A stretch of 64,000 nucleotides of DNA from Escherichia phage vB_Eco_F25, in the sequence record OP870144.1. One strand, given 5' to 3'. The translations under genes were made by a program, and so were the position numbers. Numbering within the stretch: the first letter of the stretch is position 1; every line of letters starts with the position of its first letter. This document shows positions 1-64,000 of this stretch, one piece after another. Below the pieces are notes generated by a model, which worked only from the letters and a program-made list of their open reading frames with translations, made no database searches and was not told the origin of the DNA.

Positions 1-617
<617 letters not shown>

Positions 618-1058
618 TTAAAAGAGGTTGTTCATTATTCGGTAAAGTGAAGGACCCATCACATATTGCCACTGGGTACGAGGAATAAGAGCAAAAGCAT
701 CCATCTCTGGAATCATAACGCCATCTTTATTTTCAAAATAAGACCCACAATGGCAATTTCTAAACATCTCATGCTCTACTGGAATCGTATAATAAAATAA
801 CTGAAGGTCTTTATTACTAGAATATTTAAATACACCTAGGTCTTCTAGAAGGTCTGGATTATAATTGCTAAAACCAGTCTCTTCTAAACATTCTCTTCGT
901 GCTGCATCTAGTGCGCTCAAATCAGAATTTTCTACACGGCCCTTTGGAATATCCCAGCGATGTGCCATCATTCCAGGCTTACGAGAACCAGTAACCCGTC
1001 CCATGAATAAATCTTTATCTTCTGTCATAAAGATAATACCAGCTGATAATGTTTTCAT
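618..1058 (-). CDS. nudE: Nudix hydrolase NudE
   Basis: Nudix box GRVENSDLSALDAARRECLEETGF; track start trimmed to the ATG at 1058 that has an AGGAAA SD and overlaps the upstream stop. Confidence 0.85.
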   Translation of the reverse strand: MKTLSAGIIFMTEDKDLFMGRVTGSRKPGMMAHRWDIPKGRVENSDLSALDAARRECLEETGFSNYNPDLLEDLGVFKYSSNKDLQLFYYTIPVEHEMFRNCHCGSYFENKDGVMIPEMDAFALIPRTQWQYVMGPSLYRIMNNLF

Positions 1059-1423
1059 TTTAATTTCCTGCATTCGGTGATAAAGTTATTTAAATTTTGA
1101 GTATATTTCTTTTCATCAAAAATCTTTTGTTGTCTGCGTAGCCGCCATGGCATTTCAATGAACGTGTACCATATCCCAGATAATATTGCTGCTGTAAAAA
1201 TATTAACAAGTATGGTTAAAAGAATCCAATCTTCTATTCTGTCCATTGGATTTTTTATGAAAAAGTAAAATACGAATGATGTCACAGGAAGACTAATAAT
1301 ATACCACAGAATCATAATTTTATCTGTGAACCAATCAGCGTTCGTTAACTTAGCGCTGCCATTTTGAATACATACAAACTTATCATCTGTTGCAGTAGAT
1401 GGCTTAACTGGTTGATATCCCAT
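1055..1423 (-). CDS. Small membrane protein (e.x accessory gene)
   Basis: About 122 aa from ATG with GGGAG SD; two hydrophobic helices (ILWYIISLPVTSFVFYFF, WILLTILVNIFTAAILSGIWY). Confidence 0.6.
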   Translation of the reverse strand: MGYQPVKPSTATDDKFVCIQNGSAKLTNADWFTDKIMILWYIISLPVTSFVFYFFIKNPMDRIEDWILLTILVNIFTAAILSGIWYTFIEMPWRLRRQQKIFDEKKYTQNLNNFITECRKLK

Positions 1424-1437
1424 TCTAAACTCCCTAA

Positions 1438-1542
1438 TCAACAAATTTTCATATCTTCGGAACAGCCATTCCAGTCAACTCTATCAACTGGAATGCCATC
1501 ATCCCCATCATCTAAATCATACCAGCGAGTTTTTAAAATCAT
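1438..1542 (-). CDS. Possible 34-aa acidic micro-ORF
   Basis: ATG overlaps stop of upstream gene (ATGA) with AGGAAA SD; MILKTRWYDLDDGDDGIPVDRVDWNGCSEDMKIC; below track size cutoff. Confidence 0.25.
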   Translation of the reverse strand: MILKTRWYDLDDGDDGIPVDRVDWNGCSEDMKIC

Positions 1543-1901
1543 TTAATTTTCCTACAATCACTCACAAACTCTTCCATTGATTCTTTTTCAATATAAGACA
1601 TGTAGTTATTATATTCCTTTAATTGTATTTTGTAATCCTTTTTTCTTTGCCAATTTATTTTAAAATTATCATAATGAAAATATAGCATGGTACCAAAGAA
1701 TGAAAATAATGAAATCGCTATAGTATAACGAAGTTCGCTCCAAACCTCTGTTATAATTGCTGAACTATCGACGTTTAAAATAAAACAGTCAATCATTAGT
1801 CCAATAAGACTACCCGCAAGAGCTGCAAATACTGATACGGCAAGAATTAATAGTGCCTCAAGAAACGAATATTTGACTTTATTTAGTTTTGGCTTTTGCA
1901 T
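1539..1901 (-). CDS. Small membrane protein (e.x accessory gene)
   Basis: 120 aa; AAGGAA SD; two hydrophobic helices; basic C-terminal tail. Confidence 0.6.
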   Translation of the reverse strand: MQKPKLNKVKYSFLEALLILAVSVFAALAGSLIGLMIDCFILNVDSSAIITEVWSELRYTIAISLFSFFGTMLYFHYDNFKINWQRKKDYKIQLKEYNNYMSYIEKESMEEFVSDCRKIK

Positions 1902-2275
1902 CGTGATTCCTTAACAAATTTCATAATTTCATCAAATTCATACGCAGCAAGTTTAAGCTGATGTTCCTTTTTAATCTTTTTACACTGAGCTTTCCATTCA
2001 CGTACGCGTTTACGATAATGTCTTCCTTGATACCAGTATCCTACCCAATTTACAGGTACTAATAAAAGCGGAATTATTAATGGAAGAATTAGCGTTGCTC
2101 CAAATATTACACCGGATTCAATATCAGTCATAACGTCTATAACCATTCCAGCAATCAGCAGAATCACAAATGATACAGCTACCACAGGACCCATTAATAC
2201 ATCAGTAGAAATTATCTGGCGCTTTGGCTCATACTTCAAAGGTTTACTCGGAAGGTATAGTGATGGCTTTGACAT
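1883..2275 (-). CDS. Small membrane protein (e.x accessory gene)
   Basis: Track ORF starts at TTG; ATG at 2273-2275 (MSKPSLYLP...) has AAGGAA SD; two hydrophobic helices then basic tail. Confidence 0.6.
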   Translation of the reverse strand: MSKPSLYLPSKPLKYEPKRQIISTDVLMGPVVAVSFVILLIAGMVIDVMTDIESGVIFGATLILPLIIPLLLVPVNWVGYWYQGRHYRKRVREWKAQCKKIKKEHQLKLAAYEFDEIMKFVKESRCKSQN

Positions 2276-2852
2276 ATTCTCTACATTCCTTAACAAATTT
2301 TTCTAATAATAAATCGCTTTCAAAATTAGGATTTTCTACGAATTTATCAAAAAGATCATCAACAATAGTAAAGATATTCTTTTTACTAAGAATACGCTTA
2401 TTTTCATATTTTGTTTCAGAGTCAACTATAAGAGTAAAGAAATATTTCTTTCCCTGAAATTTTACTGTAGTATCAATATAAAATAAATTTGACTTTTGTA
2501 AATTACGTCTAAACCCCGCGTCACTTAAACTATAAATGCCAAGATAGTCATAATCGTCGTTTAAATAACAAACTGTCCATTCAGGAGAAATGAAATCAGT
2601 AAATTCAACATCAAAATCACATGTCAATGAATGAATTGATTCAATACTGTTAATAAGTATTCCAGGACGTATTAAAGACTTTTTACCTCTATAAAATCTT
2701 CCAGAAAGACTTTCGTCAGTTTCATATGAAGACCCCCAATAGTAATTACGTCCTTCTGCCATACGTTTAAGAACATTTAGTAATTGGTCTGGAACATCAA
2801 CATGTCTTTGGAACTCTTCAAACATTGAATTGAAATCATTTTGCATTCTCAT
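2244..2852 (-). CDS. Hypothetical protein (e.x accessory gene)
   Basis: 202-aa ORF with GGAG-type SD; no motif recognised. Confidence 0.6.
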   Translation of the reverse strand: MRMQNDFNSMFEEFQRHVDVPDQLLNVLKRMAEGRNYYWGSSYETDESLSGRFYRGKKSLIRPGILINSIESIHSLTCDFDVEFTDFISPEWTVCYLNDDYDYLGIYSLSDAGFRRNLQKSNLFYIDTTVKFQGKKYFFTLIVDSETKYENKRILSKKNIFTIVDDLFDKFVENPNFESDLLLEKFVKECREYVKAITIPSE

Positions 2853-2892
2853 TCCTATTTACTCCAGTAATAGGGGCCGAAGCCCCTTATCA

Positions 2893-3486
2893 TTATTTCA
2901 GAGAATTAATGTATTCCTGAACATCGGCAGAAGTGGTTTCAACCCCAGAAATATTACCGTTAAAGGTTTCAACTCGAGCAAGAGTATCTTCAATATCAAC
3001 CTTAGTTAGCGCTGCGATTTCAACTACATCATCGGCAGTACTAATTCCAAGGGCATTTGCCGCACGAGTTTCACGGATATATTCCAATTTAACTGCAAGT
3101 TCTTGGCGAGCATCATCTAACTCAACTACTTTCTTGGCGATTTCAATTCGCATTTCAGCATAACCATCAGCCTTAGTAGTCAACTGTTCAGCTGTTCGAC
3201 GATATAGCAAACCGAGTTTAGCATGCATTGTTACATCTTGACCCTCGGAAAGAAGCTTGCGAATTTCACGCTCTTTTGATTCGGCTTGTCGATTCTTTTC
3301 GATAACAAGTTCACGAATACGTTTTTCTTCATTAATAGATTTAACAGAAGCAGTTTTTAGATCTTTAATTTTATCAAGCAGTTTTGCTGCTGCAGCAGTA
3401 TACTGTTCTTCAACAGATAGATTTTTAGCCATAGCAGAACCAAGTTTAGTGCGAATAAACTCAACAATTTTCTTCAGTGTGTTCAT
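2893..3486 (-). CDS. Alpha-helical coiled-coil protein (possibly PspA/IM30-like)
   Basis: 197 aa, AAGGAA SD; heptad-rich, charged, low-complexity helical composition; PspA resemblance is weak and by eye only. Confidence 0.55.
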
Positions 3487-3587
3487 AGTATTTCCTTAGG
3501 TTAATTGAGATTTAAAATCCGTAGGAGTATAATACTCTATCGTCAAATTATAGGCTCATAATATCTCAATCATGAGCCCGTGTAAAC

Positions 3588-3851
3588 TTATTTCATATTA
3601 TTGAAATATTCTTCTGCGATTTCATCGTTATCATGGTAAACTTTAGAAGACAGTTTAACATAACCTTCAGCAGTGAACATATTAATCACAACTTTTACAG
3701 TATACCACTGACCGTCTTCATTACCCATTACTGCGTAAGTTTCAAACATCGGATGGTCAGGACCGATGACTTTAATATCATTCACTGTACGACCGAAATC
3801 TTCTGAAACGCATTTCATAAAGAAGTTGAACAGTTCGCCGTAATTATCCAT
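3588..3851 (-). CDS. Hypothetical protein
   Basis: Track ORF begins at TTG; ATG (MDNYGELF...) 12 nt downstream with GGAG SD; early promoter upstream. Confidence 0.6.
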   Translation of the reverse strand: MDNYGELFNFFMKCVSEDFGRTVNDIKVIGPDHPMFETYAVMGNEDGQWYTVKVVINMFTAEGYVKLSSKVYHDNDEIAEEYFNNMK

Positions 3852-3894
3852 TTCATTCTCCAAGTTATTTTCTGTATCAGTAGTTGATAGTTGT

Positions 3895-3924
3895 ATAGTA
3901 CCATGGAAGAACGGGGATGTAAAC
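3895..3924 (-). promoter_or_regulatory. T4-type early promoter (GTTTAC-N17-GTACTAT)
   Basis: Minus-strand reading GTTTAC + 17 nt + GTACTAT with A/T-rich upstream region, about 45 nt before the ATG. Confidence 0.4.
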
Positions 3925-4057
3925 AGTTTTGTGAAAAAATTTTTTAAAAAGTTTTAGGGAATTCTAGGGAAGGGAGGGGCAATTAAAGGATAGGATAATA
4001 TATTATAAAGGGTAGAAACTAAATGATGCCTAGAGAGGTCCAGAAAGGCCTAGATAC

Positions 4058-4083
4058 CAAAAAGCCCTATCATTTAGATAGGG
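4058..4083 (-). terminator. Rho-independent terminator
   Basis: Minus-strand hairpin CCCTATC-UAAAU-GATAGGG followed by U5, just after the stop of 4092..4655. Confidence 0.55.
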
Positions 4084-4091
4084 ATTTAAAA

Positions 4092-4655
4092 TTATTTATC
4101 TAGTTTAGTTATTATAGCTTCTGCGGCAGCTTTTAGCTTAGATGCGGTGTTAATACGATTTTTAATTTCAGTATACGCATCGCCAAGAACATCAAGGCTA
4201 TCAGAATAAACGCTTACACTATTGCGTTCGCTATTTGAAATAGAACCTTTAGTTTTACGATCAAAATCGATGTACACGTCTTGAAGATCACGGGCTGCCT
4301 TCTTTGCATCATCCAATGCATCAAGAGCTTTATTCAAAGCATTAACGTATTTTTTAGTGTCGAACATATTCTTAGAAATTTTAACAGGCGCACGTTCAGG
4401 AGTAGCTAAGGCAGATTTAGGAACCTGAGCGCCAGATGCCAGTTTCTTAGAAATTTTGAAAAATGCTTTATTGAATTTATTTTCTTGACTCATCGTAAAA
4501 GAACTATTATCAATGTTATACATTTCAATAGCTTTAGCTTTCCACTTAAGAAAATCGCCACGGTCTTTTGGGTCCAATTGGAAGAATACTTTAGTAAGTT
4601 CTGCTTCAGATGGTAATTTTGCTGCTTCGGTTAAAAATTCGGCATAGGTTTTCAT
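4092..4655 (-). CDS. Internal (head-packaged) protein with capsid-targeting sequence
   Basis: 187 aa; N-terminus MKTYAEFLTE|AAK matches T4 IP CTS with gp21 (L/I)xE cleavage motif; AAGGA SD. Confidence 0.7.
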   Translation of the reverse strand: MKTYAEFLTEAAKLPSEAELTKVFFQLDPKDRGDFLKWKAKAIEMYNIDNSSFTMSQENKFNKAFFKISKKLASGAQVPKSALATPERAPVKISKNMFDTKKYVNALNKALDALDDAKKAARDLQDVYIDFDRKTKGSISNSERNSVSVYSDSLDVLGDAYTEIKNRINTASKLKAAAEAIITKLDK

Positions 4656-4744
4656 TTAAAATCCTTGAAATAATTTATCGGTCAGTTATTAATTATTTAT
4701 TACTTTGTTATTATCCGTAACAGCATTCTCTATGCGATTCAAAC

Positions 4745-4773
4745 TAAAAAGCCCCAACCTTTCGGTCGAGGCT
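4745..4773 (-). terminator. Rho-independent terminator
   Basis: 10-bp GC-rich stem with GAAA loop then U5 on minus strand; near-identical copy at 5300..5328. Confidence 0.55.
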
Positions 4774-4780
4774 AAGAATG

Positions 4781-5254
4781 TTATTTGATTTGTTTAGCAG
4801 ACCAAATGCGGTCTTTGATGATTTTTTGGAGATCTTCAACATACTCTAGGTCATGAGCATGTGGATTATCTTTGAAACTATAGGCACGGGCTAATTTTTG
4901 GCCTTCGGTTTTAATTACTAAAAGCTCTTTAAGGATAGCTTCATATTTAGCGATAATTCCTTTAACAATATTTTTTTCTTGTGCAGCTTTAGGATCTGCT
5001 TTAGGAGCAGGTTTACCGGAAGGTTTTTCGAAAGCCGCACCAGTAGCAACCAGACTTTTCCAGGCGGTGGTAACATAGTTACCCACAAAGCCTTCAGCTC
5101 TCATATCGTCGTAGAACTTGTACCGGGATTCGTCAGAAGCATCTTTATAAGAATATTTACCAGATTTAATAGCAGCAGTTGCTACAGCGCGAACATCTGA
5201 AGCGGATGCTTCATTTAACACCGCTTCATTTAAAAATTGAGCATATGATTTCAT
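4781..5254 (-). CDS. Internal (head-packaged) protein with capsid-targeting sequence
   Basis: 157 aa; N-terminus MKSYAQFLNE|AVL; AGGAAA SD; late promoter immediately upstream. Confidence 0.7.
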   Translation of the reverse strand: MKSYAQFLNEAVLNEASASDVRAVATAAIKSGKYSYKDASDESRYKFYDDMRAEGFVGNYVTTAWKSLVATGAAFEKPSGKPAPKADPKAAQEKNIVKGIIAKYEAILKELLVIKTEGQKLARAYSFKDNPHAHDLEYVEDLQKIIKDRIWSAKQIK

Positions 5255-5290
5255 CTTATTTCCTGTTTTAATTCGTGGTTTTAATATACT

Positions 5291-5298
5291 TATTTATA
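5291..5298 (-). promoter_or_regulatory. Late promoter TATAAATA
   Basis: Reverse complement reads TATAAATA about 35 nt upstream of the internal-protein gene start. Confidence 0.5.
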
Positions 5299-5299
5299 C

Positions 5300-5328
5300 T
5301 AAAAAGCCCCAACCTTTCGGTCGGGGCT
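5300..5328 (-). terminator. Rho-independent terminator after the tRNA/small-RNA cluster
   Basis: Minus-strand hairpin AGCCCCGACC-GAAA-GGUUGGGGCU followed by U5. Confidence 0.55.
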
Positions 5329-5379
5329 AAGCCTTGCGGCAACCTTGTCGGGGTTCCACCTGCTAAGGCAAGTGTTTGT

Positions 5380-5470
5380 ACGAAACGCCGGGATTCGAAC
5401 CCGGTTATTAAGCAGTTGACGCTACTCAATATTTTTAAAAGGCCATATCTCGACCATATCCGAACGTTCC
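5380..5470 (-). ncRNA. tRNA-like structured RNA (T-arm plus acceptor-like 3' end)
   Basis: Minus-strand CCGGG-TTCGAAT-CCCGG T-arm followed by 7-nt acceptor-like strand; no canonical cloverleaf found by eye; position matches where T4 carries small stable RNAs. Confidence 0.3.
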
Positions 5471-5644
5471 GTCAAAAACGCTACTCGGCTTACGGCAAAG
5501 ATATTTCCTCGAATCGATAATTCGGTGCGCCGTTTCTGCTGTGATATAAGGGGACATTAACAAAACATAAAGATTTATTAATGCCAGTCCTTAAACAGGG
5601 AACATCAGTCCGACGACTTGCCGGTAGCGACCCGGCTTCTTGTT

Positions 5645-5719
5645 TGGTATCCCGCCCTGGGATCGAACCAGGACCGCAAACTTAGAAGGATCGTATGCTA
5701 TCCATTACACCAGCGGGAC
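5645..5719 (-). tRNA. tRNA-Arg (anticodon TCT), CCA encoded
   Basis: Acceptor GTCCCGC/GCGGGAT, anticodon loop CTTCTAA, T-loop TTCGATC, 3' ACCA. Confidence 0.8.
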
Positions 5720-6341
5720 GTAATTTATTTAAAAGACAAGACAAATCGGAAATCTCATCTTTTTCTAAAACTACCAAATTTTCTAAAGCTTTCCATTTAC
5801 AAAGATCTCTATCTCTTTTATATCCTTTGACTTCTATATAAAAATCATAAGTGGGTAAATAAAAATCAGGAAAATAGAGATGTTCTGAACCTTCCCATTC
5901 GTAAGGAATTGGCTTTATTTTATTAGTATATTTGATATTGTGTTCTTTTAAAAACTTAGCAACTTTTAATTCCCAGGTCCCTTTAAATTTAAACCCGTCA
6001 AACTCATATGTTTTTACTCGACCAGAAACATTAGAAGCAGAATATGAATCAGGATTATCAAGAACAGCTTGCCGCATTCTTTTAGAATGTGCTTCTTTGC
6101 GTTCATTAGACCATACATATCCAGTATTGGCTTTTCTAAGTTTTTCTCTAGTTTTATCAGAGACTTTTATTTCTTTACCTAGTTCTTTGGCTTTGGTAAA
6201 TTGATTACTACCTTTAAGACCATAACGAGGGTTATTAGGGCCGCTCATATCTAATCTATTTGGGTTAGATTTGCACCGTTTTTCATGCTGCTTTAGTGAA
6301 TTTAAATTTTTACATTCTTTAGAACAATATTGACAAAGCAT
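5682..6341 (-). CDS. Free-standing putative homing endonuclease (Zn finger + NUMOD3-like repeats + PD-(D/E)XK-like motif)
   Basis: N-terminal CQYCSKEC...HEKRC; central SDKTREKLRKA / NERKEAHSKRMRQA; C-terminal FPDFYLP...YIEVKGY; second ATG has GGAG SD; last 12 codons and the stop lie inside tRNA-Arg. Confidence 0.65.
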   Translation of the reverse strand: MLCQYCSKECKNLNSLKQHEKRCKSNPNRLDMSGPNNPRYGLKGSNQFTKAKELGKEIKVSDKTREKLRKANTGYVWSNERKEAHSKRMRQAVLDNPDSYSASNVSGRVKTYEFDGFKFKGTWELKVAKFLKEHNIKYTNKIKPIPYEWEGSEHLYFPDFYLPTYDFYIEVKGYKRDRDLCKWKALENLVVLEKDEISDLSCLLNKLRPAGVMDSIRSF

Positions 6342-6410
6342 AATTTTCTCCATGAATTTTATATAGATATTTATTCATGGAGAAGTTGACTGCTCTACCT
6401 AATCAAAATA

Positions 6411-6484
6411 TGGCCCAGACCAGATTTGAACTGGTAACCTTTCCCTTATGAGGGGACTGCTGCTAACCATTGAGCTACAGGGCC
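6411..6484 (-). tRNA. tRNA with CAT anticodon (Ile2-type or Met)
   Basis: Acceptor GGCCCTG, D-arm GCTC/AATGGTT, anticodon loop CTCATAA, T-loop TTCAAAT; one acceptor mismatch in my reading. Confidence 0.6.
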
Positions 6485-6490
6485 TTGATA

Positions 6491-6548
6491 TGCTGATTGA
6501 CGGAATCGAACCGCAAGTGAGGTGCTCTACCTACTGAGCTAAATCAGC
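6491..6548 (-). pseudogene. Internally deleted tRNA-Thr-like remnant (about 57 nt)
   Basis: Perfect acceptor pair GCTGATT/AATCAGC, D-arm GCTC-AGTAGGTA-GAGC, anticodon 5' stem CCTCA + CTTG, then directly T-loop TTCGATT; only 72 nt lie between neighbouring tRNAs. Confidence 0.45.
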
Positions 6549-6556
6549 GAAATTAC

Positions 6557-6642
6557 GGAGGCGATAGGATTTGAACCTATGAGTCGCCGGAGCGACTGCC
6601 GGTTTTCAAGACCGGTGCATTAAACCACTCTGCCACGCCTCC
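6557..6642 (-). tRNA. tRNA-Ser (anticodon TGA)
   Basis: Acceptor GGAGGCG/CGCCTCC, anticodon stem CCGGT/ACCGG loop CTTGAAA, long variable arm, T-loop TTCAAAT. Confidence 0.85.
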
Positions 6643-6644
6643 AG

Positions 6645-6718
6645 TCTCCGCGGCAGGATTTGAACCTACGACATTCTGCTCCCAAAGCAGACGCTCTACC
6701 AAACTGAGCTACACGGAG
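6645..6718 (-). tRNA. tRNA-Pro (anticodon TGG)
   Basis: D-arm GCTC-AGTTTGGTA-GAGC, anticodon stem TCTGC/GCAGA loop TTTGGGA, T-loop TTCAAAT. Confidence 0.85.
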
Positions 6719-6730
6719 TAAATTAAATTT

Positions 6731-6802
<72 letters not shown>

Positions 6803-6811
6803 AAACTTTGG

Positions 6812-6895
6812 TACGAGAAGTGGGACTCGAACCCACAAGGAAATCATTCCGCAGCATTTTAAGTGCTGTGCCTTTACCAATTTGACCATTCTCGC
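6812..6895 (-). tRNA. tRNA-Leu (anticodon TAA), class II
   Basis: Anticodon stem CAGCA/TGCTG loop CTTAAAA, long variable arm, T-arm GTGGG-TTCGAGT-CCCAC. Confidence 0.85.
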
Positions 6896-6896
6896 G

Positions 6897-6969
6897 CTGG
6901 GAATAAAGGACTCGAACCTTTGCATCCTGGAATCAAAATCCAGTGCCTTACCAACTTGGCTAATTCCCA
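6897..6969 (-). tRNA. tRNA-Gln (anticodon TTG)
   Basis: Acceptor TGGGAAT/ATTCCCA, anticodon stem CTGGA/TCCAG loop TTTTGAT, T-arm AAAGG-TTCGAGT-CCTTT. Confidence 0.85.
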
Positions 6970-7038
6970 ATTATTAACAAAGGCTCTCAAGCAAGAACCC
7001 TTGATGATAGAGGGTATTAATCAGTGCGATATGAGTTA

Positions 7039-7064
7039 ATAATAACAAATAATTCTTAAAGCAT
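7039..7064 (-). promoter_or_regulatory. Possible MotA-dependent middle promoter for the tRNA cluster
   Basis: Minus strand: MotA-box-like ATGCTTTA, 12-nt spacer, TATTAT; about 70 nt upstream of tRNA-Gln. Confidence 0.3.
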
Positions 7065-7066
7065 AT

Positions 7067-7360
7067 TTACCATTTATGATAATACATGTTTACGATGCAT
7101 TCAAGACCCAAAGGATTCTTGAAAATATCATATTCAAGAGGACCTTTTTCTGTTTCGATAAAGAAATCAAAATTTACTGTATTAAATTTACGGTCTTCCT
7201 TTACTAATTTAACTTGAGAAGATGAACGGTCAATGTAAACCTTTTCAACTTCAAAACATGTTAAAATGCCATAATCATCAATCAAGGCTTTAGCTGCTTC
7301 TTGATCATATTTATATCCATTTTCAACGGATGATACTTTCGCATAAAGAATCATCATCAA
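7067..7360 (-). CDS. Hypothetical protein
   Basis: 97-aa ORF, overlaps upstream gene end (coupling). Confidence 0.55.
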   Translation of the reverse strand: MMMILYAKVSSVENGYKYDQEAAKALIDDYGILTCFEVEKVYIDRSSSQVKLVKEDRKFNTVNFDFFIETEKGPLEYDIFKNPLGLECIVNMYYHKW

Positions 7361-7767
7361 CCTCTATCAACAATAGCATGAGTATGGGCATTTACGATTT
7401 GCCACCAGTCGAAACGATTAGAACCATATTCTGGTTTATTTTCATTTTCTTTAATGATATCACGCAGTTTATCTTCTGTTTCAGCATACGCAATTAAATC
7501 ATCATATCCACCACAAGGGTAATAATTATCACCCGCGAATAAAAGAAAATTTACCTTAGATGGATTTACGTAATAATGGTCTTTAGGATATTTAGTTCCT
7601 CTCCAATCAGTTACTTCAACATAACGGTAAGAAAATCCATTTTTACTTTCAATCCAACTCCACGCTTCAAAAGGAGTATTAAAAACTTTATCAGGTATTA
7701 AATTACCTTCAAAATGAGAAGGATTTGCATAATCCCCAGCATAAACATAATATTCGTTAATATTCAT
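7357..7767 (-). CDS. Hypothetical protein
   Basis: 136-aa ORF, aromatic-rich, no recognised motif. Confidence 0.6.
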   Translation of the reverse strand: MNINEYYVYAGDYANPSHFEGNLIPDKVFNTPFEAWSWIESKNGFSYRYVEVTDWRGTKYPKDHYYVNPSKVNFLLFAGDNYYPCGGYDDLIAYAETEDKLRDIIKENENKPEYGSNRFDWWQIVNAHTHAIVDRG

Positions 7768-7953
7768 TTATTCACCTTTAGAAATTTTATCCATAACAAT
7801 AGCGATTAAACCAATTAAAAATGCTACTACAAGTGAAAAAACATTTTCTGCTGTAGTCAATAATCCACATATAAATCCAACAAACATTGAAAAACTAAAA
7901 GCGGAAGCAGAAATTGCAATAGCAGCATTTCGAATTAATTCACAGCGTTTCAT
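7768..7953 (-). CDS. Small two-helix membrane protein
   Basis: Track ORF starts at TTG; ATG (MKRCELIRN...) with GGAG SD; two hydrophobic helices. Confidence 0.55.
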   Translation of the reverse strand: MKRCELIRNAAIAISASAFSFSMFVGFICGLLTTAENVFSLVVAFLIGLIAIVMDKISKGE

Positions 7954-7998
7954 TTTATTCTCCAATCACTCATTTGTTTTGATAGGGTAATAGTATCA
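7951..7998 (-). repeat. 48-bp promoter/5'-UTR cassette, copy A
   Basis: Exact 48-mer cattttattctccaatcactcatttgttttgatagggtaatagtatca, identical to 8670..8717; includes SD and start codon. Confidence 0.6.
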
Positions 7999-8019
7999 CA
8001 CTACTACCCAGAAGTAAAC
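7990..8019 (-). promoter_or_regulatory. T4-type early promoter (GTTTAC-N17-ATACTAT)
   Basis: Minus-strand GTTTAC + 17 nt + ATACTAT upstream of 7768..7953. Confidence 0.4.
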
Positions 8020-8030
8020 TGTTTTATAAA

Positions 8031-8339
8031 CTATTTTATTCCGCGTGATGCAATTGTGTTCTGCCGTTTAACACCAGTTTGTTTAAAGTCATGATTGTCG
8101 ATTTGATCAGTACGAGCAACTCCGAATGATGATTTGATCTTAGCTTTAGATCCTTTAGTTATAGAAATAAACATCTCGGAAGCCCCTTTCTTAAAGTCCG
8201 AGGCGATTACTTCAACGCCGTTCTTAGCAAGTGACTTCAGAATTGCCTCTGCATACTCATCGTCAAGACTCGTCTGAGTATTAATAACGAATGTCTTTGG
8301 CGCAGCCGCTTCATTGATAAATTCTTTAAATGTTTTCAT
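8031..8339 (-). CDS. Internal-protein-like small protein with capsid-targeting N-terminus
   Basis: 102 aa; MKTFKEFINE|AAAP; at the position T4 uses for ipI (between tRNAs and 57B). Confidence 0.65.
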   Translation of the reverse strand: MKTFKEFINEAAAPKTFVINTQTSLDDEYAEAILKSLAKNGVEVIASDFKKGASEMFISITKGSKAKIKSSFGVARTDQIDNHDFKQTGVKRQNTIASRGIK

Positions 8340-8369
8340 TTTATTTTCCTAATTAATTTTGATGAGATA

Positions 8370-8399
8370 ATAGTACCACAACCCTATTTAAAAGTAAAC
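8370..8399 (-). promoter_or_regulatory. T4-type early promoter (GTTTAC-N17-GTACTAT)
   Basis: Minus-strand GTTTAC + 17 nt + GTACTAT upstream of 8031..8339. Confidence 0.4.
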
Positions 8400-8672
8400 T
8401 CATTTTAAATAAATTGCGTATTTTTTATAACCCGCTGACTCATGACGAAGACCCTTATCATTAGCAAAACGCTCAATGTTATTAATTTGATTCTGGTCAA
8501 GTTCAGAGATGTCAAACACGAAAAAGTTACGTTTGTTACCAACTGTTACATAGTCAGTTAAATCAATATCATATAGGTAATTGATGTCAGCAATCAAAGT
8601 CTTGACAGCTTTGCTAATTTTTACTTTTTCGTTAAAAGCAGCTTCATTGATAAATTCTTTAAATGTTTTCAT
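8400..8672 (-). CDS. Internal-protein-like small protein with capsid-targeting N-terminus
   Basis: Track ORF starts at TTG; ATG gives MKTFKEFINE|AAF; GGAG SD. Confidence 0.65.
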   Translation of the reverse strand: MKTFKEFINEAAFNEKVKISKAVKTLIADINYLYDIDLTDYVTVGNKRNFFVFDISELDQNQINNIERFANDKGLRHESAGYKKYAIYLK

Positions 8673-8717
8673 TTTATTCTCCAATCACTCATTTGTTTTG
8701 ATAGGGTAATAGTATCA
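8670..8717 (-). repeat. 48-bp promoter/5'-UTR cassette, copy B
   Basis: Exact copy of 7951..7998. Confidence 0.6.
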
Positions 8718-8739
8718 TAACTAAAACCCCGTGTAAATA
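8710..8739 (-). promoter_or_regulatory. T4-type early promoter (ATTTAC-N17-ATACTAT)
   Basis: Minus-strand ATTTAC + 17 nt + ATACTAT upstream of 8400..8672. Confidence 0.35.
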
Positions 8740-8750
8740 ACTTTGTGAAA

Positions 8751-9447
<697 letters not shown>

Positions 9448-9448
<1 letters not shown>

Positions 9449-10173
9449 TATAGTACCTTTAGTGTATTTTTAATTTTAGAAAAAAGTTCTTCAAGAGAAC
9501 CATCGTTTGTAATTACTAAATCACCATCACGAATTGGCAATCCAGCTTCTGTAATATGAGTATCATTGGATTTTTGACCAGGACGAACTACATGAATTAC
9601 TGTAGCACCCATCGCCCTAGCCGCATCCATTTCATGATCTTGACGAGTATCAGGAACGATATAATAATCATAACCTGAGTTAAATTTATCAAGATAATCT
9701 AAAGCAAATAATTTTACCCAATACATGCGGTCGAAGTTATTAACAATCAAATCCGTACCTAGGGCTTGCATCAGACGACGGACTGACCATTGATCTTCAA
9801 TATTATTTATAACGTCAATAATCTTGTTAAATGCTACGGAATTAACTGATTCTTGTCCTTCGTCATCAAAAACAAACACGCCTTTAATTGGGCTTTTACT
9901 ATTAAGATAGCAAAATGCTTGTTCCATAATCGTGATTACTTCTGATTTAGTCAGATTTAAATTAGTCTCACGATCATAGTCAATTCCTTCAAACTCTTTG
10001 CGAGTTAAGCAAGGATAGTCAGTGTTTTCTGCAAATACACCCCATGCATAAGCCAATGCATCTTTAATAGGACCAGCAAGTTGATATTTAACTGCAGAAT
10101 AATTATTCATGATAAAATCTGCAGTAGTATCTTTTCCACTGCGCTTTACACCACTTAAAAAGATTAGTTTCAT
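9448..10173 (-). CDS. 1: Deoxynucleoside monophosphate kinase gp1
   Basis: 241 aa; P-loop GVKRSGKDT; T4 gp1 length and order. Confidence 0.95.
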
Positions 10174-10222
10174 ATGTTTCTCCTCAAATTTAGTTAAGAT
10201 TATAACACATGAAACTGAAGCA

Positions 10223-10753
10223 TTAAACTTCTGCTATAATTTTGCCATCTTTTTCTACTTGAAAATACGTATAAGGAATCGTTGCTGTACATACTAAAGC
10301 TGGGTCTGAATCTTCAGTGTAGCTAAATTCTACTTCAGACAGGTCAGAAACCCAAGGCTTATAAAAATTTATTGACATCACGATTTCAGTTTTACTATTA
10401 TCTAAAATGTAAAGCGTAATGTATTCAGGACCTGTTTTTTGGGCAGTATTTTCGCCTGTGAGATAGTTGCTAGTTCCTAGCATCCATTCATACATTCCTA
10501 TCCACGACTTAAGCTCTTCATCAACTATAAATCTCACGATGAGTGGATCGTACTCAAATGTAACACCTGGACGTTGTGCTCGTCCTAGTCCAAACGGCCC
10601 AGTCACGGTATCAGTAACAGGTATCCTAATTCCTGGAATAGGAACTGACTGAGCATTTAAAGTAAAAGCAGATGTAGTATTACTATGCGGTATTGATACT
10701 ACAAAGTTAGTTGTATTTGCTTGGTTAAAAATTTGTTGTAGTGCTTGCGACAT
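10223..10753 (-). CDS. 3: Tail completion / sheath stabiliser gp3
   Basis: Track ORF 203 aa; ATG at 10753 (MSQALQQ...) gives 176 aa as in T4 gp3. Confidence 0.8.
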   Translation of the reverse strand: MSQALQQIFNQANTTNFVVSIPHSNTTSAFTLNAQSVPIPGIRIPVTDTVTGPFGLGRAQRPGVTFEYDPLIVRFIVDEELKSWIGMYEWMLGTSNYLTGENTAQKTGPEYITLYILDNSKTEIVMSINFYKPWVSDLSEVEFSYTEDSDPALVCTATIPYTYFQVEKDGKIIAEV

Positions 10754-10859
10754 ATATTCCTCATAATGCTTTATAAATGTTGGTGGTATAATGGGTCTAA
10801 GTCCCTTCCATTCAATTCCAATTAGAACAAACAATAGAAAAGAATGGAAGATAATAGAA

Positions 10860-11684
10860 TTAGATATTTGACCAGACTTTGTTTGCAGAGAAACGTTTTC
10901 CTTTTGAAACGAACTGCTGAAGTGGCATTAACACAACGTTCGCCCAGTCTTTCGGGGCGATTTCAACTAGGCTACCCATAATATTACCAGGTATATATGC
11001 CTTAATCATTTGGTCTGCACCCCTAAATCCTTTCACTTGACTCCAATCAATTTTTAATTTCGTTTTATTAGTAATAGTAGGTGTATTTGAATATTGCTTT
11101 AAAAGCTCTTCTAGAAACTGTTGACGAGCTTTAGGTGGAATATAGTGCAAGTTCAATCCGTACATTAAATTATGTTTACCTAAACCGAGGTAAATTATCA
11201 AAGGAAATTTATCCCAATAAGGAAGAGTTTCTTTGTGTTTAGCATCGTAAGCAAAAGCATATATTCGTCCCGGCTGAGGGCGAACAACTTTATGTCCTTT
11301 TACCTGCTTAATAGTTTCAGCAAACCACTTTCTGGTTTTATTATTAATTGCTGCACCTTCATTACGAATTTTATCACGCAATGTTTGCCTGAATGAATTT
11401 ATCATAAGCAGTTGTCTTTCTTGCTTATTGAGTTTATTCATTGGTTTTGATTCAAGCTTTTGAATCTTTTCAGCCGTTTTAATTCCTGAAGCATATTTTG
11501 ACATTGCTGAAGTAAACGTAGAGTATTTGATTCCTCTTTCTTCAGCAAATTGCTTTCCTGTCATTCCTTTTGCTTTGGCCTTTTTGTATTCAAGACCTAT
11601 CTGAATCCATTTCTTTTCGTTTAATGATTGCTTAACCTTTGGAACTTGGGGAGTGCTTTCATTAATTATTTGAAAAATAGCCAT
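10860..11684 (-). CDS. 2: DNA end protector gp2
   Basis: 274 aa, T4 gp2 length and position between genes 3 and 4. Confidence 0.85.
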
Positions 11685-12136
11685 TATGCCCCCTTAAAGC
11701 CAAGAGCTCGTAATCCATCTTCTGTTAAAATTCTAAATTTTATTCCACGCTTTTCAGCTAAAGCTTGAGCTGCTTTCCATTTGTCAGTATTAACTGAATA
11801 TGTATAAATTTCATTCATAAATCTTTTCTTCGCTGCGGTTGTTAGATGTGCTGGTTTAACTGGTGGTTGTGTTTCTTTTTTAGGCTTTATTTCAATAAAA
11901 AATTCTTGTCCAGAAGAATCTTTCATCCAAATATCCATGAAGTATCTACGTTTTTTCCCTTCTGCATTACAAAAATAAGGAATTACTGCTGTTTCACTAC
12001 CCCATGCAATAATTTCTGGATTTTTATCTAACCATTCAAAAAAGAATTTTTCCCAATTTGATCTATACGTAATTTTTTTAGGGTCACCTCTATATTTTGA
12101 TATATTTTTAGGAACCCATTTTCCAGAATATGCCAT
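11684..12136 (-). CDS. 4: Head completion protein gp4
   Basis: 150 aa, T4 gp4 length and position; late promoter upstream. Confidence 0.85.
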
Positions 12137-12147
12137 TGGATTCTCCT

Positions 12148-12170
12148 TATAAATAGATAATATATTTATA
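12148..12170. promoter_or_regulatory. Divergent late promoters for genes 53 (+) and 4 (-)
   Basis: TATAAATA on + strand at 12148-12155 and on - strand (tatttata) at 12163-12170. Confidence 0.55.
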
Positions 12171-12183
12171 AACAGGAGGGCCC

Positions 12184-12774
12184 ATGCTCTTTACATTTTT
12201 TGATCCGATTGAATATGCGGCCAAAACGGTGAATAAAAACGCGCCGACTATTCCTATGACAGATATTTTTAGAAACTATAAAGACTATTTCAAACGCGCT
12301 CTTGCGGGATATCGCTTACGTACTTATTATATTAAAGGTTCACCACGCCCGGAAGAATTAGCAAATGCTATATATGGAAATCCGCAGTTGTATTGGGTTT
12401 TATTGATGTGTAATGATAATTATGATCCGTATTATGGATGGATTACTTCGCAAGAAGCTGCTTATCAAGCATCTATACAAAAATACAAAAATGTAGGTGG
12501 AGACCAAATAGTATATCACGTGAATGAGAATGGTGAAAAATTTTATAATTTAATATCATACGATGATAATCCGTATGTTTGGTATGACAAAGGTGATAAA
12601 GCTAGAAAATATCCTCAATATGAAGGAGCTCTTGCTGCGGTCGATACGTATGAAGCTGCTGTTCTTGAAAATGAAAAACTTCGTCAAATAAAAATAATAG
12701 CAAAATCAGACATCAATTCATTTATGAACGACCTTATACGTATAATGGAGAAATCTTATGGAAATGATAAGTAA
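12184..12774 (+). CDS. 53: Baseplate wedge protein gp53
   Basis: 196 aa, T4 gp53 length and position before gene 5. Confidence 0.9.
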   Translation: MLFTFFDPIEYAAKTVNKNAPTIPMTDIFRNYKDYFKRALAGYRLRTYYIKGSPRPEELANAIYGNPQLYWVLLMCNDNYDPYYGWITSQEAAYQASIQKYKNVGGDQIVYHVNENGEKFYNLISYDDNPYVWYDKGDKARKYPQYEGALAAVDTYEAAVLENEKLRQIKIIAKSDINSFMNDLIRIMEKSYGNDK

Positions 12775-14485
12775 TAACCTCAATTGGTTTGTTGGTGTTG
12801 TTGAAGATAGAATGGACCCATTAAAATTAGGTCGTGTTCGTGTTCGCGTGGTTGGTCTGCATCCACCCCAAAGAGCGCAAGGCGACGTAATGGGTATTCC
12901 AACCGATAAATTACCATGGATGTCAGTTATTCAACCGATAACTTCTGCAGCAATGTCTGGAATTGGAGGTTCCGTTACTGGTCCGGTAGAAGGAACTAGA
13001 GTTTATGGTCATTTTTTAGACAAATGGAAAACTAACGGAATTGTCCTTGGCACTTATGGCGGAATAGTTCGCGAAAAGCCTAATAGACTTGAAGGATTTT
13101 CTGACCCGACTGGACAGTATCCTAGACGTCTAGGAAATGATACTAACGTATTAAACCAAGGCGGAGAAGTAGGATATGATTCGTCTTCTAATATTATTCA
13201 AGATAGTAATCTAGACACTGCGATAAATCCTGATGATAGACCGCTATCAGAGATTCCAACTGATGATAATCCAAATATGTCAATGGCTGAAATGCTTCGC
13301 CGTGATGAAGGATTAAGACTAAAAGTTTATTGGGATACCGAAGGATATCCGACAATTGGTATTGGTCATCTTATCATGAAGCAACCAGTTCGTGATATGA
13401 CCCAAATTAATAAAGTTTTATCAAAACAAGTTGGTCGTGAAATTACCGGAAATCCAGGTTCTATTACAATGGAAGAAGCGGTAACTTTATTTGAACGCGA
13501 TTTGGCTGATATGCAACGTGACATTAAATCACATTCTAAAGTTGGCCCAGTTTGGCAAGCAGTTAATCGTTCTCGTCAAATGGCGTTAGAAAATATGGCA
13601 TTCCAAATGGGTGTTGGCGGTGTAGCTAAATTTAACACAATGTTAACTGCTATGTTAGCCGGAGATTGGGAAAAAGCATATAAAGCCGGTCGTGATTCAT
13701 TGTGGTATCAACAAACAAAAGGCCGTGCATCCCGTGTTACCATGATTATTCTTACAGGTAATTTGGAATCATACGGTATTGAAGTTAAAACACCAGCTAG
13801 GTCTTTGTCAGCAATGGCTGCTACCGTAGCAAAGTCTTCTGACCCGGCCGATCCTCCTATTCCGAATGATTCGAGAATTTTATTCAAAGAACCTGTTTCT
13901 TCATATAAAGGTGAATATCCGTATGTTCACACAATGGAAACTGAAAGCGGTCATATTCAGGAATTTGATGATACCCCTGGACAAGAACGATACAGATTAG
14001 TTCATCCGACTGGAACGTATGAGGAAGTATCACCATCAGGAAGAAGAACGAGAAAAACTGTTGATAATTTGTATGATATAACAAATGCTGATGGTAATTT
14101 TTTAGTAGCCGGCGATAAAAAGACTAACGTCGGTGGATCAGAAATTTATTACAACATGGATAATCGTCTTCACCAAATAGATGGAAGCAACACAATATTT
14201 GTGCGTGGCGATGAAACTAAGACAGTTGAAGGTAATGGAACTATCCTAGTTAAAGGTAATGTTACTATTGTAGTTGAAGGTAATGCTGACATTACAGTTA
14301 AAGGGGATGCTACCACTTTGGTTGAAGGAAATCAAACTAATACAGTAAATGGAAATCTTTCTTGGAAAGTTGCTGGGACAGTTGATTGGGACGTTGGTGG
14401 TGATTGGACAGAAAAAATGGCATCTATGAGTTCTATTTCATCTGGTCAATACACAATTGATGGATCGAGGATTGACATTGGCTAA
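12758..14485 (+). CDS. 5: Baseplate hub / cell-puncturing spike with lysozyme domain gp5
   Basis: 575 aa; internal lysozyme domain MAEMLRRDEGLRLKVYWDTEGYPTIGIGHLI; C-terminal VxGxxxxx beta-helix repeats. Confidence 0.95.
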   Translation: MEMISNNLNWFVGVVEDRMDPLKLGRVRVRVVGLHPPQRAQGDVMGIPTDKLPWMSVIQPITSAAMSGIGGSVTGPVEGTRVYGHFLDKWKTNGIVLGTYGGIVREKPNRLEGFSDPTGQYPRRLGNDTNVLNQGGEVGYDSSSNIIQDSNLDTAINPDDRPLSEIPTDDNPNMSMAEMLRRDEGLRLKVYWDTEGYPTIGIGHLIMKQPVRDMTQINKVLSKQVGREITGNPGSITMEEAVTLFERDLADMQRDIKSHSKVGPVWQAVNRSRQMALENMAFQMGVGGVAKFNTMLTAMLAGDWEKAYKAGRDSLWYQQTKGRASRVTMIILTGNLESYGIEVKTPARSLSAMAATVAKSSDPADPPIPNDSRILFKEPVSSYKGEYPYVHTMETESGHIQEFDDTPGQERYRLVHPTGTYEEVSPSGRRTRKTVDNLYDITNADGNFLVAGDKKTNVGGSEIYYNMDNRLHQIDGSNTIFVRGDETKTVEGNGTILVKGNVTIVVEGNADITVKGDATTLVEGNQTNTVNGNLSWKVAGTVDWDVGGDWTEKMASMSSISSGQYTIDGSRIDIG

Positions 14486-15014
14486 TATACTTCCAATGAG
14501 CGCTGATTTAGGAGAATCCATGGAAGGTTCTTCTATCGACGTCACCTTTACCGCTCAATTAGAAACAGGTGAAACGTTAGTATCTATAAATATAACTAGT
14601 TACGAAGAAACTCCTGGGGTTTTAGTAGAAGAAAATCGTTTATATGGAACGTATGAATCTGTGTTTGGATTTGGAAATGACGCATTGAAATATCGTTTAG
14701 ATAATGAATTTAAAACTGCCGCTTCATGGGAAGACCTTCCAACTGATTCTAATACTCAGTTATATCTATGGAAAGCTCCTCAAAACCTCCAGAAGACATT
14801 CACTTATGAAGTAACATTAATATATGACTACCAAGAACAAAGTGAATCTGGAGGTTCTGGCAGTAATTCTAGGTCATCTTCTGATACTACTGAACCAACC
14901 GATCCTCCTGCTCCAATAAGAAAAACTCTTGTTAAAAATTACACAAAAACTATAGTTGGAAATTGGAGTCGTTGGGCTAATAAATTGAGAAGCTACGTAT
15001 ATGAGAGGCAATAA
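14460..15014 (+). CDS. 5.1: gp5.1-position protein
   Basis: ORF between 5 and 5.4; track start is TTG, ATG 3 nt downstream. Confidence 0.65.
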
Positions 15015-15307
15015 TGTCAGGATTAAGTTATGATAAGTGTGTTACTGCTGGCCATGAAGCATGGCCTCCAACAGTTGTGAATGCTACACAAAGTAAAGTA
15101 TTCACTGGAGGAATTGCTGTTCTCGTAGCAGGTGATCCAATTACAGAACATACAGAAATTAAAAAGCCATATGAAACACATGGCGGAGTGACACAACCTA
15201 GAACTTCTAAGGTATATGTCACTGGAAAGAAAGCTGTTCAAATGGCTGATCCAATATCATGTGGTGATACTGTGGCTCAGGCATCATCTAAAGTATTCAT
15301 TAAATAG
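15014..15307 (+). CDS. 5.4: PAAR-repeat spike tip protein gp5.4
   Basis: 97 aa as T4 gp5.4; Gly/Val-rich PAAR-like composition; position after gene 5. Confidence 0.8.
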
Positions 15308-15315
15308 GATTCAAA

Positions 15316-17298
15316 ATGGCAAATACCCCTGTAAATTATCAATTAACAAGAACAGCAAATGCTATTCCCGAGATATTCGTCGGGGGTACATTTGCTGAAA
15401 TAAAACAAAACCTCATTGAATGGCTTAATGGTCAAAATGAATTTTTGGATTATGATTTTGAAGGCTCAAGATTAAACGTTCTGTGTGACCTTTTAGCTTA
15501 TAATACATTATACATTCAGCAGTTTGGTAATGCTGCCGTATATGAAAGCTTTATGCGTACTGCTAACTTACGTAGTTCAGTAGTTCAAGCGGCGCAAGAT
15601 AATGGATATTTACCTACTTCAAAATCAGCTGCTCAAACTGAAATTATGCTAACTTGTACAGACGCATTGAATAGAAATTACATTACTATTCCTCGTGGTA
15701 CTCGCTTTTTAGCATATGCAAAAGATACTTCTGTTAATCCTTATAACTTTGTCTCTACCGAAGATGTTATTGCTATTCGTGATAAAAATAACCAGTATTT
15801 TCCACGTTTAAAATTAGCCCAGGGACGTATAGTAAGAACTGAAATCATTTATGATAAATTAACACCTATTATCATTTATGACAAAAATATAGATAGAAAC
15901 CAAGTTAAACTATACGTTGATGGAGCAGAATGGATTAACTGGACAAGAAAGTCAATGGTTCATGCTGGTTCTACATCAACAATTTACTACATGCGTGAAA
16001 CTATTGATGGAAATACTGAATTTTATTTTGGTGAAGGTGAGATTTCTGTTAACGCGGCAGAAGGAGCATTGACCGCTAATTATATTGGAGGTCTTAAACC
16101 TACCCAGAACTCTACGATTGTTATTGAGTACATCAGTACTAACGGTGCAGATGCGAATGGTGCAGTCGGATTTTCATACGCAGATACATTAACAAATATA
16201 ACTGTCATCAATATTAACGAAAATCCAAATGATGACCCAGATTTTGTTGGGGCAGATGGCGGCGGCGATCCAGAAGATATTGAGCGTATTCGCGAATTGG
16301 GTACTATTAAACGCGAAACCCAGCAACGCTGCGTAACTGCAACCGACTATGATACATTCGTCTCAGAAAGATTCGGTTCTATTATTCAAGCGGTTCAGAC
16401 TTTCACTGATTCTACTAAACCTGGTTATGCATTTATTGCTGCTAAACCTAAATCAGGACTATATTTAACTACTGTACAACGTGAAGATATTAAAAATTAT
16501 CTAAAAGATTATAATTTAGCTCCTATTACACCATCAATTATTTCTCCTAATTATCTTTTTGTTAAGACTAATTTAAAAGTCACATATGCTTTAAATAAGC
16601 TGCAAGAATCAGAACAGTGGCTAGAAGGTCAAATAATTGATAAAATTGATCGTTATTATACCGAAGACGTAGAAATTTTTAATTCATCTTTCGCTAAATC
16701 TAAGATGTTGACATATGTAGATGATGCAGATCATTCTATTATTGGCTCATCGGCGACAATTCAGATGGTACGTGAAGTACAAAACTTCTATAAAACGCCT
16801 GAAGCGGGTATTAAATACAATAATCAAATAAAAGATCGTTCTATGGAATCTAATACGTTTTCATTTAATTCCGGACGAAAGGTTGTAAATCCTGATACTG
16901 GCTTAGAAGAAGATGTATTATATGACGTTCGTATAGTATCAACAGACCGAGATTCTAAAGGAATTGGTAAAGTTATTATTGGTCCATTTGCTTCGGGTGA
17001 TGTTACAGAAAATGAAAACATTCAGCCATATACAGGCAATGATTTTAATAAATTAGCAAGTTCCGATGGACGTGACAAATACTATGTTATCGGTGAAATA
17101 AATTATCCAGCTGACATGATTTATTGGAATATCGCTAAAATTAATTTAACATCTGATAAATTTGAGGTTCAGACTATTGAGCTATATTCTGATCCAATAG
17201 ACGATGTTATTTTCACGCGCGATGGTTCACTGATTGTATTTGAAAATGATTTACGTCCACAATACTTAACTATCGATTTGGAGCCTATATCACAATGA
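15316..17298 (+). CDS. 6: Baseplate wedge protein gp6
   Basis: 660 aa, T4 gp6 length and order. Confidence 0.9.
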   Translation: MANTPVNYQLTRTANAIPEIFVGGTFAEIKQNLIEWLNGQNEFLDYDFEGSRLNVLCDLLAYNTLYIQQFGNAAVYESFMRTANLRSSVVQAAQDNGYLPTSKSAAQTEIMLTCTDALNRNYITIPRGTRFLAYAKDTSVNPYNFVSTEDVIAIRDKNNQYFPRLKLAQGRIVRTEIIYDKLTPIIIYDKNIDRNQVKLYVDGAEWINWTRKSMVHAGSTSTIYYMRETIDGNTEFYFGEGEISVNAAEGALTANYIGGLKPTQNSTIVIEYISTNGADANGAVGFSYADTLTNITVININENPNDDPDFVGADGGGDPEDIERIRELGTIKRETQQRCVTATDYDTFVSERFGSIIQAVQTFTDSTKPGYAFIAAKPKSGLYLTTVQREDIKNYLKDYNLAPITPSIISPNYLFVKTNLKVTYALNKLQESEQWLEGQIIDKIDRYYTEDVEIFNSSFAKSKMLTYVDDADHSIIGSSATIQMVREVQNFYKTPEAGIKYNNQIKDRSMESNTFSFNSGRKVVNPDTGLEEDVLYDVRIVSTDRDSKGIGKVIIGPFASGDVTENENIQPYTGNDFNKLASSDGRDKYYVIGEINYPADMIYWNIAKINLTSDKFEVQTIELYSDPIDDVIFTRDGSLIVFENDLRPQYLTIDLEPISQ

Positions 17299-20200
17299 CA
17301 GTAAAAGCACCTTCAGTCACTAGTCTCAGAATTTCCAAGTTATCCGCAAATCAGGTGCAAGTACGCTGGGATGACGTTGGTGCTAATTTCTACTATTTTG
17401 TAGAAATCGCTGAGACAAAAACAGACTCGGGGGAAAATCTCCCGAGTAATCAATACAGATGGATTAACTTAGGATATACTGCAAATAACAGCTTCTTTTT
17501 TGATGATGCTGACCCGTTGACATCATACATTATCAGAGTAGCTACTGCTGCGCAAGATTTTGAGCAGTCTGATTGGATTTATACCGAAGAGTTTGAAACT
17601 TTTGCTACAAATGCTTATACATTTCAAAACATGATTGAAATGCAATTAGCCAATAAATTCATTCAGGAAAAATTTACTCTTAATAATTCTGATTATGTTA
17701 ATTTTAACAATGACACTATAATGGCTGCGTTGATGAATGAATCATTTCAGTTCAGCCCATCATATGTTGACGTTTCATCAATAAGCAATTTTATTATTGG
17801 TGAAAATGAGTATCATGAAATACAAGGTTCTATTCAGCAAGTATGTAAGGATATTAACCGAGTTTATTTGATGGAATCAGAAGGGATTTTATACCTTTTT
17901 GAGCGTTATCAACCTGTAGTTAAAGTATCCAATGATAAAGGACAAACTTGGAAAGCTGTAAAGCTCTTCAATGACCGTGTAGGATATCCTTTATCTAAGA
18001 CAGTATATTACCAATCTGCGAACACAACATACGTTCTAGGATACGACAAGATTTTCTACGGCCGCAAATCTACTGATGTTAGATGGTCAGCTGATGATGT
18101 CAGATTTAGTTCGCAGGATATAACATTCGCTAAACTTGGCGACCAATTACATCTAGGATTTGATGTAGAAATTTTTGCCACTTACGCGACTTTGCCAGCT
18201 AATGTATACCGCATTGCAGAAGCTATTACTTGCACTGATGATTACATTTACGTTGTCGCCAGAGACAAAGTTAGATACATAAAAACGAGTAATGCACCTA
18301 TAGATTCTGACCCATTATCTCCAACATATTCGGAAAGACTTTTTGAACCTGATACTATGACTATAACTGGAAATCCTAAAGCAGTATGTTATAAAATGGA
18401 TTCTATTGGTGATAAAGTTTTTGCTCTTATTATTGGAGAAGTTGAAACATTAAATGCTAATCCTAGAACATCAAAAATAATTGATTCTGCTGATAAAGGA
18501 ATATATGTTTTAAATCATGACACGAAAACATGGAAAAGAGTTTTTGGCAACACTGAAGAAGAAAGAAGACGTATTCAACCGGGATATGCGAATATGTCAA
18601 CTGATGGTAAATTAGTTTCTCTATCTTCGAGTAATTTTAAATTTTTAAGTGATAATATTGTTAATGACCCTGAAACTGTGGTGAAGTATCAGTTAATCGG
18701 TGCTGTTAAATATGAATTTCCTCGTGAATGGCTAGCTGATAAGCATTATCATATGATGGCATTTATAGCAGATGAAAAATCTGATTGGGAAACTTTTACA
18801 CCTCAGCCGATGAAATACTATGCAGAACCATTCTTTAACTGGTCTAAAAAATCTAACACACGCTGTTGGATAAACAACTCTGATAGAGCTGTAGTAGTTT
18901 ATGCTGATTTAAAATACACCAAAGTTATAGAAAATATTCCGGAAACATCACCAGATAGATTAGTTCATGAATACTGGGATGATGGTGATTGTACGATAGT
19001 AATGCCAAATGTTAAATTCACGGGATTTAAAAAATACGCATCTGGGATGCTTTTTTATAAGTCTTCTGGTGAAATAATTTCTTACTATGATTTTAACTAT
19101 CGAGTGAGAGACACGGTTGAAATAATTTGGAAGCCAACTGGAATATTTTTAAAAGCATTTTTACAAAACCAAGAGCGTGAAACTCCTTGGTCCCCGGAAG
19201 AAGAGCATGGATTAGCTGATCCTGATTTAAGACCATTGATTGGCACAATGATGCCTGATTCTTATTTGCTACAGGATTCTAATTTTGAGGCATTCTGCGA
19301 AGCATATATTCAGTATCTTTCTGATGGATATGGAACTCAGTATAATAATTTACGAAATTTAATTCGTAACCAATATCCGCGAGAAGAGCACGCGTGGGAA
19401 TATTTGTGGTCAGAGATATATAAAAGAAACATTTATTTAAATGCTGATAAACGTGATGCTGTTGCAAGATTTTTTGAATCACGTAGCTATGATTTTTATT
19501 CTACTAAAGGAATTGAAGCATCATACAAGTTTCTTTTTAAAGTTCTTTATAATGAAGAAGTTGAAATTGAAATTGAATCTGGAGCTGGTACTGAATATGA
19601 TATAATCGTTCAATCTGATTCTTTGACCGAAGACTTAGTAGGACAAACGATTTATACAGCTACAGGAAGATGTAATGTTACTTATATAGAAAGAAGCTAT
19701 TCTAATGGTAAATTGCAATGGACCGTAACTATTCATAATCTTTTAGGAAGATTAATTGCCGGTCAAGAAGTTAAAGCAGAAAGACTCCCTAGTTTCGAAG
19801 GCGAAATTATTCGCGGGGTTAAAGGAAAGGATTTGCTTCAAAATAATATAGACTATATTAATAGAAGTAGATCATATTATGTAATGAAAATTAAATCCAA
19901 TTTACCTTCTTCCCGCTGGAAATCTGACGTTATTCGTTTTGTTCATCCAGTAGGATTTGGATTTATAGCAATTACTCTTTTAACAATGTTTATTAATGTT
20001 GGTTTAACTCTTAAACATACAGAGACTATAATTAATAAATACAAAAACTATAAATGGGATTCTGGATTGCCTACTGAATACGCTGATAGAGTAGCTAAAT
20101 TGACTCCAACCGGTGAAATTGAGCATGATTCAGTAACAGGCGAAGCAATTTATGAACCTGGCCCAATGGCTGGCGTAGAATATCCTCTTCCTGATGACTA

Positions 20201-20393
20201 TAATGCTGAAAATAATAATTCAATATTTCAAGGTCAATTGCCTTCTGAACGACGTAAATTAATGAGTCCTCTATTTGATGCATCTGGAACAACATTTGCA
20301 CAATTTAGGGATTTAGTTAATAAACGTCTAAAAGATAATATAGGAAATCCAAGAGACCCTGAAAATCCAACACAGGTTAAAATAGATGAATGA
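17295..20393 (+). CDS. 7: Baseplate wedge protein gp7
   Basis: 1032 aa, T4 gp7 length and order. Confidence 0.9.
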   Translation: MTVKAPSVTSLRISKLSANQVQVRWDDVGANFYYFVEIAETKTDSGENLPSNQYRWINLGYTANNSFFFDDADPLTSYIIRVATAAQDFEQSDWIYTEEFETFATNAYTFQNMIEMQLANKFIQEKFTLNNSDYVNFNNDTIMAALMNESFQFSPSYVDVSSISNFIIGENEYHEIQGSIQQVCKDINRVYLMESEGILYLFERYQPVVKVSNDKGQTWKAVKLFNDRVGYPLSKTVYYQSANTTYVLGYDKIFYGRKSTDVRWSADDVRFSSQDITFAKLGDQLHLGFDVEIFATYATLPANVYRIAEAITCTDDYIYVVARDKVRYIKTSNAPIDSDPLSPTYSERLFEPDTMTITGNPKAVCYKMDSIGDKVFALIIGEVETLNANPRTSKIIDSADKGIYVLNHDTKTWKRVFGNTEEERRRIQPGYANMSTDGKLVSLSSSNFKFLSDNIVNDPETVVKYQLIGAVKYEFPREWLADKHYHMMAFIADEKSDWETFTPQPMKYYAEPFFNWSKKSNTRCWINNSDRAVVVYADLKYTKVIENIPETSPDRLVHEYWDDGDCTIVMPNVKFTGFKKYASGMLFYKSSGEIISYYDFNYRVRDTVEIIWKPTGIFLKAFLQNQERETPWSPEEEHGLADPDLRPLIGTMMPDSYLLQDSNFEAFCEAYIQYLSDGYGTQYNNLRNLIRNQYPREEHAWEYLWSEIYKRNIYLNADKRDAVARFFESRSYDFYSTKGIEASYKFLFKVLYNEEVEIEIESGAGTEYDIIVQSDSLTEDLVGQTIYTATGRCNVTYIERSYSNGKLQWTVTIHNLLGRLIAGQEVKAERLPSFEGEIIRGVKGKDLLQNNIDYINRSRSYYVMKIKSNLPSSRWKSDVIRFVHPVGFGFIAITLLTMFINVGLTLKHTETIINKYKNYKWDSGLPTEYADRVAKLTPTGEIEHDSVTGEAIYEPGPMAGVEYPLPDDYNAENNNSIFQGQLPSERRKLMSPLFDASGTTFAQFRDLVNKRLKDNIGNPRDPENPTQVKIDE

Positions 20394-21390
20394 TTCAAGT
20401 GTTATCTATCGTGCGATAGTTACTTCAAAATTTAGAACAGAAAAAATGTTGAATTTTTATAATTCAATTGGAAGTGGTCCGGATAAAAACACTATCTTTA
20501 TTACATTTGGAAGATCAGAACCGTGGTCATCAAACGAAAATGAGGTGGGATTTGCCCCACCTTATCCCACCGATTCTGTGTTAGGTGTAACTGACATGTG
20601 GACTCATATGATGGGAACCGTGAAGGTTCTTCCATCTATGCTTGATGCAGTTATTCCTCGTCGTGATTGGGGAGATACTAGATATCCGGATCCATACACA
20701 TTTAGAATTAACGATATTGTAGTGTGTAACTCAGCTCCTTACAACGCTACCGAATCAGGCGCAGGCTGGTTAGTATATCGTTGTTTAGATGTTCCTGATA
20801 CCGGAATGTGTTCAATTGAGTCTTTAACTAATAAGGATGAATGCCTTAAGTTAGGTGGAAAATGGACTCCTTCTGTTAGGTCAATGACTCCTCCTGAAGG
20901 TCGAGGAGACGCGGAAGGAACAATCGAACCTGGAGACGGGTATGTATGGGAATATCTTTTTGAGATTCCGCCTGATGTATCTATAAACAGATGCACGAAT
21001 GAATATATCGTGGTTCCTTGGCCTGAGGAATTAAAAGAAGATCCGACTAGATGGGGGTATGAAGATAACCTCACTTGGCAGCAAGATGATTTTGGATTAA
21101 TTTACCGGGTTAAGGCAAATACTATTCGTTTTAAAGCATACTTAGATTCAGTTTATTTTCCTGAAGCTGCATTGCCAGGAAATAAAGGATTTAGACAAAT
21201 ATCGATAATCACGAATCCTCTTGAAGCTAAAGTTCATCCAAATGACCCAAACGTTAAAGCTGAAAAGGATTACTATGATCCGGAAGATTTAATGAGGCAT
21301 TCGGGCGAAATGATTTATATGGAAAATAGGCCACCTATTATTATGGCAATGGATCAAACGGAAGAAATCAATATTCTGTTTACATTTTAA
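20386..21390 (+). CDS. 8: Baseplate wedge protein gp8
   Basis: 334 aa, T4 gp8 length and order. Confidence 0.9.
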   Translation: MNDSSVIYRAIVTSKFRTEKMLNFYNSIGSGPDKNTIFITFGRSEPWSSNENEVGFAPPYPTDSVLGVTDMWTHMMGTVKVLPSMLDAVIPRRDWGDTRYPDPYTFRINDIVVCNSAPYNATESGAGWLVYRCLDVPDTGMCSIESLTNKDECLKLGGKWTPSVRSMTPPEGRGDAEGTIEPGDGYVWEYLFEIPPDVSINRCTNEYIVVPWPEELKEDPTRWGYEDNLTWQQDDFGLIYRVKANTIRFKAYLDSVYFPEAALPGNKGFRQISIITNPLEAKVHPNDPNVKAEKDYYDPEDLMRHSGEMIYMENRPPIIMAMDQTEEINILFTF

Positions 21391-21393
21391 ATT

Positions 21394-21420
21394 AAGGGAG
21401 CCCATGGGCTCCCTTTTTCT
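21394..21420 (+). terminator. Rho-independent terminator after gene 8
   Basis: Hairpin GGGAGCCC/GGGCTCCC followed by TTTTTCTTT. Confidence 0.5.
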
Positions 21421-21421
21421 T

Positions 21422-21429
21422 TATAAATA
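21422..21429 (+). promoter_or_regulatory. Late promoter TATAAATA for gene 9
   Basis: TATAAATA about 25 nt upstream of the gene 9 ATG. Confidence 0.5.
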
Positions 21430-21453
21430 CTATAAACTCATAAGGAAACCGCT

Positions 21454-22320
21454 ATGTTCATTCAAGAACCAAAGAAATTGATTGATACCGGCGAAATTGG
21501 TAACGCTTCTACTGGTGATATCTTATTCGACGGTGGTAATAAAATTAATAGTGATTTTAATGCAATTTATAACGCGTTTGGCGATCAGCGTAAAATGGCA
21601 GTAGCAAATGGTACTGGTGCTGACGGCCAAATTATCCATGCTACTGGATATTATCAAAAGCATTCTATCACAGAGTACGCAACTCCGGTGAAAGTTGGTA
21701 CTAGACATGATATTGATACCTCTGCTGTAGGTGTTAAAGTTATCATTGAAAGAGGCGAACTTGGTGATTGCGTTGAATTTATTAACTCAAATGGATCTAT
21801 ATCAGTTACCAATCCTTTAACGATTCAAGCGATTGATTCAATTAAAGGTGTTTCAGGTAATTTGGTAGTAACTAGCCCATATAGTAAAGTTACTTTACGT
21901 TGTATTTCATCTGATAATTCTACGTCAGTTTGGAATTATTCTATTGAAAGTATGTTTGGCCAAAAGGAATCACCGGCTGAAGGTACATGGAATATTTCTA
22001 CATCCGGATCAGTTGACATTCCATTATTTCATCGTACTGAATATAACATGGCTAAATTGTTAGTTACTTGCCAATCGGTAGATGGAAGAAAAATTAAAAC
22101 AGCAGAAATAAATATTCTTGTAGATACTGTTAATTCAACGGTCATTTCTTCTGAATATGCTGTCATGCGGGTTGGGAATGAAACCGAAGAAGACGAAATC
22201 GCTAATATTGCATTTAGTATTAAAGAAAATTATGTAACGGCGACTATAAGTTCTTCAACTGTCGGTATGAGAGCAGCAGTTAAAGTTATCGCTACGCAGA
22301 AAATCGGGGTGGCTCAATAA
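21454..22320 (+). CDS. 9: Baseplate protein gp9 (long tail fibre socket)
   Basis: 288 aa, T4 gp9 length and order. Confidence 0.9.
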   Translation: MFIQEPKKLIDTGEIGNASTGDILFDGGNKINSDFNAIYNAFGDQRKMAVANGTGADGQIIHATGYYQKHSITEYATPVKVGTRHDIDTSAVGVKVIIERGELGDCVEFINSNGSISVTNPLTIQAIDSIKGVSGNLVVTSPYSKVTLRCISSDNSTSVWNYSIESMFGQKESPAEGTWNISTSGSVDIPLFHRTEYNMAKLLVTCQSVDGRKIKTAEINILVDTVNSTVISSEYAVMRVGNETEEDEIANIAFSIKENYVTATISSSTVGMRAAVKVIATQKIGVAQ

Positions 22321-24125
22321 TGAAACAAAATATTAATATCGGTAATGTTGTTGATGATGGTACCGGTGACTACCTGCGTAAAGGTGGTATAAAAATAAAT
22401 GAAAACTTTGATGAACTTTATTATGAACTTGGTGATGGAGATGTTCCATATTCAGCCGGTGCCTGGAAAACTTATGATGCTTCATCTGGACAAACACTAA
22501 CGGCAGAATGGGGAAAATCATACGCTATTAATACCTCTTCTGGAAGAGTAACTCTACAACTTCCTAAAGGAACTGTTAATGATTACAACAAGGTAATTAG
22601 AGCTAGAGACGTATTCGCTACATGGAACATCAATCCAGTTACTTTAGTAGCTGCTTCCGGAGATACAATTAAAGGGTCGTCATCGTCAGTTGAAATTAAT
22701 ATTCAATTTAGTGATTTAGAGCTCGTTTATTGCGCTCCAGGACGTTGGGAATATGTCAAAAATAAACAAATTGACAAAATTATTAGTTCAGATATTAGTA
22801 ATGTAGCTCGCAAAGAATTTTTAGTCGAAGTTCAAGGGCAAACAGACTTTTTAGATGTTTTCAATGGAACTAGTTATAATGTCAATAACATCAGAGTAAA
22901 ACATCGTGGTAACGAATTGTATTACGGTGATGTATTTAGCGAAAATAGTGACTTTGGCTCTCCGGGCGAAAATGAAGGCGAATTAGTTCCTCTTGATGGA
23001 TTTAATATTCGATTAAGACAGCCTTGTAATATTGGTGACACCGTTCAAATTGAAACATTTATGGATGGTGTATCACAATGGAGAAGTTCATATACAAGAC
23101 GCCAAATAAAAGTACTAGATTCAAAACTAACATCAAAGACTTCTTTAGAAGGAAGCATTTATGTTACTGATTTATCGGCGATGAAATCAATTCCATTTTC
23201 TGCATTTGGATTAATTCCTGGTGAACCCATTAATCCTAATTCTCTTGAGGTTCGTTTTAATGGAATTTTACAGCAGCAGGCTGGAACCGCTGGATATCCT
23301 CTGTTTTTGTGTGAAGGCGCTAGTTCAGATACGCGAGAAGGTTGTATATCTCTTGGTGGTGAATGGAAAGAATCAAACACAGATTATTCTATAGAATATG
23401 AAGATGGAAAACCTACCAATCTTTTATTTGATAGAAAATTTGAATCAGGTGATATAATCGTTATAACGTGGTTCAATAATGATTTAGGAACTCTTTTAGA
23501 AAAAGATGACATTATTGAATTAACGGATGACCGTTATGTTAGCAAAGGATCATCTACCGAAGTTACTGGTGATGTAGCCTTAACAGATTTTGATAAAATC
23601 GGTTGGCCAAATGTTGAAAAAGTTGATTCTTATACTAGAATGTATAATTCAATATCATCTATTTTCGACAGCATTTATCCTGTTGGTTCAATTTATGAAA
23701 ATGCTATAAATCCAAATAATCCGGTGACTTATATGGGATTTGGTTCATGGAAATTATTTGGTAAAGGACAAGTTTTAGTAGGATGGAATGATGATGTTAC
23801 GGATCCAAACTTTGCTTTAAACAATAATGATTTAGATTCTAGCGGAAATCCTTCACATACTGCCGGTGGAACAGTTGGAACAACATCAGTAACACTTGAG
23901 AATGCAAATCTTCCTGCGACTAAAACCGATGAAAGAGTTTTAATTGAAGACGAAAACGGATCAGTTATTATTGGAGGTTGCCAATATGACCCAGATGAAA
24001 CTGGTCCTATATATACAAAATACCGTGAAGACTACGCAACAACAAACTCTTCACATACTCCTCCTGCTAATATTAGTAATATTCAACCGTCTATTACTGT
24101 ATACCGTTGGATAAGGATTGCATAA
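22320..24125 (+). CDS. 10: Baseplate wedge protein gp10
   Basis: 601 aa (T4 about 602), order 9-10-11. Confidence 0.9.
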
Positions 24126-24784
24126 TGAGTTTACTTAATAATAAAGCGGGAGTTATTTCCCGCTTAGCAGATTTTCTTGGTTTTAGAACTAAGAAAAATG
24201 ATATTTCGGTTATGAATAATCAGCCAGTAGGTGCTGTAACAATTTCACAAATAGCAAAAGGTTTTTATGACCCAAATGTAGAATCTGCTATCAATGATGT
24301 TAGAAATATGGCAGAGCAACAAGTTGGAGCTGTATTAGTTAATATAAGCGGTGTATCTCCTACTGGCGTGCAGCAAACAGACTATTGGTCATTTGAAGGA
24401 ACTGTCAATGATACTTCAGCCAAACCAGGTGACCCAGTTATTGTTAACATGTTTGGCATTCCTGTTAAAGCTACTAACGGAATGACTTCAATCGAATTTA
24501 CCAGTGCCGTTAGAACAGCTCTGCAGGAAATGGTTGCAAAATTTATTGCAATTGATTCATTTGAAGACCATCCTACCATAGGAAATAAAATACAAGTTAA
24601 GTATTTAGATAACCAAGAACATATCTTAGAACAATACTCTGATAAAGGAATTACTTTCAAACAAGAAATAATTTCTCCTTCTAAACCTGGATACGGAACT
24701 TGGCAATTATTAGGTGCGCAAACTGTCACGCTAGATAGTCACACACAACCTACGGTATTTTATTATTTTGAGAGAATAGCATGA
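24125..24784 (+). CDS. 11: Baseplate wedge / short-fibre attachment gp11
   Basis: Track ORF trimmed to ATG giving [20 protein letters not shown]..., 219 aa as T4 gp11. Confidence 0.85.
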
Positions 24785-26337
24785 GTAACAATACATATCA
24801 GCACGTATCAAATGAATCAAAATATGTTAAATTCGATCCAGTAGGATCGAATTTTCCTGACACTGTCACGACAGTGCAGTCTGCATTATCAAAAATAAGT
24901 AATATCGGCGTAAATGGTATTCCTGATGCAACTATGGAAGTTAAAGGAATAGCAATGATTGCGTCAGAGCAAGAAGTTTTAGATGGAACTAATAATTCTA
25001 AAATCGTTACGCCAGCTACATTAGCAACAAGATTACTATATCCAAATGCTACTGAAACTAAATATGGTTTAACGCGTTATTCAACAAATGAAGAAACATT
25101 AGAAGGCTCAGATAATAATTCATCAATAACGCCGCAAAAACTGAAATACCACACTGACGATGTGTTCCAAAATAGATATTCGTCTGAGTCATCAAACGGG
25201 GTTATTAAAATATCATCTACACCTGCAGCTTTAGCTGGAGTTGATGATACTACGGCAATGACTCCATTAAAAACACAAAAACTTGCAATAAAATTAATTT
25301 CACAAATAGCTCCTTCCGAAGATACTGCATCAGAATCTGTGAGAGGTGTAGTTCAATTATCTACTGTTGCGCAAACTCGTCAAGGAACTCTCCGCGAAGG
25401 ATATGCAATTTCTCCGTATACCTTTATGAATTCTGTTGCAACACAAGAATATAAGGGTGTTATACGTTTAGGAACACAATCGGAAATTAACAGTAATTTG
25501 GGAGATGTTGCAGTAACGGGCGAAACACTAAATGGTCGAGGAGCTACTGGTTCTATGCGTGGAGTAGTTAAATTAACGACGCAAGCCGGTATTGCCCCTG
25601 AAGGTGATAGCTCTGGAGCATTAGCATGGAACGCAGATGTAATTAATACTCGTGGTGGACAAACTATTAATGGTTCTTTAAATTTAGACCATCTTACAGC
25701 AAATGGAATTTGGTCACGCGGCGGTATGTGGAAAAATGGCGATCAACCTGTTGCCACTGAAAGATATGCGTCCGAAAGGGTTCCAGTTGGAACTATTATG
25801 ATGTTTGCGGGTGATTCAGCACCTCCGGGTTGGGTTATGTGCCACGGCGGAACCGTGTCAGGAGATCAATATCCTGATTATAGAAACACAGTTGGAACAA
25901 GATTTGGTGGTGATTGGAATAACCCTGGCATTCCTGATATGCGAGGTCTTTTCGTCAGAGGAGCTGGCACAGGAGGTCATATTTTAAATCAACGAGGACA
26001 AGATGGTTACGGGAAGGATAGACTTGGTGTAGGATGTGACGGAATGCATGTTGGTGGTGTTCAGGCACAACAAATGTCATACCATAAACATGTTGGTGCC
26101 TGGGGGGAAAATGGAAATAACAGAGGTTATGCACCGTTTGGCGCATCTAATGGCAGTGGATATTTAGGCAATGGTAGAAGCGCCGACTGGGACAACCATT
26201 TGTTCTTTACTAACGACGGATTTGAAATGGGTGGTGCTCGTGACTCGTTTGGCACGTTAAACCGTGAAGGATTAATTGGTTATGAAACTAGACCATGGAA
26301 TATATCATTAAACTATATTATTAAAATTCATTACTAA
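24781..26337 (+). CDS. 12: Short tail fibre gp12
   Basis: 518 aa; repetitive N-terminal region; C-terminal His-rich [11 protein letters not shown] segment; order 11-12-wac. Confidence 0.9.
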
Positions 26338-26346
26338 GGATTACAA

Positions 26347-27804
26347 ATGATTGAATTAAAAGAGTTACCTTTTGTTGATAGCGTTCCTGGCGAAGGCCAG
26401 GAACGTATTTCATGGATTAAAAACGGTGAAGAAATACTAGGAGCTAGTACTAAGTATGGAAGCGATGGGTCAATGAATAGACCAACTGTTTCCGTGTTTA
26501 AAAATGTCGAGGTTCTCGATGAAAATGTAGGAATTCTTAAAACTGCCATTGAAACATCTCAGGAAGATATTAAAACCATTCAAGGCATTTTAGATGTATC
26601 AGGAGATATAGAAGCGCTATCACAGATCAGTGTTAATAAAAATGATATATCAAATTTAAAGACACTCACGAATGAACATACTGATATATTAAATGGCACA
26701 AATACTACGGTTGATAATATTCTTTCTGATATTGGTCCATTTAATTCGCAAGCAAATTCAGTTTATAGAACGATTAGAAATGATTTATTATGGATTAAAA
26801 GGGAATTAGGACAATATGCTGGGCAAGACATTAATGGTCTTCCTGTTGTAGGAAATAGCAGCACGGGTATGAAGCACCGCATCATTAATAATACAGATGC
26901 TATAACTTCCCAAGGAATACGTCTAAGTGATTTGGAAGAAAAATTTATTGAATCTGATGTAGGTTCACTGACAATTGAAGTCGGAAATCTTAGACAAGAA
27001 CTTGGACAAAGACCATCTTCATTCAGTGAAAGCATATATTCACGTGTTCATAATTTAGATCAATCGCAGATTAATCTTAGTTCCGAAATTAAATCTATCA
27101 AAACTTCTATTGGATATCCAGGAAATACTTCAATAATCACAGATGTTAACACTAATACGCGAGAAATTTCAGCTTTAAATGATGAACTAAATAAAAGCGG
27201 AGGTATTAAACAACGATTGACTGTCATTGAAACATCAATTGGCTCAGATGATATTCCTTCTAGTATTAAAGGTCAAATTAAAGATAATACCACATCAATT
27301 GAGTTTTTAAATGGAATTGTTGGTGAAAACACTTCATCTGGACTACGAGCAAACGTTTCATGGCTAAACCAAATCGTTGGAACTGATTCTAGTGGAGGTC
27401 AGCCTTCTCCTCCTGGGTCTCTTTTAAATAGGGTTTCAACTGTTGAAACTTCAGTTAATAGACTGAACAATGATGTTCAAAACTTACAAGTTGAAATTGG
27501 TAATAACACTACTGGAATTAAAGGCCAAGTTGTTGCACTAAATAAACTAGTAAGCGGCACAAATCCAAATGGTTCAACGGTAGAAGAGCGCGGATTAACT
27601 AATTCAATAAAAGCTAATGAAACTAACATTTCTTCTATTAATCAAGAAATGCGTAGTATTAAAAGTAATGTATCTTCATTACAGGGGGATGTTCAGACTT
27701 TACAGGAAGCAGGTTATATCCCTGAAGCTCCAAAAGATGGCCAAGCTTACGTTCGTAAAGACGGCGAATGGGTACTACTTTCTACCTTTTTATCACCAGC
27801 ATAA
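26347..27804 (+). CDS. wac: Fibritin (whisker antigen control)
   Basis: 485 aa coiled-coil with C-terminal foldon [27 protein letters not shown]. Confidence 0.95.
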
Positions 27805-27836
27805 CATGGGGCCGCAAGGCCCCAAAGGATTTTTAA

Positions 27837-29538
<1,702 letters not shown>

Positions 29539-29579
29539 TAAATATTATAAACTAATTAAAGCCCAGATTAGGAGAAATC

Positions 29580-32717
<3,138 letters not shown>

Positions 32718-32748
32718 ATATATTAAAGCATATTAAAGAGGATTAAAA

Positions 32749-34728
32749 ATGACTTTATTATCTCCGGGCATTGAGCTCAAAGAAACTACGGTTCAAAGCA
32801 CCGTTGTTAATAACTCTACTGGTACAGCAGCTTTGGCCGGTAAATTCCAGTGGGGTCCTGCTTTTCAGATTAAACAGGTTACAAATGAAGTAGATTTAGT
32901 TAATACTTTTGGTCAACCTACAGCTGAAACTGCTGATTATTTTATGTCTGCAATGAATTTCTTACAATATGGAAATGATTTGCGAGTTGTGCGTGCTGTC
33001 GATAGAGATACCGCTAAAAACTCATCTCCGATTGCTGGTAATATTGAATACACTATTTCAGCCCCAGGTAGTAACTACGCGGTTGGAGATAAAATCACGG
33101 TTAAGTATGTTTCAGAAAATGTTGAAACAGAGGGTAAAATTACCGAAGTAGATGCTGATGGAAAAATTAAGAAAATTAATATTCCTACCGCAAAAATTAT
33201 CGCTAAAGCGAAAGAAGTCGGTGAATATCCAGCATTAGGTTCTAACTGGACCGCGGAAATTTCTTCGTCTTCCTCTGGTTTAGCTGCAGTAATAACTCTT
33301 GGAAAAATTATTACTGATTCCGGTATTTTATTAGCTGAAATTGAAAATGCTGAAGCTGCTATGACAGCGGTTGACTTTCAGGCAAATCTCGAAAAATATG
33401 GAATTCCAGGAGTAGTAGCTCTTTATCCAGGCGAGTTGGGCGATAAAATCGAAATTGAAATCGTATCTAAAGCTGACTACGCAAAAGGTGCTTCTGCATT
33501 ACTCCCAATTTATCCAGGTGGTGGAACACGCGCATCTACTGCCAAGGCAGTGTTTGGATATGGACCACAAACTGATTCACAATACGCTATTATAGTTCGT
33601 CGTAATGATGCTATTGTTCAAAGCGTTGTTCTTTCAACAAAGCGTGGTGAAAAAGATATTTACGATAGTAACATCTATATTGATGACTTTTTCGCAAAAG
33701 GTGGTTCAGAATATATTTTTGCAACTGCACAAAACTGGCCAGAAGGCTTCTCTGGAATTTTAACTCTGTCTGGTGGATTATCATCAAATGCTGAAGTAAC
33801 AGCAGGAGATTTGATGGAAGCCTGGGACTTCTTTGCTGACCGTGAATCCGTTGACGTTCAGTTGTTTATTGCGGGTTCTTGTGCCGGTGAATCTTTAGAA
33901 ACAGCATCTACTGTCCAAAAACACGTCGTTTCAATTGGGGATGCTCGCCAAGATTGCTTAGTATTGTGCTCACCACCGCGTGAAACTGTAGTTGGAATTC
34001 CTGTAACTCGTGCTGTCGATAACTTAGTCAATTGGAGAACTGCAACGGGTTCATACACTGATAATAACTTTAATATCAGTTCAACCTATGCAGCAATTGA
34101 TGGTAACTACAAATATCAGTATGACAAATATAATGATGTAAATCGCTGGGTTCCATTAGCAGCTGATATTGCCGGTTTATGTGCAAGAACCGATAACGTT
34201 TCTCAGACTTGGATGTCTCCAGCTGGTTATAATCGCGGTCAGATTCTTAACGTTATTAAACTTGCTATTGAAACTCGCCAAGCTCAGCGCGACCGTTTAT
34301 ACCAAGAAGCTATCAACCCAGTAACTGGTACAGGTGGTGATGGTTACGTATTATATGGTGATAAAACAGCTACTTCTGTTCCTTCTCCATTTGATCGTAT
34401 TAACGTTCGTCGTCTGTTTAATATGTTGAAAACGAATATCGGACGTAGTTCAAAATATCGTTTGTTCGAATTAAACAACGCGTTTACTCGTTCATCATTC
34501 CGCACAGAAACTGCCCAATACTTACAGGGAATTAAAGCTCTCGGTGGAATTTATGAATATCGTGTAGTTTGCGATACAACAAATAATACTCCGTCAGTAA
34601 TTGATAGAAATGAGTTTGTTGCAACATTCTACATCCAACCGGCTAGAAGCATTAACTACATTACCTTGAACTTCGTAGCAACTGCTACTGGTGCAGATTT
34701 CGATGAGTTAACTGGTCTTGCAGGTTAA
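32749..34728 (+). CDS. 18: Tail sheath protein gp18
   Basis: 659 aa, T4 gp18 length and order. Confidence 0.95.
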   Translation: MTLLSPGIELKETTVQSTVVNNSTGTAALAGKFQWGPAFQIKQVTNEVDLVNTFGQPTAETADYFMSAMNFLQYGNDLRVVRAVDRDTAKNSSPIAGNIEYTISAPGSNYAVGDKITVKYVSENVETEGKITEVDADGKIKKINIPTAKIIAKAKEVGEYPALGSNWTAEISSSSSGLAAVITLGKIITDSGILLAEIENAEAAMTAVDFQANLEKYGIPGVVALYPGELGDKIEIEIVSKADYAKGASALLPIYPGGGTRASTAKAVFGYGPQTDSQYAIIVRRNDAIVQSVVLSTKRGEKDIYDSNIYIDDFFAKGGSEYIFATAQNWPEGFSGILTLSGGLSSNAEVTAGDLMEAWDFFADRESVDVQLFIAGSCAGESLETASTVQKHVVSIGDARQDCLVLCSPPRETVVGIPVTRAVDNLVNWRTATGSYTDNNFNISSTYAAIDGNYKYQYDKYNDVNRWVPLAADIAGLCARTDNVSQTWMSPAGYNRGQILNVIKLAIETRQAQRDRLYQEAINPVTGTGGDGYVLYGDKTATSVPSPFDRINVRRLFNMLKTNIGRSSKYRLFELNNAFTRSSFRTETAQYLQGIKALGGIYEYRVVCDTTNNTPSVIDRNEFVATFYIQPARSINYITLNFVATATGADFDELTGLAG

Positions 34729-34763
34729 TACGGTGCATTCTAAAGGCCTGTTTCGGCAGGCCA

Positions 34764-34830
34764 TATAAATACACTATATCCTTAATTCTTTAATTCTATA
34801 TGCCCTAGGTTAAACATAGGGATATAAATA
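34764..34830 (+). promoter_or_regulatory. Two late promoters (TATAAATA at 34764-34771 and 34823-34830), each preceded by a hairpin
   Basis: Exact TATAAATA twice between genes 18 and 19; hairpins GGCCTG-TTTCGG-CAGGCC and CCCTA..TAGGG. Confidence 0.45.
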
Positions 34831-34844
34831 CTACAGAGGCTAAT

Positions 34845-35336
34845 ATGTTTGTAGATGATGTAACACGAGCGTTTGAATCTGGTGATTTTGCTCGACCTAA
34901 CTTATTCCAAGTAGAAATTTCTTATCTTGGACAAAATTTTACGTTTCAATGCAAAGCCACTGCTTTACCAGCTGGTATTGTAGAAAAAATTCCAGTCGGA
35001 TTTATGAACCGTAAAATTAACGTAGCAGGCGATCGTACATTCGATGACTGGACTATTACAGTAATGAATGATGAGGCACATGATGCACGCCAGAAGTTTG
35101 TTGACTGGCAAAGCATTGCTGCTGGGCAAGGAAACGAAATTACTGGTGGAAAACCAGCAGAGTATAAAAAGAGTGCTATTGTACGCCAATATGCTCGTGA
35201 CGCTAAAACTGTAACAAAAGAAGTCGAAATTAAAGGCCTGTGGCCTACTAACGTGGGTGAACTTCAGTTAGATTGGGATTCAAACAATGAAATCCAAACC
35301 TTTGAAGTAACTCTTGCTCTCGATTATTGGGAATAA
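34845..35336 (+). CDS. 19: Tail tube protein gp19
   Basis: 163 aa, T4 gp19 length and order. Confidence 0.95.
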   Translation: MFVDDVTRAFESGDFARPNLFQVEISYLGQNFTFQCKATALPAGIVEKIPVGFMNRKINVAGDRTFDDWTITVMNDEAHDARQKFVDWQSIAAGQGNEITGGKPAEYKKSAIVRQYARDAKTVTKEVEIKGLWPTNVGELQLDWDSNNEIQTFEVTLALDYWE

Positions 35337-35368
35337 AATGAATGGGGAGAAATCCCCATCCTGCTTAA

Positions 35369-36993
<1,625 letters not shown>

Positions 36994-36994
<1 letters not shown>

Positions 36995-37233
36995 TGGAAG
37001 GTTTAATTGAAGCTATTAAATCAAACGACCTCGTAGCCGCTCGTAAATTATTTGCTGAAGCCATGGCTGCAAGAACGACTGATTTAATCAAAGAAGAAAA
37101 AATCACTATCGCTCGTAATTTCTTAATCGAAGGTGAAGAACCTGAAGATGAAGATGAAGATGATGACGAAGATAGCGATGATAAAGACGACAAAAAAGAC
37201 AAAGACTCTGACGAAGACGAGGATGATGAATAA
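36994..37233 (+). CDS. 67: Prohead core protein gp67
   Basis: 79 aa with highly acidic C-terminus; order 20-67-68-21. Confidence 0.85.
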
Positions 37234-37658
37234 TGATTCTAATCCCTGAAACTCATGAATTAGTTCTCGAGAATGTCGAAGCACTTATTCCTGAAGCACA
37301 GGGTCGCTTTGACGAGTTGTCTTCTGCTTTAAATAAAGACGATATAAATAAAATTATCGAGAATATGCTTGATGATGAAACTGATTTAGCGGTTGCATTA
37401 GCTTCTATTAATGAAAATATGCCGTTAAATGAATTCATCGTTAAACATGTTTCTGCCCGTGGTGAAATTACTCGCACTAAAGATCGCAAAACCCGCGAAC
37501 GTAATGCATTTCAAACTACCGGGTTGTCTAAAGCAAAACGTAGACAAATTGCTCGTAAAGCTACCAAAACGAAGATTGCCAATCCAGCAGGTCAATCTCG
37601 TGCTCAGCGTAAGCGTAAAAAAGCTCTTAAACGCCGTAAAGCATTAGGATTAAGCTAA
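37233..37658 (+). CDS. 68: Prohead core protein gp68
   Basis: 141 aa, basic C-terminus; T4 gp68 length and order. Confidence 0.85.
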
Positions 37659-38296
37659 TGAATGAACCCCAATTACTAATTGAAACTTGGGGTCAACCTG
37701 GCGAAATTATTGATGGCGTACCAATGCTTGAATCTCATGATGGAAAAGACTTAGGTTTAAAACCTGGTTTATACATCGAAGGAATATTTATGCAAGCGGA
37801 AGTCGTCAATAGAAATAAACGTCTTTATCCAAAACGCATATTAGAAAAAGCGGTAAAAGACTATATTAATGAGCAAGTTTTAACTAAACAAGCTCTCGGA
37901 GAATTAAATCATCCTCCACGCGCTAATGTTGACCCGATGCAAGCCGCTATCATTATAGAAGATATGTGGTGGAAAGGAAATGACGTATACGGACGAGCTC
38001 GTGTTATTGAAGGTGACCATGGTCCTGGAGATAAATTAGCAGCTAATATTCGTGCCGGATGGATTCCAGGAGTTTCTTCTCGTGGATTAGGTTCATTGAC
38101 TGACACAAATAAAGGTTATCGTATCGTAAACGAAGGATTCAAATTAACTGTAGGTGTTGATGCAGTATGGGGTCCAAGTGCTCCAGATGCATGGGTAACT
38201 CCTAAGGAAATTACAGAATCACAGACGGCGGAAGCCGATACAAGTGCCGATGACGCCTATATGGCTCTCGCAGAGGCCATGAAAAAAGCGTTATAA
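37658..38296 (+). CDS. 21: Prohead core protease gp21
   Basis: 212 aa, T4 gp21 length and order. Confidence 0.9.
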   Translation: MNEPQLLIETWGQPGEIIDGVPMLESHDGKDLGLKPGLYIEGIFMQAEVVNRNKRLYPKRILEKAVKDYINEQVLTKQALGELNHPPRANVDPMQAAIIIEDMWWKGNDVYGRARVIEGDHGPGDKLAANIRAGWIPGVSSRGLGSLTDTNKGYRIVNEGFKLTVGVDAVWGPSAPDAWVTPKEITESQTAEADTSADDAYMALAEAMKKAL

Positions 38297-38326
38297 ATAT
38301 TATTATCTAAACAACAGGACTACAAA

Positions 38327-39136
38327 ATGCTTAAAGAACAACTGATTGCCGAAGCGCAGAAAATTGATGCTTCCGTTGCTCTTGATAGTATTTTCGAATC
38401 AGTTAATATTTCTCCGGAAGCAAAAGAAACTTTCGGCACTGTATTCGAAGCTACCGTCAAGCAGCACGCCGTTAAATTAGCTGAATCTCATATCGCTAAA
38501 ATTGCTGAAAAAGCAGAAGAAGAAGTAGAAAAAAATAAAGAAGAAGCAGAAGAAAAAGCTGAGAAGAAAATCGCTGAGCAAGCTTCTAAATTCCTTGACC
38601 ATCTTGCAAAAGAATGGCTCACTGAAAATAAATTAGCAGTAGATAAAGGTATCAAAGCCGAACTGTTTGAATCCATGCTTGGTGGATTGAAAGAGCTCTT
38701 CGTTGAACACAACGTTGTTGTTCCAGAAGAATCAGTTGATGTTGTAGCTGAAATGGAAGAAGAACTGCAAGAACATAAAGAAGAATCAGCTCGTCTGTTC
38801 GAAGAACTCAATAAGCGTGACGCATATATCAATTATGTGCAGCGTGAAGTGGCATTGAGCGAAAGTACTAAAGATCTGACTGAGTCTCAAAAAGAAAAAG
38901 TCTCTGCTCTGGTCGAAGGTATTGATTATTCAGATGCATTCTCAAGCAAATTGAGTGCCATCGTAGAAATGGTGAAGAAATCTAATAAAGATGAAAGCGC
39001 TATTACTGAGAGTATAAATACTCCTGATACTGAAGCAGCCGGACTGAATTTCGTCACTGAAGCTGTAGAAGATAAATCTGCGCAAGGTGCAGAAGATATT
39101 GTAAGTGTATATGCGAAAGTCGCATCTCGTTTCTAA
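38327..39136 (+). CDS. 22: Prohead core scaffold protein gp22
   Basis: 269 aa, acidic coiled-coil, T4 gp22 length. Confidence 0.9.
   Translation: MLKEQLIAEAQKIDASVALDSIFESVNISPEAKETFGTVFEATVKQHAVKLAESHIAKIAEKAEEEVEKNKEEAEEKAEKKIAEQASKFLDHLAKEWLTENKLAVDKGIKAELFESMLGGLKELFVEHNVVVPEESVDVVAEMEEELQEHKEESARLFEELNKRDAYINYVQREVALSESTKDLTESQKEKVSALVEGIDYSDAFSSKLSAIVEMVKKSNKDESAITESINTPDTEAAGLNFVTEAVEDKSAQGAEDIVSVYAKVASRF
39013..39020 (+). promoter_or_regulatory. Late promoter TATAAATA inside the 3' end of gene 22 (P23-like)
   Basis: Exact TATAAATA about 135 nt upstream of the gene 23 ATG. Confidence 0.4.
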
Positions 39137-39154
39137 TTTTAAAGGTTAACACAA

Positions 39155-40720
39155 ATGACTATCAAAACTAAAGCTGAACTTTTGAACAAATGGAAGCCAT
39201 TACTGGAAGGTGAAGGTTTACCGGAAATTGCTAATAGCAAACAAGCGATTATCGCTAAAATCTTTGAAAACCAGGAAAAAGATTTCCAGACAGCTCCGGA
39301 ATATAAAGACGAAAAAATTGCTCAGGCATTCGGTTCTTTCTTAACAGAAGCTGAAATCGGTGGTGACCACGGTTACAATGCCACCAACATCGCTGCAGGT
39401 CAGACTTCTGGCGCAGTAACTCAGATTGGCCCAGCTGTTATGGGTATGGTACGTCGTGCTATTCCTAACCTGATTGCTTTCGATATTTGCGGTGTTCAGC
39501 CGATGAACAGCCCGACTGGCCAGGTATTCGCGCTGCGCGCAGTATATGGTAAAGATCCAATCGCTTCCGGCGCTAAAGAAGCATTCCACCCAATGTATGG
39601 TCCAGATGCAATGTTCTCTGGTCAGGGTGCTGCTAAGAAATTCGCTGCTTTGAAAGCAAGTGATACTCTTGAAGTTGGAACTATTTACACCCACTTCTTC
39701 CAGGACACTGGTACTGTGTATCTGCAAGCTACAGAAGCTAAACAAATTGATTCAGGCGCATCTGACGCAGCTAAATTAGATGCTGAAATTAAGAAACAAA
39801 TGGAAGCAGGTGTACTGGTAGAAATCGCTGAAGGTATGGCTACTTCTATCGCTGAACTCCAGGAAGGTTTTAACGGTTCTACCGATAACCCATGGAATGA
39901 AATGGGCTTCCGTATCGATAAGCAAGTTATCGAAGCTAAATCTCGTCAGCTGAAAGCTGCTTACTCTATTGAATTAGCACAAGACCTCCGCGCTGTTCAT
40001 GGTATGGATGCTGATGCTGAACTGTCTGGTATTCTGGCTACCGAAATTATGCTGGAAATCAACCGCGAAGTTGTTGATTGGATTAACTACTCCGCTCAGG
40101 TTGGTAAATCTGGTATGACCCTGACTCCGGGTTCTAAAGCTGGTGTATTCGACTTCCAGGACCCAATCGATATTCGTGGTGCTCGCTGGGCGGGTGAATC
40201 CTTTAAAGCTCTGTTGTTCCAGATTGACAAAGAAGCAGTTGAAATTGCTCGTCAAACCGGTCGTGGTGAAGGTAACTTCATTATCGCTTCCCGTAACGTA
40301 GTTAACGTTCTGGCTTCAGTTGATACCGGCATTTCTTATGCTGCACAAGGTCTGGCTACCGGCTTTAACACTGATACTACCAAGTCAGTATTTGCTGGTG
40401 TTCTGGGTGGTAAATACCGTGTATATATCGACCAGTATGCTAAACAGGATTATTTCACTGTAGGTTATAAAGGTCCGAACGAAATGGATGCTGGTATTTA
40501 CTACGCTCCATATGTAGCTCTGACTCCACTGCGTGGTTCTGATCCGAAGAACTTCCAACCGGTAATGGGGTTCAAAACTCGTTACGGTATCGGTATCAAC
40601 CCATTTGCAGAATCCGCTGCTCAGGCTCCGGCTTCTCGCATTCAGAGTGGTATGCCTTCTATCCTGAACAGCCTTGGTAAGAACGCTTACTTCCGCCGTG
40701 TATATGTTAAAGGTATCTAA
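39155..40720 (+). CDS. 23: Major capsid protein gp23
   Basis: 521 aa, T4 gp23 length and order; strongly biased codon usage. Confidence 0.97.
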   Translation: MTIKTKAELLNKWKPLLEGEGLPEIANSKQAIIAKIFENQEKDFQTAPEYKDEKIAQAFGSFLTEAEIGGDHGYNATNIAAGQTSGAVTQIGPAVMGMVRRAIPNLIAFDICGVQPMNSPTGQVFALRAVYGKDPIASGAKEAFHPMYGPDAMFSGQGAAKKFAALKASDTLEVGTIYTHFFQDTGTVYLQATEAKQIDSGASDAAKLDAEIKKQMEAGVLVEIAEGMATSIAELQEGFNGSTDNPWNEMGFRIDKQVIEAKSRQLKAAYSIELAQDLRAVHGMDADAELSGILATEIMLEINREVVDWINYSAQVGKSGMTLTPGSKAGVFDFQDPIDIRGARWAGESFKALLFQIDKEAVEIARQTGRGEGNFIIASRNVVNVLASVDTGISYAAQGLATGFNTDTTKSVFAGVLGGKYRVYIDQYAKQDYFTVGYKGPNEMDAGIYYAPYVALTPLRGSDPKNFQPVMGFKTRYGIGINPFAESAAQAPASRIQSGMPSILNSLGKNAYFRRVYVKGI

Positions 40721-40734
40721 TCTTTGACGATTTA

Positions 40735-40765
40735 AGGGACCTTCGGGTCCCTTTAGTTGTTTTTA
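40735..40765 (+). terminator. Rho-independent terminator after gene 23
   Basis: Hairpin AGGGACC-TTCG-GGTCCCT followed by T-rich tract. Confidence 0.55.
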
Positions 40766-40768
40766 TGG

Positions 40769-40776
40769 TATAAATA
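40769..40776 (+). promoter_or_regulatory. Late promoter TATAAATA for gene 24
   Basis: TATAAATA about 28 nt upstream of the gene 24 ATG. Confidence 0.5.
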
Positions 40777-40803
40777 AATCATATAAACTGAAAGGAAAGC
40801 GCA

Positions 40804-42087
40804 ATGGCTAAAATCAACGAACTTCTGCGCGAATCAACCACAACGAATAGCAACTCAATCGGTCGCCCAAATCTCGTTGCTTTGACTCGCGCTACCACTA
40901 AATTAATATATTCTGACATTGTAGCAACGCAAAGAACTAATCAACCTGTTGCTGCTTTTTATGGTATCAAATACCTTAACCCAGACAACGAATTTACATT
41001 TAAAACTGGTGCTACTTATGCTGGCGAAGCTGGATATGTAGACCGAGAAAAAATCACAGAATTAACAGAAGAGTCTAAATTAACTCTCAATAAAGGCGAT
41101 TTATTCAAATATAATAATATCGTTTATAAAGTATTAGAAGATACACCATTTGCTGATATTGAAGAAAGTGATTTAGAATTAGCTCTTCAGATTGCAATTG
41201 TTCTTTTAAAGGTTCGTCTATTTTCTGACGCAGCGTCAACAAGCAAATTTGAAAGCTCTGATAGTGAAATTGCGGATGCTAGATTCCAGATTAATAAATG
41301 GCAAACCGCAGTTAAATCTCGTAAACTTAAAACTGGTATCACGGTTGAATTAGCACAAGATTTAGAAGCAAATGGATTCGATGCTCCTAATTTCTTAGAA
41401 GATTTGCTTGCAACTGAAATGGCAGATGAAATCAATAAAGATATTCTGCAGTCTTTGATTACAGTATCAAAACGTTATAAAGTTACAGGAATTACTGATA
41501 CTGGATTCATTGATTTGAGTTATGCATCTGCACCTGAAGCTGGTCGTTCATTATACCGAATGGTATGTGAAATGGTTTCGCATATCCAAAAAGAATCAAC
41601 TTATACAGCAACGTTCTGTGTTGCTTCAGCTCGTGCCGCTGCGATTCTTGCTGCATCTGGTTGGTTAAAACATAAACCAGAAGATGATAAATATCTTTCA
41701 CAAAATGCCTACGGGTTCTTAGCTAATGGTTTACCGCTTTATTGCGATACTAATAGCCCATTAGATTATGTAATCGTTGGCGTAGTAGAAAATATCGGTG
41801 AAAAAGAAATTGTTGGATCAATTTTCTATGCTCCGTATACAGAAGGTCTCGACTTAGATGACCCTGAACATGTAGGTGCATTTAAAGTTGTGGTTGATCC
41901 AGAAAGCTTACAACCGTCTATCGGTTTATTAGTTAGATATGCTTTATCTGCAAATCCTTACACCGTAGCAAAAGATGAAAAAGAAGCAAGAGTAATTGAT
42001 GGTGGAGACATGGATAAAATGGCGGGTCGTTCAGATTTGTCTGTTTTATTAGGTGTTAAGCTACCGAAAATTATCATTGATGAATAA
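40804..42087 (+). CDS. 24: Capsid vertex protein gp24
   Basis: 427 aa, T4 gp24 length; directly follows gene 23 (no segD between). Confidence 0.95.
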   Translation: MAKINELLRESTTTNSNSIGRPNLVALTRATTKLIYSDIVATQRTNQPVAAFYGIKYLNPDNEFTFKTGATYAGEAGYVDREKITELTEESKLTLNKGDLFKYNNIVYKVLEDTPFADIEESDLELALQIAIVLLKVRLFSDAASTSKFESSDSEIADARFQINKWQTAVKSRKLKTGITVELAQDLEANGFDAPNFLEDLLATEMADEINKDILQSLITVSKRYKVTGITDTGFIDLSYASAPEAGRSLYRMVCEMVSHIQKESTYTATFCVASARAAAILAASGWLKHKPEDDKYLSQNAYGFLANGLPLYCDTNSPLDYVIVGVVENIGEKEIVGSIFYAPYTEGLDLDDPEHVGAFKVVVDPESLQPSIGLLVRYALSANPYTVAKDEKEARVIDGGDMDKMAGRSDLSVLLGVKLPKIIIDE

Positions 42088-42092
42088 AACAA

Positions 42093-42115
42093 AGGGACCG
42101 AAAGGTCCCTTTTTA
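42093..42115. terminator. Bidirectional terminator between gene 24 and rnlB
   Basis: Hairpin AGGGACC-GAAA-GGTCCCT flanked by A-run and T-run. Confidence 0.55.
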
Positions 42116-42116
42116 T

Positions 42117-43121
42117 TTAGCTCACCAACTCAATCCAAGCCGGACGAAGTACATCTTGTACCATTTTAACTAATTCCTTTTTAACCAAAGAAGGATTATC
42201 CGCTTGAGTTAGAGTAATACCTTCACGAGAAGTTTCTTCCAAAATATCTTGAACAGTTAATCCCATCACCTTTCCAAAATCTTTTGGACCAATTTCGCCA
42301 ATTTTGGAAATAACGTTATTTACTCGGTTCAATGTAACATAACAAGCTAAAATTCCAACCAATTTATTATCAGCTTCTGACAATTCAACTTTAGCTTTAA
42401 TAGGCTTATCAGACTTTTTCTTTTCACTAAATTTAGAGTTCTTGCATTTAATCGCTACGCGATTGCCATTAGGCATCCAAGAAGGATAGCAAGGTTTCAA
42501 TACATATCCTTCAGCAGTAAATACTTCGCCTTTTGCTTCGGCATTCCAGACGCATTTATTTGCATCAACTAATCCAGCATGGTCTACTGTAAAATTATAA
42601 TCTTGGACGACAGAATCTAAATCATTTGGCAATTTAATAAGCTCTTCAAATTTACCGCGACCTAAAAGTGGAGCCATTTTAAATTTAAATGTATTACAGA
42701 ATGATTCCATCATATAATCATCGACATAAGTCACATCACCGCTTTCGGTAGTAACAATAATGTCAAATACATAAAAATCTTTATCGCCATAATCGACATT
42801 CTTCTGAATGCCAGGTCCAGCGAATTCGCCAAAAACTTGATAAGATACAACTGCTGAAGTTTCCATAATATCTTGTACTGCTTTAATGGAATCAGTGTAA
42901 TTCTTTAGAATAATTTCATACCCAAAGAAATCTTCAGCAGGAAGAATAGGACCAGTACGTTTAGCACAAGTTGCTTTATCGCGCTCAATAATCAACGAGA
43001 AATTTGTACCATGAATCTTTTCACGAGCTACCCATTCGCCGCCAGTCAATCCTAAACTGTAAAGTTTTTCAATGAATTTAGAATTGTAATGATTTTCAAG
43101 ACTGCTATACTTTTTAAACAT
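42117..43121 (-). CDS. rnlB: RNA ligase 2
   Basis: 334 aa; nucleotidyltransferase KxHG motif (REKIHGTN); T4 Rnl2 length and position. Confidence 0.9.
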
Positions 43122-43130
43122 AATTAATCC

Positions 43131-43409
43131 TCAGAATGTAATTTCTAACCAATCACCATCACGCTGGTCACTATTGACTTTAAAGCTAAATCCTTCTTTT
43201 CTCAGCCAATCACCAATTTCTTCAGTAATCAATTTATCACGAGCAGTACAATAATAACTAAAATATGTTTTACCTTGTTCAGCTGCTTTATTAGCAAGTT
43301 CCGAAAAATCTTTAATAAAACACTCTAGCTTAAACTGTTTGCTTTTAAGTGCTTTTTCGCGTAATTGATTAGCAAAAGATTCATTTTCATAAAGATCATA
43401 CTGTTCCAT
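43131..43409 (-). CDS. 24.2: Hypothetical protein (24.2 position)
   Basis: 92-aa ORF at the T4 24.2 position. Confidence 0.6.
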   Translation of the reverse strand: MEQYDLYENESFANQLREKALKSKQFKLECFIKDFSELANKAAEQGKTYFSYYCTARDKLITEEIGDWLRKEGFSFKVNSDQRDGDWLEITF

Positions 43410-43611
43410 TTTTCACCTTTTTATTAATATGTCTTTTTCTATAGACAACTTTTTCTCGAGTCTCAAATTTATTCTTAGCAGTCATAGCTCGAGCCCATAA
43501 TACAGCTACTTCCTTTGCCTGTAAGTTCAATTCACGAGCAATTTCAATGAATGACTTTCCAGACTCATGGAGTGTAAACACCACAACCTCAGTTCTCATA
43601 ATCAATCTCAT
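43396..43611 (-). CDS. 24.3: Small HTH-like protein (24.3 position)
   Basis: 71 aa; helix-turn-helix-like SFIEIARELNLQAKEV. Confidence 0.55.
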   Translation of the reverse strand: MRLIMRTEVVVFTLHESGKSFIEIARELNLQAKEVAVLWARAMTAKNKFETREKVVYRKRHINKKVKNGTV

Positions 43612-43667
43612 GTTATCGAGTTGGTGCCATTATATACATCGTTTTCTGATTGCGTTTTGTGTGCTTT

Positions 43668-43695
43668 CAAAATGAAGAAAGGGGCCGAAGCCCCT
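43668..43695 (-). terminator. Terminator after hoc
   Basis: Hairpin AGGGGC-CGAA-GCCCCT then U-rich tract on minus strand; same hairpin at 2872 and 63015. Confidence 0.45.
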
Positions 43696-43699
43696 GAGA

Positions 43700-44830
43700 T
43701 TATGGATAGGTATAGATGATACCAGTTTCTAAAGCAGTTTTATGAATGATGTATCCATTACGCGATTCTTGAACATCAACTTCTGGATAGTCTTTCATCA
43801 TCTTCTGAAGAGTGTAACGATGCAGATAGTATTTACTGTCTGGATCTTCAGTTTTCCAATCTTTACCTTCTTCAGTCATTTTTTGGATTTCATCCATAAC
43901 CCACCAACCGCACCAGATATAAGCTGAGCTACGATGTGGAAGAGGATGAACATAAGGTAATTCACCTTCTGGTTCCGGAGCAACTTTATCAGTTACCTGA
44001 ACTTGACCTTCTGCTGTAATAGTTTTGCTATCATAATCAGTGGCAGTAACAGTTGCAGTAACTTCAATAGTTTGACTTCCAATAGATGATGTATCAACGG
44101 TGTATACATTAGTTGACCCTTCTACAGGAGAAGAATCTTTCTTCCATGAATACGTAATTTGCGCTTCTTCCGGAGCATCAGTAACATTAGCAGTAAATGT
44201 AGCCGAAGCATCTTGCTGAACATTAATAGAAGGAGGAGTCAATGTAACCTGTGGATTCATTGTCTTCTTATTAACTGTCAATGATACTTCATTAGAAGTA
44301 ACTTCTTTTGCATCATAATCTGCCGCGGTTACTTGAGCTACGCATTTAATTCTTTTTACTCCACTTGTAGTTGGAGTGTAATTGAATGTAGCACTAGTTG
44401 CTTCGCCCACAGGAGAACCGTCAACGTACCATTGATATGTAGCAGTTGCGCCCGATGGCTGCGAAGCTAAAGCAGCAGTAAATTCAACAGCTGTTCCAAT
44501 TACTCCTTCTGGAGGACTATTAGGAGTTACAGCTAAAGTAGTTGTCTGTGTCTTATTTTGAACTGTGATAGTTGTAGTAGCTTCTGCTGTTTCAGCATCA
44601 GTATCTGGAACTGGGTTTGTTGCAACTACTTTAATAGTTTTTTGACCGGCAGGTCCTTTTAATACATAACTAAAAGTTGCAGATGTTTCTTCCTGTGGAA
44701 CATCATCTACAGTCCAAGCATATGTAATAGGTCCATCTCCAGTTTGACCACTGGGTGTAGCAGTAAACTGCTGAGTCTGATCTATAACTCCAGTAGGTGT
44801 TTTAGGAGTTATATCAACTGTAAAAGCCAT
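43700..44830 (-). CDS. hoc: Highly immunogenic outer capsid protein Hoc
   Basis: 376 aa; repeated Ig-like beta-rich modules; T4 Hoc length and position. Confidence 0.9.
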   Translation of the reverse strand: MAFTVDITPKTPTGVIDQTQQFTATPSGQTGDGPITYAWTVDDVPQEETSATFSYVLKGPAGQKTIKVVATNPVPDTDAETAEATTTITVQNKTQTTTLAVTPNSPPEGVIGTAVEFTAALASQPSGATATYQWYVDGSPVGEATSATFNYTPTTSGVKRIKCVAQVTAADYDAKEVTSNEVSLTVNKKTMNPQVTLTPPSINVQQDASATFTANVTDAPEEAQITYSWKKDSSPVEGSTNVYTVDTSSIGSQTIEVTATVTATDYDSKTITAEGQVQVTDKVAPEPEGELPYVHPLPHRSSAYIWCGWWVMDEIQKMTEEGKDWKTEDPDSKYYLHRYTLQKMMKDYPEVDVQESRNGYIIHKTALETGIIYTYP

Positions 44831-44839
44831 AAGTTATCC

Positions 44840-45520
44840 TTATTTTAATGTTACGAAAGAAGAGTTGCGTGTTTCACGAATTAAAACTGATCCGTCACGG
44901 TTAATGTAGTAAATTAAGCTAAATAAAGTTTGGTGTGCCGACGCATGCTCAAAACTTGTTGGGTGAGATTTCCAATCAGGAGTTTCAGCAATCCATTGAT
45001 AAATCCACCAAGGAACAGTGCAGAATCCTGGATTTTTTCCAATCAGCTGAAGATTCGGACTAAAGTTTTCCGGAAGAGTAAATACAGACGGCTTTTCAGA
45101 TTCAATAATCTCAGCTACAGCTTGTTCAAATTTTTCTTCAACAAAAGGAGTATCTTCAATCAAAACATCGGTATTTTCGGGAATTTTATCCGTTTCTACT
45201 ACTTCAATTTTAATATCAGATTTAACCGGAGAATCAATCAGAAGTGCTGCTTCTGGATTGACTTCTTCATCGTCATATTTTAATCCCTCTGCAGCATCAG
45301 CAGCATCAATTAAGTCTTTAATAGATAACCCATCAGTTTCTGGCATAGGTTCACTAGCGAGCTTCTGGAGGGCTTCTTCAATATCAGCAACGATATTATC
45401 AAAAGATTTATTCTTTTTGACCTTTATACCAAACTGTTCAGCGTATTCAGCTAATTTAGCTTTAGCTTCTTTATTATCATCAAGAGCCTTCAGCTCTGCA
45501 ATATAATCTTTATCTATCAT
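44840..45520 (-). CDS. inh: Inhibitor of prohead protease (inh position)
   Basis: 226 aa, T4 Inh length and position. Confidence 0.75.
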   Translation of the reverse strand: MIDKDYIAELKALDDNKEAKAKLAEYAEQFGIKVKKNKSFDNIVADIEEALQKLASEPMPETDGLSIKDLIDAADAAEGLKYDDEEVNPEAALLIDSPVKSDIKIEVVETDKIPENTDVLIEDTPFVEEKFEQAVAEIIESEKPSVFTLPENFSPNLQLIGKNPGFCTVPWWIYQWIAETPDWKSHPTSFEHASAHQTLFSLIYYINRDGSVLIRETRNSSFVTLK

Positions 45521-45533
45521 AATATTTCCTCAG

Positions 45534-45541
45534 TATAAATA
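45534..45541 (+). promoter_or_regulatory. Late promoter TATAAATA upstream of segE
   Basis: Exact TATAAATA about 28 nt upstream of the segE ATG. Confidence 0.4.
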
Positions 45542-45569
45542 TAGATATATTTATTACTCGGAAAATAGT

Positions 45570-46187
45570 ATGTACCACTTTGTATATGAAACAACAAATC
45601 TAATAAATGGTAAAAAGTATATAGGAAAACACTCTACTGATGACTTGAATGATGGTTACCTTGGTTCCGGTAAGGCAATTCAGCAGGCTATAAAGAAATA
45701 TGGTGAAAACAATTTCTCTAGAACAATACTAAAAGAGTTTAAAACTTCCGAAGAAGCGTACATGTATGAAGAAGAAATTATAACTCCTGAAATAATAAAA
45801 AGCAAAAATTATTATAATATGAAACCTGGTGGAATTGGTGGAATTGTTATGACTACAGAGGTTATAGCAAAGATGAAAGAATCTTCCGCTAAGAGATTTG
45901 AAAACTCACCGGGCACGGTATTAGGTACAACTTGTTACACTAATGGAACTAAAAATATTTTTATTAAACCTGGAGAACTTGTTCCAGAAGGATTTGTAAA
46001 AGGGATGGTTCATCCTAATAGAAAGTCCAGAAAAGGATGTAAAGTCAAACCGACTACCACAGGAACTTTTTGGGTCAATAATGGCGTAATAAATAAATTA
46101 ATACAACCAGACGGTATTATTCCCGACGGATTTATTAAAGGTCGTCTCATGAAAAGAGATTCTAAAGGCAAATTTAGTAAGGCATAA
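45570..46187 (+). CDS. segE: GIY-YIG homing endonuclease SegE
   Basis: 205 aa; GIY-YIG N-terminus (HFVYETTNL...KYIGKH); T4 segE position. Confidence 0.85.
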   Translation: MYHFVYETTNLINGKKYIGKHSTDDLNDGYLGSGKAIQQAIKKYGENNFSRTILKEFKTSEEAYMYEEEIITPEIIKSKNYYNMKPGGIGGIVMTTEVIAKMKESSAKRFENSPGTVLGTTCYTNGTKNIFIKPGELVPEGFVKGMVHPNRKSRKGCKVKPTTTGTFWVNNGVINKLIQPDGIIPDGFIKGRLMKRDSKGKFSKA

Positions 46188-46189
46188 TT

Positions 46190-47698
46190 ATGGATATTAA
46201 AGTACATTTTCACGACTTCAGTCATGTACGCATCGATTGTGAAGAGAGCACGTTCCACGAATTAAGAGATTTCTTTTCGTTTGAGGCCGATGGATATAGA
46301 TTTAACCCTCGCTTCAGATATGGCAACTGGGATGGAAGAATCCGTCTTTTAGATTATAATCGTCTTCTTCCATTCGGCTTAGTCGGGCAAATTAAAAAGT
46401 TCTGTGATAACTTTGGCTATAAAGCCTGGATTGACCCACAAATTAACGAAAAAGAAGAATTATCAAGAAAAGATTTTGATGAATGGCTTTCTAAATTAGA
46501 AATCTATTCAGGAAATAAAAGAATTGAACCACACTGGTATCAAAAAGATGCAGTGTTCGAAGGATTAGTTAATCGTCGTAGAATTCTTAATCTTCCAACA
46601 TCCGCCGGTAAATCATTAATTCAAGCTTTGCTTGCGCGATATTATTTGGAAAATTATGAAGGTAAAATTCTTATCATTGTTCCAACAACTGCCTTAACAA
46701 CTCAGATGGCTGATGACTTTGTTGACTATCGTTTATTCAGTCATGCAATGATAAAGAAAATTGGTGGCGGAGCATCAAAAGATGATAAATATAAAAATGA
46801 TGCACCAGTCGTTGTTGGTACATGGCAAACTGTAGTAAAACAACCAAAAGAATGGTTCTCACAGTTTGGAATGATGATGAATGATGAATGCCATCTTGCT
46901 ACAGGAAAAAGTATTTCATCTATCATATCAGGTTTAAATAACTGTATGTTTAAATTTGGTTTGTCTGGTTCATTACGTGACGGCAAAGCCAATATCATGC
47001 AGTATGTTGGAATGTTTGGTGAAATATTTAAGCCAGTAACGACCTCTAAATTAATGGAAGATGGACAAGTAACTGAGTTAAAAATTAATAGTATTTTTCT
47101 TCGCTATCCCGATGAGTTCACTACTAAATTAAAGGGAAAAACTTACCAAGAAGAAATAAAAATTATTACTGGGCTCAGTAAAAGAAATAAATGGATCGCT
47201 AAATTAGCTATTAAGCTTGCACAAAAAGATGAAAACGCTTTTGTCATGTTTAAACATGTATCGCATGGTAAAGCTATTTTCGATTTAATTAAAAATGAAT
47301 ACGATAAAGTTTATTACGTATCAGGGGAAGTTGATACCGAAACCCGCAATATAATGAAAACCTTAGCTGAAAATGGTAAAGGAATAATTATAGTAGCTAG
47401 TTATGGTGTATTTTCTACTGGTATTTCAGTTAAAAATCTACATCACGTTGTTTTAGCGCACGGTGTTAAATCAAAAATCATTGTATTACAAACAATCGGT
47501 CGTGTATTACGTAAGCATGGTTCTAAGACAATAGCAACAGTCTGGGATCTTATAGATGACGCGGGCGTTAAGCCAAAATCTGCTAATACGAAAAAGAAAT
47601 ATGTTCATTTGAACTATCTTTTAAAACACGGCATTGATCGTATTCAGCGCTACGCAGATGAAAAATTTAATTACGTAATGAAAACAGTTAATTTATAA
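46190..47698 (+). CDS. uvsW: UvsW DNA/RNA helicase
   Basis: 502 aa; Walker A PTSAGKS, DExH-like MMNDECH. Confidence 0.95.
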   Translation: MDIKVHFHDFSHVRIDCEESTFHELRDFFSFEADGYRFNPRFRYGNWDGRIRLLDYNRLLPFGLVGQIKKFCDNFGYKAWIDPQINEKEELSRKDFDEWLSKLEIYSGNKRIEPHWYQKDAVFEGLVNRRRILNLPTSAGKSLIQALLARYYLENYEGKILIIVPTTALTTQMADDFVDYRLFSHAMIKKIGGGASKDDKYKNDAPVVVGTWQTVVKQPKEWFSQFGMMMNDECHLATGKSISSIISGLNNCMFKFGLSGSLRDGKANIMQYVGMFGEIFKPVTTSKLMEDGQVTELKINSIFLRYPDEFTTKLKGKTYQEEIKIITGLSKRNKWIAKLAIKLAQKDENAFVMFKHVSHGKAIFDLIKNEYDKVYYVSGEVDTETRNIMKTLAENGKGIIIVASYGVFSTGISVKNLHHVVLAHGVKSKIIVLQTIGRVLRKHGSKTIATVWDLIDDAGVKPKSANTKKKYVHLNYLLKHGIDRIQRYADEKFNYVMKTVNL

Positions 47699-47723
47699 GG
47701 GCTTCGGCCCTTTGGAGAAAAAG

Positions 47724-47954
47724 ATGTTACTAGGATTTAAACAATTTCTTTATGAAGCTTCTATTGATGAATTTATGGGTAAAATTGCCTCTTGTCAAAC
47801 ATTAGAAGGTTTAGAAGAACTTGAAGCTTATTATAAGAAAAGAGTCAAAGAAACTGAATTAAAAGATACTGATGACATCTCTGTAAGAGATGCTTTGGCA
47901 GGAAAAAGAGCTGAATTAGAAGATTCAGACGATGAAGTAGAAGAAAGCTTTTAA
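47724..47954 (+). CDS. uvsW.1: UvsW.1
   Basis: Track ORF starts at TTG; ATG gives 76 aa as T4 UvsW.1; acidic C-terminus. Confidence 0.75.
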   Translation: MLLGFKQFLYEASIDEFMGKIASCQTLEGLEELEAYYKKRVKETELKDTDDISVRDALAGKRAELEDSDDEVEESF

Positions 47955-48009
47955 ATTAAAAAAGGCCCAACCAAAAAGGAAGGGCCAAAACTATAGACTA
48001 AAGGTCACA

Positions 48010-48177
48010 CTATAGCAAAAGTTGTGTTTCATTTAATTGTTCTTCCGAACTTTCTGAAACTGGTAGTTCTTTAATGTAATTATAGCAAGGCCCAGGATGT
48101 ACAGGACCTTTGTCTGTTTCAACAACCAATGCAGAATCGATTGGAGTTTTACAGACAACACAAATCTTATCTGACAT
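48010..48177 (-). CDS. Small Cys-containing protein (possible zinc ribbon), uvsY-downstream ORF
   Basis: 55-aa ORF missing from track: MSDKICVVCKTPIDS...HPGPCYNY; GGAG-type SD (AGGAGACAATC) before ATG. Confidence 0.45.
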   Translation of the reverse strand: MSDKICVVCKTPIDSALVVETDKGPVHPGPCYNYIKELPVSESSEEQLNETQLLL

Positions 48178-48205
48178 GATTGTCTCCTCTGAATTATATA
48201 TCTAT

Positions 48206-48430
48206 TTATACAACTCTCATATGCATATCAATGCCCATATCTTTAGAATAAAAATATTCATCAAGATATCCGGCAAATTTTCCTTTAATATAAAGGACAT
48301 CTTCACCACACGGGTGGTCGGCCAGGATACGAATATCCTGACGCTTAAGATTATGCTTTTTCATTAAGAATTGAATTTCCGTTTCAAATTCTTCTTCATA
48401 ATTAAAAGCATCATCAATGCTATATCTCAT
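48206..48430 (-). CDS. Hypothetical protein (uvsY-downstream)
   Basis: 74-aa ORF, start overlaps the uvsY stop. Confidence 0.6.
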   Translation of the reverse strand: MRYSIDDAFNYEEEFETEIQFLMKKHNLKRQDIRILADHPCGEDVLYIKGKFAGYLDEYFYSKDMGIDMHMRVV

Positions 48431-48843
48431 TATTTTCCAGCCTCAAATGCTCGCATGTCTTGAATATGCTTAATAGCAAATCCACGTGATTTAATAGCAT
48501 CAAGAGCTCCGCTACAGAAATCCAATAAAATCCCCCAATATTGTAACGAGGTATCAACCTTTAAAACATCCTTATCAGCTGATAGAACTGTTTTCATTTC
48601 TGATTTCTCGTAACGATCCATACTAAATTCATCACCATCTCCTCGTCCCGAGTAGTAGTCTAATCTAGCTTTAAGAGCAACTTTTTTCTGTGCGTCAATT
48701 CTAAGCATTTCCTTTTTAATACTTGAATGCTTATTAAGCCATTTACTATATAACATCACATTATTAGCTGCTTCATACTGTAATTTAGTCGAATCTATAA
48801 ACACATCTTTCTTCAATTCTTCTTGAAGATCTTCTAATCTCAT
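48430..48843 (-). CDS. uvsY: Recombination mediator UvsY
   Basis: 137 aa; MRLEDLQEELKKDVFIDSTKLQYEAANN... matches recalled T4 UvsY. Confidence 0.95.
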   Translation of the reverse strand: MRLEDLQEELKKDVFIDSTKLQYEAANNVMLYSKWLNKHSSIKKEMLRIDAQKKVALKARLDYYSGRGDGDEFSMDRYEKSEMKTVLSADKDVLKVDTSLQYWGILLDFCSGALDAIKSRGFAIKHIQDMRAFEAGK

Positions 48844-48883
48844 ATTGTTCTCTATTCAATTGTTATTGGATGGACTTAGATTC

Positions 48884-48911
48884 ATTATACCACGTTTTAA
48901 CGTGAAGCATT
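48884..48911 (-). promoter_or_regulatory. MotA-dependent middle promoter for uvsY
   Basis: Minus strand: MotA box AATGCTTCA, 13-nt spacer, TATAAT; about 40 nt upstream of the uvsY ATG. Confidence 0.45.
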
Positions 48912-49308
48912 ATACCCTATTACTGGAAGCCAGTTGCAGTTTTATCTGCTCAATATCATCAGGATTATCGATGACCGAAAAGCGTATTTCTACTATCAGA
49001 GTATAATCATCATAAACCGGTATTACATTAACTGCTAATTTATCAATACGTGGCTCATAGTTTCTTACTGCGCTTTCGATATTACGCTCAACCGTGTCAG
49101 CAGTAAGAGGAGTCATATTCTCAAAAAGCTGGTCAGATAAATCACATCCAAATTCCGGGTCAAACGGTCTCGACCCTTTTCTGGTTGTAATAATTCCCAA
49201 AAGGCTATTTTTAATTGACCTTAATCCAAGGGATCTGGAAACATCTTTGTTCCAATCCATTTTCATTTCCGGGTCAATATCAGAATAAAGCTTATTAATA
49301 TTTGCCAT
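48910..49308 (-). CDS. 25: Baseplate wedge protein gp25
   Basis: 132 aa, T4 gp25 length and order. Confidence 0.9.
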   Translation of the reverse strand: MANINKLYSDIDPEMKMDWNKDVSRSLGLRSIKNSLLGIITTRKGSRPFDPEFGCDLSDQLFENMTPLTADTVERNIESAVRNYEPRIDKLAVNVIPVYDDYTLIVEIRFSVIDNPDDIEQIKLQLASSNRV

Positions 49309-49934
49309 TATAGTAACTCAAAGAACTCTTTGAGGCCTCTTATTACGTGAGCATGGGTTTTTCCACACTCTGGACATTTAATTGGAACAGCCAAATAAAC
49401 GGTAGGCTTTAAAAGCATATCTTTTATAGCTACAATATCTGACTCTGTGATGATAGAATATAAATCTTCCAGTTCTTTTTCATTTAAGTCTTCAACTGGA
49501 ATGCTTTCCCCGTTAGCGTGAATCGTTTCTATGCATGATACTATCATATGGGCTATATTTTTATCATCAAAAATTTTAGGGTATCGGAATTTAATTTTAA
49601 TGTCACCCAGTGTATACCAGAGGTCTTCTGATGCATCTATTTGTGTATGTAATAGATTTATATGGGTTGGTATTTCAGTTCCACAGGTGCACTTCCAGGA
49701 GTTTTCGTGATTAACTTCGCCGAGAGAATGTGCCCATAAATGAATCAGCAGTAGTTCTGATTCTTGGCGGTTTAAATCTTTTGCATTTGTGCAGTCTTTG
49801 ATTAGCTTTTTAACAATTACTTCTACGGAACCATTATTTTTGGCAGTAATAAGTTCTAGATATTCTTTAAGCGTGAATGCGCGACAATTGATTATTTTAG
49901 AACCAACTCTCACATCAAATTTGTATTCATACAT
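49308..49934 (-). CDS. 26: Baseplate hub protein gp26
   Basis: 208 aa, T4 gp26 length and order. Confidence 0.85.
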
Positions 49935-49955
49935 ATTTAGCTCCTTTATTTATCA

Positions 49956-49967
49956 TATTTATAAATA
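49956..49967. promoter_or_regulatory. Overlapping divergent late promoters for genes 26 (-) and 51 (+)
   Basis: tatttataaata contains TATAAATA on both strands between divergent genes. Confidence 0.5.
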
Positions 49968-49984
49968 GAATAAAAGGAGCATCT

Positions 49985-50734
49985 ATGGCAAACATTATTC
50001 GTTGTAAATTACCAGATGGTGTTCATCGTTTTAAACCATTTACGGTAGAAGATTATCGAGATTTTTTGTTAGTTCGAAACGATATAGAACATCGGTCACC
50101 ACAAGAACAAAAAGAAGTAATTACTGATTTAATTGATGATTATTTTGGAGACTATCCGAAGACTTGGCAACCATTTATATTTTTACAGGTATTTGTAGGG
50201 TCAATAGGTAAAACTAAAGTACCGGTCACATTTGTATGTCCAAAATGTAAAAAAGAAAAGACAGTTCCATTTGAAATATATCAAAAAGAATTAAAGGAAC
50301 CTGTTTTTGATGTAGCTAATGTTAAAATTAAATTAAAGTTTCCTTCTGAGTTTTATGAAAATAAAGCAAAGATGATTACTGAAAATATTCATTCAGTCCA
50401 AGTAGATGAAATTTGGTATGATTGGAAGGAAATTAGTGAATCAAGTCAAATAGAACTTGTTGATGCCATCGAGATAGAAACATTAGAAAAAATTCTCGAT
50501 GCAATGAATCCTATTAATTTAACTCTACATATGTCATGCTGTAATAAGTATGTAAAAAAATACACTGATATAGTAGACGTATTTAAGCTATTAGTTAATC
50601 CAGATGAGATATTTACTTTTTATCAAATTAATCACACACTCGTAAAAAGTAATTATAGCTTAAATTCAATAATGAAAATGATTCCTGCTGAACGTGGATT
50701 CGTATTAAAACTGATTGAGAAGGATAAACAATAA
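49985..50734 (+). CDS. 51: Baseplate hub assembly protein gp51
   Basis: 249 aa, T4 gp51 length and order. Confidence 0.85.
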
Positions 50735-51906
50735 TGAGTATGTTGCAACGCCCCGGATATCCAAATCTCAGCGTTAAATTATTTGATAGCTACGACGCTT
50801 GGAGTAATAATAGATTTGTTGAATTAGCTGCTACTATTACTACATTAACTATGCGGGATTCTCTTTATGGCCGAAATGAAGGAATGCTACAGTTTTATGA
50901 TTCTAAAAACATCCATACAAAAATGGATGGAAATGAAATAATTCAGATTTCTGTAGCTAATGCAAATGATATTAATAATGTTAAAACACGAATTTATGGA
51001 TGTAAGCATTTTTCCGTGTCAGTAGATTCAAAAGGTGATAACATCATTGCTATTGAATTGGGAACTATTCATTCTATAGAAAATCTTAAATTTGGTAGAC
51101 CATTTTTCCCTGATGCAGGTGAATCTATAAAAGAAATGCTTGGCGTCATTTATCAGGATCGCACATTATTAACTCCAGCAATAAATGCTATAAATGCTTA
51201 TGTTCCTGATATTCCATGGACTAGCACATTTGAAAACTATTTGTCATATGTAAGAGAAGTTGCTCTAGCTGTAGGAAGCGACAAATTTGTATTTGTGTGG
51301 CAAGACATCATGGGAGTTAACATGATGGACTATGATATGATGATAAATCAAGAACCATATCCAATGATTGTCGGTGAGCCGTCTTTAATAGGTCAATTCA
51401 TCCAAGAATTAAAATATCCATTAGCATATGATTTCGTTTGGTTGACTAAATCGAATCCTCACAAACGCGACCCAATGAAAAATGCTACTATTTATGCTCA
51501 TTCATTTTTAGATTCTTCATTGCCAATGATTACTACAGGAAAGGGCGAAAACTCTATTGTAGTGTCAAGGTCAGGTGCTTATTCTGAAATGACTTATAGG
51601 AATGGCTATGAAGAAGCTATTCGTCTTCAAACTATGGCACAATATGACGGCTATGCTAAATGTTCTACTGTCGGTAATTTTAACTTGACTCCTGGCGTTA
51701 AAATTATTTTTAATGATAGTAAAAACCAATTTAAAACAGAATTTTACGTTGATGAAGTTATCCATGAATTATCCAATAATAATTCAGTAACTCATCTATA
51801 TATGTTCACTAATGCAACGAAACTGGAAACAATAGACCCAGTTAAGGTTAAAAATGAATTTAAATCTGATACTACCACTGAAGAAAGTAGTTCTTCCAAT
51901 AAGTAA
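50734..51906 (+). CDS. 27: Baseplate hub protein gp27
   Basis: 390 aa, T4 gp27 length and order. Confidence 0.9.
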
Positions 51907-52387
51907 TAAAGAAGTTTCTATTCCTAAAATGGGTCTTAAACATTATAACATTTTAAAAGATGTTAAAGGTCCTGATGAAAATTTAAAACTTCTTATTGAT
52001 TCTATTTGTCCGAATTTATCACCGGCAGAAGTTGATTTCGTTTCTATTCATTTATTGGAATTTAATGGAAAGATTAAATCTCGTAAAGAAATAGATGGTT
52101 ATACTTATGACATTAATGATGTTTATGTGTGCCAAAGATTAGAATTTCAATACCAAGGAAATACATTTTATTTTAGACCTCCTGGAAAATTTGAACAATT
52201 TTTAACGGTGAGCGATATGTTATCTAAATGCTTGCTTAAGGTCAATGATGAAGTTAAAGAAATTAATTTTCTTGAGATGCCAGCATTCGTTTTAAAATGG
52301 GCAAATGATATTTTTACAACTTTAGCAATTCCTGGCCCTAATGGTCCAATAACTGGAATTGGCAATATTATTGGATTATTTGAATGA
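51854..52387 (+). CDS. 28: Baseplate hub protein gp28
   Basis: 177 aa, overlaps the gp27 3' end; T4 gp28 length. Confidence 0.85.
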
Positions 52388-54156
52388 AAAAGCCACAAGA
52401 AATGCAAACGATGCGTAGAAAAGTTATTTCAGATAATAAACCAACACAGGAAGCGGCTAAATCCGCTTCCAACACTTTATCTGGACTTAATGATATATCT
52501 ACGAAATTGGATGATGCTCAAGCTGCTTCTGAATTAATAGCTCAAACTGTCGAAGAAAAATCGAATGAAATAGTTGGAGCAATTGGTAACGTAGAAAGCG
52601 CAGTGAGTGATACTACTGCCGGTTCTGAGTTAATTGCTGAAACTGTTGAAATTGGCAACAATATTAATAAAGAAATCGGTGAATCACTCGGGAGCAAATT
52701 AGATAAATTAACAAGTTTACTAGAGCAAAAAATTCAGACAGCTGGAATTCAACAGACTGGGACTAGTTTAGCCACAGTTGAAAGCGCTATTCCTGTTAAA
52801 GTCGTTGAGGATGATACTGCTGAATCTGTGGGTCCTTTATTACCGGCTCCCGAAGCAGTTAATAATGATCCTGACGCTGATTTTTTCCCTACCCCTCAAC
52901 CAGTTGAGCCAAAGCAAGAATCACCAGAAGAAAAACAGAAAAAAGAAGCATTTAACTTAAAATTATCTCAAGCTTTAGATAAATTAACAAAGACTGTTGA
53001 TTTTGGATTTAAGAAATCCATTTCAATTAGTGATAAAATATCAAGCATGTTATTTAAGTATACTGTCAGTGCTGCTATTGAAGCCGCTAAAATGACTGCA
53101 ATGATATTGGCTGTTGTTGTTGGAATAGACCTGTTGATGGTTCATTTTAAATACTGGTCAGATAAATTTTCAAAAGCCTGGGATTTATATAGTACTGATT
53201 TTACTAAATTCTCTAGCGAAACCGGAACATGGGGTCCTTTATTACAGAGCATCTTTGATTCTATTGATAAAATTAAACAACTTTGGGAAGCGGGAGATTG
53301 GGGTGGTTTGACTGTAGCTATCATAGAAGGACTTGGAAGTGTTCTTTTTAATTTAGGAGAGCTTATTCAATTAGGTATGGCTAAATTATCTGCAGCAATT
53401 CTTCGAGTCATTCCTGGTATGAAGGATACTGCTGATGAAGTAGAAGGAAGAGCATTGGAAAATTTCCAAAATTCTACTGGAGCATCTCTCAATAAAGAAG
53501 ACCAAGAAAAAGTTGCAAATTATCAAGATAAACGAATGAACGGAGACCTTGGTCCAATAGCAAAAGGATTAGATAAAATTGCTAATTGGAAAACTCGTGC
53601 ATCTAATTGGATTCGTGGGGTTGATAATAAAGAAGCACTAACTACCGACGAAGAACGCGCAGCAGAAGAAGAAAAATTAAAGCAACTTTCACCTGAAGAA
53701 AGAAAAAATGCTTTAATGAAGGCTAATGAAGCCCGTGCCGCAATGATTCGCTTTGAAAAATATGCTGATTCAGCTGATATGAGTAAAGACTCAACGGTTA
53801 AATCTGTTGAATCTGCCTATGAAGACCTTAAAAAACGGATGGATGACCCGGATTTAAACAATTCACCGGCAGTTAAAAAAGAACTTGCTGCTAGATTTTC
53901 TAAAATTGATGCTACTTATCAAGAGCTCAAGAAAAATCAGCCTAATGCCAAACCTGAAACTTCTGCTAAATCGCCAGAAGCAAAACAAGTCCAGGTAATA
54001 GAAAAGAACAAAGCACAGCAAGCTCCTGTTCAACAAGCATCTCCTTCGATCAATAATACTAATAACGTTGTTAAGAAAAATACTGTCGTTCATAATATGA
54101 CACCCGTAACGAGCACGACTGCTCCTGGTGTATTTGATGCGACTGGAGTTAATTAA
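52384..54156 (+). CDS. 29: Tail length tape-measure / hub protein gp29
   Basis: 590 aa, T4 gp29 length and order. Confidence 0.9.
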   Translation: MKKPQEMQTMRRKVISDNKPTQEAAKSASNTLSGLNDISTKLDDAQAASELIAQTVEEKSNEIVGAIGNVESAVSDTTAGSELIAETVEIGNNINKEIGESLGSKLDKLTSLLEQKIQTAGIQQTGTSLATVESAIPVKVVEDDTAESVGPLLPAPEAVNNDPDADFFPTPQPVEPKQESPEEKQKKEAFNLKLSQALDKLTKTVDFGFKKSISISDKISSMLFKYTVSAAIEAAKMTAMILAVVVGIDLLMVHFKYWSDKFSKAWDLYSTDFTKFSSETGTWGPLLQSIFDSIDKIKQLWEAGDWGGLTVAIIEGLGSVLFNLGELIQLGMAKLSAAILRVIPGMKDTADEVEGRALENFQNSTGASLNKEDQEKVANYQDKRMNGDLGPIAKGLDKIANWKTRASNWIRGVDNKEALTTDEERAAEEEKLKQLSPEERKNALMKANEARAAMIRFEKYADSADMSKDSTVKSVESAYEDLKKRMDDPDLNNSPAVKKELAARFSKIDATYQELKKNQPNAKPETSAKSPEAKQVQVIEKNKAQQAPVQQASPSINNTNNVVKKNTVVHNMTPVTSTTAPGVFDATGVN

Positions 54157-54164
54157 GGAATAAT

Positions 54165-55259
54165 ATGGCAATTGTTAAAGAAATAACTACTGATTTAATT
54201 AAAAAGTCCGGTGAGAAAATTTCAGCCGGACAGAGCACTAAATCAGAAGTAGTAACTAAAACATACACTGCCCAGTTTCCAACTGGGCGTGCTAGTGGTA
54301 ATGACACTACAGGGGACTTCCAGGTAACAGATCTATATAAGAATGGATTATTATTTACTGCATACAATATGTCATCTAGGGATTCTGGAAGTCTTAGATC
54401 GATGAGATCTAACTACTCTTCTTCATCTTCGAGTATTTTAAGTACAGCTAGAAACACTATTAGTAGTACAGTATCAAAATTATCAAATGGATTAATATCA
54501 AATAATAATTCAGGAACAATAAGTAAAGCTCCTGTCGCAAACATTCTTTTACCGAGATCTAAATCTGATGTTGACACATCATCACATAGATTTAATGATG
54601 TTCAAGAAAGCCTTATCAGTAGAGGCGGAGGTACTGCTACTGGTGTGCTAAGTAATGTTGCTTCAACCGCAGTATTTGGGGCACTGGAAAGTATAACACA
54701 AGGTATAATGGCTGATAATAATGAACAGATTTATACGACAGCCAGAAGTATGTATGGTGGTGCTGAAAATAGAACTAAAGTGTTTACATGGGATTTGACT
54801 CCACGTTCAACAGAAGATTTAATGGCTATTATTAATATCTATCAATATTTTAACTATTTTTCTTATGGTGAAACAGGTAAATCTCAATATGCTGCTGAAA
54901 TAAAGGGGTATTTAGATGATTGGTATCGTTCTACGTTAATTGAACCTTTATCTCCGGAAGACGCAGCTAAAAATAAAACACTATTTGAGAAAATGACAGC
55001 AAGTTTAACGAACGTTCTAGTAGTTTCAAACCCGACAGTTTGGATGGTGAAAAACTTTGGCGCAACATCTAAGTTTGATGGAAAAACGGAAATATTTGGT
55101 CCATGCCAAATACAGAGCATTAGATTTGATAAAACACCTAATGGTAACTTTAACGGATTAGCTATTGCTCCAAACCTCCCTAGTACATTTACTCTCGAGA
55201 TTACTATGAGAGAAATTATCACGTTAAACCGTGCTTCTTTATATGCGGGGACTTTTTAA
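54165..55259 (+). CDS. 48: Baseplate-tail tube initiator gp48
   Basis: 364 aa, T4 gp48 length and order. Confidence 0.9.
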   Translation: MAIVKEITTDLIKKSGEKISAGQSTKSEVVTKTYTAQFPTGRASGNDTTGDFQVTDLYKNGLLFTAYNMSSRDSGSLRSMRSNYSSSSSSILSTARNTISSTVSKLSNGLISNNNSGTISKAPVANILLPRSKSDVDTSSHRFNDVQESLISRGGGTATGVLSNVASTAVFGALESITQGIMADNNEQIYTTARSMYGGAENRTKVFTWDLTPRSTEDLMAIINIYQYFNYFSYGETGKSQYAAEIKGYLDDWYRSTLIEPLSPEDAAKNKTLFEKMTASLTNVLVVSNPTVWMVKNFGATSKFDGKTEIFGPCQIQSIRFDKTPNGNFNGLAIAPNLPSTFTLEITMREIITLNRASLYAGTF

Positions 55260-56224
55260 TGTATTCTTTAGAGGAATTTAATAATCAAGCAATAAACGCA
55301 GATTTCCAACGTAATAATATGTTTAGCTGCGTTTTTGCAACAACTCCATCAACTAAAAGCTCTTCGTTGATAAGTTCAATTAGCAACTTTTCTTATAATA
55401 ACTTGGGCCTAAATTCAAATTGGTTAGGATTAACTCAAGGTGATATTAATCAGGGAATTACCACGCTAATTACAGCTGGCACACAAAAACTAATAAGAAA
55501 ATCAGGAGTCAGTAAATATCTTATTGGTGCCATGAGTCAACGTACTGTCCAGAGTTTATTAGGCTCATTTACAGTTGGTACATATTTAATTGACTTCTTT
55601 AACATGGCATATAACTCATCTGGATTGATGATATACTCTGTAAAAATGCCAGAGAATAGATTATCCTATGAAACTGACTGGAACTATAATTCTCCTAATA
55701 TTCGTATAACTGGGAGAGAATTAGACCCTTTGGTTATTTCATTTAGAATGGATTCAGAAGCTTGTAACTATCGTGCAATGCAAGACTGGGTTAACTCCGT
55801 TCAAGACCCAGTAACTGGATTACGTGCTTTGCCACAAGATGTCGAGGCAGATATTCAGGTTAATCTTCATTCTCGTAATGGATTGCCTCATACTGCGGTG
55901 ATGTTCACCGGATGCATTCCAATATCAGTGAGCGCTCCTGAGTTATCATATGATGGAGATAACCAAATAACTACATTTGATGTTACTTTTGCGTATAGAG
56001 TGATGCAGGCTGGAGCAGTTGATAGACAAGCTGCGCTTGAATGGCTTGAATCTGCTACTATAAATGGTATTCAAAGCGTTCTCGGAAATAGTGGAGGTGT
56101 TACTGGACTATCTAATTCGCTTTCACGACTCAGTAGATTAGGTGGAACTGCAGGAAGCATTTCAAACATTAATACTATGACAGGAATTGTCAATTCGCAA
56201 AGTAAAATATTAGGAGCAATATAA
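55259..56224 (+). CDS. 54: Baseplate-tail tube initiator gp54
   Basis: 321 aa, T4 gp54 length and order. Confidence 0.9.
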   Translation: MYSLEEFNNQAINADFQRNNMFSCVFATTPSTKSSSLISSISNFSYNNLGLNSNWLGLTQGDINQGITTLITAGTQKLIRKSGVSKYLIGAMSQRTVQSLLGSFTVGTYLIDFFNMAYNSSGLMIYSVKMPENRLSYETDWNYNSPNIRITGRELDPLVISFRMDSEACNYRAMQDWVNSVQDPVTGLRALPQDVEADIQVNLHSRNGLPHTAVMFTGCIPISVSAPELSYDGDNQITTFDVTFAYRVMQAGAVDRQAALEWLESATINGIQSVLGNSGGVTGLSNSLSRLSRLGGTAGSISNINTMTGIVNSQSKILGAI

Positions 56225-56228
56225 CAAT

Positions 56229-56258
56229 GGGGACCGAAAGGTCCCCATATTTTTATTT
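56229..56258 (+). terminator. Terminator after gene 54
   Basis: Hairpin GGGGACC-GAAA-GGTCCCC followed by ATATTTTTATTT. Confidence 0.55.
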
Positions 56259-56543
56259 ACGGAATGAAATGAAAGCAGCAACTGAAGCAACTAAACTGTC
56301 TTCAATATAAACTTCAATTTTTACCGGAGCTTCTGACTCAAATTTACCTGTTACTACACCCTGAAAAATACTTTCAGTCTGTTCTGGCTTTGAAAAATTT
56401 TCAGAAGGAAAAATTCCAAATTTTTTATCTGTTCCGAAAATTTTGATAAATTCATCATAAACTGCTTCATTAAAAGCGTTATCAGCAGGAATAACGCCTT
56501 CAACTACAAGTTCTTGACCTAAAAAGCGTAAAGAAGATTTCAT
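56253..56543 (-). CDS. Hypothetical protein (alt-downstream)
   Basis: 96-aa ORF, last gene of the minus-strand alt transcription unit. Confidence 0.55.
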   Translation of the reverse strand: MKSSLRFLGQELVVEGVIPADNAFNEAVYDEFIKIFGTDKKFGIFPSENFSKPEQTESIFQGVVTGKFESEAPVKIEVYIEDSLVASVAAFISFRK

Positions 56544-56553
56544 TTTGTGTTCC

Positions 56554-56960
56554 TCATGTTATGTTAGTAAGACTACTATAACACAACACGAGGGACTTGT
56601 AAACTACATTTTGAACTTTTAGTACGCGTAATAGGCATGCGTCGATTTTATACTGTTTCATTGTTTGAAGAGCAGTATCAAAAACAGCATTAATGACACC
56701 AATTGGATTTCCACCCAAGTTTTTAAGCTTAACTAATGATAGTTTCTCATTAACACCTATCATTACGATATGCATCATTTTGTCGCCTGGTTTAACGTTT
56801 TATCTGTATCACCGCCAGAGGTGTATGTACAAAATCTAAATCCAGGAAGCACGCTTTCTTCGCCGGCTTGAATAGCAAAAATTTGTGGTATTTTATGCTT
56901 AGGATTTAAGTTAACAACCGGCGCCGAAGCGCCGTCAAATAATTCTGTAATAAGTTCCAT
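56554..56960 (-). pseudogene. Frameshifted partial duplicate of the alt N-terminal region (two small ORFs)
   Basis: ORF 56775..56960 and ORF 56554..56778 each align by eye to the Alt N-terminal region (about residues 1-60 and 64-120) but in different frames; SD precedes first ATG. Confidence 0.55.
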
Positions 56961-56963
56961 GAT

Positions 56964-59054
56964 TTATCCTTGAACGAACTTGTAAGGCATGTTTGCAATA
57001 TCTATGCAAGACGCAATAATTCCAAGAGATGATTCTACTTTCTGTTTAACATTTGATGAAACAAATGATGCAAAGTCAACTCTATCTTCTATATCACCTG
57101 TCATTGTAACCAATTCACCAGTTTCCATTAAATGGTCTCCGTCATAGATTACCGATTCGGTGAGTTCTTCTGTGGTCATAACTTCAGCTTGAATGAGTTT
57201 TGTATTATTAGATGTTGTTCCGTCATTATTAGAAGCATCAGTTATTTTATTAACTTTGACCATCAATCCGCGCGGTAGAATAACTTCAGCTTCTGTTGCT
57301 ATTCCGAGACTTCCTGGATATACAACATTAACTTTATGAGCTCCATCAATTGCCCATCCTATTTGAACTTTAACGTATTCAGGATTTTCTTTATACGCTC
57401 TTATTTCGCTTGGATTAATAGTTATTCCTTCTTCATTTTTATCAACTGTCAATTCATTACGAGCTTCTGGTTCTAAAAGACCAATACCAGCATGTGTAAT
57501 TCCAAAACGTCCAAAAATGATAGGAGTTAAAGAAGTAGATACAAAATTTCTGAAATAGAACACTTTATTTTTAACTAGTGCTTCGTATATAGGAGCAGTC
57601 ATGCTTTGAGCACGATAAACTGTAATGCCTTCTGGTATACGGTCACCATTTTCAAAAGCTGAATCTAAGTTATTTATAGCAGATTCAATTTCTTTTTCAC
57701 TCATTACATCATATCGTTCTGGATTGTAACGACCCAAAAGAAGATTATTGATGTCAGTATATCCTGAACCACAATACTCTCTAATGCCGCGCTTTTGTGA
57801 TGGAGTATATTTAGAACCATCACGGGCAATAGTAATATCAATCATTGGACCTGCACCAATTCCAGAAAAACTGTAAATCATTCGTTTGAGGAATTTAGTT
57901 TTTGCTGCGTTCCAGGAATTTTTAGTTATTTCTTCCCAGACTTCATCTGGTTGTCCTTTACGATTTTTATTATGATTAGCAAGCCATTTATCTTTATAAT
58001 CTTCAAAGAATTGATTTACAGCTGCTGCGTATTTCTCTAAACATTTTATTGAAGTAGTTGGTTCATTTTTAATTGCATTAAAAATTACTTCTTTAATTTT
58101 TTCTGAAACTTCATTAACCTCACTTTTTGAAAAGAATTTATAGTCATAGTGAAGTTCATCTGCGGTTCCTTCGGCAATAATTTTTGCTGCCTTAGTTTTA
58201 GAAGCTAATGAATTAATTCCAAGCTTCATTTCTTCTGCTTCGGGAATTAAAGGAGCTGTAGCAGGTTTATTGAAATTAGCTGCGGTAGATTCATATTTCT
58301 GGAATAATTCGCTTTCAAATCTAGAAGATTCTAATGACTGACTTTGCGCAATTGCTCTACGGGAAATTTTAACTTTAACGATTACAGCTTGGTCAGAACG
58401 TTTATCATTTTCTTGTGCAATAGATGCTGCAATTGCCTCATTTTTAGTTACTTGGGCTCCAGTATCTTTATTGATATAAACATCACCGACTTTTGATTCA
58501 ACTTTAGTAAAGAGCTCGGTACTAATTTCCGGAACTCCTGGAATGTCTTCTAGTGATACATTTTTGCGATGTATAAGAATATATGCGTACTTTTTATCAT
58601 AATCCCAGAGTTCCTTAAGAAGGACGTATCTACCACCTGAACGACTACGGATAAGTCTATCAGCAATAACTTGAATTTGTCGAGCTTGGCCAGCAGTTTT
58701 AGACTTAAGAATACGAAGCATACAAGCATCAATTTTATATTGACGCATTGTTTGCATTGCAACAGTAAAAACTGAATTGATATAATTAATTGGGCTTGGA
58801 CCAAGACCTTTTAATTTAGCAATTGAACCTTTAGCAGTTAATGTAAAAGGAACAATATGCATCATTTTATCGCCCATCTTTAAATCGCGATTAGTATCAC
58901 CTCCAGATGTATAGGTACATAAACGAAAGCCTGGTTGTTCAATTGCATCATCAACATGAACTGAAAAAATTTGTGGTATTTTCTTCTTTGGATTTAAGTT
59001 TGTAATCGGAAGAGTAGTATCTTCGTCAAATAATTCTGTAATGAGTTCCATCAT
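56964..59054 (-). CDS. alt: Alt ADP-ribosyltransferase (head-packaged)
   Basis: 696-aa ORF (T4 Alt about 682); late promoter and GAGAGGA SD upstream; position between gene 54 and gene 30. Confidence 0.85.
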   Translation of the reverse strand: MMELITELFDEDTTLPITNLNPKKKIPQIFSVHVDDAIEQPGFRLCTYTSGGDTNRDLKMGDKMMHIVPFTLTAKGSIAKLKGLGPSPINYINSVFTVAMQTMRQYKIDACMLRILKSKTAGQARQIQVIADRLIRSRSGGRYVLLKELWDYDKKYAYILIHRKNVSLEDIPGVPEISTELFTKVESKVGDVYINKDTGAQVTKNEAIAASIAQENDKRSDQAVIVKVKISRRAIAQSQSLESSRFESELFQKYESTAANFNKPATAPLIPEAEEMKLGINSLASKTKAAKIIAEGTADELHYDYKFFSKSEVNEVSEKIKEVIFNAIKNEPTTSIKCLEKYAAAVNQFFEDYKDKWLANHNKNRKGQPDEVWEEITKNSWNAAKTKFLKRMIYSFSGIGAGPMIDITIARDGSKYTPSQKRGIREYCGSGYTDINNLLLGRYNPERYDVMSEKEIESAINNLDSAFENGDRIPEGITVYRAQSMTAPIYEALVKNKVFYFRNFVSTSLTPIIFGRFGITHAGIGLLEPEARNELTVDKNEEGITINPSEIRAYKENPEYVKVQIGWAIDGAHKVNVVYPGSLGIATEAEVILPRGLMVKVNKITDASNNDGTTSNNTKLIQAEVMTTEELTESVIYDGDHLMETGELVTMTGDIEDRVDFASFVSSNVKQKVESSLGIIASCIDIANMPYKFVQG

Positions 59055-59074
59055 ATCCTCTCTAGTGTTTATTC

Positions 59075-59082
59075 TATTTATA
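59075..59082 (-). promoter_or_regulatory. Late promoter TATAAATA for alt
   Basis: Reverse complement reads TATAAATA about 25 nt upstream of the alt ATG. Confidence 0.5.
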
Positions 59083-59087
59083 AAATT

Positions 59088-59105
59088 AAAGGCCCGAAGG
59101 CCTTT
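59088..59105 (-). terminator. Hairpin/terminator between the gene 30 unit and alt
   Basis: AAAGGCC-CGAA-GGCCTTT hairpin followed by U-containing tract on minus strand. Confidence 0.4.
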
Positions 59106-59292
59106 AGTAATCTAGTGGTAAGAGAGTACGATATATTTCAAACTTTGGTCCTTTTTCATAGGCATCAAATGTTTCTGTAAATTTATTATAAGCGTATGCA
59201 TCTACAAATTCGAGAATGACTTGTGATACAGAAGTAGAAACATCTCCACCTTCTTTTTGAGCAATGACAATTGTTTCTAAGTAAGCTTTCAT
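59104..59292 (-). CDS. Hypothetical small protein
   Basis: 62-aa ORF; ATG overlaps the gene 30 stop (ATGA). Confidence 0.55.
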   Translation of the reverse strand: MKAYLETIVIAQKEGGDVSTSVSQVILEFVDAYAYNKFTETFDAYEKGPKFEIYRTLLPLDY

Positions 59293-60752
59293 AGACCAGT
59301 TACCTCATGAAAATCACCAAATACATCCTCGAATGTATTAGCTTTAGTTTTATCTTCACGTAAACGAATCGCAATCGGAAGAAATAATTTAACGTAATCA
59401 GTACGTCCATCTAATTTTACCCAGCCGTTGCATTCGCACTCTAGAATTTTTCCAATATAATAATTTTGGTTTTCCATAATGCGAGTACGGTCAAGTTCAT
59501 GCGATTTTACGCCGGCTTTATCTTTTAAGCCTGAACCAGCATTTACTTTAATTTTTCCACACTCTGACTCAAGAATAAATCCACCTGCTTTAGTAGGGTC
59601 TTTACGGTGAGGATAAATTCCTACAATTTTTAAATCAACATCAATTACTTCTTTAAATTTATAAAGATTTTTTGAACGAGCATTTTCCCATAATCCATCG
59701 ATATTTTTGAGAATAATACCTTCAAGACCTTGGTCAATATACTTTTTGTAAATTACCTTAGCTTCATCTAGGTTATTTACTACTTGGTTTTCAATTAAAA
59801 TTACTTTATCATAGCCTGATGTCATTTGTTCTAGTTTAGAAAAACGTACATCATATTTTAAACGAAACGCCGGAAGACCGTATATTTCTACCAACGGAAC
59901 ATAATCCCAGACCTGAAACTTCATGCATTGAGCTTCTTTTTCTGAAATAGTTCCCTTTAAAGATTTATTAGCGATTCCATTAGAAGTAGTACGTGATTCA
60001 GCTACTTCGGCGAATTCTTTAGCTTTACTAATTTCAGGATAAGCATCAAAAAGAAAATCTAGGCCTTCTGGCTCCTTTTCAACTTGCTCATGGTATACCA
60101 ATTCGCCATCAATTAACACACCTTCTGGATGAATCTGGCGAGCTTCTGCAGTCATTTTGATTAACTCTTCTTTGAGAAGATCTAATCCTAGATATTCATT
60201 ACCAGCTCGTGATAAAAGACGAACATCATCTAATTCATCACCTCTGACTTCAGCAAAGCACCGAGCTCCATCAGCTTTTAATTGGGCAAAGGCTGGAAAT
60301 TTGATATTCTTATTAATGCCTTTTTCATCATAAGAACTTGCCAGCATTTGAGGTTGTTCAGGAATTAAACCTGGCCAAACTTTGTTTGCAATAGATACTG
60401 ATGCACCACATTCAAGGTCTCGCATCATCACCCGACGCAAAACTTCAACATCATCTTTTTTACCGTCAGCAATATATCCAGTTAATTCCTCAATTGCCGC
60501 ATTTCCGGTCAATTTCCGAGTAGCTAACGTGAATTCAATGAAGTCAAGCATATCGGTAAGAGTCAACATTCCAAAACTCTGGGTAGCAATACCAGGTTTA
60601 GGCCATTTCTTGATATAATACTGTAACCCACGAGAATAAGTCAGACGATATACTCGTTTAAGCAATTCATTATCTTTATTCTTTTCAAGAATTGCTTGCT
60701 TCTGCTTAGTTGAACCAATAGATGCTATTTCGTTCAGAATTTTAAGAATCAT
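59289..60752 (-). CDS. 30: ATP-dependent DNA ligase gp30
   Basis: 487 aa; adenylation motif KADGARC; T4 ligase length. Confidence 0.95.
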   Translation of the reverse strand: MILKILNEIASIGSTKQKQAILEKNKDNELLKRVYRLTYSRGLQYYIKKWPKPGIATQSFGMLTLTDMLDFIEFTLATRKLTGNAAIEELTGYIADGKKDDVEVLRRVMMRDLECGASVSIANKVWPGLIPEQPQMLASSYDEKGINKNIKFPAFAQLKADGARCFAEVRGDELDDVRLLSRAGNEYLGLDLLKEELIKMTAEARQIHPEGVLIDGELVYHEQVEKEPEGLDFLFDAYPEISKAKEFAEVAESRTTSNGIANKSLKGTISEKEAQCMKFQVWDYVPLVEIYGLPAFRLKYDVRFSKLEQMTSGYDKVILIENQVVNNLDEAKVIYKKYIDQGLEGIILKNIDGLWENARSKNLYKFKEVIDVDLKIVGIYPHRKDPTKAGGFILESECGKIKVNAGSGLKDKAGVKSHELDRTRIMENQNYYIGKILECECNGWVKLDGRTDYVKLFLPIAIRLREDKTKANTFEDVFGDFHEVTGL

Positions 60753-61018
60753 TGTTCATCCTTTAGAGTTTGGTTTACAGCTCTATTATAAATCAATTCA
60801 TCATTAAGCTCAGTCAAAGACCTATGGTACGTGGTTCTAACTTTATTTCCTTGCATCCAGTGCTTGACGTAAATAAAACCTTGCTCTACACATTTTTTAA
60901 AAATTCGTTCGTCTTTTTGAGCTCGGAATTCTGGATTGCATCTAAAAAATTGATTTACGTGACCGTAATCACGTGTAGTATTACCTTCATTTTCATAAAT
61001 AGTGTGAACGACAAACAT
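60749..61018 (-). CDS. 30.1: Hypothetical protein (30.1 position)
   Basis: 89-aa ORF, start/stop overlaps with neighbours. Confidence 0.6.
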   Translation of the reverse strand: MFVVHTIYENEGNTTRDYGHVNQFFRCNPEFRAQKDERIFKKCVEQGFIYVKHWMQGNKVRTTYHRSLTELNDELIYNRAVNQTLKDEQ

Positions 61019-61860
61019 TAGAATGCTCCTTGGAAAATATTATCACCACTAGTAGGTCTATTATACAAATACTCTATGCCACCAGGTTTAATATAGTTCC
61101 ATGTATGAAATGGATGCACATGATATGGATGTGTATAATATGGATGGTATGGATTTAATCCAGGAGTTCTCCAGGTAGTATTCCAACGAAAAGAATCGTT
61201 TTTAATCATCTTTTCAATTACATCTTTTATAGCTTTTTCACTATCAAAACTTTCTTTATTTTCCTTCGATGGAAAAAGCTTATTCTCTACATCATTCCAT
61301 GTATAAACTCGCTGAGCGGTTTTTGGAATACTGTCACGCTCCCCTCGAGCCATCCAATAAACAGGAACATTTAATATTTCACTCGCATGATCGCAGTGGT
61401 GAGCGAGATCGTCAATATAACAAATTACGTTATATTTCTCTTTTGCCTTTTTGAACAACTCTTCTTTTGAAGAATCATGACCACACATCAATACTTCTGA
61501 GAAGGCACCAGGAAAAAGAGCATTCAAATTAAATTGACGATTCAGCAGAGCGTCAATAGAATCACCCAATGCTGTAACAGCTACAAAATTATAATCTTCT
61601 TTTAATTTGTTAATTACGCACAGGGCATCTTTATATGGAGACAAATAGCGAATAAAATCTGAACGATTATACTTTTCGATTAATTTAACACCGAGTTCTT
61701 CATCGCAATTAAAGAGCTTACCAGGAGAAATAAATTTTTCGTCCTGAATCATTTTTAAAATATGTTCCAACGGAAGATTATATTTTTGGGCAAAATAAGG
61801 AAGGCCCGATTGCCAGCTTAAACACACCCCGTCAATATCAGTCAAAATAGTAGGCTTCAT
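61018..61860 (-). CDS. 30.2: HAD-superfamily phosphatase-like protein with His/Pro/Tyr-rich C-terminal tail (30.2 position)
   Basis: 280 aa; HAD motif I ILTDIDGV, motif IV-like ICYIDD; tail PYHPYYTHPYHVHPFHTW. Confidence 0.6.
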   Translation of the reverse strand: MKPTILTDIDGVCLSWQSGLPYFAQKYNLPLEHILKMIQDEKFISPGKLFNCDEELGVKLIEKYNRSDFIRYLSPYKDALCVINKLKEDYNFVAVTALGDSIDALLNRQFNLNALFPGAFSEVLMCGHDSSKEELFKKAKEKYNVICYIDDLAHHCDHASEILNVPVYWMARGERDSIPKTAQRVYTWNDVENKLFPSKENKESFDSEKAIKDVIEKMIKNDSFRWNTTWRTPGLNPYHPYYTHPYHVHPFHTWNYIKPGGIEYLYNRPTSGDNIFQGAF

Positions 61861-62315
61861 AGAGAGTCTCTTAATAGGTTTAACACATCAATAAATTCAG
61901 CTTCGGTTAGTATTGTATCATCTTTTGTTAGACCACTAGCCATGCTGTGCTTCAAAACTTTTCCTTTCGAGGCTTGTAATGCATCACGAAAACCCCTGTT
62001 TTGGATCGCTGCTTCAAAATATGCATTTGTGTATAATTCTTTCCATGCTGGAGAGTATCTTGAAAATGGAACTCCAAGCCAGAACAACGTGCCACGGTCC
62101 TGAGCTCTAGCATAAGACCTTCCAGCTTGTTGGGCGGCAAGCCCGGATAACCCAAATATACGTCTTTGCTGTTCAACATTTTTCACCTTACATCCTTGGA
62201 GGAATCCTTCGAGACCTCCAAATTGGATACCATCCATAACAAAAGGCCATTGGGCGAAATTACTTAATGCACATGATGGCCATCTAAAATTGCTTCTAAT
62301 CTCTAGCTCAGACAT
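61857..62315 (-). CDS. 30.3: NADAR (YbiA/DUF1768)-like protein (30.3 position)
   Basis: Track ORF starts at TTG; ATG at 62313-62315; LSNFAQWPFVMDGIQFGGLEGFLQGCK resembles recalled YbiA/NADAR core. Confidence 0.5.
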   Translation of the reverse strand: MSELEIRSNFRWPSCALSNFAQWPFVMDGIQFGGLEGFLQGCKVKNVEQQRRIFGLSGLAAQQAGRSYARAQDRGTLFWLGVPFSRYSPAWKELYTNAYFEAAIQNRGFRDALQASKGKVLKHSMASGLTKDDTILTEAEFIDVLNLLRDSL

Positions 62316-62514
62316 TTTCAATACTTATAATTTCAACATCAGCCCAATGACCATAGCAAGGAAGACGAAATTCAATTGGCCAGTTAGGGTCCTTTTCTAA
62401 TATAATAGACTTAACTTGCGGTTCTTCATGTTCATCGGTATACGGACCTTTATATGTTACTTTATATGTGACCTTAATGTACTGAATTCCAAAAATCTTA
62501 TTAATTATATTCAT
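62308..62514 (-). CDS. Hypothetical small protein
   Basis: 68-aa ORF, ATG overlaps upstream stop. Confidence 0.55.
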   Translation of the reverse strand: MNIINKIFGIQYIKVTYKVTYKGPYTDEHEEPQVKSIILEKDPNWPIEFRLPCYGHWADVEIISIENV

Positions 62515-62707
62515 ACTAATTCCTTTAATCCATAGATAGGAGATAATTCATCGCCCATACGAAGGTCTTCATTTCCATCTACCCAGGAAACAATATAAGC
62601 CTCTTTTATTTAAATACCACTCCATTTAAATGGAGGTAGAACCTTAGAAATTAATCCAGGTATACCAACTCCCTTTAATTCAACAGTTTGACCTAAAAAG
62701 AATTTCA
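62515..62707 (-). pseudogene. Small ORF interrupted by an in-frame TAA (32 + 29 codons)
   Basis: ATG overlaps upstream stop (TAATG); frame reads MKFFLGQTVELKGVGIPGLISKVLPPFKWSGI-stop-IKEAYIVSWVDGNEDLRMGDELSPIYGLKELV; terminal TGA overlaps next ATG. Confidence 0.3.
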
Positions 62708-62995
62708 TTAGAACCTCATCTGAAAGCCATGTGATTTAACATTACCGCCGCCAATATCAGAAATATTAATTTCACGCGCAATTGAAGGGTCAATGTCAAT
62801 TTCACGATTGAGTTTAGTGATAGCTAAAGTATCGCGGCCATTTACAGTACGGAACTCTAAAGGGCAGACTATATTAACATAGTTTTTAATCGATTCACTA
62901 GTAGGTTGCAAATGAGCAGGAAGGTCTTTAGGCGCCTTTGAGAAAACCACTTCACAGAAATTTTTACGGGTATCAAAATAAGTAGTCATAAACAT
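62708..62995 (-). CDS. Hypothetical protein
   Basis: 95-aa track ORF; my hand reading near 62940 differed by one base, so the frame should be rechecked. Confidence 0.5.
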   Translation of the reverse strand: MFMTTYFDTRKNFCEVVFSKAPKDLPAHLQPTSESIKNYVNIVCPLEFRTVNGRDTLAITKLNREIDIDPSIAREINISDIGGGNVKSHGFQMRF

Positions 62996-63036
62996 AGTAT
63001 TTTCCTCAGTAAGGGGCCGAAGCCCCTCATTTTATT

Positions 63037-63402
63037 TTAAATATCAAATTCGTTAAGAACTACATCAAAGATTGCTTCAAGATGCTCAGGTTTAGCTCTG
63101 TTACTCAAAATATGACGAATCCAAGTTTTAACCAGAAGCTTACGATTAACGCCATTCCAGCAAGGATGAGTCCCTAAATCGCGTTGACGGAAATCATCAT
63201 CTAATGCGATTTTAAAAGAAGAACCTTCTTTCGTGATTGAAACCGTGATGCCATTTTCAAATCGCATATAAACGTAGTTAGGAGTCATATACTGTTCAAT
63301 TTCGCATACTGATCCATTTTGATGTTTCCAAAGGCAGATAGTATCAATAGAACCTGCAATACCATTAGAAACATATTTACGTTCAAAGTTGATGTAGTTC
63401 AT
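63037..63402 (-). CDS. Hypothetical protein
   Basis: 121-aa ORF with GGAG SD and early promoter upstream. Confidence 0.6.
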   Translation of the reverse strand: MNYINFERKYVSNGIAGSIDTICLWKHQNGSVCEIEQYMTPNYVYMRFENGITVSITKEGSSFKIALDDDFRQRDLGTHPCWNGVNRKLLVKTWIRHILSNRAKPEHLEAIFDVVLNEFDI

Positions 63403-63439
63403 TTTTATTCTCCGAGATGTTTAATTGCGGTACAGGTAT

Positions 63440-63468
63440 ATAATATCATATCCTGTACCAAAGTAAAC
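63440..63468 (-). promoter_or_regulatory. T4-type early promoter (GTTTAC-N17-TATTAT) embedded in an inverted repeat
   Basis: Minus strand GTTTAC + 17 nt + TATTAT; flanked by inverted repeat GGTACAGG (63428-63435) / CCTGTACC (63452-63459). Confidence 0.4.
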
Positions 63469-63470
63469 AA

Positions 63471-63803
63471 TTATTTTACTACTTTCCAATGTTGCATGTC
63501 AAGTTTACCAACTTTTTTCATCTTCTCAATTAAGCGTTCGGCACGTTGGCGGGCTGTAACATAATACCATTCACCTAATTCATTTTGTTCAATTTTTCCA
63601 ACGATTACTGTATTCAATTCATAAATCCAGCCAGTAAAGAAATTATGAACTTGGATTGTAAAGGTGAAATCTGTTCCCATACCTTCTGTTGTTTCTACTT
63701 CAATAATATCACCTTCAACTGCCATTAAGAACCACATAGTTTCATCATATTTACCATTGAAGCATTTAGTTTTAACCGCAGCGTTCAGATTAATCGTTTT
63801 CAT
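63471..63803 (-). CDS. Hypothetical protein
   Basis: 110-aa ORF, GGAG SD, early promoter upstream. Confidence 0.6.
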   Translation of the reverse strand: MKTINLNAAVKTKCFNGKYDETMWFLMAVEGDIIEVETTEGMGTDFTFTIQVHNFFTGWIYELNTVIVGKIEQNELGEWYYVTARQRAERLIEKMKKVGKLDMQHWKVVK

Positions 63804-63830
63804 TTTATTCTCCTTTGTTTGTGTAAGATA

Positions 63831-63860
63831 ATACTATCACAAAGGAACTATACTGTAAAC
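63831..63860 (-). promoter_or_regulatory. T4-type early promoter (GTTTAC-N17-ATAGTAT)
   Basis: Minus strand GTTTAC + 17 nt + ATAGTAT, directly after a terminator. Confidence 0.4.
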
Positions 63861-63879
63861 AACTTTGTGCAATCTTTGG

Positions 63880-63909
63880 AAAATAAAAAAGGACTCCCGA
63901 AGGAGTCCT
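63880..63909 (-). terminator. Rho-independent terminator
   Basis: Hairpin AGGACTCC-CGAA-GGAGTCCT followed by U-run on minus strand, just after the stop of the partial gene. Confidence 0.55.
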
Positions 63910-63913
63910 CAAC

Positions 63914-64000
63914 TTATGCTTTCTGCTTACCAAAACGAGAAGCATCATCTCGAAGAACCGCACGTGCTCGGCGCATGATCTTCTCAACAGTTTGATTGAT
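63914..64000 (-). CDS. C-terminal end of a gene extending beyond the window (unknown product)
   Basis: Open frame from window edge ...INQTVEKIMRRARAVLRDDASRFGKQKA then TAA, followed by terminator; preferred over overlapping track ORF 63805..63987. Confidence 0.5.
   Translation of the reverse strand: MNQTVEKIMRRARAVLRDDASRFGKQKA

Follow-up and report, generated by a model that had tools for sequence, protein, structure and literature searches.

We analyzed a stretch of 64,000 nt from a Tequatrovirus (T4-like) genome, hereafter the window, and found two neighbouring minus-strand genes, A and B, whose sequences suggest that they encode head proteins. The most probable reading, to which we assign a likelihood of roughly two in three, is that both proteins carry a capsid-targeting sequence (CTS) and are processed by the prohead protease gp21, as members of a family that is not so annotated in the records and profile libraries examined. 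Judged by profile comparison, A and B represent paralogues that lie in tandem, have diverged strongly and belong to a single Tevenvirinae-wide family, phrog_2280. The two proteins are exact matches to F25_0134 and F25_0135 in Escherichia phage vB_Eco_F25. Their product label is "hypothetical protein" in all records examined, including RB14ORF136 and RB27_136, and phrog_2280 is listed as a family of unknown function.

Organization of the locus

The preliminary description had placed a pair of genes at 4092-5254, with the N-termini MKTYAEFLTE and MKSYAQFLNE, and coordinates as well as N-termini proved correct, the two reading frames lying on the minus strand at 4092-4655 (MKTYAEFLTE) and 4781-5254 (MKSYAQFLNE). 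In the direction of transcription, the order is tRNA cluster, tRNA-Arg, rnaD/rnaC, T1, TATAAATA, B, T2, AATAAATA, A, T3 and e.8. The features are as follows:

5645-5719: tRNA-Arg, beside the rnaC/rnaD homologues
5335-5644, minus strand: rnaC/rnaD homologues, upstream edge of the locus, 93% nucleotide identity to the T4 rnaC-rnaD region
5305-5328, minus strand: terminator T1, AGCCCCGACCGAAAGGTTGGGGCT then TTTTT, ending the upstream tRNA/rnaD/rnaC transcript; the hairpin is also present in T4
5291-5298, minus strand: T4-type late promoter TATAAATA of gene B, 2 nt past the T-run of T1, with the ATG 44 nt further on
4781-5254, minus strand: gene B, 157 aa, phrog_2280 (E 5.8e-55), 511 phage records
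5225-5254, minus strand: CTS of gene B, codons 1-10 (MKSYAQFLNE), predicted gp21 site LNE/A
4750-4773, minus strand: terminator T2, 3' of gene B, AGCCTCGACCGAAAGGTTGGGGCT then TTTTT, near-identical to T1
4694-4701, minus strand: AATAAATA octamer, late-promoter-like with one mismatch, with the ATG of gene A 46 nt further on
4092-4655, minus strand: gene A, 187 aa, phrog_2280 (E 3.4e-53), 164 phage records
4626-4655, minus strand: CTS of gene A, codons 1-10 (MKTYAEFLTE), predicted gp21 site LTE/A
4065-4083, minus strand: terminator T3, 3' of gene A, CCCTATCTAAATGATAGGG then CTTTTT, stem unlike those of T1 and T2
3588-3863, minus strand: e.8 homologue, downstream edge of the locus, 96% nucleotide identity to T4 e.8
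37658-38296, plus strand: gp21 prohead protease (Peptidase_S77; PF03420, E 1.5e-111), expected to cut after (L/I)xE
38327-39136, plus strand: gp22 scaffolding core protein (T4_CASP; PF25623, E 3.2e-90), the structure on which CTS cargo docks
8031-8339 and 8400-8672: two CTS genes of the ipI locus, MKTFKEFINE

In T4, e.8 and rnaC have no gene between them, and the rnaC terminator, AGCCCCGACCGAAAGGTTGGGGCTTTTT, directly precedes GGTATCTAAGCC. The window has this hairpin as T1 (a 10-pair stem with 7 GC pairs and a GAAA loop), which leads into AG-TATAAATA and gene B; behind T2 come AGTTTG and gene A, and past T3 the T4-type flank GGTATCTAGGCC picks up again. Phages that have only gene B (L003 and L005) show T1, promoter, B and T2, and then directly the T4-type flank GGTATCTAGG. 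This comparison of the junctions with T4 and with the B-only phages indicates that each gene is a cassette placed exactly after the T-run of a terminator, and it points to recombination at the terminator repeats. The near-identical pair of repeats (5292-5331 and 4737-4776, 93% over 40 nt) lies upstream and downstream of gene B. It had been proposed that both genes end in near-identical terminators; instead, the twins flank gene B, whereas gene A ends in a different hairpin, T3, which is 60% identical in register. The arrangement is reminiscent of the promoter-stem-loop mobile regulatory cassettes (PeSLs) of T4-type phages that Arbiol et al. reportedly described in 2010. Both systems consist of modules bounded by repeated regulatory stem-loops, with indel end-points exactly at the repeats; however, the repeat at this locus consists of an intrinsic terminator joined to a late promoter, whereas a PeSL combines an early promoter with a stem-loop.

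As had been noted in the preliminary description, a late promoter sits immediately after a terminator, with TATAAATA at 5298-5291 directly behind the T-run of T1 (5328-5305). This holds for gene B only, since gene A is preceded not by the exact motif but by AATAAATA at 4701-4694. The equivalent site in Yersinia phage fPS-90 is annotated as a predicted late promoter. AATAAATA was found at -46 in all three gene-A-bearing loci examined and is possibly gene A's own late promoter; otherwise, gene A may be transcribed from the gene B promoter by read-through of T2. A wider set of 19 family loci (from Tequatro-, Dhaka-, Mosig-, Karam-, Kanagawa-, Winkler- and Jiaodavirus) has a terminator with T-run and then a late-promoter-like octamer 34-46 nt 5' of the ATG. 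This octamer is TATAAATA in 12 of the 19 loci and a first-base variant, nATAAATA (A, C or G), in the remaining 7; the variant octamers may likewise be active as promoters. Overall, at least six genera have family genes preceded by a terminator and either TATAAATA or an octamer differing from it in one base. The window and Klebsiella phage ValerieMcCarty04 have an identical junction, CTTTTTAGTATAAATA, despite an identity of only ~25% between the proteins themselves.

The genes of established internal proteins are organized differently. T4 ipI, ipII and ipIII as well as the ipI-locus genes of the window lie behind early-type GTTTAC...TAnnAT promoters, and no TATAAATA was found within 100 nt of any of them. 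The terminator-late-promoter anatomy, unlike these early-type promoters, suggests that the phrog_2280 family forms a late-only insulated unit whose regulation differs from that of the canonical internal proteins. Judged by motifs, synthesis at the time of prohead assembly would be provided by the exact TATAAATA 44 nt 5' of gene B and, for gene A, by AATAAATA or read-through of T2.

N-terminal tag, protein architecture and family relationships

The window contains 488 ATG-started ORFs of 50 aa or more, and only 4 of them begin with MK[TS][YF], namely A, B and the ipI-locus pair. In T4 IPIII, the CTS comprises 10 residues, of which positions 4 and 7 govern targeting and positions 8 and 10 processing by gp21 (PMC9026906). 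All four mapped positions are present in A and B (Y4, F7, L8 and E10), with Ala next. Y4 and F7 are identical to those of T4 IPIII, and residues 8-10 form the gp21 site (L/I)-x-E, which reads LTE/A in A and LNE/A in B. Cleavage after LTE is predicted to give the neo-N-terminus AAKLPSEAELTK for gene A, while gene B, which has a second LNE at residues 13-15, would give AVLNEASASDVR or ASASDVR; gene A has a single (L/I)xE site. We further examined 36 family N-termini from several genera, in all of which position 4 or thereabouts is aromatic and position 7 is F, I, L or V. The tag is kept though pairwise identity to gene A across the subfamilies is only ~14-25%, and purifying selection acts on the CTS codons of the gene B alleles (dN 0.03-0.23 versus dS 0.6-1.5). 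Moreover, gp21 and gp22 are both encoded in the window, as is gp23. The capsid-targeting interpretation of the two N-termini put forward initially thus appears to fit, given the four defined positions, the conservation in 36 of 36 sequences, the late context, the basic mature proteins and the presence of gp21 and gp22.

Another explanation for the shared N-terminus is that it represents a recombination relic of a common 5' cassette, with A and B being ordinary cytoplasmic late proteins that are not packaged. Over the first 42 nt, ribosome-binding region included, A and B are 76% identical, and the cassette-like insertion at the terminators would agree with such an origin. In addition, a relaxed CTS pattern has one extra match in the window, an unrelated uvsW.1-like ORF, which is probably due to chance. 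However, the tag is maintained at the amino acid level across at least six genera while nucleotides and bodies have diverged (14-25% identity), it is under purifying selection, and residues 4, 7, 8 and 10 are precisely those required for targeting and cleavage (PMC9026906). We therefore regard an origin of the tag as a mere relic as highly improbable.

The bodies of the two proteins had been described as unrelated. This is valid at the level of BLASTP, where the alignment of A and B is limited to the first 11 residues, but not by profiles: phrog_2280 matches both proteins end to end (A residues 1-181, E 3.4e-53; B residues 1-157, E 5.8e-55), and both match a third subfamily, the C type. This type (205 aa, MKTYNEFLNE) occupies the same locus in Dhakavirus and Mosigvirus; searches recovered it from 144 phage records, at identities as low as ~31%, in Karam-, Kanagawa-, Winkler- and Jiaodavirus. 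After removal of the CTS, hhalign linked A to the C type (94.9%, E 4e-8, 150 columns) and B to the C type (93.6%, E 2e-7, 102 columns), while direct homology between A and B by hhalign was not significant (E 0.035). The relationship between A and B thus follows from the common third subfamily and the common PHROG, not from direct alignment. Members of phrog_2280 include RB14ORF136, RB32ORF133c, RB69ORF149c, JS98 gp135-like, PG7 gp146 and KP01 00221. A, B and the family share a syntenic position between the tRNA/rnaC cluster and e.8/e.6.

In gene A, the CTS (residues 1-10) is followed by an N-domain of three helices (17-73), which a disordered linker (76-96) connects to a long helical hairpin (100-186). 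Gene B has the CTS (1-10), a small helical N-domain (~18-71), a Pro/Ala/Lys linker (~72-87) and a helical hairpin (88-154). AlphaFold2 (AF2) models of A (mean pLDDT 68) and B (mean pLDDT 77) are all-helical and two-domain and agree with a common plan of tag, small helical N-domain, Pro/Ala/Lys linker and helical-hairpin C-domain. Together, phrog_2280 membership, the links to the C type and this common plan argue for diverged paralogues and not for unrelated cargo.

Across the family, we distinguished two types of N-domain and at least three types of C-domain. A B-type N-domain is joined to another C-domain in Klebsiella, Yersinia and Serratia phages, an A/C-type N-domain is joined to a "GLKVRGKYG" C-domain in Enterobacter and Klebsiella phages, and in Shigella phage CT01 gene A occurs with an exact deletion of the linker. 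It is conceivable, but doubtful, that phrog_2280 as a whole represents modular head-delivered effectors, in which a constant CTS and a DNA-riding linker and hairpin carry interchangeable host-target N-domains, and in which the unit of terminator, late promoter, gene and terminator would serve as a cassette moving cargo between genera.

Homology searches, suggested at the outset as a check for the mature parts, led to phrog_2280, a family of unknown function, and to no Pfam, NCBIfam or PDB relative. Specifically, profile searches of Pfam, NCBIfam and PDB with A and B gave nothing above noise, and a weak match to cytochrome b562 was rejected as far below the cut-off. Relatives outside T4-like phages were likewise discarded as candidates, with a profile search of 1.84 billion representative proteins returning 24 proteins only. 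Among these 24, the N-termini checked carry a CTS-like tag except in fragments and chimeras. Word-seeded searches of 5.8 billion clusters yielded a few dozen matches, of which those of full length typically lie on contigs of ~165-175 kb, as expected for T4-like genomes, and fold searches returned generic helical hairpins or family members only, including RB69ORF149c (88% identity to gene A).

Variation among phages and comparison with known internal proteins

The four subtypes of the family were found in 164, 511, 144 and 49 phage records. Gene A, with 164 records, is at least 95% identical in 163 of them (dN/dS ~0.1), while gene B (511 records) ranges from 98% to less than 60% identity. Variation in gene B is concentrated in the N-domain, which falls into three allele classes (dN 0.23-0.36, dS saturated, dN/dS ~0.2); its C-domain is nearly invariant (dN 0.02-0.04). 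The alleles have recombined, as seen in L007 and L009, which have the same tag and C-domain but different N-domains. Positive selection was considered and rejected, with dN/dS below 1 in every domain of A and B, and the purifying selection on both genes indicates that A and B are functional. Close relatives differ in the genes they carry: none in T4, B alone in some phages and B together with A in others; ValerieMcCarty03 is without a family gene and ValerieMcCarty04 has one. In view of the near-invariance of gene A and the N-domain classes of gene B, the hypervariability invoked in the preliminary description for loci of this kind applies here only to the N-domain of gene B and to which genes the locus holds; the locus does not vary in the manner of the ipI locus.

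These patterns bear on the possibility, raised in the preliminary description, that the proteins are injected anti-defence effectors, i.e., that mature A and B, once ejected, serve as inhibitors of a restriction or defence system of the host, comparable to the inhibition of GmrSD by IPI*. The CTS context would be the same as in our preferred reading, and such a role would agree with the three divergent gene B N-domain classes reshuffled against a near-invariant C-domain and tag, with the swaps of N- and C-domains between genera, and with the differing presence of the genes in close relatives. However, sequence and profile searches revealed no homology of A or B to IPI* or to known anti-defence proteins, and both proteins are predicted to be entirely helical, whereas IPI* has a beta-sheet core (PMC3012670). 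Furthermore, a dN/dS of ~0.2 in the variable domain and of 0.1 or less elsewhere gives no signal of positive selection, and gene A hardly varies at all. Taken together, we consider an anti-defence function unlikely.

Comparison with the T4 internal proteins showed clear similarities. The 10-residue CTS of T4, MKTYQEFIAE, resembles MKTYAEFLTE in A and MKSYAQFLNE in B, the (L/I)xE site is followed by Ala, and the mature proteins are small, basic and rich in Lys. Mature gene A has a predicted mass of 19.7 kDa and a pI of 9.46, and mature gene B 15.7-16.3 kDa and a pI of 9.2-9.3; the pI of 9.2-9.5 for A and B compares with 9.0-9.65 for T4 IPI, IPII and IPIII. The mature length of gene A (177 residues) is close to that of T4 IPIII (183 residues), and A and B, like the T4 proteins, are dispensable and vary in presence between phages. 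They differ in that the mature parts of A and B are non-homologous to IPI (phrog_4363), IPII (phrog_7857) and IPIII (phrog_5341) and fall into phrog_2280, and neither matched Pfam Phage_T4_IpIII. The genes are located between e.8 and rnaC, whereas those of the T4 internal proteins are found between denV and e or at the ipI locus. In addition, A and B appear as late-only promoter-terminator cassettes, in contrast to the early-type promoters of the T4 internal proteins. With regard to the fold, IPI* is compact, with two beta sheets flanked by helices (PMC3012670), and the all-helical, two-domain AF2 models predict that A and B are not of this type.

The polymorphic ipI-locus proteins of T-even phages, including Ip7 (Repoila et al. 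1994, as cited in PMC3012670), resemble A and B in having diverse bodies behind a conserved CTS. Those encoded in the window fall into phrog_2667 and phrog_7673 and carry the annotation "internal head protein", whereas A and B, in phrog_2280, are called hypothetical. Moreover, the ipI-locus proteins are single-domain, ~90-100 aa in length and encoded behind early-type promoters, in all of which A and B differ.

We also asked whether A and B substitute for IPII and IPIII, which would result in a complementary distribution. This was rejected, as many phages have IPIII plus A or B: IPIII occurs together with gene A in Shfl2, ECML-134, PhAPEC2 and phiE142 and together with gene B in G8 and Nami, and a contig encoding exactly protein A also encodes a Pfam IpIII match. 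In fPS-90, which has both A and B, there is nothing between denV and e.

Virion proteome evidence and significance

The papers on fPS-90, ECLFM1, MP1, ACG-C40 and UFV13 were checked for virion proteomics of phages bearing A or B, and neither protein is listed there. Proteome data that bear on the family come from LC-MS/MS of CsCl-purified virions of the Klebsiella phages ValerieMcCarty03 and ValerieMcCarty04 (PMC13119998, accessible part of Supplementary Data S2). ValerieMcCarty04 encodes WKM80661.1 (194 aa, MKFKDFLTE...), a syntenic family member with the canonical terminator-TATAAATA unit. In the accessible part of the ValerieMcCarty04 virion table, which is arranged by gene order, includes the gene range and has rows for the neighbours 80658 and 80662, there is no peptide row for WKM80661.1, a negative result that is limited by this protein being a distant relative, ~25% identical to gene A and with a different C-domain. 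By comparison, the same data contain dozens of peptide rows for the CTS-bearing internal virion proteins WKM80648.1 and WKM80649.1, while another ipI-locus CTS protein has a single spurious match (PMC13119998). The negative result is limited further by the IPII-like protein of that study, which is represented by 1 versus 26 spectra in two sister phages. The absence of WKM80661.1 from these tables lowers our confidence in the family as an abundant virion component. It is compatible with a low-copy cargo, with a core protein lost at maturation or with no packaging at all, and in the last respect it also speaks for the relic explanation discussed above.

The second of these options corresponds to accessory proteins of the prohead core: the tag would direct A and B to the scaffolding core, where they would play a role in head assembly, and they would then be degraded or expelled like gp22, gp67 and gp68 without being injected. 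The strictly late, insulated expression predicted for the family is as for morphogenetic genes, the coiled-coil-like helical-hairpin C-domain resembles scaffold-type proteins, albeit generically only, and T4 IPIII itself affects the rate of head assembly (PMC9026906). The lack of WKM80661.1 peptides in the accessible ValerieMcCarty04 virion data, despite a canonical late promoter, would be accounted for as well. On the other hand, the family is dispensable, as T4 and ValerieMcCarty03 do without it and gene A occurs in 164 records compared to 511 for gene B. The single (L/I)xE site of A and the one internal site of B would not allow shredding by gp21, and the basic charge is similar to that of retained internal proteins. 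Hence, a function confined to the prohead core seems clearly unlikely to us.

Our preferred reading remains that A and B are CTS-tagged head proteins processed by gp21. Against it speak the missing WKM80661.1 peptides, a promoter type unlike that of the canonical internal proteins and, for gene A, the lack of an exact TATAAATA. According to this model, each gene would be an insulated late unit of terminator, late promoter, gene and terminator, so that both proteins would be produced during prohead assembly. The N-terminal tag would dock them on the gp22 scaffolding core, and gp21 would cleave after LTE in A or LNE in B. The basic mature proteins (~20 and ~16 kDa, pI 9.2-9.5) would then remain with the head DNA and be carried into the host together with it. 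That A and B are targeted, cleaved, kept in the virion and ejected is in each case inferred from sequence features. As to their role after entry, we favour DNA-associated internal proteins in which the variable N-domain might interact with a factor of the host.

If A and B are packaged and injected, a family present in hundreds of T4-like genomes would move from "hypothetical" to "internal head protein". This would widen the repertoire of T-even proteins that are delivered ahead of gene expression, and would provide two concrete, dispensable candidates for tests against host defence systems. The conserved tag would offer a simple sequence rule for spotting packaged proteins in Tevenvirinae, and the arrangement of the cassettes hints at the way in which such genes come and go. 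If, in turn, the proteins are not packaged, a CTS-like N-terminus alone would be an unreliable predictor, which bears on annotation and on the engineering of T4-based protein delivery. The locus exposes an annotation gap that touches hundreds of genomes, and A and B constitute a clean, testable pair of candidate packaged proteins.

Sequence variation within and around the A/B locus

Among the variants of gene A, one of the two genes that start with a T4-type capsid-targeting sequence between e.8 and rnaC (A and B), that of Shigella phage CT01 (L019:2501-2989) lacks exactly 25 linker residues, and the deletion is bounded by two KISK repeats (FKISK...VKISK). Judged from this sequence, the flexible linker of gene A appears to be dispensable. 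In metagenome assemblies, we additionally observed chimeric predicted proteins (P0070, P0079, P0069, P0078), in which an initial or central portion of A or B is fused to sequence from neighbouring genes, such as the C-terminal portion of NudE. Such fusions point either to deletions or recombination in nature across the e.2-e.8 block or to artefacts of assembly.

In several T4-like loci outside Tequatrovirus, a further gene shares the A/B locus:

L008:4645-5199, L009:5335-5889 and L012:4645-5199: predicted membrane protein of 184 aa, beginning with MKLLKYLSWILLVPLDF, without the capsid-targeting sequence

Its placement varies, as it precedes the gene of the C-type subfamily of the A/B family in L008 (Dhakavirus IME281) and L012, and follows gene B in L009. 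T4 e.7, located between e.6 and e.8 (L001:7969-8304), is absent from the window (compared over 3486-3588), where the e.6 and e.8 homologues are spaced by only ~100 nt.

The tRNA cluster side

The tRNA cluster side carries the following gene:

5682-6353, minus strand: endonuclease ORF of 223 aa, matching phrog_15137, weakly Phage_endo_I-like, with a Cys-rich N-terminus

This ORF overlaps tRNA-Arg (5645-5719) by 38 nt, and a gene in the compared locus L007 is 97% identical to it. The counterpart slot in T4 is occupied by the GIY-YIG homing endonuclease segB; the sequence in common with T4 comprises only 46 nt, which is the tRNA-overlapping part. Between tRNA-Met(cat) and tRNA-Ser, a 58-nt tRNA match was found with Rfam (6491-6548, minus strand, 41 bits), despite which ARAGORN made no tRNA call there. 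Since T4 has tRNA-Thr at the equivalent position, the match may represent a truncated remnant.

Other capsid-targeting starts and internal-protein repertoires

The ipI locus of the window also harbours genes with a capsid-targeting sequence:

8031-8339, minus strand: 102 aa, N-terminus MKTFKEFINE
8400-8672, minus strand: 90 aa, N-terminus MKTFKEFINE

Other records name one of the two Ip7 and annotate its neighbour as "internal head protein"; the pair falls in phrog_2667 and phrog_7673. In contrast to A and B, both are preceded by an early-type promoter (GTTTAC...TAnnAT), and the late promoter motif TATAAATA was not found within 100 nt of either gene. The relaxed capsid-targeting pattern also fits the start, MLLGFKQFLYEA, of a uvsW.1-like ORF (47724-47954, plus strand, 76 aa, phrog_1143). 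This agreement is probably coincidental, and the ORF provides a false-positive control for the motif.

Yersinia phage fPS-90 (L024, record positions 64310-65280) is a close relative with both A and B. Its denV-e interval, examined over 64310-65280, contains neither ipII nor ipIII; it spans only ~60 bp, in which an early promoter is predicted. The presence of A and B without ipII and ipIII thus indicates that internal-protein repertoires vary combinatorially among Tequatroviruses.

Follow-up and report, generated by a model that had tools for sequence, protein, structure and literature searches.

A candidate homing endonuclease with a T7-endonuclease-I-like nuclease domain occupies the segB slot in the tRNA gene cluster of a T4-like phage

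The window analysed here is a stretch of 64,000 nucleotides from Escherichia phage vB_Eco_F25 (OP870144.1), a Tequatrovirus (T4-like phage). Its region 5200-7100 matches 785 phage records at 90-99% identity, mostly Escherichia and Shigella T-even phages, and its minus strand carries tRNA genes and an open reading frame (ORF) in the order Gln, Leu, Gly, Pro, Ser, (Thr), Ile(CAT), ORF, Arg(TCT). The bracketed gene, tRNA-Thr (6491-6548), shows an apparent deletion of 15 nt. In T4 the slot that separates tRNA-Ile from tRNA-Arg holds segB; the alignment with T4 puts segB in exactly this place, as a sequence-only reading of the window had proposed. Homology to T4 stops at 6403 and starts again at 5727, and the following features lie in and around the interval.

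6411..6484, minus strand: tRNA-Ile(CAT), the intact neighbour upstream of the ORF, which ARAGORN calls tRNA-Met
5728..6402, minus strand: mobile cassette, the stretch without T4 homology that fills the segB slot (comparison with T4)
6383..6402, minus strand: orphan tRNA-like relic TTAGGTAGAGCAGTCAACTT, from the D loop/arm through the 5' anticodon-stem strand to nt 34, part of the cassette
6346..6384, minus strand: predicted RNA hairpin with a 12-bp stem (TTCTCCATGAAT / ATTCATGGAGAA) and a 15-nt loop (folding, dG -23 kcal/mol, z -4.3)
6375-6368, minus strand: late-promoter-like box AATAAATA, in or next to the hairpin loop
6363-6356, minus strand: late-promoter-like box TATAAAAT, in or next to the hairpin loop
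5682..6353, minus strand: longer form of the putative endonuclease ORF, 223 codons, from the first ATG
5682..6341, minus strand: putative endonuclease ORF with the ATG at 6341 as start, 219 aa plus stop
5720..5728, minus strand: spacer remainder ATAAATTAC, with a 26-nt deletion immediately upstream (alignment with metagenomic contig L096)
5682..5719, minus strand: 38-nt overlap of the ORF with tRNA-Arg, in which 12 codons and TAA coincide with tRNA nt 1-38 (read from sequence)
5645..5719, minus strand: tRNA-Arg(TCT), intact and identical to T4 tRNA-Arg (ARAGORN and Rfam)

The ORF is not a chance reading frame, as it matches PHROG 15137 at E 1e-40 and has hundreds of homologues. It probably starts at the ATG at 6341, because a GGAG lies 6 nt upstream, the same start is annotated in the Dhakavirus phage IME341 and the N-termini of homologues read M-x-C-x-x-C. 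Residue numbers used below are nevertheless those of the 223-aa version, which begins at the upstream ATG at 6353.

Upstream of the ORF, the relic TTAGGTAGAGCAGTCAACTT breaks off at the anticodon and is found in IME341 and L096 as well. Its segment GGTAGAGCA occurs twice in the 64 kb, in the relic at 6402-6383 and in tRNA-Thr. An anticodon identity for the relic was considered and set aside: it is the insert that supplies the apparent TCT with its first bases, and no parent tRNA can be named. The adjoining hairpin buries the Shine-Dalgarno sequence GGAG (6351-6348) together with the first ATG, and its outer stem covers the ATG at 6341. This layout of hairpin and late boxes recurs in relatives, often with a perfect TATAAATA, and has been described for I-TevI/II/III, segB and mobE (PMC2988022). 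Because the layout both recurs in relatives and is described for T4 homing endonuclease genes, we infer that the gene is expressed late and gated by the hairpin.

The predicted protein contains both motifs singled out in the sequence-only reading, CQYCSKEC...HEKRC and FPDFYLP...YIEVKGY. An AlphaFold model (mean pLDDT 84) places them in a beta-hairpin and helix finger and in an alpha/beta nuclease domain, respectively, which are separated by a helical linker and followed by a disordered tail.

C7, C10, H23 and C27: predicted C2HC zinc finger, two short strands and then helix 17-26 in the model
About residues 50-106: helical linker in the model
About residues 115-204, including E128, D163, E174 and K176: T7-endonuclease-I-like PD-(D/E)XK domain (sequence matches and model)

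Both the zinc-finger ligands C7, C10, H23 and C27 and the residues E128, D163, E174 and K176 are invariant in an alignment of 23 homologues with 43-84% identity, which bears out the N-terminal Cys/His cluster. Four ligands, their spacing and the hairpin with its helix are present in sequence and model, and the Pfam zinc-finger matches all lie below threshold. The nuclease domain has a restriction-endonuclease-like fold. Among PDB sequences its sole relatives are T7 endonuclease I entries (E 1.5e-5 with the single sequence, 1.7e-6 with a family profile), and E128/D163/E174/K176 align to the E...PD...ExK catalytic residues of that enzyme, which we take to be E20, D55, E65 and K67. In Pfam, Phage_endo_I (PF05367) is reached below threshold (21.7 bits against a gathering cut-off of 29.1, E 1.6e-4) and is matched by 18 of the 23 homologues at E<=0.01; DUF7487 is likewise matched below threshold, and NCBIfam returned negligible matches only. 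These results support the proposal of a PD-(D/E)XK core, with T7 endonuclease I as the nearest sequence relative, in a protein predicted to act as a nuclease.

Neither GIY-YIG nor HNH has a Pfam match in the protein at E<=1, in keeping with the earlier claim that both signatures are missing. The two NUMOD3-like modules claimed at the same time were not detected statistically: NUMOD3 (PF07460) gives no Pfam match in the protein at E<=1 and is matched by six of the 23 homologues (best E 1.9e-5), so that the term NUMOD3-like would be a family-level hint only. A domain order reversed with respect to classical homing endonucleases of T4 had also been suggested. The DNA-binding part is indeed N-terminal and the nuclease C-terminal, but such an order is not unprecedented, as the nuclease domain of the homing endonuclease I-Bth0305I is C-terminal too.

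The C-terminus of the ORF product is encoded within tRNA-Arg. Codons 212-223 (RPAGVMDSIRSF) and the TAA at 5684-5682 fall in tRNA nt 1-38, and the stop is T36-A37-A38 of the tRNA, that is, the third anticodon base followed by A37 and A38; the earlier observation of an ORF ending in the anticodon loop is thus correct. The tail has no homology to the C-termini of relatives, residues 215-223 have a pLDDT below 50, and the C-terminus past about residue 204 is variable throughout the 23-sequence alignment. The closest relative outside the group of 97% identity is encoded on metagenomic contig L096 (protein identity 84%), which has the same upstream elements and the same downstream tRNA-Arg but an own stop (...IQIKP*), followed by an 18-nt spacer. 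The alignment shows homology between this spacer and the final ~20 nt of T4 segB. Relative to L096, the window and IME341 carry a 26-nt deletion, through which the native stop was lost along with most of the spacer. Because the 84%-identical relative stops before the same tRNA, the stop within tRNA-Arg is secondary, a product of the 26-nt deletion. The proposal that the gene had inserted exactly at the tRNA boundary therefore does not stand: L096 stops 18 nt before tRNA-Arg, the lineage of the window lost that stop through the deletion, and the cassette ends in spacers. Furthermore, since a relic of the segB 3' end is carried along and the boundaries lie in spacers (6402 and 5728), the cassette has displaced segB at a T4-type locus.

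Comparison with other phages documents the mobility of the cassette. Within the 785 records matching the tRNA region, the only carrier of the gene at this locus is HEMP5, another Tequatrovirus, whose copy is identical. Candidate resistance substitutions in tRNA-Thr of HEMP5 were rejected, as many phages without the gene have alleles that match that of HEMP5 at 96-97% identity over the 101-nt query. The Dhakavirus phages IME341 and EcWhh-1 have copies of 97-98% identity, again between tRNA(CAT) and tRNA-Arg and with the same 38-nt overlap. The block 6489..5643, comprising tRNA-Ile, the ORF and tRNA-Arg, is 97% identical to both Dhakavirus phages, whereas the flanking genes reach 70-84%, so that across distant genomes the gene is far more similar than its flanks, as is characteristic of homing genes. 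Empty sites in the Dhakavirus phages PSD2002 and 005 consist of tRNA-Ile(CAT), 8 nt and tRNA-Arg; presence/absence polymorphism with empty sites, another characteristic considered, is seen in Dhakavirus, Lazarusvirus and Kuttervirus. About 9 nt of segB-derived spacer persist in the derived cassette and are absent from the empty Dhakavirus sites. Since the Dhakavirus copy retains this spacer, the fused form that arose with the loss of 26 nt entered Dhakavirus later. Comparison with IME341 gives a dN/dS ratio of 0.11 (from 13 synonymous and 6 non-synonymous substitutions), and the ratios for L096 and CkP1 are 0.10 and 0.20, which indicates purifying selection, also since the C-terminal change. 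These comparisons describe a gene that is intact and recently mobile and has moved between genera.

At the family level, a profile search retrieved 1965 clusters (50% identity) at E<=1e-10, of which 295 reach E<=1e-30. Every annotated phage homologue examined sits in a tRNA cluster (Karamvirus CkP1, Lazarusvirus Apostate, Kuttervirus PhaxI, Kujavirus Kuja, Tulanevirus IME13 and Angelvirus PX29). We assembled 59 non-redundant loci from 79 IMG/VR loci and from phage-database loci and found that the family ORF stops inside a same-strand tRNA in 20 of them and no more than 12 nt before one in 8 more (28/59 together). The partner tRNA has a CAT anticodon in 23 of these 28 cases, and the stop codons are made up of conserved bases of the tRNA, T8-A9-G10 in some cases and T36-A37-A38 in others. 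Where a downstream tRNA is present, 28 of 35 family ORFs end inside it or within 12 nt of it, compared with 28 of 59 other ORFs of the same loci, a moderate enrichment (odds ratio 4.4, Fisher p 0.002). Overlap into a tRNA was therefore discarded as a hallmark of the family, and by itself is weak evidence, because ORF ends in tRNAs are fairly common in such clusters.

The family also splits tRNA genes. In Apostate, a 664-nt insertion lies at the anticodon of a tRNA(CAT) that is left intact in Acinetobacter phage Konradin; the position is compatible with C34|A35, the flanks are 98.6-99.2% identical and the junction creates the stop of the ORF. With its intron mode, ARAGORN recovered comparable split tRNAs that span the gene in CkP1, PX29 and the loci L023, L097 and L098, so that tRNA(CAT) is split at the anticodon in six loci, one of which (Apostate) offers a clean pair of empty and occupied sites. 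In PX29 the endonuclease gene at the split tRNA is degraded. With 67-70% identity, L097, L098 and CkP1 form the nearest outgroups to the gene in the window. In Kuttervirus, SFP10 has an intact tRNA(CAT) whose nt 28-70 are replaced by the gene in PhaxI, and the order in PhaxI is tRNA(CAT) nt 1-27, hairpin, gene, a different complete tRNA(CAT), about 64 nt; this downstream tRNA was brought by the cassette. In 22 of 61 loci, an orphan tRNA 5' half that ends at the anticodon is present upstream of the start; the control rate is 1%, the cut-off being a score above the 99th percentile of 1542 control windows. As a general rule, an origin of the upstream relic by duplication of the 5' half of the downstream tRNA was rejected, the alignments being weak (scores 12-33) and the sequences different.

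We consider it likely that the gene encodes a free-standing homing endonuclease that cuts the DNA of phages without the gene in or beside a tRNA gene and spreads by recombinational repair. Its C-terminal PD-(D/E)XK nuclease probably acts as a dimer. On early read-through transcripts, the hairpin over the ribosome-binding site would silence the gene, and the late promoter inside the hairpin would give a translated mRNA. Co-infecting genomes without the gene would then be cleaved in or beside the tRNA gene, and relatives point to either the tRNA anticodon region or the tRNA-Ile/tRNA-Arg junction as the target. In the repair step, conserved tRNA genes could serve as homology arms, with tRNA-Ile(CAT) as the left arm. 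Carrier and empty genomes hardly differ in tRNA-Ile and tRNA-Arg, and self-immunity would need a recognition site spanning the spacer that is disrupted by the insertion.

Sequence comparison traces a four-step history of the locus. The closest outgroups of the family interrupt a tRNA(CAT) gene at its anticodon, and the lineage of the window brought the 20-nt relic of such a tRNA half into a T4-type locus, replacing segB. The loss of 26 nt together with the own stop followed, with translation now predicted to end at the UAA formed by nt 36-38 of tRNA-Arg, and the derived cassette then reached Dhakavirus. Once RNase P has processed tRNA-Arg, the mRNA would lack a stop codon, and expression may stay low as a result; the altered C-terminus could impair the enzyme.

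This last point bears on whether the loss of the stop and the fusion to tRNA-Arg mark a dying gene, with RNase P rendering its mRNA non-stop. The deletion did cost the gene its native C-terminus along with the stop, disorder is predicted for the tail and a degraded copy is known in PX29, but the catalytic and zinc residues are all intact, the C-terminus past about residue 204 varies family-wide anyway, the fused form itself crossed genera, and since the fusion the copies of the two genera have diverged through 13 synonymous and 6 non-synonymous substitutions (dN/dS 0.11); a decaying or inactive relic is thus improbable. A housekeeping role in recombination as a Holliday-junction resolvase is brought to mind by the nearest characterised homologue, the junction-resolving enzyme of T7, and by annotations in Acinetobacter phages that read 'putative endodeoxyribonuclease I'. 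We regard it as highly improbable, given the sporadic distribution among close relatives, the additional zinc finger and linker, the constant position in or beside tRNA genes and a homology to T7 endonuclease I that spans only about 60 residues. T4-like phages, moreover, already possess endonuclease VII. A nuclease retained for its benefit to the phage, which would cut the tRNA cluster either to exclude the tRNA region of a competitor or to amplify tRNA or anti-defence genes, is compatible with homing. The gene occupies the slot of segB, whose product cleaves numerous tRNA genes and brings about exclusion of the tRNA region of T2 (PMC2330249) and, by amplifying the tRNA-Tyr locus, evades the Septu defence, SegB homologues often adjoining tRNAs (PMC13096335); the purifying selection acting on the gene also fits. 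Its great rarity at the locus (1/785 records), the destruction of tRNA genes by the copies of relatives and the single copy found by tblastn in the 64-kb window, with no amplification seen, weigh against such a benefit, which we deem possible but rather unlikely.

The split tRNA(CAT) genes raise the question of whether the insert is removed from the RNA like an intron to yield a functional tRNA, the copy in the window being an escaped derivative. The insertion point is where tRNA introns sit, and the tRNA halves are fully complementary in six loci, one of which has a degraded endonuclease gene. The non-coding part of each insert, however, amounts to only about 40 nt, intact halves are explicable by recent insertion, and an Rfam intron scan (gathering and E-value thresholds) reported only tRNAs in 5200-7100 of the window and in loci L001, L003, L009 and L010. 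A group I intron in the tRNA gene was rejected on the same grounds, as Rfam found no ribozyme core. An intron-like element is therefore, in our estimate, a very remote prospect, and it is scarcely more probable that a coding insert of ~665 nt is excised from RNA without a ribozyme, for example by endonucleolytic trimming and joining by the phage RNA ligase/kinase. If true, RNA-level excision would constitute a new kind of tRNA intron in phages, from which the window copy would have escaped.

For the favoured reading, a new catalytic lineage of homing endonuclease that inserts into tRNA genes without an intron and whose cleavage and target are predicted from sequence, the main interest lies in the behaviour of the family and the displacement of segB rather than in the stop inside tRNA-Arg. 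A selfish gene of this kind would invade functional RNA genes at the anticodon with no intron protecting them, and one homing endonuclease gene would have displaced another at the same hot spot. The passage of the cassette from one genus to another would be accounted for by conserved tRNA genes acting as homology arms. The family may be one reason why tRNA genes turn over and decay in large phages, and provides a candidate set of tRNA-gene-specific nucleases. The earlier suggestion of a distinct free-standing homing endonuclease family is upheld as far as a free-standing mobile gene is concerned (presence/absence polymorphism, transfer between genera and purifying selection), but the family is already listed in databases as 'endonuclease' (PHROG 15137, DUF7487). 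It is large, and our literature searches, whose coverage was incomplete, yielded neither a description or characterisation of this endonuclease family nor one of endonuclease genes splitting phage tRNA genes.

Several known systems resemble the gene in part. T7 endonuclease I (PF05367) is the only solved protein found by sequence, through a match of ~60 residues including E...PD...ExK, but it is a 149-aa junction-resolving enzyme without zinc finger or linker, whereas the context and sporadic distribution of the window gene indicate a mobile, site-specific enzyme. To I-Bth0305I and Vsr the nuclease domain bears a fold-level resemblance. The PDB sequence searches did not retrieve I-Bth0305I (3r3p), either with the single sequence (E<=10) or with the profile (E<=1), and in contrast to its Vsr-like EDxHD motif the window protein has E/PD/EVK; I-Bth0305I is furthermore encoded in an intron in recA, while the window family is intron-less and associated with tRNAs. 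Membership of the EDxHD family was accordingly rejected for want of both a sequence relationship and the motif. I-Ssp6803I shares the PD-(D/E)XK fold, and both its location and its target are the anticodon loop of a tRNA(CAT) gene, where a self-splicing group I intron contains it. Rfam detects no intron at the window locus, and assignment to the I-Ssp6803I family (PF11645) was discarded, as there is no match in Pfam or in PDB sequences. A 2012 survey of PD-(D/E)XK nucleases listed only two homing groups, EDxHD and I-Ssp6803I, with T7 endonuclease I in a resolvase role only; a T7-endonuclease-I-like nuclease fused to a zinc finger would thus add a catalytic lineage to the homing endonucleases.

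With regard to expression, sequence and folding alone liken the hairpin and late promoter of the window to translational control of the I-TevI type. The same layout lies upstream of segB in T4, which like the window gene is free-standing within the tRNA cluster, has tRNA genes as its presumed target and belongs to a group whose homologues also associate with tRNAs. SegB is a GIY-YIG enzyme with the opposite domain order, in contrast to the PD-(D/E)XK nuclease of the window, and the window gene has taken the place of segB, leaving about 9 nt of its 3' end. Finally, SegB recognises the T-psi-C motif (PMC2330249), whereas the insertion sites of the present family point to the anticodon region.

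Displacement of a resident gene can be read from the spacer that lies 3' of the endonuclease gene in a metagenomic contig carrying a close relative of the window's copy (L096). This spacer (1250-1267) is homologous to the last ~20 nucleotides of T4 segB, including the stop codon, and provides direct evidence that one homing endonuclease gene has displaced another at the same site. Segments with homology to the T4 segB 3' end are:

L096, 1250-1267: segB-derived spacer
Window, 5720-5728: segB-derived spacer

The two carrier Tequatroviruses, the window phage and HEMP5, also have common variants beside the cassette that are absent from T4 (window 6485-6490 and 6413). Compared with T4, the encoded CCA after tRNA-Thr is changed to TATCA and the 3' end of tRNA-Ile from GGGTCA to GGGCCA in both phages, and these adjoining variants may represent a co-conversion tract. 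The window tRNA-Thr gene (6491-6548, minus strand) features a 15-nucleotide internal deletion (GTAATGAGGATGTCG), whereas the gene is full-length in T4 and HEMP5. All tRNA-Thr matches listed, and apparently also the roughly 475 full-length matches, span 113-116 nucleotides rather than 101. The deletion starts directly 3' of anticodon T34, the same position at which the insertions and relics of the endonuclease family break. Off-target cutting may have left the deletion as a scar, but a resistance allele or an error in sequencing could equally account for this one case.

In phage tRNA clusters, it is also common for unrelated ORFs to end within the tRNA that follows, and the conserved T8-A9-G10 (TAG) is often where they stop. 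Overlap with a nearby downstream tRNA was observed for 11 of the 59 other ORFs having such a tRNA, which served as the control set. Two examples come from phage CkP1 (L003):

CkP1, 74-601: ORF ending in the tRNA at 592-664
CkP1, 4651-5145: ORF ending in the tRNA at 5128-5200

Comparison of the occupied Kuttervirus PhaxI (L010, 1929-2764) with SFP10 (L093, 784-859) revealed a cassette that replaces nucleotides 28-70 of the resident tRNA(CAT) and carries a tRNA(CAT) of its own, which is complete, differs from the resident one and has an AT-rich D arm. The arrangement resembles an endonuclease that brings along a replacement tRNA, possibly a cleavage-resistant one. In Aeromonas phage PX29 (L013, 1900-2664), the endonuclease copy is degraded by frameshifts and stops. 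Two tRNA halves still flank it, and their acceptor and anticodon stems are perfect.

A recurrent layout places the endonuclease gene 40-75 nucleotides downstream of an intact tRNA(CAT), as seen in the window (6383-6484) and at loci L015, L017, L029, L030, L043, L059 and L090. Where the sequence was inspected (window, L015, L017, L030 and L043), a partial tRNA relic (about nucleotides 15-34) lies between the two genes; it could be a left homology arm, a fossil or an operator similar to that of I-TevI.

Follow-up and report, generated by a model that had tools for sequence, protein, structure and literature searches.

The 64,000-nt window analysed here, i.e. the whole stretch of DNA from Escherichia phage vB_Eco_F25 (OP870144.1), originates from a T4-like Tequatrovirus; comparison with 50,697 phage records gave T4-like phages of E. 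coli and Shigella as its best matches, at no more than 97% identity. A cluster of tRNA genes was delineated on its minus strand with ARAGORN and Rfam, in the T4-type order Gln-Leu-Gly-Pro-Ser-Thr-Ile...Arg (Table 1). Seven neighbouring tRNAs of the cluster were called by ARAGORN, and the place of tRNA-Thr is held by a short remnant that received no ARAGORN tRNA call. Homologues of rnaD and rnaC (5379-5643) close the tRNA transcription unit, and a strong terminator-like hairpin comes next.

Table 1. Features of the tRNA cluster and parts of the tRNA-Thr remnant, with positions in the window
Feature	Position	Strand	Basis or comment
tRNA-Gln	6969-6896	-	ARAGORN, Rfam
tRNA-Leu	6895-6809	-	ARAGORN, Rfam
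tRNA-Gly	6802-6731	-	ARAGORN, Rfam
tRNA-Pro	6718-6644	-	ARAGORN, Rfam
tRNA-Ser(TGA)	6555-6643	-	Directly upstream of the Thr remnant; ARAGORN, Rfam
tRNA-Thr(UGU) remnant, 58 nt	6491-6548	-	Rfam tRNA, fold, alignments
Acceptor 5' strand of remnant	6548-6542	-	
D arm of remnant	6539-6524	-	
A26 of remnant	6523	-	
Residual anticodon-stem 5' strand and C32 U33 U34 G35	6522-6514	-	
Deletion junction	6513-6515	-	Between CACTT(G) and (G)CGGTTCG
T arm of remnant, 4 bp including G.U, loop TTCGATT	6514-6500	-	
Unpaired C65 of remnant	6499	-	
Acceptor 3' strand of remnant	6498-6492	-	
Discriminator A of remnant	6491	-	
Thr-Ile spacer TATCAA (with the discriminator A, 'ATATCA' + A)	6485-6490	-	CCA not encoded
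CAT-anticodon tRNA, T4 tRNA-Ile type	6411-6484	-	ARAGORN, Rfam, alignment to T4
Nuclease ORF, 223 aa, free-standing	5682-6353	-	Between tRNA-Ile and tRNA-Arg
tRNA-Arg(TCT)	5645-5719	-	ARAGORN, Rfam
rnaD homologue	about 5643-5524	-	Alignment to annotated T4 rnaD
rnaC homologue	about 5517-5379	-	Alignment to annotated T4 rnaC
Intrinsic-terminator-like hairpin and T run, after rnaC	5305-5328	-	

The CAT-anticodon tRNA (6411-6484) is labelled Met by ARAGORN; it departs at a single base from T4 tRNA-Ile, which is lysidine-modified and reads AUA, and is therefore to be taken as tRNA-Ile and not Met. In T4, this tRNA-Ile (CAT) is the 3' partner of tRNA-Thr in the Thr-Ile pair. The stable RNAs of T4, rnaD (species 2) and rnaC (species 1), have well-conserved homologues 3' of tRNA-Arg, and no Rfam family reported either of them when the window was scanned. 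Weak Rfam matches to sX4, tRNA-Sec and Plastid-ycf2, which lie far below threshold and on top of real tRNAs, were discarded as chance matches.

The remnant reads GCTGATT-TA-GCTC-AGTAGGTA-GAGC-A-CCTCA-CTTG/CGG-TTCGATT-CCG-TC-AATCAGC-A on the minus strand, the slash marking the deletion junction. It is covered end to end by the Rfam tRNA model RF00005 (41.1 bits, E=2.8e-5 for the whole window), above a gathering score of 29 bits whose passing denotes homology and not function, and the coordinates proposed by an initial sequence-only reading of this DNA, as well as the strand, were thereby confirmed. On the same model, the intact tRNA-Thr of phage HEMP5 reaches 71.7 bits, against the 41.1 of the remnant, in the alignment of which 2 nt stand in place of the 17 model positions of the anticodon arm. 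The gap that had been noticed between tRNA-Ser and the CAT tRNA is real, but measures 70-71 nt (tRNA-Ser end at 6555/6556, CAT tRNA start at 6484) instead of 72 nt; misplaced boundaries of the neighbouring tRNAs, or a hidden full-length tRNA, were ruled out by ARAGORN and Rfam.

Both the Rfam alignment and the predicted fold display the elements that the sequence-only reading had described as retained, namely a 7-bp acceptor stem (GCTGATT/AATCAGC) followed by the discriminator A, a complete D arm (GCTC-AGTAGGTA-GAGC) that is the same as in T4, and a whole T loop (TTCGATT). By contrast, the remnant has no anticodon stem with a 7-nt loop and a full anticodon, only the 5' strand of that stem and C32 U33 U34 G35 being left. 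The variable loop and G49 are deleted, and the T stem counts 4 bp (G.U, C-G, G-C, G-C) instead of 5, with C65 unpaired. The minimum free energy fold comprises the acceptor stem, the D arm and the 4-bp T arm (-16.4 kcal/mol, z=-2.3), with a single-stranded linker of 9-10 nt joining the D and T arms. The T arm could formally be read as the anticodon arm of an armless tRNA (loop UUCGAUU, 'anticodon' CGA); this was rejected, as the same is true of any T loop and the stem abuts the acceptor stem.

Alignment of the remnant to the tRNA-Thr genes of T4, FN, PP01, HEMP5 and PD112 revealed a single clean 15-nt gap corresponding to tRNA positions 35-49. The comparison with T4 tRNA-Thr, which the sequence-only reading had itself proposed, was colinear apart from this gap, so that the internal deletion stands, with an exact length of 15 nt in place of the roughly 16 nt first estimated. 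T4 carries CACTT-GTAATGAGGATGTCG-GCGGTTCG where the window carries CACTT-GCGGTTCG, and the missing stretch can be written as GTAATGAGG(A/C... )TCG, positions 35-49 of the intact tRNA-Thr genes. From the anticodon arm, the loss takes two of the UGU bases (G35 and U36), A37, A38 and the 3' strand of the stem, and beyond the arm it takes the variable loop and G49 in the T stem. The intact genes thus bear out what had already been perceived from the letters, namely that the anticodon 3' half, the variable loop and the initial base of the T stem are absent. As one G flanks the gap, its endpoints are ambiguous by 1 nt (35-49 or 36-50), which corresponds to 1 nt of microhomology. All 58 kept bases match the intact alleles, with no substitution. 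Moreover, both halves of the remnant have 100% matches in at least 57 phage records, the halves being 85 nt apart in these records and 70 nt apart here, a difference of 15 nt. A chance resemblance to a tRNA is excluded, since both halves are identical to intact genes in which they lie 15 nt further apart.

The identity of the remnant as the orthologue of T4 tRNA-Thr(UGU), also advanced in the sequence-only reading, is established by its place between tRNA-Ser and tRNA-Ile(CAT) and by the 100% identity to PP01-type genes on either side of the gap. The T4 gene (T4t003, NC_000866 72035-72110) and the FN, PP01, HEMP5 and PD112 alleles occupy the same Ser-Ile position, and their positions 1-34/35 and 50/51-73 are identical to the remnant. 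In comparison with T4, the remnant is devoid of the anticodon arm and variable loop, has a 4-bp T stem, and is followed by the trailer ATATCA in place of the encoded ACCA. This trailer, which encodes no CCA, was considered as a second sign of decay and rejected, being a common allele of intact Thr: the ATATCA type occurs in HEMP5, PD112 and PP01, and the ACCA type in T4 and FN. Two alleles of tRNA-Thr were also distinguished in Tequatroviruses, one with a C27-G43 pair (T4, FN, PP01) and the other with an A27.A43 mismatch that shortens the anticodon stem (HEMP5, PD112). These alleles differ in the variable loop as well (HEMP5 1506-1580 and PD112 1333-1405 of the extracted loci).

The loss of positions 35-49 is a disabling lesion with respect to functional homologues, and the remnant is very probably a tRNA-Thr(UGU) pseudogene produced by one 15-bp internal deletion, as judged from these alignments. 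No anticodon stem-loop can form, so its product cannot decode. In E. coli, G35 and U36 are identity elements for ThrRS. As the enzyme needs both bases, charging of the remnant with threonine should be negligible. Neither ARAGORN nor Rfam found a second, full-length tRNA-Thr within the 64-kb window, in line with the earlier proposal that this phage lacks the functional tRNA-Thr of T4. Taken for itself, this is an ordinary finding, one more tRNA pseudogene of an already known kind in a phage tRNA cluster. For instance, pseudogenes predicted by tRNAscan-SE have been recorded in the tRNA clusters of T4-like genomes (Nolan et al. 2006, PMC1524935); those belong to distant T4-like phages and are uncharacterised, whereas both the lesion and the parental alleles are defined here. 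The same gene has been lost independently in the T2-like Tequatroviruses SV76 and pSe_SNUABM_01, where a fragment also remains after tRNA-Ser; in these two phages, however, only the first 16 nt of Thr are left, followed by an unrelated ORF, as after a replacement or truncation, whereas the present remnant keeps both ends and lacks only the middle.

The distribution of the lesion was then sought beyond this genome. A 36-mer spanning the junction had no match in the 50,697 phage records, and the junction pattern was not found in IMG/VR, JGI metagenome contigs or GTDB genomes, while the full Thr gene is kept by hundreds of relatives. As the junction is without match elsewhere and the kept bases are unchanged, the deletion is private to this genome with respect to these collections and probably recent, and the short form carries no sign of selection. 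The same phage records hold no near-clonal relative with which the deletion could be dated, the top genomes being at most 97% identical. The exact undeleted parent is represented by no sequenced phage, and a mosaic of FN and HEMP5 types with an intact Thr was absent from the collections searched.

Comparison of the flanking sequences revealed contrasted ancestries on the two sides of the junction. The upstream block (6729-6515) has no mismatch to phage FN over 215 nt, and PP01 differs from it at 1 base. The downstream block (6514-5555) has no mismatch to phage HEMP5 over 960 nt and contains the 3' part of Thr, the spacer, tRNA-Ile, the nuclease ORF, tRNA-Arg and the start of rnaD. Conversely, HEMP5 shows 21 mismatches to the window in 6730-6522, the last one at 6522, which is Thr position 27, and FN and PP01 diverge from the window from 6491 and 6472 onward, respectively. 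The lesion coincides with this switch of closest relative, from FN upstream to HEMP5 downstream. Over the rest of the window, HEMP5 does not rank with the best-matching genomes, and the HEMP5-identical block therefore looks recently exchanged. The crossover itself can be placed only to an interval of 31-50 nt (46-65 nt when counted on the undeleted gene), as the two parental types do not differ in the T arm or the acceptor 3' strand, and the deletion lies inside this interval. According to a rough estimate, an unrelated deletion in the tRNA cluster would hit the crossover interval by chance in about 5-15% of cases.

This co-location leads us to suggest, tentatively, that the deletion could be a by-product of recombination. 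An FN/PP01-like block (Gly-Pro-Ser and the 5' half of Thr) would have met the HEMP5-identical block at the Thr gene, when the nuclease cassette, by exchange or by homing, took the place of segB, the gene found in FN, PP01 and T4 in the slot where the window has a different nuclease. The conversion tract may then have ended imprecisely, with 1 nt of microhomology, inside Thr, where the parental alleles differ. A point against such an origin is that the microhomology at the joint amounts to 1 nt only, and no end-joining pathway is known in T4-type phages. If true, this reading would make the locus a concrete example of nuclease-driven mosaicism damaging neighbouring tRNA genes.

The nuclease of the cassette associates an N-terminal, zinc-finger-like Cys/His motif with a C-terminal domain resembling T7 endonuclease I, as indicated by matches to phrog_15137 (E=1e-40) and PDB 1m0d (E=1.5e-5), the match to Pfam PF05367 remaining below cutoff. 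Its occurrence is sporadic (36 of the 50,697 phage records), and the distant homologues that were inspected, in Karamvirus CkP1, Lazarusvirus Apostate and Kuttervirus PhaxI, all three lie in tRNA clusters. This rarity, together with the repeated location inside tRNA clusters, fits a mobile free-standing nuclease, and on the basis of these comparisons it looks like a second nuclease family, besides SegB, recurrently tied to phage tRNA genes. We also observed that the nuclease ORF runs into the 5' part of tRNA-Arg, with which it shares its last 38 nt, stop codon included (5682-5719). IME341 shows this overlap too (CDS end at 2310 and tRNA start at 2273 of the extracted locus), and the homologue of PhaxI shares 10 nt with the start of tRNA-Met.

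As a special case of the recombinational origin, this nuclease could itself have cut a Thr gene of the C27/G43 type (T4/FN-type) in the anticodon/variable region, the 15-bp loss being the repaired break and the deleted site being now immune to re-cleavage. We consider this unlikely, although several observations point in its direction. The nuclease-bearing block begins right at the deletion, and no C27/G43 Thr was seen in the three other phages with a nuclease at least 97% identical: HEMP5 has the other allele (A27/A43), IME341 is without Thr beside Ile, and the DNA match of EcWhh-1 starts only at Ile. The location of homologues inside the tRNA clusters of other genera goes in the same direction, and SegB provides a precedent for a nuclease targeting tRNA genes (PMC2330249; PMC13096335). 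However, the nuclease occurs together with an intact Thr in one genome only, enzymes of the T7 endonuclease I type are structure-specific resolvases and not necessarily sequence-specific, and repair during homing is usually templated and precise.

An error of sequencing, assembly or consensus, or a mutation acquired by passage on a permissive laboratory host where T4-type tRNAs are dispensable, would explain why the lesion is a singleton, limited to one genome and absent from every collection searched, and why the kept bases show no secondary decay, the event being either very recent or not real. Such an origin appears improbable to us, since basecalling or assembly errors do not typically remove 15 nt cleanly from sequence free of repeats and homopolymers, and the flanks are perfectly colinear with those of relatives; a mutation of laboratory passage would, moreover, still be a real pseudogene.

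Little speaks for cleavage by a GIY-YIG homing endonuclease of the SegB type, encoded by a co-infecting phage. The T-loop motif that SegB recognises, GGTTCRANTCC, comes immediately after the deletion, and SegB cuts inside T-even tRNA genes, but it cleaves 3' of this motif, near CCAR at the 3' end of the tRNA (PMC2330249). The deletion lies 5' of the motif and the 3' part of Thr is whole here, a geometry on which SegB was rejected as the cause and which leaves it a very slight probability; segB is, besides, absent from the locus, whose ORF is endonuclease-I-like. The rearrangements of T-even tRNA genes linked to SegB likewise feature a free-standing nuclease between tRNA-Ile and tRNA-Arg and mosaic flanking tRNAs (PMC2330249; PMC13096335), and the present locus differs from them by a nuclease that is T7 endonuclease I-like and not GIY-YIG, and by a lesion off the SegB cleavage position.

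As the remnant lies inside the transcription unit that ends at the terminator after rnaC, it would still be transcribed in the polycistronic tRNA precursor. In the predicted fold of a precursor comprising the Thr remnant and Ile, for which the intact PP01 dimer was folded as comparison, both domains are separate and tRNA-Ile is undisturbed. RNase P cleaves model substrates made of an acceptor stem and a T stem-loop (McClain, Guerrier-Takada & Altman 1987, as reviewed in PMC11143913). With its acceptor stem, its T loop and a largely preserved T stem, the remnant retains such a minimal substrate and would thus probably be excised by RNase P, letting tRNA-Ile mature. The yield of mature tRNA-Ile may be lower, as the stem junction has lost its G49-C65 pair. 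According to the same review (PMC11143913), the only source that our literature search gave on details of the T4 Thr-Ile precursor, tRNAs of T4 are processed out of dimeric precursors with a yield that is sensitive to structural damage. Overall, the analysis describes a remnant that is non-decoding and likely still processed as part of its precursor, and that offers a natural substrate on which to ask whether an upstream tRNA without anticodon arm supports the maturation of its dimer partner tRNA-Ile.

These features also raise the idea of a functional, non-decoding tRNA-like RNA that would be expressed, excised and stable, acting for instance as a required module in the RNase P and 3' processing of the highly conserved tRNA-Ile downstream, or as a decoy, capturing factors that recognise the acceptor/T-arm half of tRNA-Thr. 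The perfect acceptor stem, D arm and T loop, the score above the Rfam threshold, the independent folding in the predicted precursor context, and the presence in T4 clusters of stable non-tRNA RNAs (rnaC and rnaD) are all compatible with it. The remnant nevertheless shows zero conservation across the phage, IMG/VR, metagenome and GTDB collections, relatives in their hundreds having kept the full gene; the lost G49-C65 pair is uncompensated, and the kept structures are simply what a 15-nt loss leaves. We regard such a function as very improbable. The sequence-only reading had offered both a pseudogene and a minimal tRNA-like processing element: the first option is upheld by a lesion private to this genome, and the second has no conservation behind it, although as a passive property it may hold, since the acceptor stem and T arm survive. 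RNase P model substrates and the tRNA-like domain of tmRNA share with the remnant an acceptor/T-arm coaxial unit without anticodon arm; the likeness, however, is one of shape only, with G49-C65 lost and no sign of selection, of alanine-type identity or of partner proteins. Were it functional, the remnant would constitute a phage-encoded analogue of the tmRNA-type tRNA-like domain.

Considered as a pseudogene, the remnant makes this T4-like phage a natural tRNA-Thr(UGU) knockout. Among 50 long ORFs of the window, 31% of Thr codons are ACA (20.5 per 1000), and for this codon the phage would now rely on the single tRNA-Thr(UGU) of its host. This tRNA is the target of P2-OLD, which, according to a 2025 report, kills by cutting the anticodon arm off the only tRNA-Thr(UGU) that the host possesses, phage tRNA-Thr(UGU) genes rescuing from its toxicity (PMC12445682). 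The main text of this report does not state either way whether a T-even tRNA-Thr is among the rescuing tRNAs; it counts position 43, through shortening of the anticodon stem, among the features modulating the resistance of tRNA-Thr to OLD. With tRNA-Thr lost, protection against nucleases that destroy host tRNAs, such as P2-OLD, would be lost as well, and the phage is consequently predicted to be more sensitive, i.e. more exposed to OLD-type defences.

Further variation was observed at the other end of the cluster. ARAGORN found no tRNA-Gln upstream of tRNA-Leu in HEMP5 and PD112; in PD112, an ORF stands in the place that Gln has in T4, and the corresponding ORF of pSe_SNUABM_01 carries an HNH endonuclease annotation. 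Compared with the window, HEMP5 also contains about 570 bp more, which, along with the missing Gln, represents additional nuclease-linked variation in the cluster.

Follow-up and report, generated by a model that had tools for sequence, protein, structure and literature searches.

Why should two small genes of a T4-type phage stand between two identical copies of a promoter and leader, each copy heading a different gene, and do such copies bear on gene expression, on gene exchange or on both? This question is raised by Escherichia phage vB_Eco_F25 (OP870144.1), of which a 64,000-nt stretch, hereafter the window, was analyzed. By megablast the window belongs to Tequatrovirus; the best GenBank records are ~96% identical to it and none is identical. 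An initial annotation, made from the letters alone, had reported an exact 48-bp direct repeat. On recomputation, the 48-mer proved exact at both sites (7951-7998 and 8670-8717), with no further copy in the 64-kb window when up to 3 mismatches were allowed and 0 matches expected by chance (100 shuffles). Match extension lengthened it to 51 bp, the longest exact repeat of the window, with direct copies spaced 719 bp apart. The 3 bases gained are the AAA codon after the ATG, and they complete the ATG-AAA start that had been claimed for the repeat. Identity ends on the coding side where the codons become gene-specific (ATGAAA followed by CGC vs. ACA), and on the other side at a mismatch (G vs. A) located 1 base 5' of the TGA in front of the -10 box.

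The genes around the repeat identify the locus. On the minus strand, gene 1 is followed by 57A, 57B, ORFs of 90, 102, and 61 aa, trna.3, trna.2 and seven tRNA genes (Table 1). This order, 1-57A-57B-[ip]-trna.4-trna.3-trna.2-tRNAs, agrees with that of T4 and 17 relatives, the T4 counterpart of the stretch reading 57B-ipI-trna.4-trna.3-trna.2-tRNAs, and thus places the repeat pair at the classical ipI locus, with 57B as the upstream border. Of the 51-bp copies, the upstream one leads into the first ip gene and the downstream one into trna.4, the first gene past the module. The enclosed genes had been called ip-like, and both indeed match PHROG "internal head protein" families (phrog_7673 and phrog_2667). 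Both ORFs start with MKTFKEFINEA, a capsid-targeting leader (MKT[YF][QK]EF..E/A) that includes an I-N-E/A cleavage-type motif. The window therefore has three features of an ipI array, namely a position between 57B and trna.4, capsid-targeting leaders, and repeated promoter/leader bounds whose content varies among relatives; a fourth, packaging of the proteins in the capsid with processing by the prohead protease and injection, may be expected from the leader and the cleavage-type motif. Nested within the module is a 38-nt exact repeat consisting of AATAAA-ATG and the capsid-targeting codons, with copies 333 nt apart, and recombination at this shorter repeat could remove Ip9 alone and in frame. 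In T4, Ip1, Ip2, and Ip3 each inhibit one specific GmrSD type IV restriction enzyme (PMC12373910), and the internal proteins are probably anti-restriction proteins. Since internal proteins enter the host by injection together with the DNA, and those of T4 block GmrSD, the ip array is probably a determinant of host range. The array also adjoins the gene for Acb1, an anti-CBASS enzyme.

Table 1. Features of the ipI locus in the window (positions are those of the 64,000-nt stretch).
Feature	Position	Strand	Evidence or remarks
Gene 1, dNMP kinase	9448-10173	-	
57A	9206-9448	-	
57B / Acb1 anti-CBASS phosphodiesterase	8751-9206	-	PF23474, E 2.6e-60; same position as T4 57B
-35 of Ip9 promoter, ATTTACA	8732-8738	-	57B-proximal sequence context, outside repeat
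Repeat copy heading Ip9-like gene	8667-8717	-	Exact 51-bp match to 7948-7998; TACTAT 8714-8709, SD GGAG 8682-8679, ATG-AAA 8672-8667
Ip9-like internal head protein gene, 90 aa	8400-8672	-	phrog_7673, E 1e-54; RB32 Ip9 orthologue
Nested 38-nt repeat, Ip9 copy	8641-8678	-	
Third, diverged "gamma" promoter/leader heading Ip7-like gene	8340-8399	-	Pattern match; GTTTAC 8399-8394, 18 nt, TACTAT 8375-8370, SD AGGA
Nested 38-nt repeat, Ip7 copy	8308-8345	-	
Ip7-like internal head protein gene, 102 aa	8031-8339	-	phrog_2667, E 5e-41; RB32 Ip7 orthologue
-35 of trna.4 promoter, GTTTAC	8014-8019	-	Context following Ip7, outside repeat
Repeat copy heading trna.4	7948-7998	-	Exact 51-bp match to 8667-8717; TACTAT 7995-7990, SD GGAG 7963-7960, ATG-AAA 7953-7948
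trna.4, 61-aa predicted membrane protein	7768-7953	-	phrog_1692; near-identical to T4 trna.4, same position
719-bp unit missing in Jbel	7999-8717	-	blastn

Both copies carry a T4-type early -10 box, a leader, a Shine-Dalgarno (SD) sequence and ATG-AAA, in agreement with the earlier claim that the repeat equips two different genes. Read on the minus strand, the repeat is TGA-TACTAT(-10)-TACCCTATCAAAACAAATGAGTGATT-GGAG(SD)-AATAAA-ATG-AAA, with a leader of ~30 nt between the -10 box and the SD. At each copy, 18 nt separate the -10 box from a -35 sequence (ATTTAC or GTTTAC) that is situated upstream of it and beyond the edge of the repeat, so that each 51-bp copy is a partial promoter; a promoter scan of the Ip9-side copy returned a -35 of TTTACA, a 17-nt spacer and TACTAT with TG upstream. 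The gamma element that heads the Ip7-like gene is 72% identical to the flanking elements, and its leader is of the type found at T4 ipI. The T4 early-promoter consensus has GTTTAC at -36 to -31 (PMC1524935), and record X03016.1 annotates the homologous T4 sites as early promoters, with PE2 before ipI and PE1 before ORF2 (trna.4); the T4 records NC_000866 and AF158101 contain no promoter features. In addition, the SD block GGAGAATAAAA agrees exactly with GGAGRAYARAA, the consensus of strong RegB cleavage sites (PMC3014915). Based on consensus and homology, promoter activity, a transcription start and RegB cleavage are putative properties of these elements. Read-through from a late promoter at 9811-9804 would account for a late supply of internal proteins.

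When 30 distinct elements from 18 genomes were compared, the same arrangement of -35 (GTTTAC/ATTTAC), 18-nt spacer and TACTAT was found in all 30, which share the blocks TTTAC-N18-TAYWRT and a -10-proximal GTGATACTATTACCCTATCAA; an SD-start block, GGAGAATAAAATGAAA, is present in most of them. Between the -10-proximal and SD-start blocks lies a variable leader of four types: alpha (CTACTGA), which is the usual type before trna.4 and is 8 nt shorter than the trna.4 leader of the window; beta (AACAAATGAGTGATT), present in both 51-bp copies; beta-prime, present as a pair in teqdroes; and gamma, found at T4 ipI and Ip7. The beta leader contains a 7-codon upstream ORF (ATGAGTGATTGGAGAATAAAATGA), but a role for it as translational coupler was rejected because the beta-prime variant reads ATG-TGA. 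At least 14 GenBank phages possess the same Ip9-Ip7 module with beta on Ip9 and alpha on trna.4, which splits the homology into 21 + 16 nt; trna.4 of the window is likewise headed by beta, and the result is the exact 51-bp bracket. No GenBank record that was examined has beta on both sides. The exact 51-mer occurs in 16 GenBank records, once each in the ip locus, and SF2-1 and SYGD1, the two records with a second "place" for it, have alpha on trna.4. A search of IMG/VR returned no close relatives (trna.3 protein at most 65% identical, exact 48-mer unmatched), and one metagenome scan returned a single divergent contig; all close comparisons thus rest on the GenBank phage collection.

Taken as a whole, we consider it likely that the two 51-bp copies represent what two early promoter/leaders of T4 type have in common at the ipI locus (-10 box, transcription start, leader, SD, and start codon), with roles in both regulation and recombination. 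As regulatory elements, each copy would drive immediate-early expression of its own gene, and the RegB-type SD block would allow the mRNA to be shut off soon after infection. As recombination substrates, the copies would offer portable homology to the general recombination and replication machinery of the phage, which is the pathway we infer; being identical, direct and 719 bp apart, they would have no need of a dedicated recombinase. A crossover between them would remove the Ip9-Ip7 module or, in reverse, install it, and since one intact promoter/leader would be kept before trna.4, expression of the neighboring gene would never be broken. The ip cassettes of T-even phages would be shuffled in like manner by way of several conserved blocks (-35 context, -10 box, SD-ATG, and capsid-targeting codons), and recombination or gene conversion would prevent the flanking elements within one genome from diverging. 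In the laboratory, T4 recombines at homologies of 6-10 bp, giving rise to deletions and amplifications, and ipIII has been lost in this way (PMC9391042).

Recombination between the copies had been predicted to excise the two ip-like genes, and the expected product exists in nature. We built the deletion product in silico by joining window positions 7800-7998 to 8718-8900 and searched it against GenBank phages; Salmonella phage vB_SenS_Jbel (PP942088.1) matched it in a single piece, with 99.7% identity over 100% of the length, and has one 51-mer. By blastn, window positions 6514-7998 align with Jbel 6721-8199 and positions 8667-16899 with Jbel 8149-16382, and the two alignments overlap in Jbel by 51 nt, or exactly one repeat copy. 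Missing in Jbel is a 719-bp unit made up of Ip9 and Ip7, the gamma element between them, one copy of the repeat and the part of the trna.4 promoter that holds the -35, and the element of Jbel consists of the Ip9 upstream region of the window followed directly by trna.4. With the module left out, window positions 7689-9213 differ from Jbel by 1 mismatch (~800 nt around the junction); farther out the differences are dense (~46 in 7327-7688), and the wider flanks are 96.6% identical on the left and 98.3% on the right. Judged from these alignments, the two phages share a recent junction island in which they differ by exactly one repeat-bounded unit, which is the mark left by homologous exchange inside the repeat. 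The event would have been either a deletion in the Jbel lineage or an insertion or conversion in the window lineage. There are weak hints that Jbel lost the module: other GenBank copies are at most 96.5% identical to it, making it as divergent as its flanks, and a series from beta/alpha to beta/beta to a single beta is parsimonious. Identity of outgroups in the junction island does not exceed 97%.

The same locus was then compared across relatives, in which it contains from 0 to 4 cassettes. No cassette is present in Jbel, bov9_1, bov10K1, PTE-Eco15, A6-6, and 11B_SA_NWU; one in T4, ESh33, G4507, and G2540; two in the window, 132, teqdroes, T6, T2, JK08, and RB9; three in RB32, G4498, and 310Ecol104PP; and four in UFV-AREG1. 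In an evenly spaced sample of ~40 records, the spans corresponded mostly to 1 or 2 cassettes, as an approximate count. The initial annotation had made its case depend on related cassettes in other T4-like genomes, and bracketing repeats are present in such relatives. Comparable exact brackets of 44-55 nt, extending from the -10 box to ATGAAA, were found in 4 of 15 other ip-bearing relatives and in four sequence variants: a 44-nt alpha bracket around Ip9-Ip7 in RB32, a 44-nt alpha-prime bracket around three cassettes in 310Ecol104PP, a 55-nt beta-prime bracket around a 77-aa ip gene in teqdroes, and brackets of 47 and 54 nt in UFV-AREG1. Full-length alpha-prime (ACACTATC) occurs exactly in 1 of 50,697 records (310Ecol104PP) and twice there, suggesting copying or conversion within that lineage. 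The remaining genomes have shorter bracketing blocks only, such as the 22-nt ATTTCACAAAGTTGTTTACATA around T4 ipI, and chimeric promoters were found whose left half is of one type and right half of another. These shorter brackets and chimeras argue that exchange takes place in several of the conserved blocks and not at a single site. The first and last elements of an array match in several genomes (beta/beta in the window, alpha/alpha in RB32, the private alpha-prime in 310Ecol104PP and beta-prime/beta-prime in teqdroes). It is conceivable, though we regard it as rather doubtful, that the flanking elements are under concerted evolution, in which gene conversion would re-homogenize the first and last elements and the array would amount to an "integron" that maintains itself without a recombinase and carries injected anti-restriction proteins. 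If so, the array would keep regenerating long and perfect homology, and the leader element would also have been dispersed to further loci, such as those of thioredoxin genes.

A different history for the repeat is that of a passive scar, the footprint left when Ip9-Ip7 inserted into a resident promoter/leader before trna.4, whether the cassette came as a circle or through ectopic recombination with a phage infecting the same cell, and with no ongoing role. Such an origin fits the observation that identity stops where the cassette-specific -35 context and the coding sequences start, and the occurrence of beta-headed trna.4 in distant genera is consistent with duplication of a resident element. 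However, a 51-bp direct repeat is a recombination substrate whatever its origin in a phage that recombines on 6-10 bp (PMC9391042), and Jbel documents such an exchange, so that we consider a role-less scar unlikely. An origin as a scar is nevertheless compatible with the dual role proposed above, and the repeat could be a mere by-product of cassette insertion that is not maintained for recombination.

It is also quite improbable, in our opinion, that the two copies are identical through regulatory conservation alone, that is, because both genes require equal promoter strength, timing and a leader with a RegB site, and selection has preserved these without recombination. Some constraint does appear to act on the leader. 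Besides the fit of the SD block to the RegB consensus, the beta leader heads trna.4 in distant phages (Dhakavirus FB, JS98, and one metagenome contig) with no more than 2 changes, and with only 2 in phages whose trna.4 coding sequence is ~78% identical, indicating that part of the leader conservation reflects functional constraint and not recent copying. An element of 96% identity also heads thioredoxin genes at other loci in other genomes. Yet the 14 or more phages with an alpha-headed trna.4 behind the same module indicate that leader identity is not required. Moreover, the pairs that match within a genome represent four sequence variants, one of which is confined to a single genome, and the indel in Jbel is bounded exactly by the repeat.

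The initial annotation had further likened the repeat to the promoter-early-stem-loop (PeSL) cassettes of T4-type phages. In X03016.1, PE1 and PE2 each overlap a potential stem-loop, and that of PE1 is labeled "pot. IpI terminator". None of the three intergenic regions of the locus yielded an intrinsic terminator in a promoter/terminator scan, and their RNA fold z-scores were -1.47, +1.70, and -1.95; in the fold of the trna.4 element, GGGUAGUAGUG pairs with UACUAUUACCC around the -10 box. Of the 30 elements, 17 have a complete inverted repeat around the -10 box (arms such as GATGAGGTA/TACCTCATC, GATAGGGTA/TACCCTATC, and GATAGAACT/AGTTCTATC), a count that is not above the 15.7 ± 1.4 of a null in which the right arms were permuted, and none of the three elements of the window has the full inverted repeat in the two common registers. 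Covariation in the stem was modest, with 13 double-sided changes vs. 5.9 ± 2.2 in shuffles, and in register 2 it was not significant. Selection for a stem-loop was thus not significant across two registers, shuffles and the permutation null, and a PeSL-type stem-loop in these elements is at best weak. Mobility driven by a dedicated enzyme that recognizes the element or its stem-loop, in the manner of integrons or homing, is highly improbable. Candidates could be named, namely an endonuclease-like ORF at 5682-6353 in the tRNA cluster, a homing enzyme of the Seg/Mob kind and endonuclease VII, the last with a cruciform as its substrate. The endonuclease-family ORF (phrog_15137, E 1e-40), which Jbel lacks, is ~1.4 kb away from trna.4, -10-flanking inverted repeats do occur in 17 of the 30 elements, and Arbiol et al. 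speculate on a stem-loop-binding protein (PMC2839356). On the other hand, no integrase or recombinase gene was found in the locus, the junctions differ by genome (-35 context, -10 box, SD-ATG or capsid-targeting codons) and stem covariation is not significant.

With respect to PeSLs, the comparison thus holds in part. What the elements of the window have in common with them is a repeated early promoter that ends in an SD and start codon, recognizable at the consensus level as (G/A)TTTAC-18 nt-TACTAT with an AT-rich upstream region, GGAG, and ATG, together with an indel bounded by elements in close relatives, which the window and Jbel display as one unit. What they lack is homology to the RB49/phi1 family with its GGGG...CCCC stems, the elements being without a G/C-tract stem; in addition, their inverted repeat is weak, no intrinsic terminator was detected for them, and the -35 falls outside the repeat. 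According to Arbiol et al. (PMC2839356), the T-even IP elements are analogues and not homologues of PeSLs, having T4 early promoters and weaker AT-rich stems, and crossovers at the PeSLs of RB49/phi1 fall between the -10 box and the SD/ATG. The 51-bp repeats are therefore PeSL analogues, not bona fide members of the family.

Shuffling of cassettes at the T-even ip locus is already known, in principle since 1994 and 2010; Arbiol et al. (2010; PMC2839356) and Comeau et al. (2014; PMC4122927) credit Repoila et al. (1994) with describing PeSL-like sequences at the two variable IP loci and with proposing IP shuffling. Going by the alignments, the window and Jbel would capture a natural one-step gain or loss of a two-gene anti-defense module via a 51-bp repeat, with expression of the neighboring gene left intact, and the pair is a PCR-testable substrate for the rate at which T-even phages remodel their arsenal. 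Several known systems resemble this arrangement to different degrees. Integron arrays, like the ip array, hold small, swappable, promoter-proximal accessory (anti-defense) genes in variable number. Unlike integrons, however, the ip array has its own promoter for each cassette and has neither an integrase nor attC/attI sites; no ORF of a recombinase family, and hence no tyrosine integrase, was detected in or beside the locus, and homologous recombination best explains the exchange. The microhomology events described in T4 (Srikant et al., 2022; PMC9391042) similarly use short direct repeats to remove or amplify anti-defense genes, including ip genes. Those repeats are fortuitous, 6-10 bp long and recovered under laboratory selection, whereas the repeat of the window is a 51-bp predicted regulatory element that recurs in natural genomes. 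The PeSLs (RB49/phi1, PMC2839356; PST/T4 and nt-1/KVP40, PMC4122927) share with the window an AT-rich/-35/-10/SD/ATG composite around non-essential genes in a hyperplastic region, as well as element-bounded indels in close relatives with crossovers between the -10 box and the ATG (PMC2839356). They differ in that the window has promoters of the T4 early type, is without a G/C-rich stem, and has no terminator that could be detected. Another such system is the ipI polymorphism of T-even phages, in particular RB32, whose GenBank record describes Ip7 and Ip9 as "flanked by 43 bp direct repeat". RB32 and the window have in common the 57B-trna.4 locus, the Ip9-Ip7 pair, capsid-targeting leaders, an early promoter/leader for each cassette and the bracketing repeats, and they differ in the bracket, a longer beta type of 51 bp in the window vs. 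an alpha type of 44 bp as measured in RB32. The mechanism is thus not new; what the window adds to the known ipI and RB32 cases is the beta/beta 51-bp variant and, in Jbel, a precise natural partner genome with a single copy of the repeat.

The leader variant carried within the 51-bp repeat (the beta leader) is more strongly conserved than the genes it serves. It lies ahead of trna.4 with 2 changes only in far more distant phages, among them Dhakavirus FB, JS98 and JS10 and a metagenome contig, whereas the trna.4 region DNA of those phages shows only ~78% identity. Several Tequatrovirus genomes carry an element of 96% identity upstream of a thioredoxin gene ~18 kb off; by this comparison the leader is dispersed and found at further loci. 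Both repeat copies share the SD block GGAGAATAAAA (GGAG plus the next 7 nt), which fits perfectly the strong-site consensus GGAGRAYARAA of the endoribonuclease RegB (PMC3014915). The Ip7 leader has AGGA where the repeat copies have GGAG, so the genes headed by these leaders may differ in RegB sensitivity.

The internal head protein (IP) genes Ip9 and Ip7 could also be served by late transcription. The T4 late-promoter consensus TATAAATA is found within gene 1, upstream of 57A-57B-Ip9-Ip7, and no terminator was detected in a scan of the interval between them; read-through from this predicted promoter could supply late transcripts for the two virion proteins. Although labeled 'RNA ligase' in many records, 57B is an Acb1 anti-CBASS phosphodiesterase over its full length (PF23474, E 2.6e-60), and the variable ip array thus adjoins another anti-defence gene.

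Outside both classical IP loci, two paralogous ORFs matching phrog_2280 ('unknown function') carry capsid-targeting-like N-terminal leaders, MKTYAEFLTEAA and MKSYAQFLNEAV, and each is preceded by one of a near-identical pair of hairpins. Among the best 25 GenBank matches, their sole annotation was 'hypothetical protein'. The pair may represent an IP-like cassette locus, the third of its kind, whose hairpins would be true terminators. Salmonella phage vB_SenS_Jbel (PP942088.1) has the 157-aa ORF and lacks the 187-aa paralogue.

Coordinates of sequence features (window positions unless a contig is named)
Feature	Position	Strand	Remarks
phrog_2280 ORF, 187 aa	4092-4655	-	
phrog_2280 ORF, 157 aa	4781-5254	-	
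GC-rich hairpins + T-run	4737-4776, 5292-5331		
Endonuclease-family ORF, 223 aa	5682-6353	-	phrog_15137, E 1e-40; weak Pfam Phage_endo_I match
GGAG of SD block	7960-7963, 8679-8682		
57B	8751-9206	-	
Late-promoter consensus	9804-9811	-	
Distant beta leader	932-982		OERM01001946.1

Alignment with Jbel also places an abrupt mosaic boundary within trna.3, where a patch at 7327-7688 with ~46 differences, including a 6-nt indel, adjoins an ~800-nt island with 1 difference. Within the tRNA cluster, the endonuclease-family ORF overlaps tRNA-Arg at its 3′ end, and Jbel has tRNA-Asn and tRNA-Tyr in its place. The ORF looks like a free-standing insertion of the homing-endonuclease type, in a position comparable to that of T4 segB.

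Follow-up and report, generated by a model that had tools for sequence, protein, structure and literature searches.

Internal head protein genes ip7 and ip9 at the ipI locus of Escherichia phage vB_Eco_F25, candidates for injected anti-defence functions

Results

In order to characterize the ipI locus of Escherichia phage vB_Eco_F25, we analysed a stretch of 64,000 nucleotides from its sequence record (OP870144.1), referred to here as the window. By megablast the window falls in Tequatrovirus, and a 1.1-kb region of it shares 94-96% identity with many T4-like phages. Two short genes on the minus strand lie between trna.4 and 57B, giving the order trna.4-ip7-ip9-57B where T4 has trna.4-ipI-57B (Table 1). 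A first-pass annotation had placed the pair at the position of ipI, and this slot is indeed the same as in T4. Beyond 57B, on the same strand and at higher coordinates, follow 57A, gene 1 (dNMP kinase), gene 3 and gene 2, and at lower coordinates, which are downstream in transcription, lie trna.3, trna.2 and the tRNA cluster. The gene order around the locus matches that of T4. The window also encodes the gp21 prohead protease, with the genes for gp67, gp68, the gp22 scaffold and gp23 as neighbours. An ipI, ipII, ipIII or Ip5 body elsewhere in the window was considered and rejected, the sole trace being an open reading frame with a CTS that is cut off by the window's left edge, and no copy of Bas37_0260 was found in the window. 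The truncated reading frame at the left edge is weakly Ip5-like.

Table 1. Positions of genes, N-terminal signals, promoter cassettes and repeats in the window
Feature	Position	Strand	Description
trna.4	7768-7953	minus	gene for a 61-aa membrane protein
51-nt perfect direct repeat, left copy	7948-7998		exact identity checked
trna.4 cassette, third copy	7954-8030	minus	GTTTAC 8014-8019, TACTAT 7990-7995
ip7	8031-8339	minus	internal head protein Ip7, 102 aa; open reading frame, identity to RB32 Ip7, PHROG match
Ip7 CTS	8310-8339	minus	MKTFKEFINE; gp21 cleavage predicted after I8-N9-E10
ip7 early-promoter/RBS cassette	8340-8399	minus	GTTTAC 8394-8399, TACTAT 8370-8375, GGAAAA 8344-8349
ip9	8400-8672	minus	internal head protein Ip9, 90 aa from ATG; open reading frame, identity to RB32/RB15 Ip9, PHROG match
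Ip9 CTS	8643-8672	minus	MKTFKEFINE; identical to Ip7 CTS
51-nt perfect direct repeat, right copy	8667-8717		exact identity checked
ip9 early-promoter/RBS cassette	8673-8750	minus	TTTACA 8732-8737, N17, TACTAT 8709-8714 with TGn, GGAG 8679-8682
57B	8751-9206	minus	151 aa; Pfam Acb1, E 2.6e-60
gp21 prohead protease	37658-38296	plus	Peptidase_S77, E 1.5e-111

Judged by sequence identity, the two open reading frames are the known genes ip7 and ip9 of the polymorphic internal-protein set of T-even phages (Tequatrovirus). Ip7 is 98% identical to RB32 Ip7, and Ip9 is 95.6% identical to RB32 Ip9 and 93% identical to RB15 Ip9 (UniProt Q38376); across RB32, RB15 and K3, the Ip7-Ip9 proteins share 93-98% identity with those of the window as well as their lengths of 102 and 90 aa. 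Each protein matches, over the whole profile length, a PHROGs family annotated as 'internal head protein' (phrog_2667 for Ip7, E 5.2e-41; phrog_7673 for Ip9, E 1e-54). The Ip7/Ip9 family of RB15, K3 and RB32 is credited to Repoila, Tetart, Bouet & Krisch (1994, EMBO J 13:4181). In the RB32 record (NC_008515), the orthologues are annotated as Ip7 (309 nt) and Ip9 (273 nt), 'internal head protein', with the remark that they are 'similar to RB15 and K3 Ip7/Ip9', and the genes are likewise annotated in RB15, VR5/VR7 and many further phages. Repoila et al. are also credited with the count of 'at least 10' Ips among T4 relatives (PMC12373910). The two genes had at first been taken for unrecognised, merely internal-protein-like genes; the RB32 and RB15 identities show that they are known genes that already have names.

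The description of the locus as a pair of genes was accurate, but the end at 8684 belongs to a version of the ip9 reading frame that is extended to a TTG. The ATG of ip9 lies at 8670-8672 and is preceded on the minus strand by GGAG. BLASTP aligns Ip7 with Ip9 over residues 1-12 only, and the bodies are therefore unrelated, which upholds the earlier description of two proteins that share an MKTFKEFINEA start and then diverge. Using bodies stripped of the CTS as tblastn queries, we found relatives of Ip7 in 283 phage records and relatives of Ip9 in 193. Both proteins are conserved at full length in hundreds of phages, with identities as low as about 45%.

The N-terminal signal is the same 10-residue CTS in both proteins. 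Ip7 and Ip9 have F4, F7, I8 and E10 followed by Ala, and both have the CTS form MKT(Y/F)xEF(I/L)xE, with aromatic or hydrophobic residues at positions 4 and 7. The (L/I)xE motif that had been noticed at residues 8-10 is I8-N9-E10; it is the only such site in Ip7, and Ip9 has a second one at I55-S56-E57. In a six-frame motif scan of the 64 kb, the N-terminal signature occurred five times, always on the minus strand and each time at the ATG of a long open reading frame (one of the five runs past the window's left end), and the motif is therefore no chance match. Cleavage at the predicted site would leave a mature Ip7 of 92 aa (9.9 kDa, pI 9.65) and a mature Ip9 of 80 aa (9.3 kDa, pI 8.17), values that are close in size and pI to T4 IPI*, IPII* and IPIII*. 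T4 IPII and IPIII start with MKTYQEFIAE↓A (the arrow marks cleavage) and thus share with Ip7 and Ip9 the 10-residue form MKT(Y/F)xEFIxE↓A. T4 IPI has the same MKTFKEF start, but its propeptide is 19 residues long and ends in ITE↓A, compared with 10 residues in Ip7 and Ip9. In IPIII, mutagenesis established that residues 1-10 are enough for packaging, residues 4 and 7 being needed in targeting and residues 8 and 10 in processing (PMC9026906). A search of the accessible literature returned no virion proteomics or cleavage data on Ip7 or Ip9.

The CTS is strictly kept in every T4-like homologue of Ip7 and Ip9, including the distant P0031 and P0036, although its exact letters differ for Ip9. In RB32, RB15 and G4498 the Ip9 CTS reads MKTYQEFI(S/A)E (MKTYQEFISE in RB32), unlike the Ip7-type MKTFKEFINE of the window. 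Because the Ip9 CTS differs in those three phages and is identical to that of Ip7 in the window, the comparison suggests that local recombination has homogenised the Ip9 signal of vB_Eco_F25 to that of its neighbour.

The intergenic regions ahead of trna.4, ip7 and ip9 carry three paralogous cassettes. The first-pass annotation had assigned a GTTTAC-N17 early promoter to each ip gene; each does have an early-type cassette of its own, but of the two only ip7 carries GTTTAC. The distance from GTTTAC to TACTAT at ip7 is 18 nt, or 17 in the sigma-70 register TTTACT-N17-TACTAT. Upstream of ip9 an A precedes TTTACA, so that the -35 element reads ATTTACA and not GTTTAC, and a promoter scan returned TTTACA-17-TACTAT with an extended -10. 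The GTTTAC that sits downstream of ip7 serves trna.4. When nine cassettes were aligned (trna.4, ip7 and ip9 of the window; trna.4 and ipI of T4; trna.4, Ip7, Ip9 and Ip5 of RB32), the TTTAC and TACTATTAC boxes were invariant, and the TG ahead of the -10 box and the SD were conserved as well. The window cassettes agree with TTTACW-N17-TAYWAT, the consensus of PST/T4 PeSL promoters (PMC4122927). Like the PeSL cassettes (Arbiol et al. 2010; Comeau et al. 2014), they continue with an SD and an ATG and are repeated between small variable genes, flanking units that differ among relatives. The stem-loop of PeSL lies upstream of the promoter (PMC4122927), whereas those predicted here coincide in part with the spacer and the -10 box; this holds for four of five cassettes (z -1.5 to -3.6), including that of trna.4 (z = -2.3), and the ip7 cassette has no hairpin (z +1.4).

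An early promoter in front of a head-protein gene had been implied to be odd. However, T4 ipI is preceded by the same cassette, and a time-resolved omics study of T4 places ipI, ipII and ipIII in the class 'early-RNA_late-Protein' (PMC9697503 supplement). Therefore, an early promoter on an ip gene is normal here, not anomalous. The earlier observation that the genes lack a late promoter is correct: the late box TATAAATA is absent from the minus strand between 7316 and 9803. A dedicated late promoter for ip7 or ip9 was accordingly rejected, as there is no TATAAATA between the genes. The box does occur within gene 1, at 9804-9811. Since this TATAAATA is conserved in T4, RB32 and G4498 and the stretch from there to the ip genes has no predicted terminator, late read-through from gene 1 into ip7 and ip9 is plausible.

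The pair is bracketed by the two copies of a perfect 51-nt direct repeat, 719 nt apart. A further direct repeat of 46 nt (8304-8349 versus 8637-8682, 96% identical) takes in the RBS and the CTS at each gene. RB32 shares the order trna.4-Ip7-Ip9-...-57B and the flanking direct repeat, its record describing Ip7+Ip9 as 'flanked by 43 bp direct repeat', but it has an Ip5 gene between Ip9 and 57B that is missing from the window. The five loci that we examined show five architectures, namely ipI in T4, Ip7-Ip9-Ip5 in RB32, 74-aa Ip-Ip7-Ip9 in G4498, Bas37_0260-Ip5 in Bas37 and Ip7-Ip9 in the window. Such variation agrees with published accounts of T4-type phages, in which repeated promoter cassettes recombine with one another (PMC2839356; PMC4122927).

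Searches for domains and folds gave little. The Pfam candidates for Ip7 and Ip9 (Mur_ligase_M, AbiJ_NTD3 and AHD) were all sub-threshold, with E values of 0.02-0.14, and were rejected as noise. Profile searches over PDB sequences gave no match for either protein, and in comparisons of the two proteins with IPI, IPII and IPIII the CTS alone aligned. The AF2 model of Ip7 (pLDDT 67) has a predicted beta-alpha-beta-beta-alpha core (residues 14-72) and a basic C-terminal tail, rich in Lys and Arg, that is disordered (residues 82-102); Ip9 is modelled as a compact alpha/beta domain (pLDDT 82.6). In Foldseek searches of the PDB, the Ip7 core gave weak ACT/ferredoxin-like matches (E about 0.01, TM 0.49) and the best E for Ip9 was 0.013; nothing in the PDB reached E <= 1e-3 for either model, the solved IPI* structure included. 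In BFVD, Ip9 matched one entry, an unnamed viral protein of 535 aa (E 5e-7); all other hits were weak. As modelled, the predicted folds lend no support to a function of Ip7 or Ip9. The characterised inhibitors are themselves mutually unrelated, so the dissimilarity of Ip7 and Ip9 says little on function.

The body of Ip9, which corresponds to positions 19-90 of the phrog_7673 profile, is also found without a CTS in other phages. A 72-aa stand-alone homologue with 49% identity lies among small open reading frames beside a helicase gene in the Guernseyvirinae siphovirus M01, and an unannotated one with 43% identity occurs in the Seuratvirus ECP2304; such stand-alone CTS-less homologues are 66-73 aa long. 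In Kuttervirus, the Ip9 body is embedded as a domain in a large protein of about 860-960 aa. CTS-less Ip9 bodies are thereby present in phages lacking T4-type heads. A HMMER search with the Ip9 body against 1.84 billion representatives returned 8 clusters only, and all origins that could be traced were phages; none of the 8 clusters could be tied to a bacterial origin in this library, which holds no source information.

Discussion

That Ip7 and Ip9 disarm host restriction systems is suspected, as the standing hypothesis of the field for all polymorphic Ips, where an anti-restriction role is the published working hypothesis (PMC3012670; PMC12373910). The anti-restriction function put forward in the first-pass annotation restates this hypothesis and is plausible on comparative grounds. 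In T4, the proteins Ip1, Ip2 and Ip3 inhibit a different GmrSD type IV enzyme each and do not cross-protect (PMC12373910). T4 IPI, an inhibitor of GmrSD from E. coli CT596, shares with Ip7 and Ip9 the slot, the promoter/RBS cassette, the MKTFKEF start and the small basic mature protein, but its body has no sequence similarity or fold match to theirs. IPII (Ip2) and IPIII (Ip3) inhibit GmrSD-ECOR21 and GmrSD-ECOR17, respectively; they are injected anti-type-IV effectors made from early RNA as late proteins, and they differ from Ip7 and Ip9 in having their locus beside gene e and unrelated bodies.

A second precedent comes from the same locus. Bas37_0260, a 77-aa protein with a CTS encoded beside trna.4 at the ipI locus of phage KarlGJung (MZ501089), gives phage Bas37 resistance to McrBC (HIDEN-SEQ preprint 10.1101/2025.11.20.689424). 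We considered whether it could be Ip7 or Ip9 and rejected this, as a sequence check found it to be neither; its similarity to Ip7 is marginal (30% over 50 residues, a stretch that includes the CTS). Together, the precedents of Ip1-3 and Bas37_0260 strengthen an anti-restriction reading of Ip7 and Ip9, which remains a plausible argument by analogy. Against it stands the one published direct test, in which ip4-10, including ip7 and ip9, were assayed with a panel of active GmrSD variants: no reproducible inhibition was seen, and an apparent signal of ip7 with CLS_011 failed to repeat (PMC12373910).

We consider it likely that ip7 and ip9 encode packaged and injected T-even internal proteins in the ipI slot, most probably with an anti-defence role. 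Packaging, cleavage, injection and anti-defence activity are what we infer by analogy with the T4 proteins. Each protein consists of the 10-residue CTS and a small basic body unrelated to that of the other. Each gene would be transcribed from its own T4-type early cassette, to which late read-through from TATAAATA in gene 1 may add, and the proteins would accumulate late. The CTS would dock them in the prohead's scaffolding core of gp22, gp67 and gp68, and gp21 would cleave after I-N-E10. The mature proteins of about 9-10 kDa would then remain in the head and be injected with the DNA in the next infection, most likely to neutralise a host defence against incoming modified DNA. A candidate for such a defence is a type IV, modification-dependent nuclease. 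The 51-nt repeats of the promoter/RBS module around the pair could serve as the substrate for recombinational gain, loss and swapping among relatives.

Ip7 and Ip9 might instead be packaged and injected mainly as basic, DNA-associated contents of the head, serving in charge neutralisation, DNA condensation or ejection, or core assembly in the manner of IPIII, rather than inhibiting a defence. The predicted mature proteins are as basic as T4 IPI*, IPII* and IPIII*, and the modelled C-terminal tail of Ip7 would fit such a role, as would the contacts of internal-protein lysines with DNA phosphates in T4 heads (PMC3012670), the slower head assembly without IPIII (PMC9026906) and the negative GmrSD assays of ip7 and ip9. 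However, this explanation leaves the extreme presence/absence polymorphism and the cassette swapping unaccounted for, all the locus occupants tested to date (Ip1, Ip2, Ip3 and Bas37_0260) have a specific defence target, and on laboratory strains T4 shows normal growth even with all three IPs missing (PMC9026906). We therefore regard a mainly structural role as unlikely. Very unlikely, in our assessment, is that one or both proteins, Ip9 in particular, act mainly as newly made early proteins of the cytoplasm, in host take-over or anti-defence, with capsid delivery secondary or absent. An early promoter of its own for each gene and the CTS-less Ip9 bodies in the Guernseyvirinae siphovirus, in Seuratvirus and inside the Kuttervirus protein would suit such a role, but the CTS is strictly conserved across the T4-like homologues, and T4 ip RNA is early too, yet its proteins are late and packaged (PMC9026906; PMC9697503). 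That the two are non-functional remnants or chance open reading frames, as the want of an above-threshold Pfam match might suggest, is effectively refuted by their full-length conservation in hundreds of phages; the RBS, promoter and CTS are conserved too, and the model of the Ip9 fold is confident.

The distribution of the Ip9 body is a point against the reading of Ip9 as a packaged and injected protein. As CTS-less homologues occur in phages without T4-type heads, the body can act unpackaged. From these comparisons, Ip9 looks like a portable domain to which T-even phages have given a delivery tag, and such portability speaks for a role in the cytoplasm of the host. A stronger proposal, which we think rather unlikely, is that the Ip9 body of about 70 residues is a portable effector domain used beyond T4-like phages, the T-even phages having added the CTS so as to deliver it pre-made. 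The DNA of Seuratvirus contains 7-deazaguanine and that of Kuttervirus hypermodified thymidine, and T-even DNA contains glucosyl-hmC. If the proposal were true, these phages could have as their common target some broad defence, modification-dependent or acting on DNA entry, and not a GmrSD specific for glucosyl-hmC; this would explain the negative GmrSD screen. The CTS-less relatives of Ip9 could steer the selection of defence systems as candidate targets.

The window provides one more example of an arms-race locus that is already well described. The practical value of the finding lies in how common Ip7 and Ip9 are and in the two precedents from the same locus, which point to type IV restriction. 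Beyond the literature and existing annotations, the window adds the perfect 51-nt repeats, the apparently homogenised CTS and the CTS-less relatives of the Ip9 body in unrelated phages. As a separate observation, a 77-aa protein of phage OLB35 is a chimera of Ip7 and Ip9.

Additional CTS-bearing genes

Besides ip7 and ip9, the window holds two further genes whose products start with a capsid targeting sequence (CTS). These form a tandem pair flanked by e.x genes on one side and by the tRNA cluster on the other. The encoded proteins, of 187 and 157 aa, are both basic (pI 9.2-9.5) and match phrog_2280, a family that carries the label 'unknown function' and not that of an internal protein. We consider it likely that they are additional internal proteins, encoded at a third locus. 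A fifth CTS ORF is cut by the left edge of the window; it starts at 96, directly following the stop codon of gene e (lysozyme, 93-581), and shares 44% identity over 32 aa with Ip5 of the T4-like phage RB32. The tRNA region itself contains an ORF at a position that varies among related phages, being occupied by a homing endonuclease adjoining tRNA-Leu in Bas37 and by extra tRNAs in G4498.

Features in the window and CTS-less relatives of the Ip9 body in other phages
Feature	Source	Position	Strand	Remarks
Fifth CTS ORF, cut by left edge	window	1-96	-	T4 ipIII position
CTS-bearing gene, 187 aa	window	4092-4655	-	MKTYAEFLTEA...; phrog_2280 match
CTS-bearing gene, 157 aa	window	4781-5254	-	MKSYAQFLNEA...; phrog_2280 match
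ORF in tRNA region, 223 aa	window	5682-6353	-	position of T4 segB (homing endonuclease)
57B, anti-CBASS nuclease Acb1	window	8751-9206	-	PF23474, E 2.6e-60
TATAAATA late-promoter box	window	9804-9811	-	inside gene 1
Stand-alone small protein	phage M01, OR061069	2504-2722		Ip9-body homologue
Stand-alone small protein	ECP2304, OR880647	1992-2216		Ip9-body homologue, unannotated
Domain of large protein	Kuttervirus allotria_82	about 2480-2731		Ip9-body homologue, phrog_3867

Ip7 and Ip9 sequences without a CTS

Homologues of the Ip9 body, that is, Ip9 without its CTS, were found in three non-T4-like phages (M01, ECP2304, and Kuttervirus allotria_82), in each case lacking the CTS. The 77-aa 'ip7 protein' of Escherichia phage OLB35 (P0017), likewise without a CTS, is chimeric: the N-terminal portion matches Ip7 from about residue 29 to 72, and the C-terminal portion matches residues 46-90 of Ip9. 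Apparently, this protein arose through fusion of adjacent ip7 and ip9 genes by deletion.

Neighboring genes and promoter-cassette hairpins

Gene 57B encodes the anti-CBASS nuclease Acb1, and the ip cassette therefore adjoins another counter-defence gene. The TATAAATA box of gene 1 is conserved in position in T4, RB32, and G4498, and late read-through from it could extend into 57A, 57B, ip9, and ip7.

The trna.4 and ip9 cassettes of the window (7954-8030 and 8673-8750), and the T4 locus at 316-391 and 680-752, contain hairpins that overlap both the spacer and the -10 box of the promoter; no hairpin of this spacer/-10 type was found in the ip7 cassette (8340-8399). The T4 ipI hairpin has the arms GATGAGGTA...TACCTCATC (z = -3.6). 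As candidate roles, these hairpins may serve as a recombination site, act in the processing of transcripts, or terminate read-through from upstream. Their arms differ from cassette to cassette, yet stay complementary.

Follow-up and report, generated by a model that had tools for sequence, protein, structure and literature searches.

The region between alt and alt.-3 of Escherichia phage vB_Eco_F25 is almost certainly a pseudogene, the relic of a second alt-like ADP-ribosyltransferase gene. It lies in a Tequatrovirus (T4-like) segment of 64,000 nucleotides, hereafter the window (the whole stretch of sequence record OP870144.1 that was analyzed), with genes 29, 48 and 54 in plus-strand orientation. 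It occupies positions 56554-56960 of the minus strand, which is exactly the interval from the start codon of one small reading frame (ORF1) to the stop codon of another (ORF2). Several features, when considered together, mark a pseudogene: an intact ortholog in close relatives; disabling lesions in the form of a deletion, frameshifts and a nonsense codon; and relaxed constraint, the last as seen in a small, recombining sample. A preliminary description of this DNA had offered a decaying tandem duplicate of alt or, alternatively, a small N-terminal fragment of Alt that could still be made and packaged. The former is borne out by the intact ortholog in T2, RB32, RB18 and other phages, together with the disabling lesions found here.

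Table 1. Features of the alt to alt.-3 locus (window coordinates).
Feature	Position	Strand	Description
Late-promoter motif TATAAATA	59075..59082	-	T4 type, 5' of alt, directly past the alt.1 terminator (59106..59087)
alt	56964..59054	-	Full-length packaged ADP-ribosyltransferase; ORF of 696 aa from the first ATG
Shine-Dalgarno AAGGA for ORF1	56967..56971	-	6 nt before the ATG, within the last two sense codons of alt
ORF1	56775..56960	-	Equivalent of T4 alt.-1; 61 aa
First frameshift site, A4 run	56798..56801	-	From alignments; tblastn frame switch at 56799
ORF2	56554..56778	-	Equivalent of T4 alt.-2; 74 aa
Deletion junction, single direct-repeat copy CTAAAAGT	56615..56622	-	blastn against RB32 and T2
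T4-early-type promoter for alt.-3, (G)TTTACA-17-TGTTATAGT	56575..56603	-	Promoter scan, 10/12 matches plus extended -10
alt.-3	56253..56543	-	96 aa, DUF5498 (PF17602, E=1.4e-64); intact, unrelated to alt
Bidirectional intrinsic terminator	56227..56248		Between alt.-3 and gene 54; ends leftward transcripts crossing the remnant

The neighboring alt gene encodes a complete enzyme, with PF03496 at residues 379-628 (Pfam, E=1.8e-37) and a match to phrog_802 (E=8e-274). It is the long, T2/RB32-like form of Alt (~696 aa, as against 682 aa in T4). Its reading frame opens with two adjacent ATG codons at 59048-59054 (MMELITE...), of which the second, at 59051 and giving MELITE..., is the probable true start, since T4 Alt is annotated from MELITE. 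In vB_EcoM_G2540-3, the closest relative of the window, alt (locus L003, 3266-5372) is annotated as two CDS, 3266-3592 and 3642-5372; unlike in that annotation, the alt of the window is one intact ORF. The ATG of ORF1 comes only 3 nt past the alt TAA, and its Shine-Dalgarno sequence, earlier described as lying 4 nt past the alt stop, is actually situated ahead of that stop, inside the alt coding sequence. An identical Shine-Dalgarno sequence precedes the 685-aa ORF of the second alt copy in RB32, and that of ORF1, judging from the sequence, was inherited from the intact second gene.

Both ORFs resemble the N-terminus of Alt. BLASTP against the adjacent 696-aa protein gave 58% identity for ORF1 (E=3e-23) and 61% for ORF2 (E=7e-21). 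When Alt was compared by tblastn with positions 56200-56963, its residues 1-63 aligned at 56963..56778 in frame -1 and its residues 57-117 at 56799..56617 in frame -3; the two collinear HSPs jointly reached E 1.3e-36, with no Alt match in this interval past 56617. From these E values the similarity is real and far beyond chance. Hence, the reading of the ORFs as consecutive stretches of the Alt N-terminus, for which this tblastn comparison had been proposed as the check, holds good, as does their subsequent divergence from Alt, which starts at the deletion junction. Compared as nucleotides, the remnant and the 5' end of alt share ~71% identity. Among the PHROGs, ORF1 matches phrog_23015 (E=4e-45) and ORF2 phrog_15247 (E=6.5e-39), and the profile of the Alt family, phrog_802, is matched as well, over positions 2-61 by ORF1 and 64-118 by ORF2; homology to the Alt N-terminus is thus seen by both BLASTP and this profile. 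Neither ORF matches any Pfam family, PF03496, the ADP-ribosyltransferase catalytic domain, included.

The conserved N-terminal 237 residues likewise correspond to no Pfam family. We observed, however, that a precomputed table lists PF26846.1 for a remnant-derived 92-aa protein (P0001) of Salmonella phage SG1, whereas our local Pfam copy gives no match for either that protein or the Alt N-terminus; a newer Pfam family covering the Alt N-terminal region may therefore exist. Among solved structures nothing resembles this region, and only the catalytic domain of Alt resembles the binary-toxin ADP-ribosyltransferases. The reconstructed N-terminus, used as a query for protein homologs, returned 3 short matches only.

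The parent of the remnant can be recognized in the intact second alt gene, of 2,058 nt and 685 aa, which most Tequatrovirus records hold between alt and alt.-3. We found it at this position in RB32, T2, JoYop, RB18, pSs-1, ESh16 and two IMG/VR contigs (IMG/VR scan, 5 loci only), under annotations that vary between 'alt.-2', 'alt.-1' and 'Alt-like RNA polymerase ADP-ribosyltransferase'. A tblastn search with the joined ORFs placed 414 records in the 90-95% identity band, and in nearly all of those sampled residues 1-115 are unbroken under an Alt-like ADP-ribosyltransferase feature. The product of this gene carries PF03496 at residues 416-620 (Pfam) and is ~42% identical to Alt overall, its first ~240 residues being far better conserved. 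The remnant aligns by blastn with nt 1-345 of the second copy at 95.6% identity over 385 nt, including 40 nt of upstream flank, and it also matches, at 97%, the last 17 nt of that gene and the DNA downstream. Given this value, as against the ~71% shared with alt, the remnant descends from the second paralog and not from a recent copy of alt. The earlier notion of a duplicate of the alt 5' region is therefore right in that alt was duplicated, but not in that the copy comprised the 5' part only: the remnant is what is left of a complete and anciently diverged 685-aa paralog.

The intact copies of T2, RB32, RB18 and other phages are 92-93% identical to the window at the amino-acid level over residues 1-115, and they share with it the same Shine-Dalgarno sequence and start, the same 3' end and the same downstream promoter. 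They differ in being 685 aa long with PF03496, whereas the window retains 17% of the gene, in two frames. As a separate observation, the second copy of UTI-E4 (locus L025, 2301-4359) is otherwise full-length yet 1 nt longer (2,119 nt between its start and alt.-3), and its annotation divides it into two overlapping CDS; the extra nucleotide reflects either a frameshift of independent origin or faulty sequencing.

Comparison with the parent gene allows the lesions to be placed precisely. When aligned with RB32, the minus strand of 56200-57000 falls into two blocks that meet at a 9-bp direct repeat, CTAAAAAGT, which the intact gene has at nt 340 and again at nt 2039, with both breakpoints falling within it. 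Missing are one copy of the repeat and the 1,690 bp that separated it from the other, a total loss of 1,699 bp from the second alt gene. The loss spans residues 116-680 of the parent and takes with it the entire ADP-ribosyltransferase domain, so that codons 1-115 and the terminal 17 nt remain. Such a footprint is typical of deletion between short direct repeats, an event common in the T4 rII literature, and we infer that it arose by replication slippage or microhomology recombination.

The second lesion is the loss of 1 nt from an A5 run (AAT AAA AAC GTT; AATAAAAACG), which has become A4 (GATAAAACG) in the window. All nine sampled intact copies have A5 at this site, as do the relatives with the deletion alone. 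Due to this loss ORF1 is out of the ancestral frame after codon 53: its codons 1-53 (56802-56960) keep that frame, and its final 8 codons (TLNQATK and the stop) do not. The ancestral frame is continued by codons 1-54 of ORF2 (56617-56778), the start of which overlaps the ORF1 stop (ATGA), the TGA of ORF1 overlapping the ATG ATG of ORF2. A frame change at this boundary between the ORFs, at AAAATGATG, is ruled out by the RB32 alignment, which places the true site 8 codons before the ORF1 stop. Thus, the split between the ORFs noted at the outset is genuine, though its position had been set slightly off.

Beyond the junction, ORF2 continues for 20 codons through the former 3' end of the gene and intergenic DNA, read out of frame. 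This tail contains the early promoter of alt.-3, just 5' of that gene, as well as its ribosome-binding site; the promoter is ancestral intergenic DNA lying outside the alt duplicate. At the junction itself, T4 and the other 17 remnant sequences examined have CTAAAAAGT, with an A5 run where the window alone has lost one further A (A4, 56617-56620). As a consequence, ORF2 is extended from the 67 aa of T4 to 74 aa with a different tail. Among 50,697 records, none matches the A4 junction of the window exactly over its full length, the best full-length match being 97.9%. The missing A reflects either a mutation private to this phage or a sequencing error in the homopolymer, the latter being conceivable but on the whole rather unlikely.

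A survey of relatives reveals these lesions as stages of a wider decay. With a query spanning the junction, 90 of the 483 matching records were found to carry the deletion, and 18 remnant and 9 intact loci were checked by sequence. The deletion junction is identical in 18/18 of the remnants. At one extreme, N2, AV121 and FL23 (verified by sequence) and SYGD1 and FL44 (by tblastn) show no further lesion and retain a continuous ORF of 128 aa; this truncated form has the same junction as the window without the frameshift or a nonsense codon, and it is an earlier stage of the same decay series. The A-run frameshift was found in 12/15 sampled remnants and is absent (A5) in SG1, fPS-2, fPS-90, N2, AV121 and FL23. 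A third kind of damage converts Glu6 to a stop (GAA to TAA) in 7/15 of the first sampled remnants; its exact version occurs in 43 records, and all seven of those checked by sequence hold the remnant. HY03 (locus L014) has a further independent lesion, a 7-nt tandem duplication (AGAAACT) inside its ORF2 equivalent that breaks the frame; the ORF2 frame stays open in 17/18 of the remnant sequences examined.

This distribution bears on whether the lesions might be artefacts of sequencing or assembly, with a continuous gene broken only by homopolymer errors. Although both 1-nt indels do fall in A-runs, and the A4 junction of the window is found in no other record, the frameshift and the 1.7-kb deletion recur in dozens of genomes that were sequenced independently, among them several T4 records obtained by different technologies, and the catalytic domain would be missing even without the indels. 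Since its main features are shared by so many independent genomes, we consider such an explanation to have next to no probability; only the junction indel specific to the window is plausibly an error.

The same survey argues against programmed recoding, in which -1 ribosomal frameshifting, or else slippage during transcription, would fuse ORF1 and ORF2 at the A-run into one Alt N-terminal protein of ~130 aa. The frame change does lie within a homopolymer run, and ORF2, which overlaps ORF1 at ATGA, is shifted by -1 from it; however, the site reads GAT AAA ACG, which is not an X XXY YYZ heptamer of the kind expected for programmed frameshifting, and it is not conserved, the relatives having either A5 without a shift or an upstream stop that would abolish recoding. 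Efficient slippage by the polymerase would call for a run longer than A4. A search for known RNA elements in 56100-57200 gave none, the only hit being a sub-threshold chance match to IRES_APC (21 bits against a 50-bit cut-off). Recoding is accordingly exceedingly improbable.

The pattern of substitution points to relaxed constraint, as expected of a relic. Over the first 115 codons, variants private to the remnants comprise 9 nonsynonymous changes, the nonsense codon counted among them, and 2 synonymous ones, as against 1 nonsynonymous and 19 synonymous private to the intact copies (p = 2.5e-5, Fisher's exact test), in a comparison of few, related and non-independent sequences with clear recombination between lineages. 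From these ratios, the N-terminus of the intact gene appears to be under strong purifying selection and the remnant not. This disfavors the alternative that ORF1, or the 128-aa form, is a functional small protein: a late, N-terminal-only Alt-like peptide directed to the prohead core and cleaved by gp21 after MELITE, which might, for example, modulate the packaging of Alt. Such a role would build on the behavior of gpAlt itself, a prohead-core protein from which gp21 cleaves off a small N-terminal peptide (PMC9958956), and on the unbroken 128-aa ORF in five records. The Shine-Dalgarno sequence, the ATG and the MELITE N-terminus of ORF1 are also all intact. Nevertheless, apart from the excess of nonsynonymous changes, the codon-6 stop, the frameshift that cuts the conserved N-terminal region in two and the C-terminal tails, which vary among phages as a result of the indels, all speak against it, and we regard a function of this kind as very unlikely.

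As regards transcription, there is no terminator between alt and the bidirectional terminator past alt.-3, which is annotated likewise in G2540-3, fPS-2 and SP1; hence, from the sequence and the RNA data for T4, the remnant would be transcribed together with alt. A late transcript from the TATAAATA promoter of alt is likely to run through it. This octamer occurs 23 times in the whole window against 9.8 expected from shuffles, and its plus-strand copies lie mostly in the region of late structural genes. The alt.-3 gene of T4 is expressed early, as RNA and as protein, and the RNAs of alt.-1 and alt.-2 are classed as middle, like that of alt. The early-type promoter before alt.-3, with its GTTTAC -35 element identical to the T4 early consensus (PMC1524935), fits the early expression of alt.-3 in T4, the C-terminal extensions of which let T4 escape the CmdTAC defense system (PMC11618068).

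As regards translation, the intact start, Shine-Dalgarno sequence and MELITE N-terminus make it likely, on the basis of sequence, that ORF1 is translated to some extent in the phage of the window; examples of its tryptic peptides are IPQIFAIQAGEESVLPGFR and FCTYTSGGDTDK. In the time-course infection proteome of T4 (PMC9697503), Alt.-3 is abundant from 1 min and Alt is abundant and rises late, and in Table S3 of that study the Alt.-1 group has an LFQ of 0 in 24/24 samples and there is no Alt.-2 protein group. That a MaxQuant group for Alt.-1 exists at all implies at least a trace peptide identification, which can be counted in favor of a functional peptide and against a mere relic. Other points likewise sit less easily with a relic, namely the preserved initiation signals and N-terminus of ORF1, the ORF2 frame that is still open in nearly all remnants and the persistence of the remnant in ~90 sequenced genomes without further deletion. 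We also considered a narrower version of the functional reading, in which, in phages that keep Glu6, ORF1 as a short late peptide enters the prohead core or competes with Alt for packaging sites, tuning the dose of injected Alt; this we deem very unlikely. The proposal that an N-terminal-only fragment is still made and packaged is disfavored by the codon-6 stops, the nonsynonymous excess and the T4 infection proteome, although it retains a slight probability for ORF1 of the phage of the window, with its intact start.

Taking the locus as a pseudogene relic, we reconstruct its history as follows. The ancestor had alt and the 685-aa second copy as tandem paralogs, followed by alt.-3. In a lineage that includes T4 and the phage of the window, 1,699 bp were deleted between the CTAAAAAGT repeats, as seen from the alignment, presumably by recombination or slippage; this yielded the 128-aa ORF that survives unbroken in a few phages. 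Later damage took different paths: the 1-nt loss from the A5 run created the alt.-1/alt.-2 split, as in the window; elsewhere, Glu6 was changed to a stop in other lineages and 7 nt were duplicated in HY03; and one more A at the junction was lost in the window alone. The tail of ORF2 is nothing other than the early promoter and leader of alt.-3 in an arbitrary frame, and a short-lived ORF1 peptide may be started from the inherited ribosome-binding site. We see no indication of either peptide being selected for or accumulating, and the catalytic domain is wholly gone.

The locus illustrates how tandem paralogs may be lost in T4-like phages: T4 and the phage of the window exemplify a microhomology deletion with indels and nonsense mutations arising afterward. 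An alternative route is homologous fusion to a chimera. This is exemplified by ECML-134, where a single chimeric alt gene (locus L008, 3501-5561), intact at 686 aa and with no remnant, represents another reduction of the tandem pair: up to residue ~158 its product agrees fully with Alt and from there on with the second copy at ~99% identity, and it evidently stems from homologous recombination of the tandem paralogs within the conserved DYDKKYAYI region. In terms of annotation, the correct label for both ORFs is that of one pseudogene, not of hypothetical proteins or of an 'ADP-ribosyltransferase', as used in several GenBank records. An ADP-ribosyltransferase still encoded by most close relatives of T4 is thereby missing from T4 itself, a point of relevance when this phage serves as the model for Alt biology. 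Beyond correct annotation, the significance of what is an ordinary decaying pseudogene is small.

Finally, the comparison with T4 and the RB phages, which had been suggested from the outset, shows that the pair in the window is a known entity. The 901 bases around the feature are 98-99% identical in ~90 phage genomes, T4 included, and besides the intact second copy in RB32 and RB18 the comparison identifies the two ORFs as T4 alt.-1 and alt.-2 (UniProt P39495 and P39494), with 98.4% identity to the window over the 901 nt. The T4 pair likewise lies on the leftward strand between alt and alt.-3 and has the same deletion junction, the same A-run frameshift and the same 61-aa ORF1. It differs in its alt.-2 of 67 aa, as against the 74-aa ORF2 of the window with its different 20-aa tail, in the length of the neighboring alt noted above and in a few substitutions, such as N53D. 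Codon 17 of alt.-1 reads ACA (Thr) in the reference T4 record (AF158101), whereas T4T and all the other sequences have AAC (Asn); this 2-nt difference has the look of a long-standing sequencing discrepancy. The relic has already been described by the T4 annotators: a note in the reference T4 record states that alt.-1 and alt.-2 seemingly duplicate the first part of alt with a stop codon introduced, whereas the GenBank note for T4T takes them together as a deletion plus a further frameshift in the second alt copy. They were also counted among the paralogous duplications of alt by Nolan in 2006 (PMC1524935). The same survey reported RB49ORF183c and 44RRORF188c as paralogous partial alt duplicates adjoining alt; these belong to phages of different genera, and their origin may be independent of that of the relic in T4 and the window.
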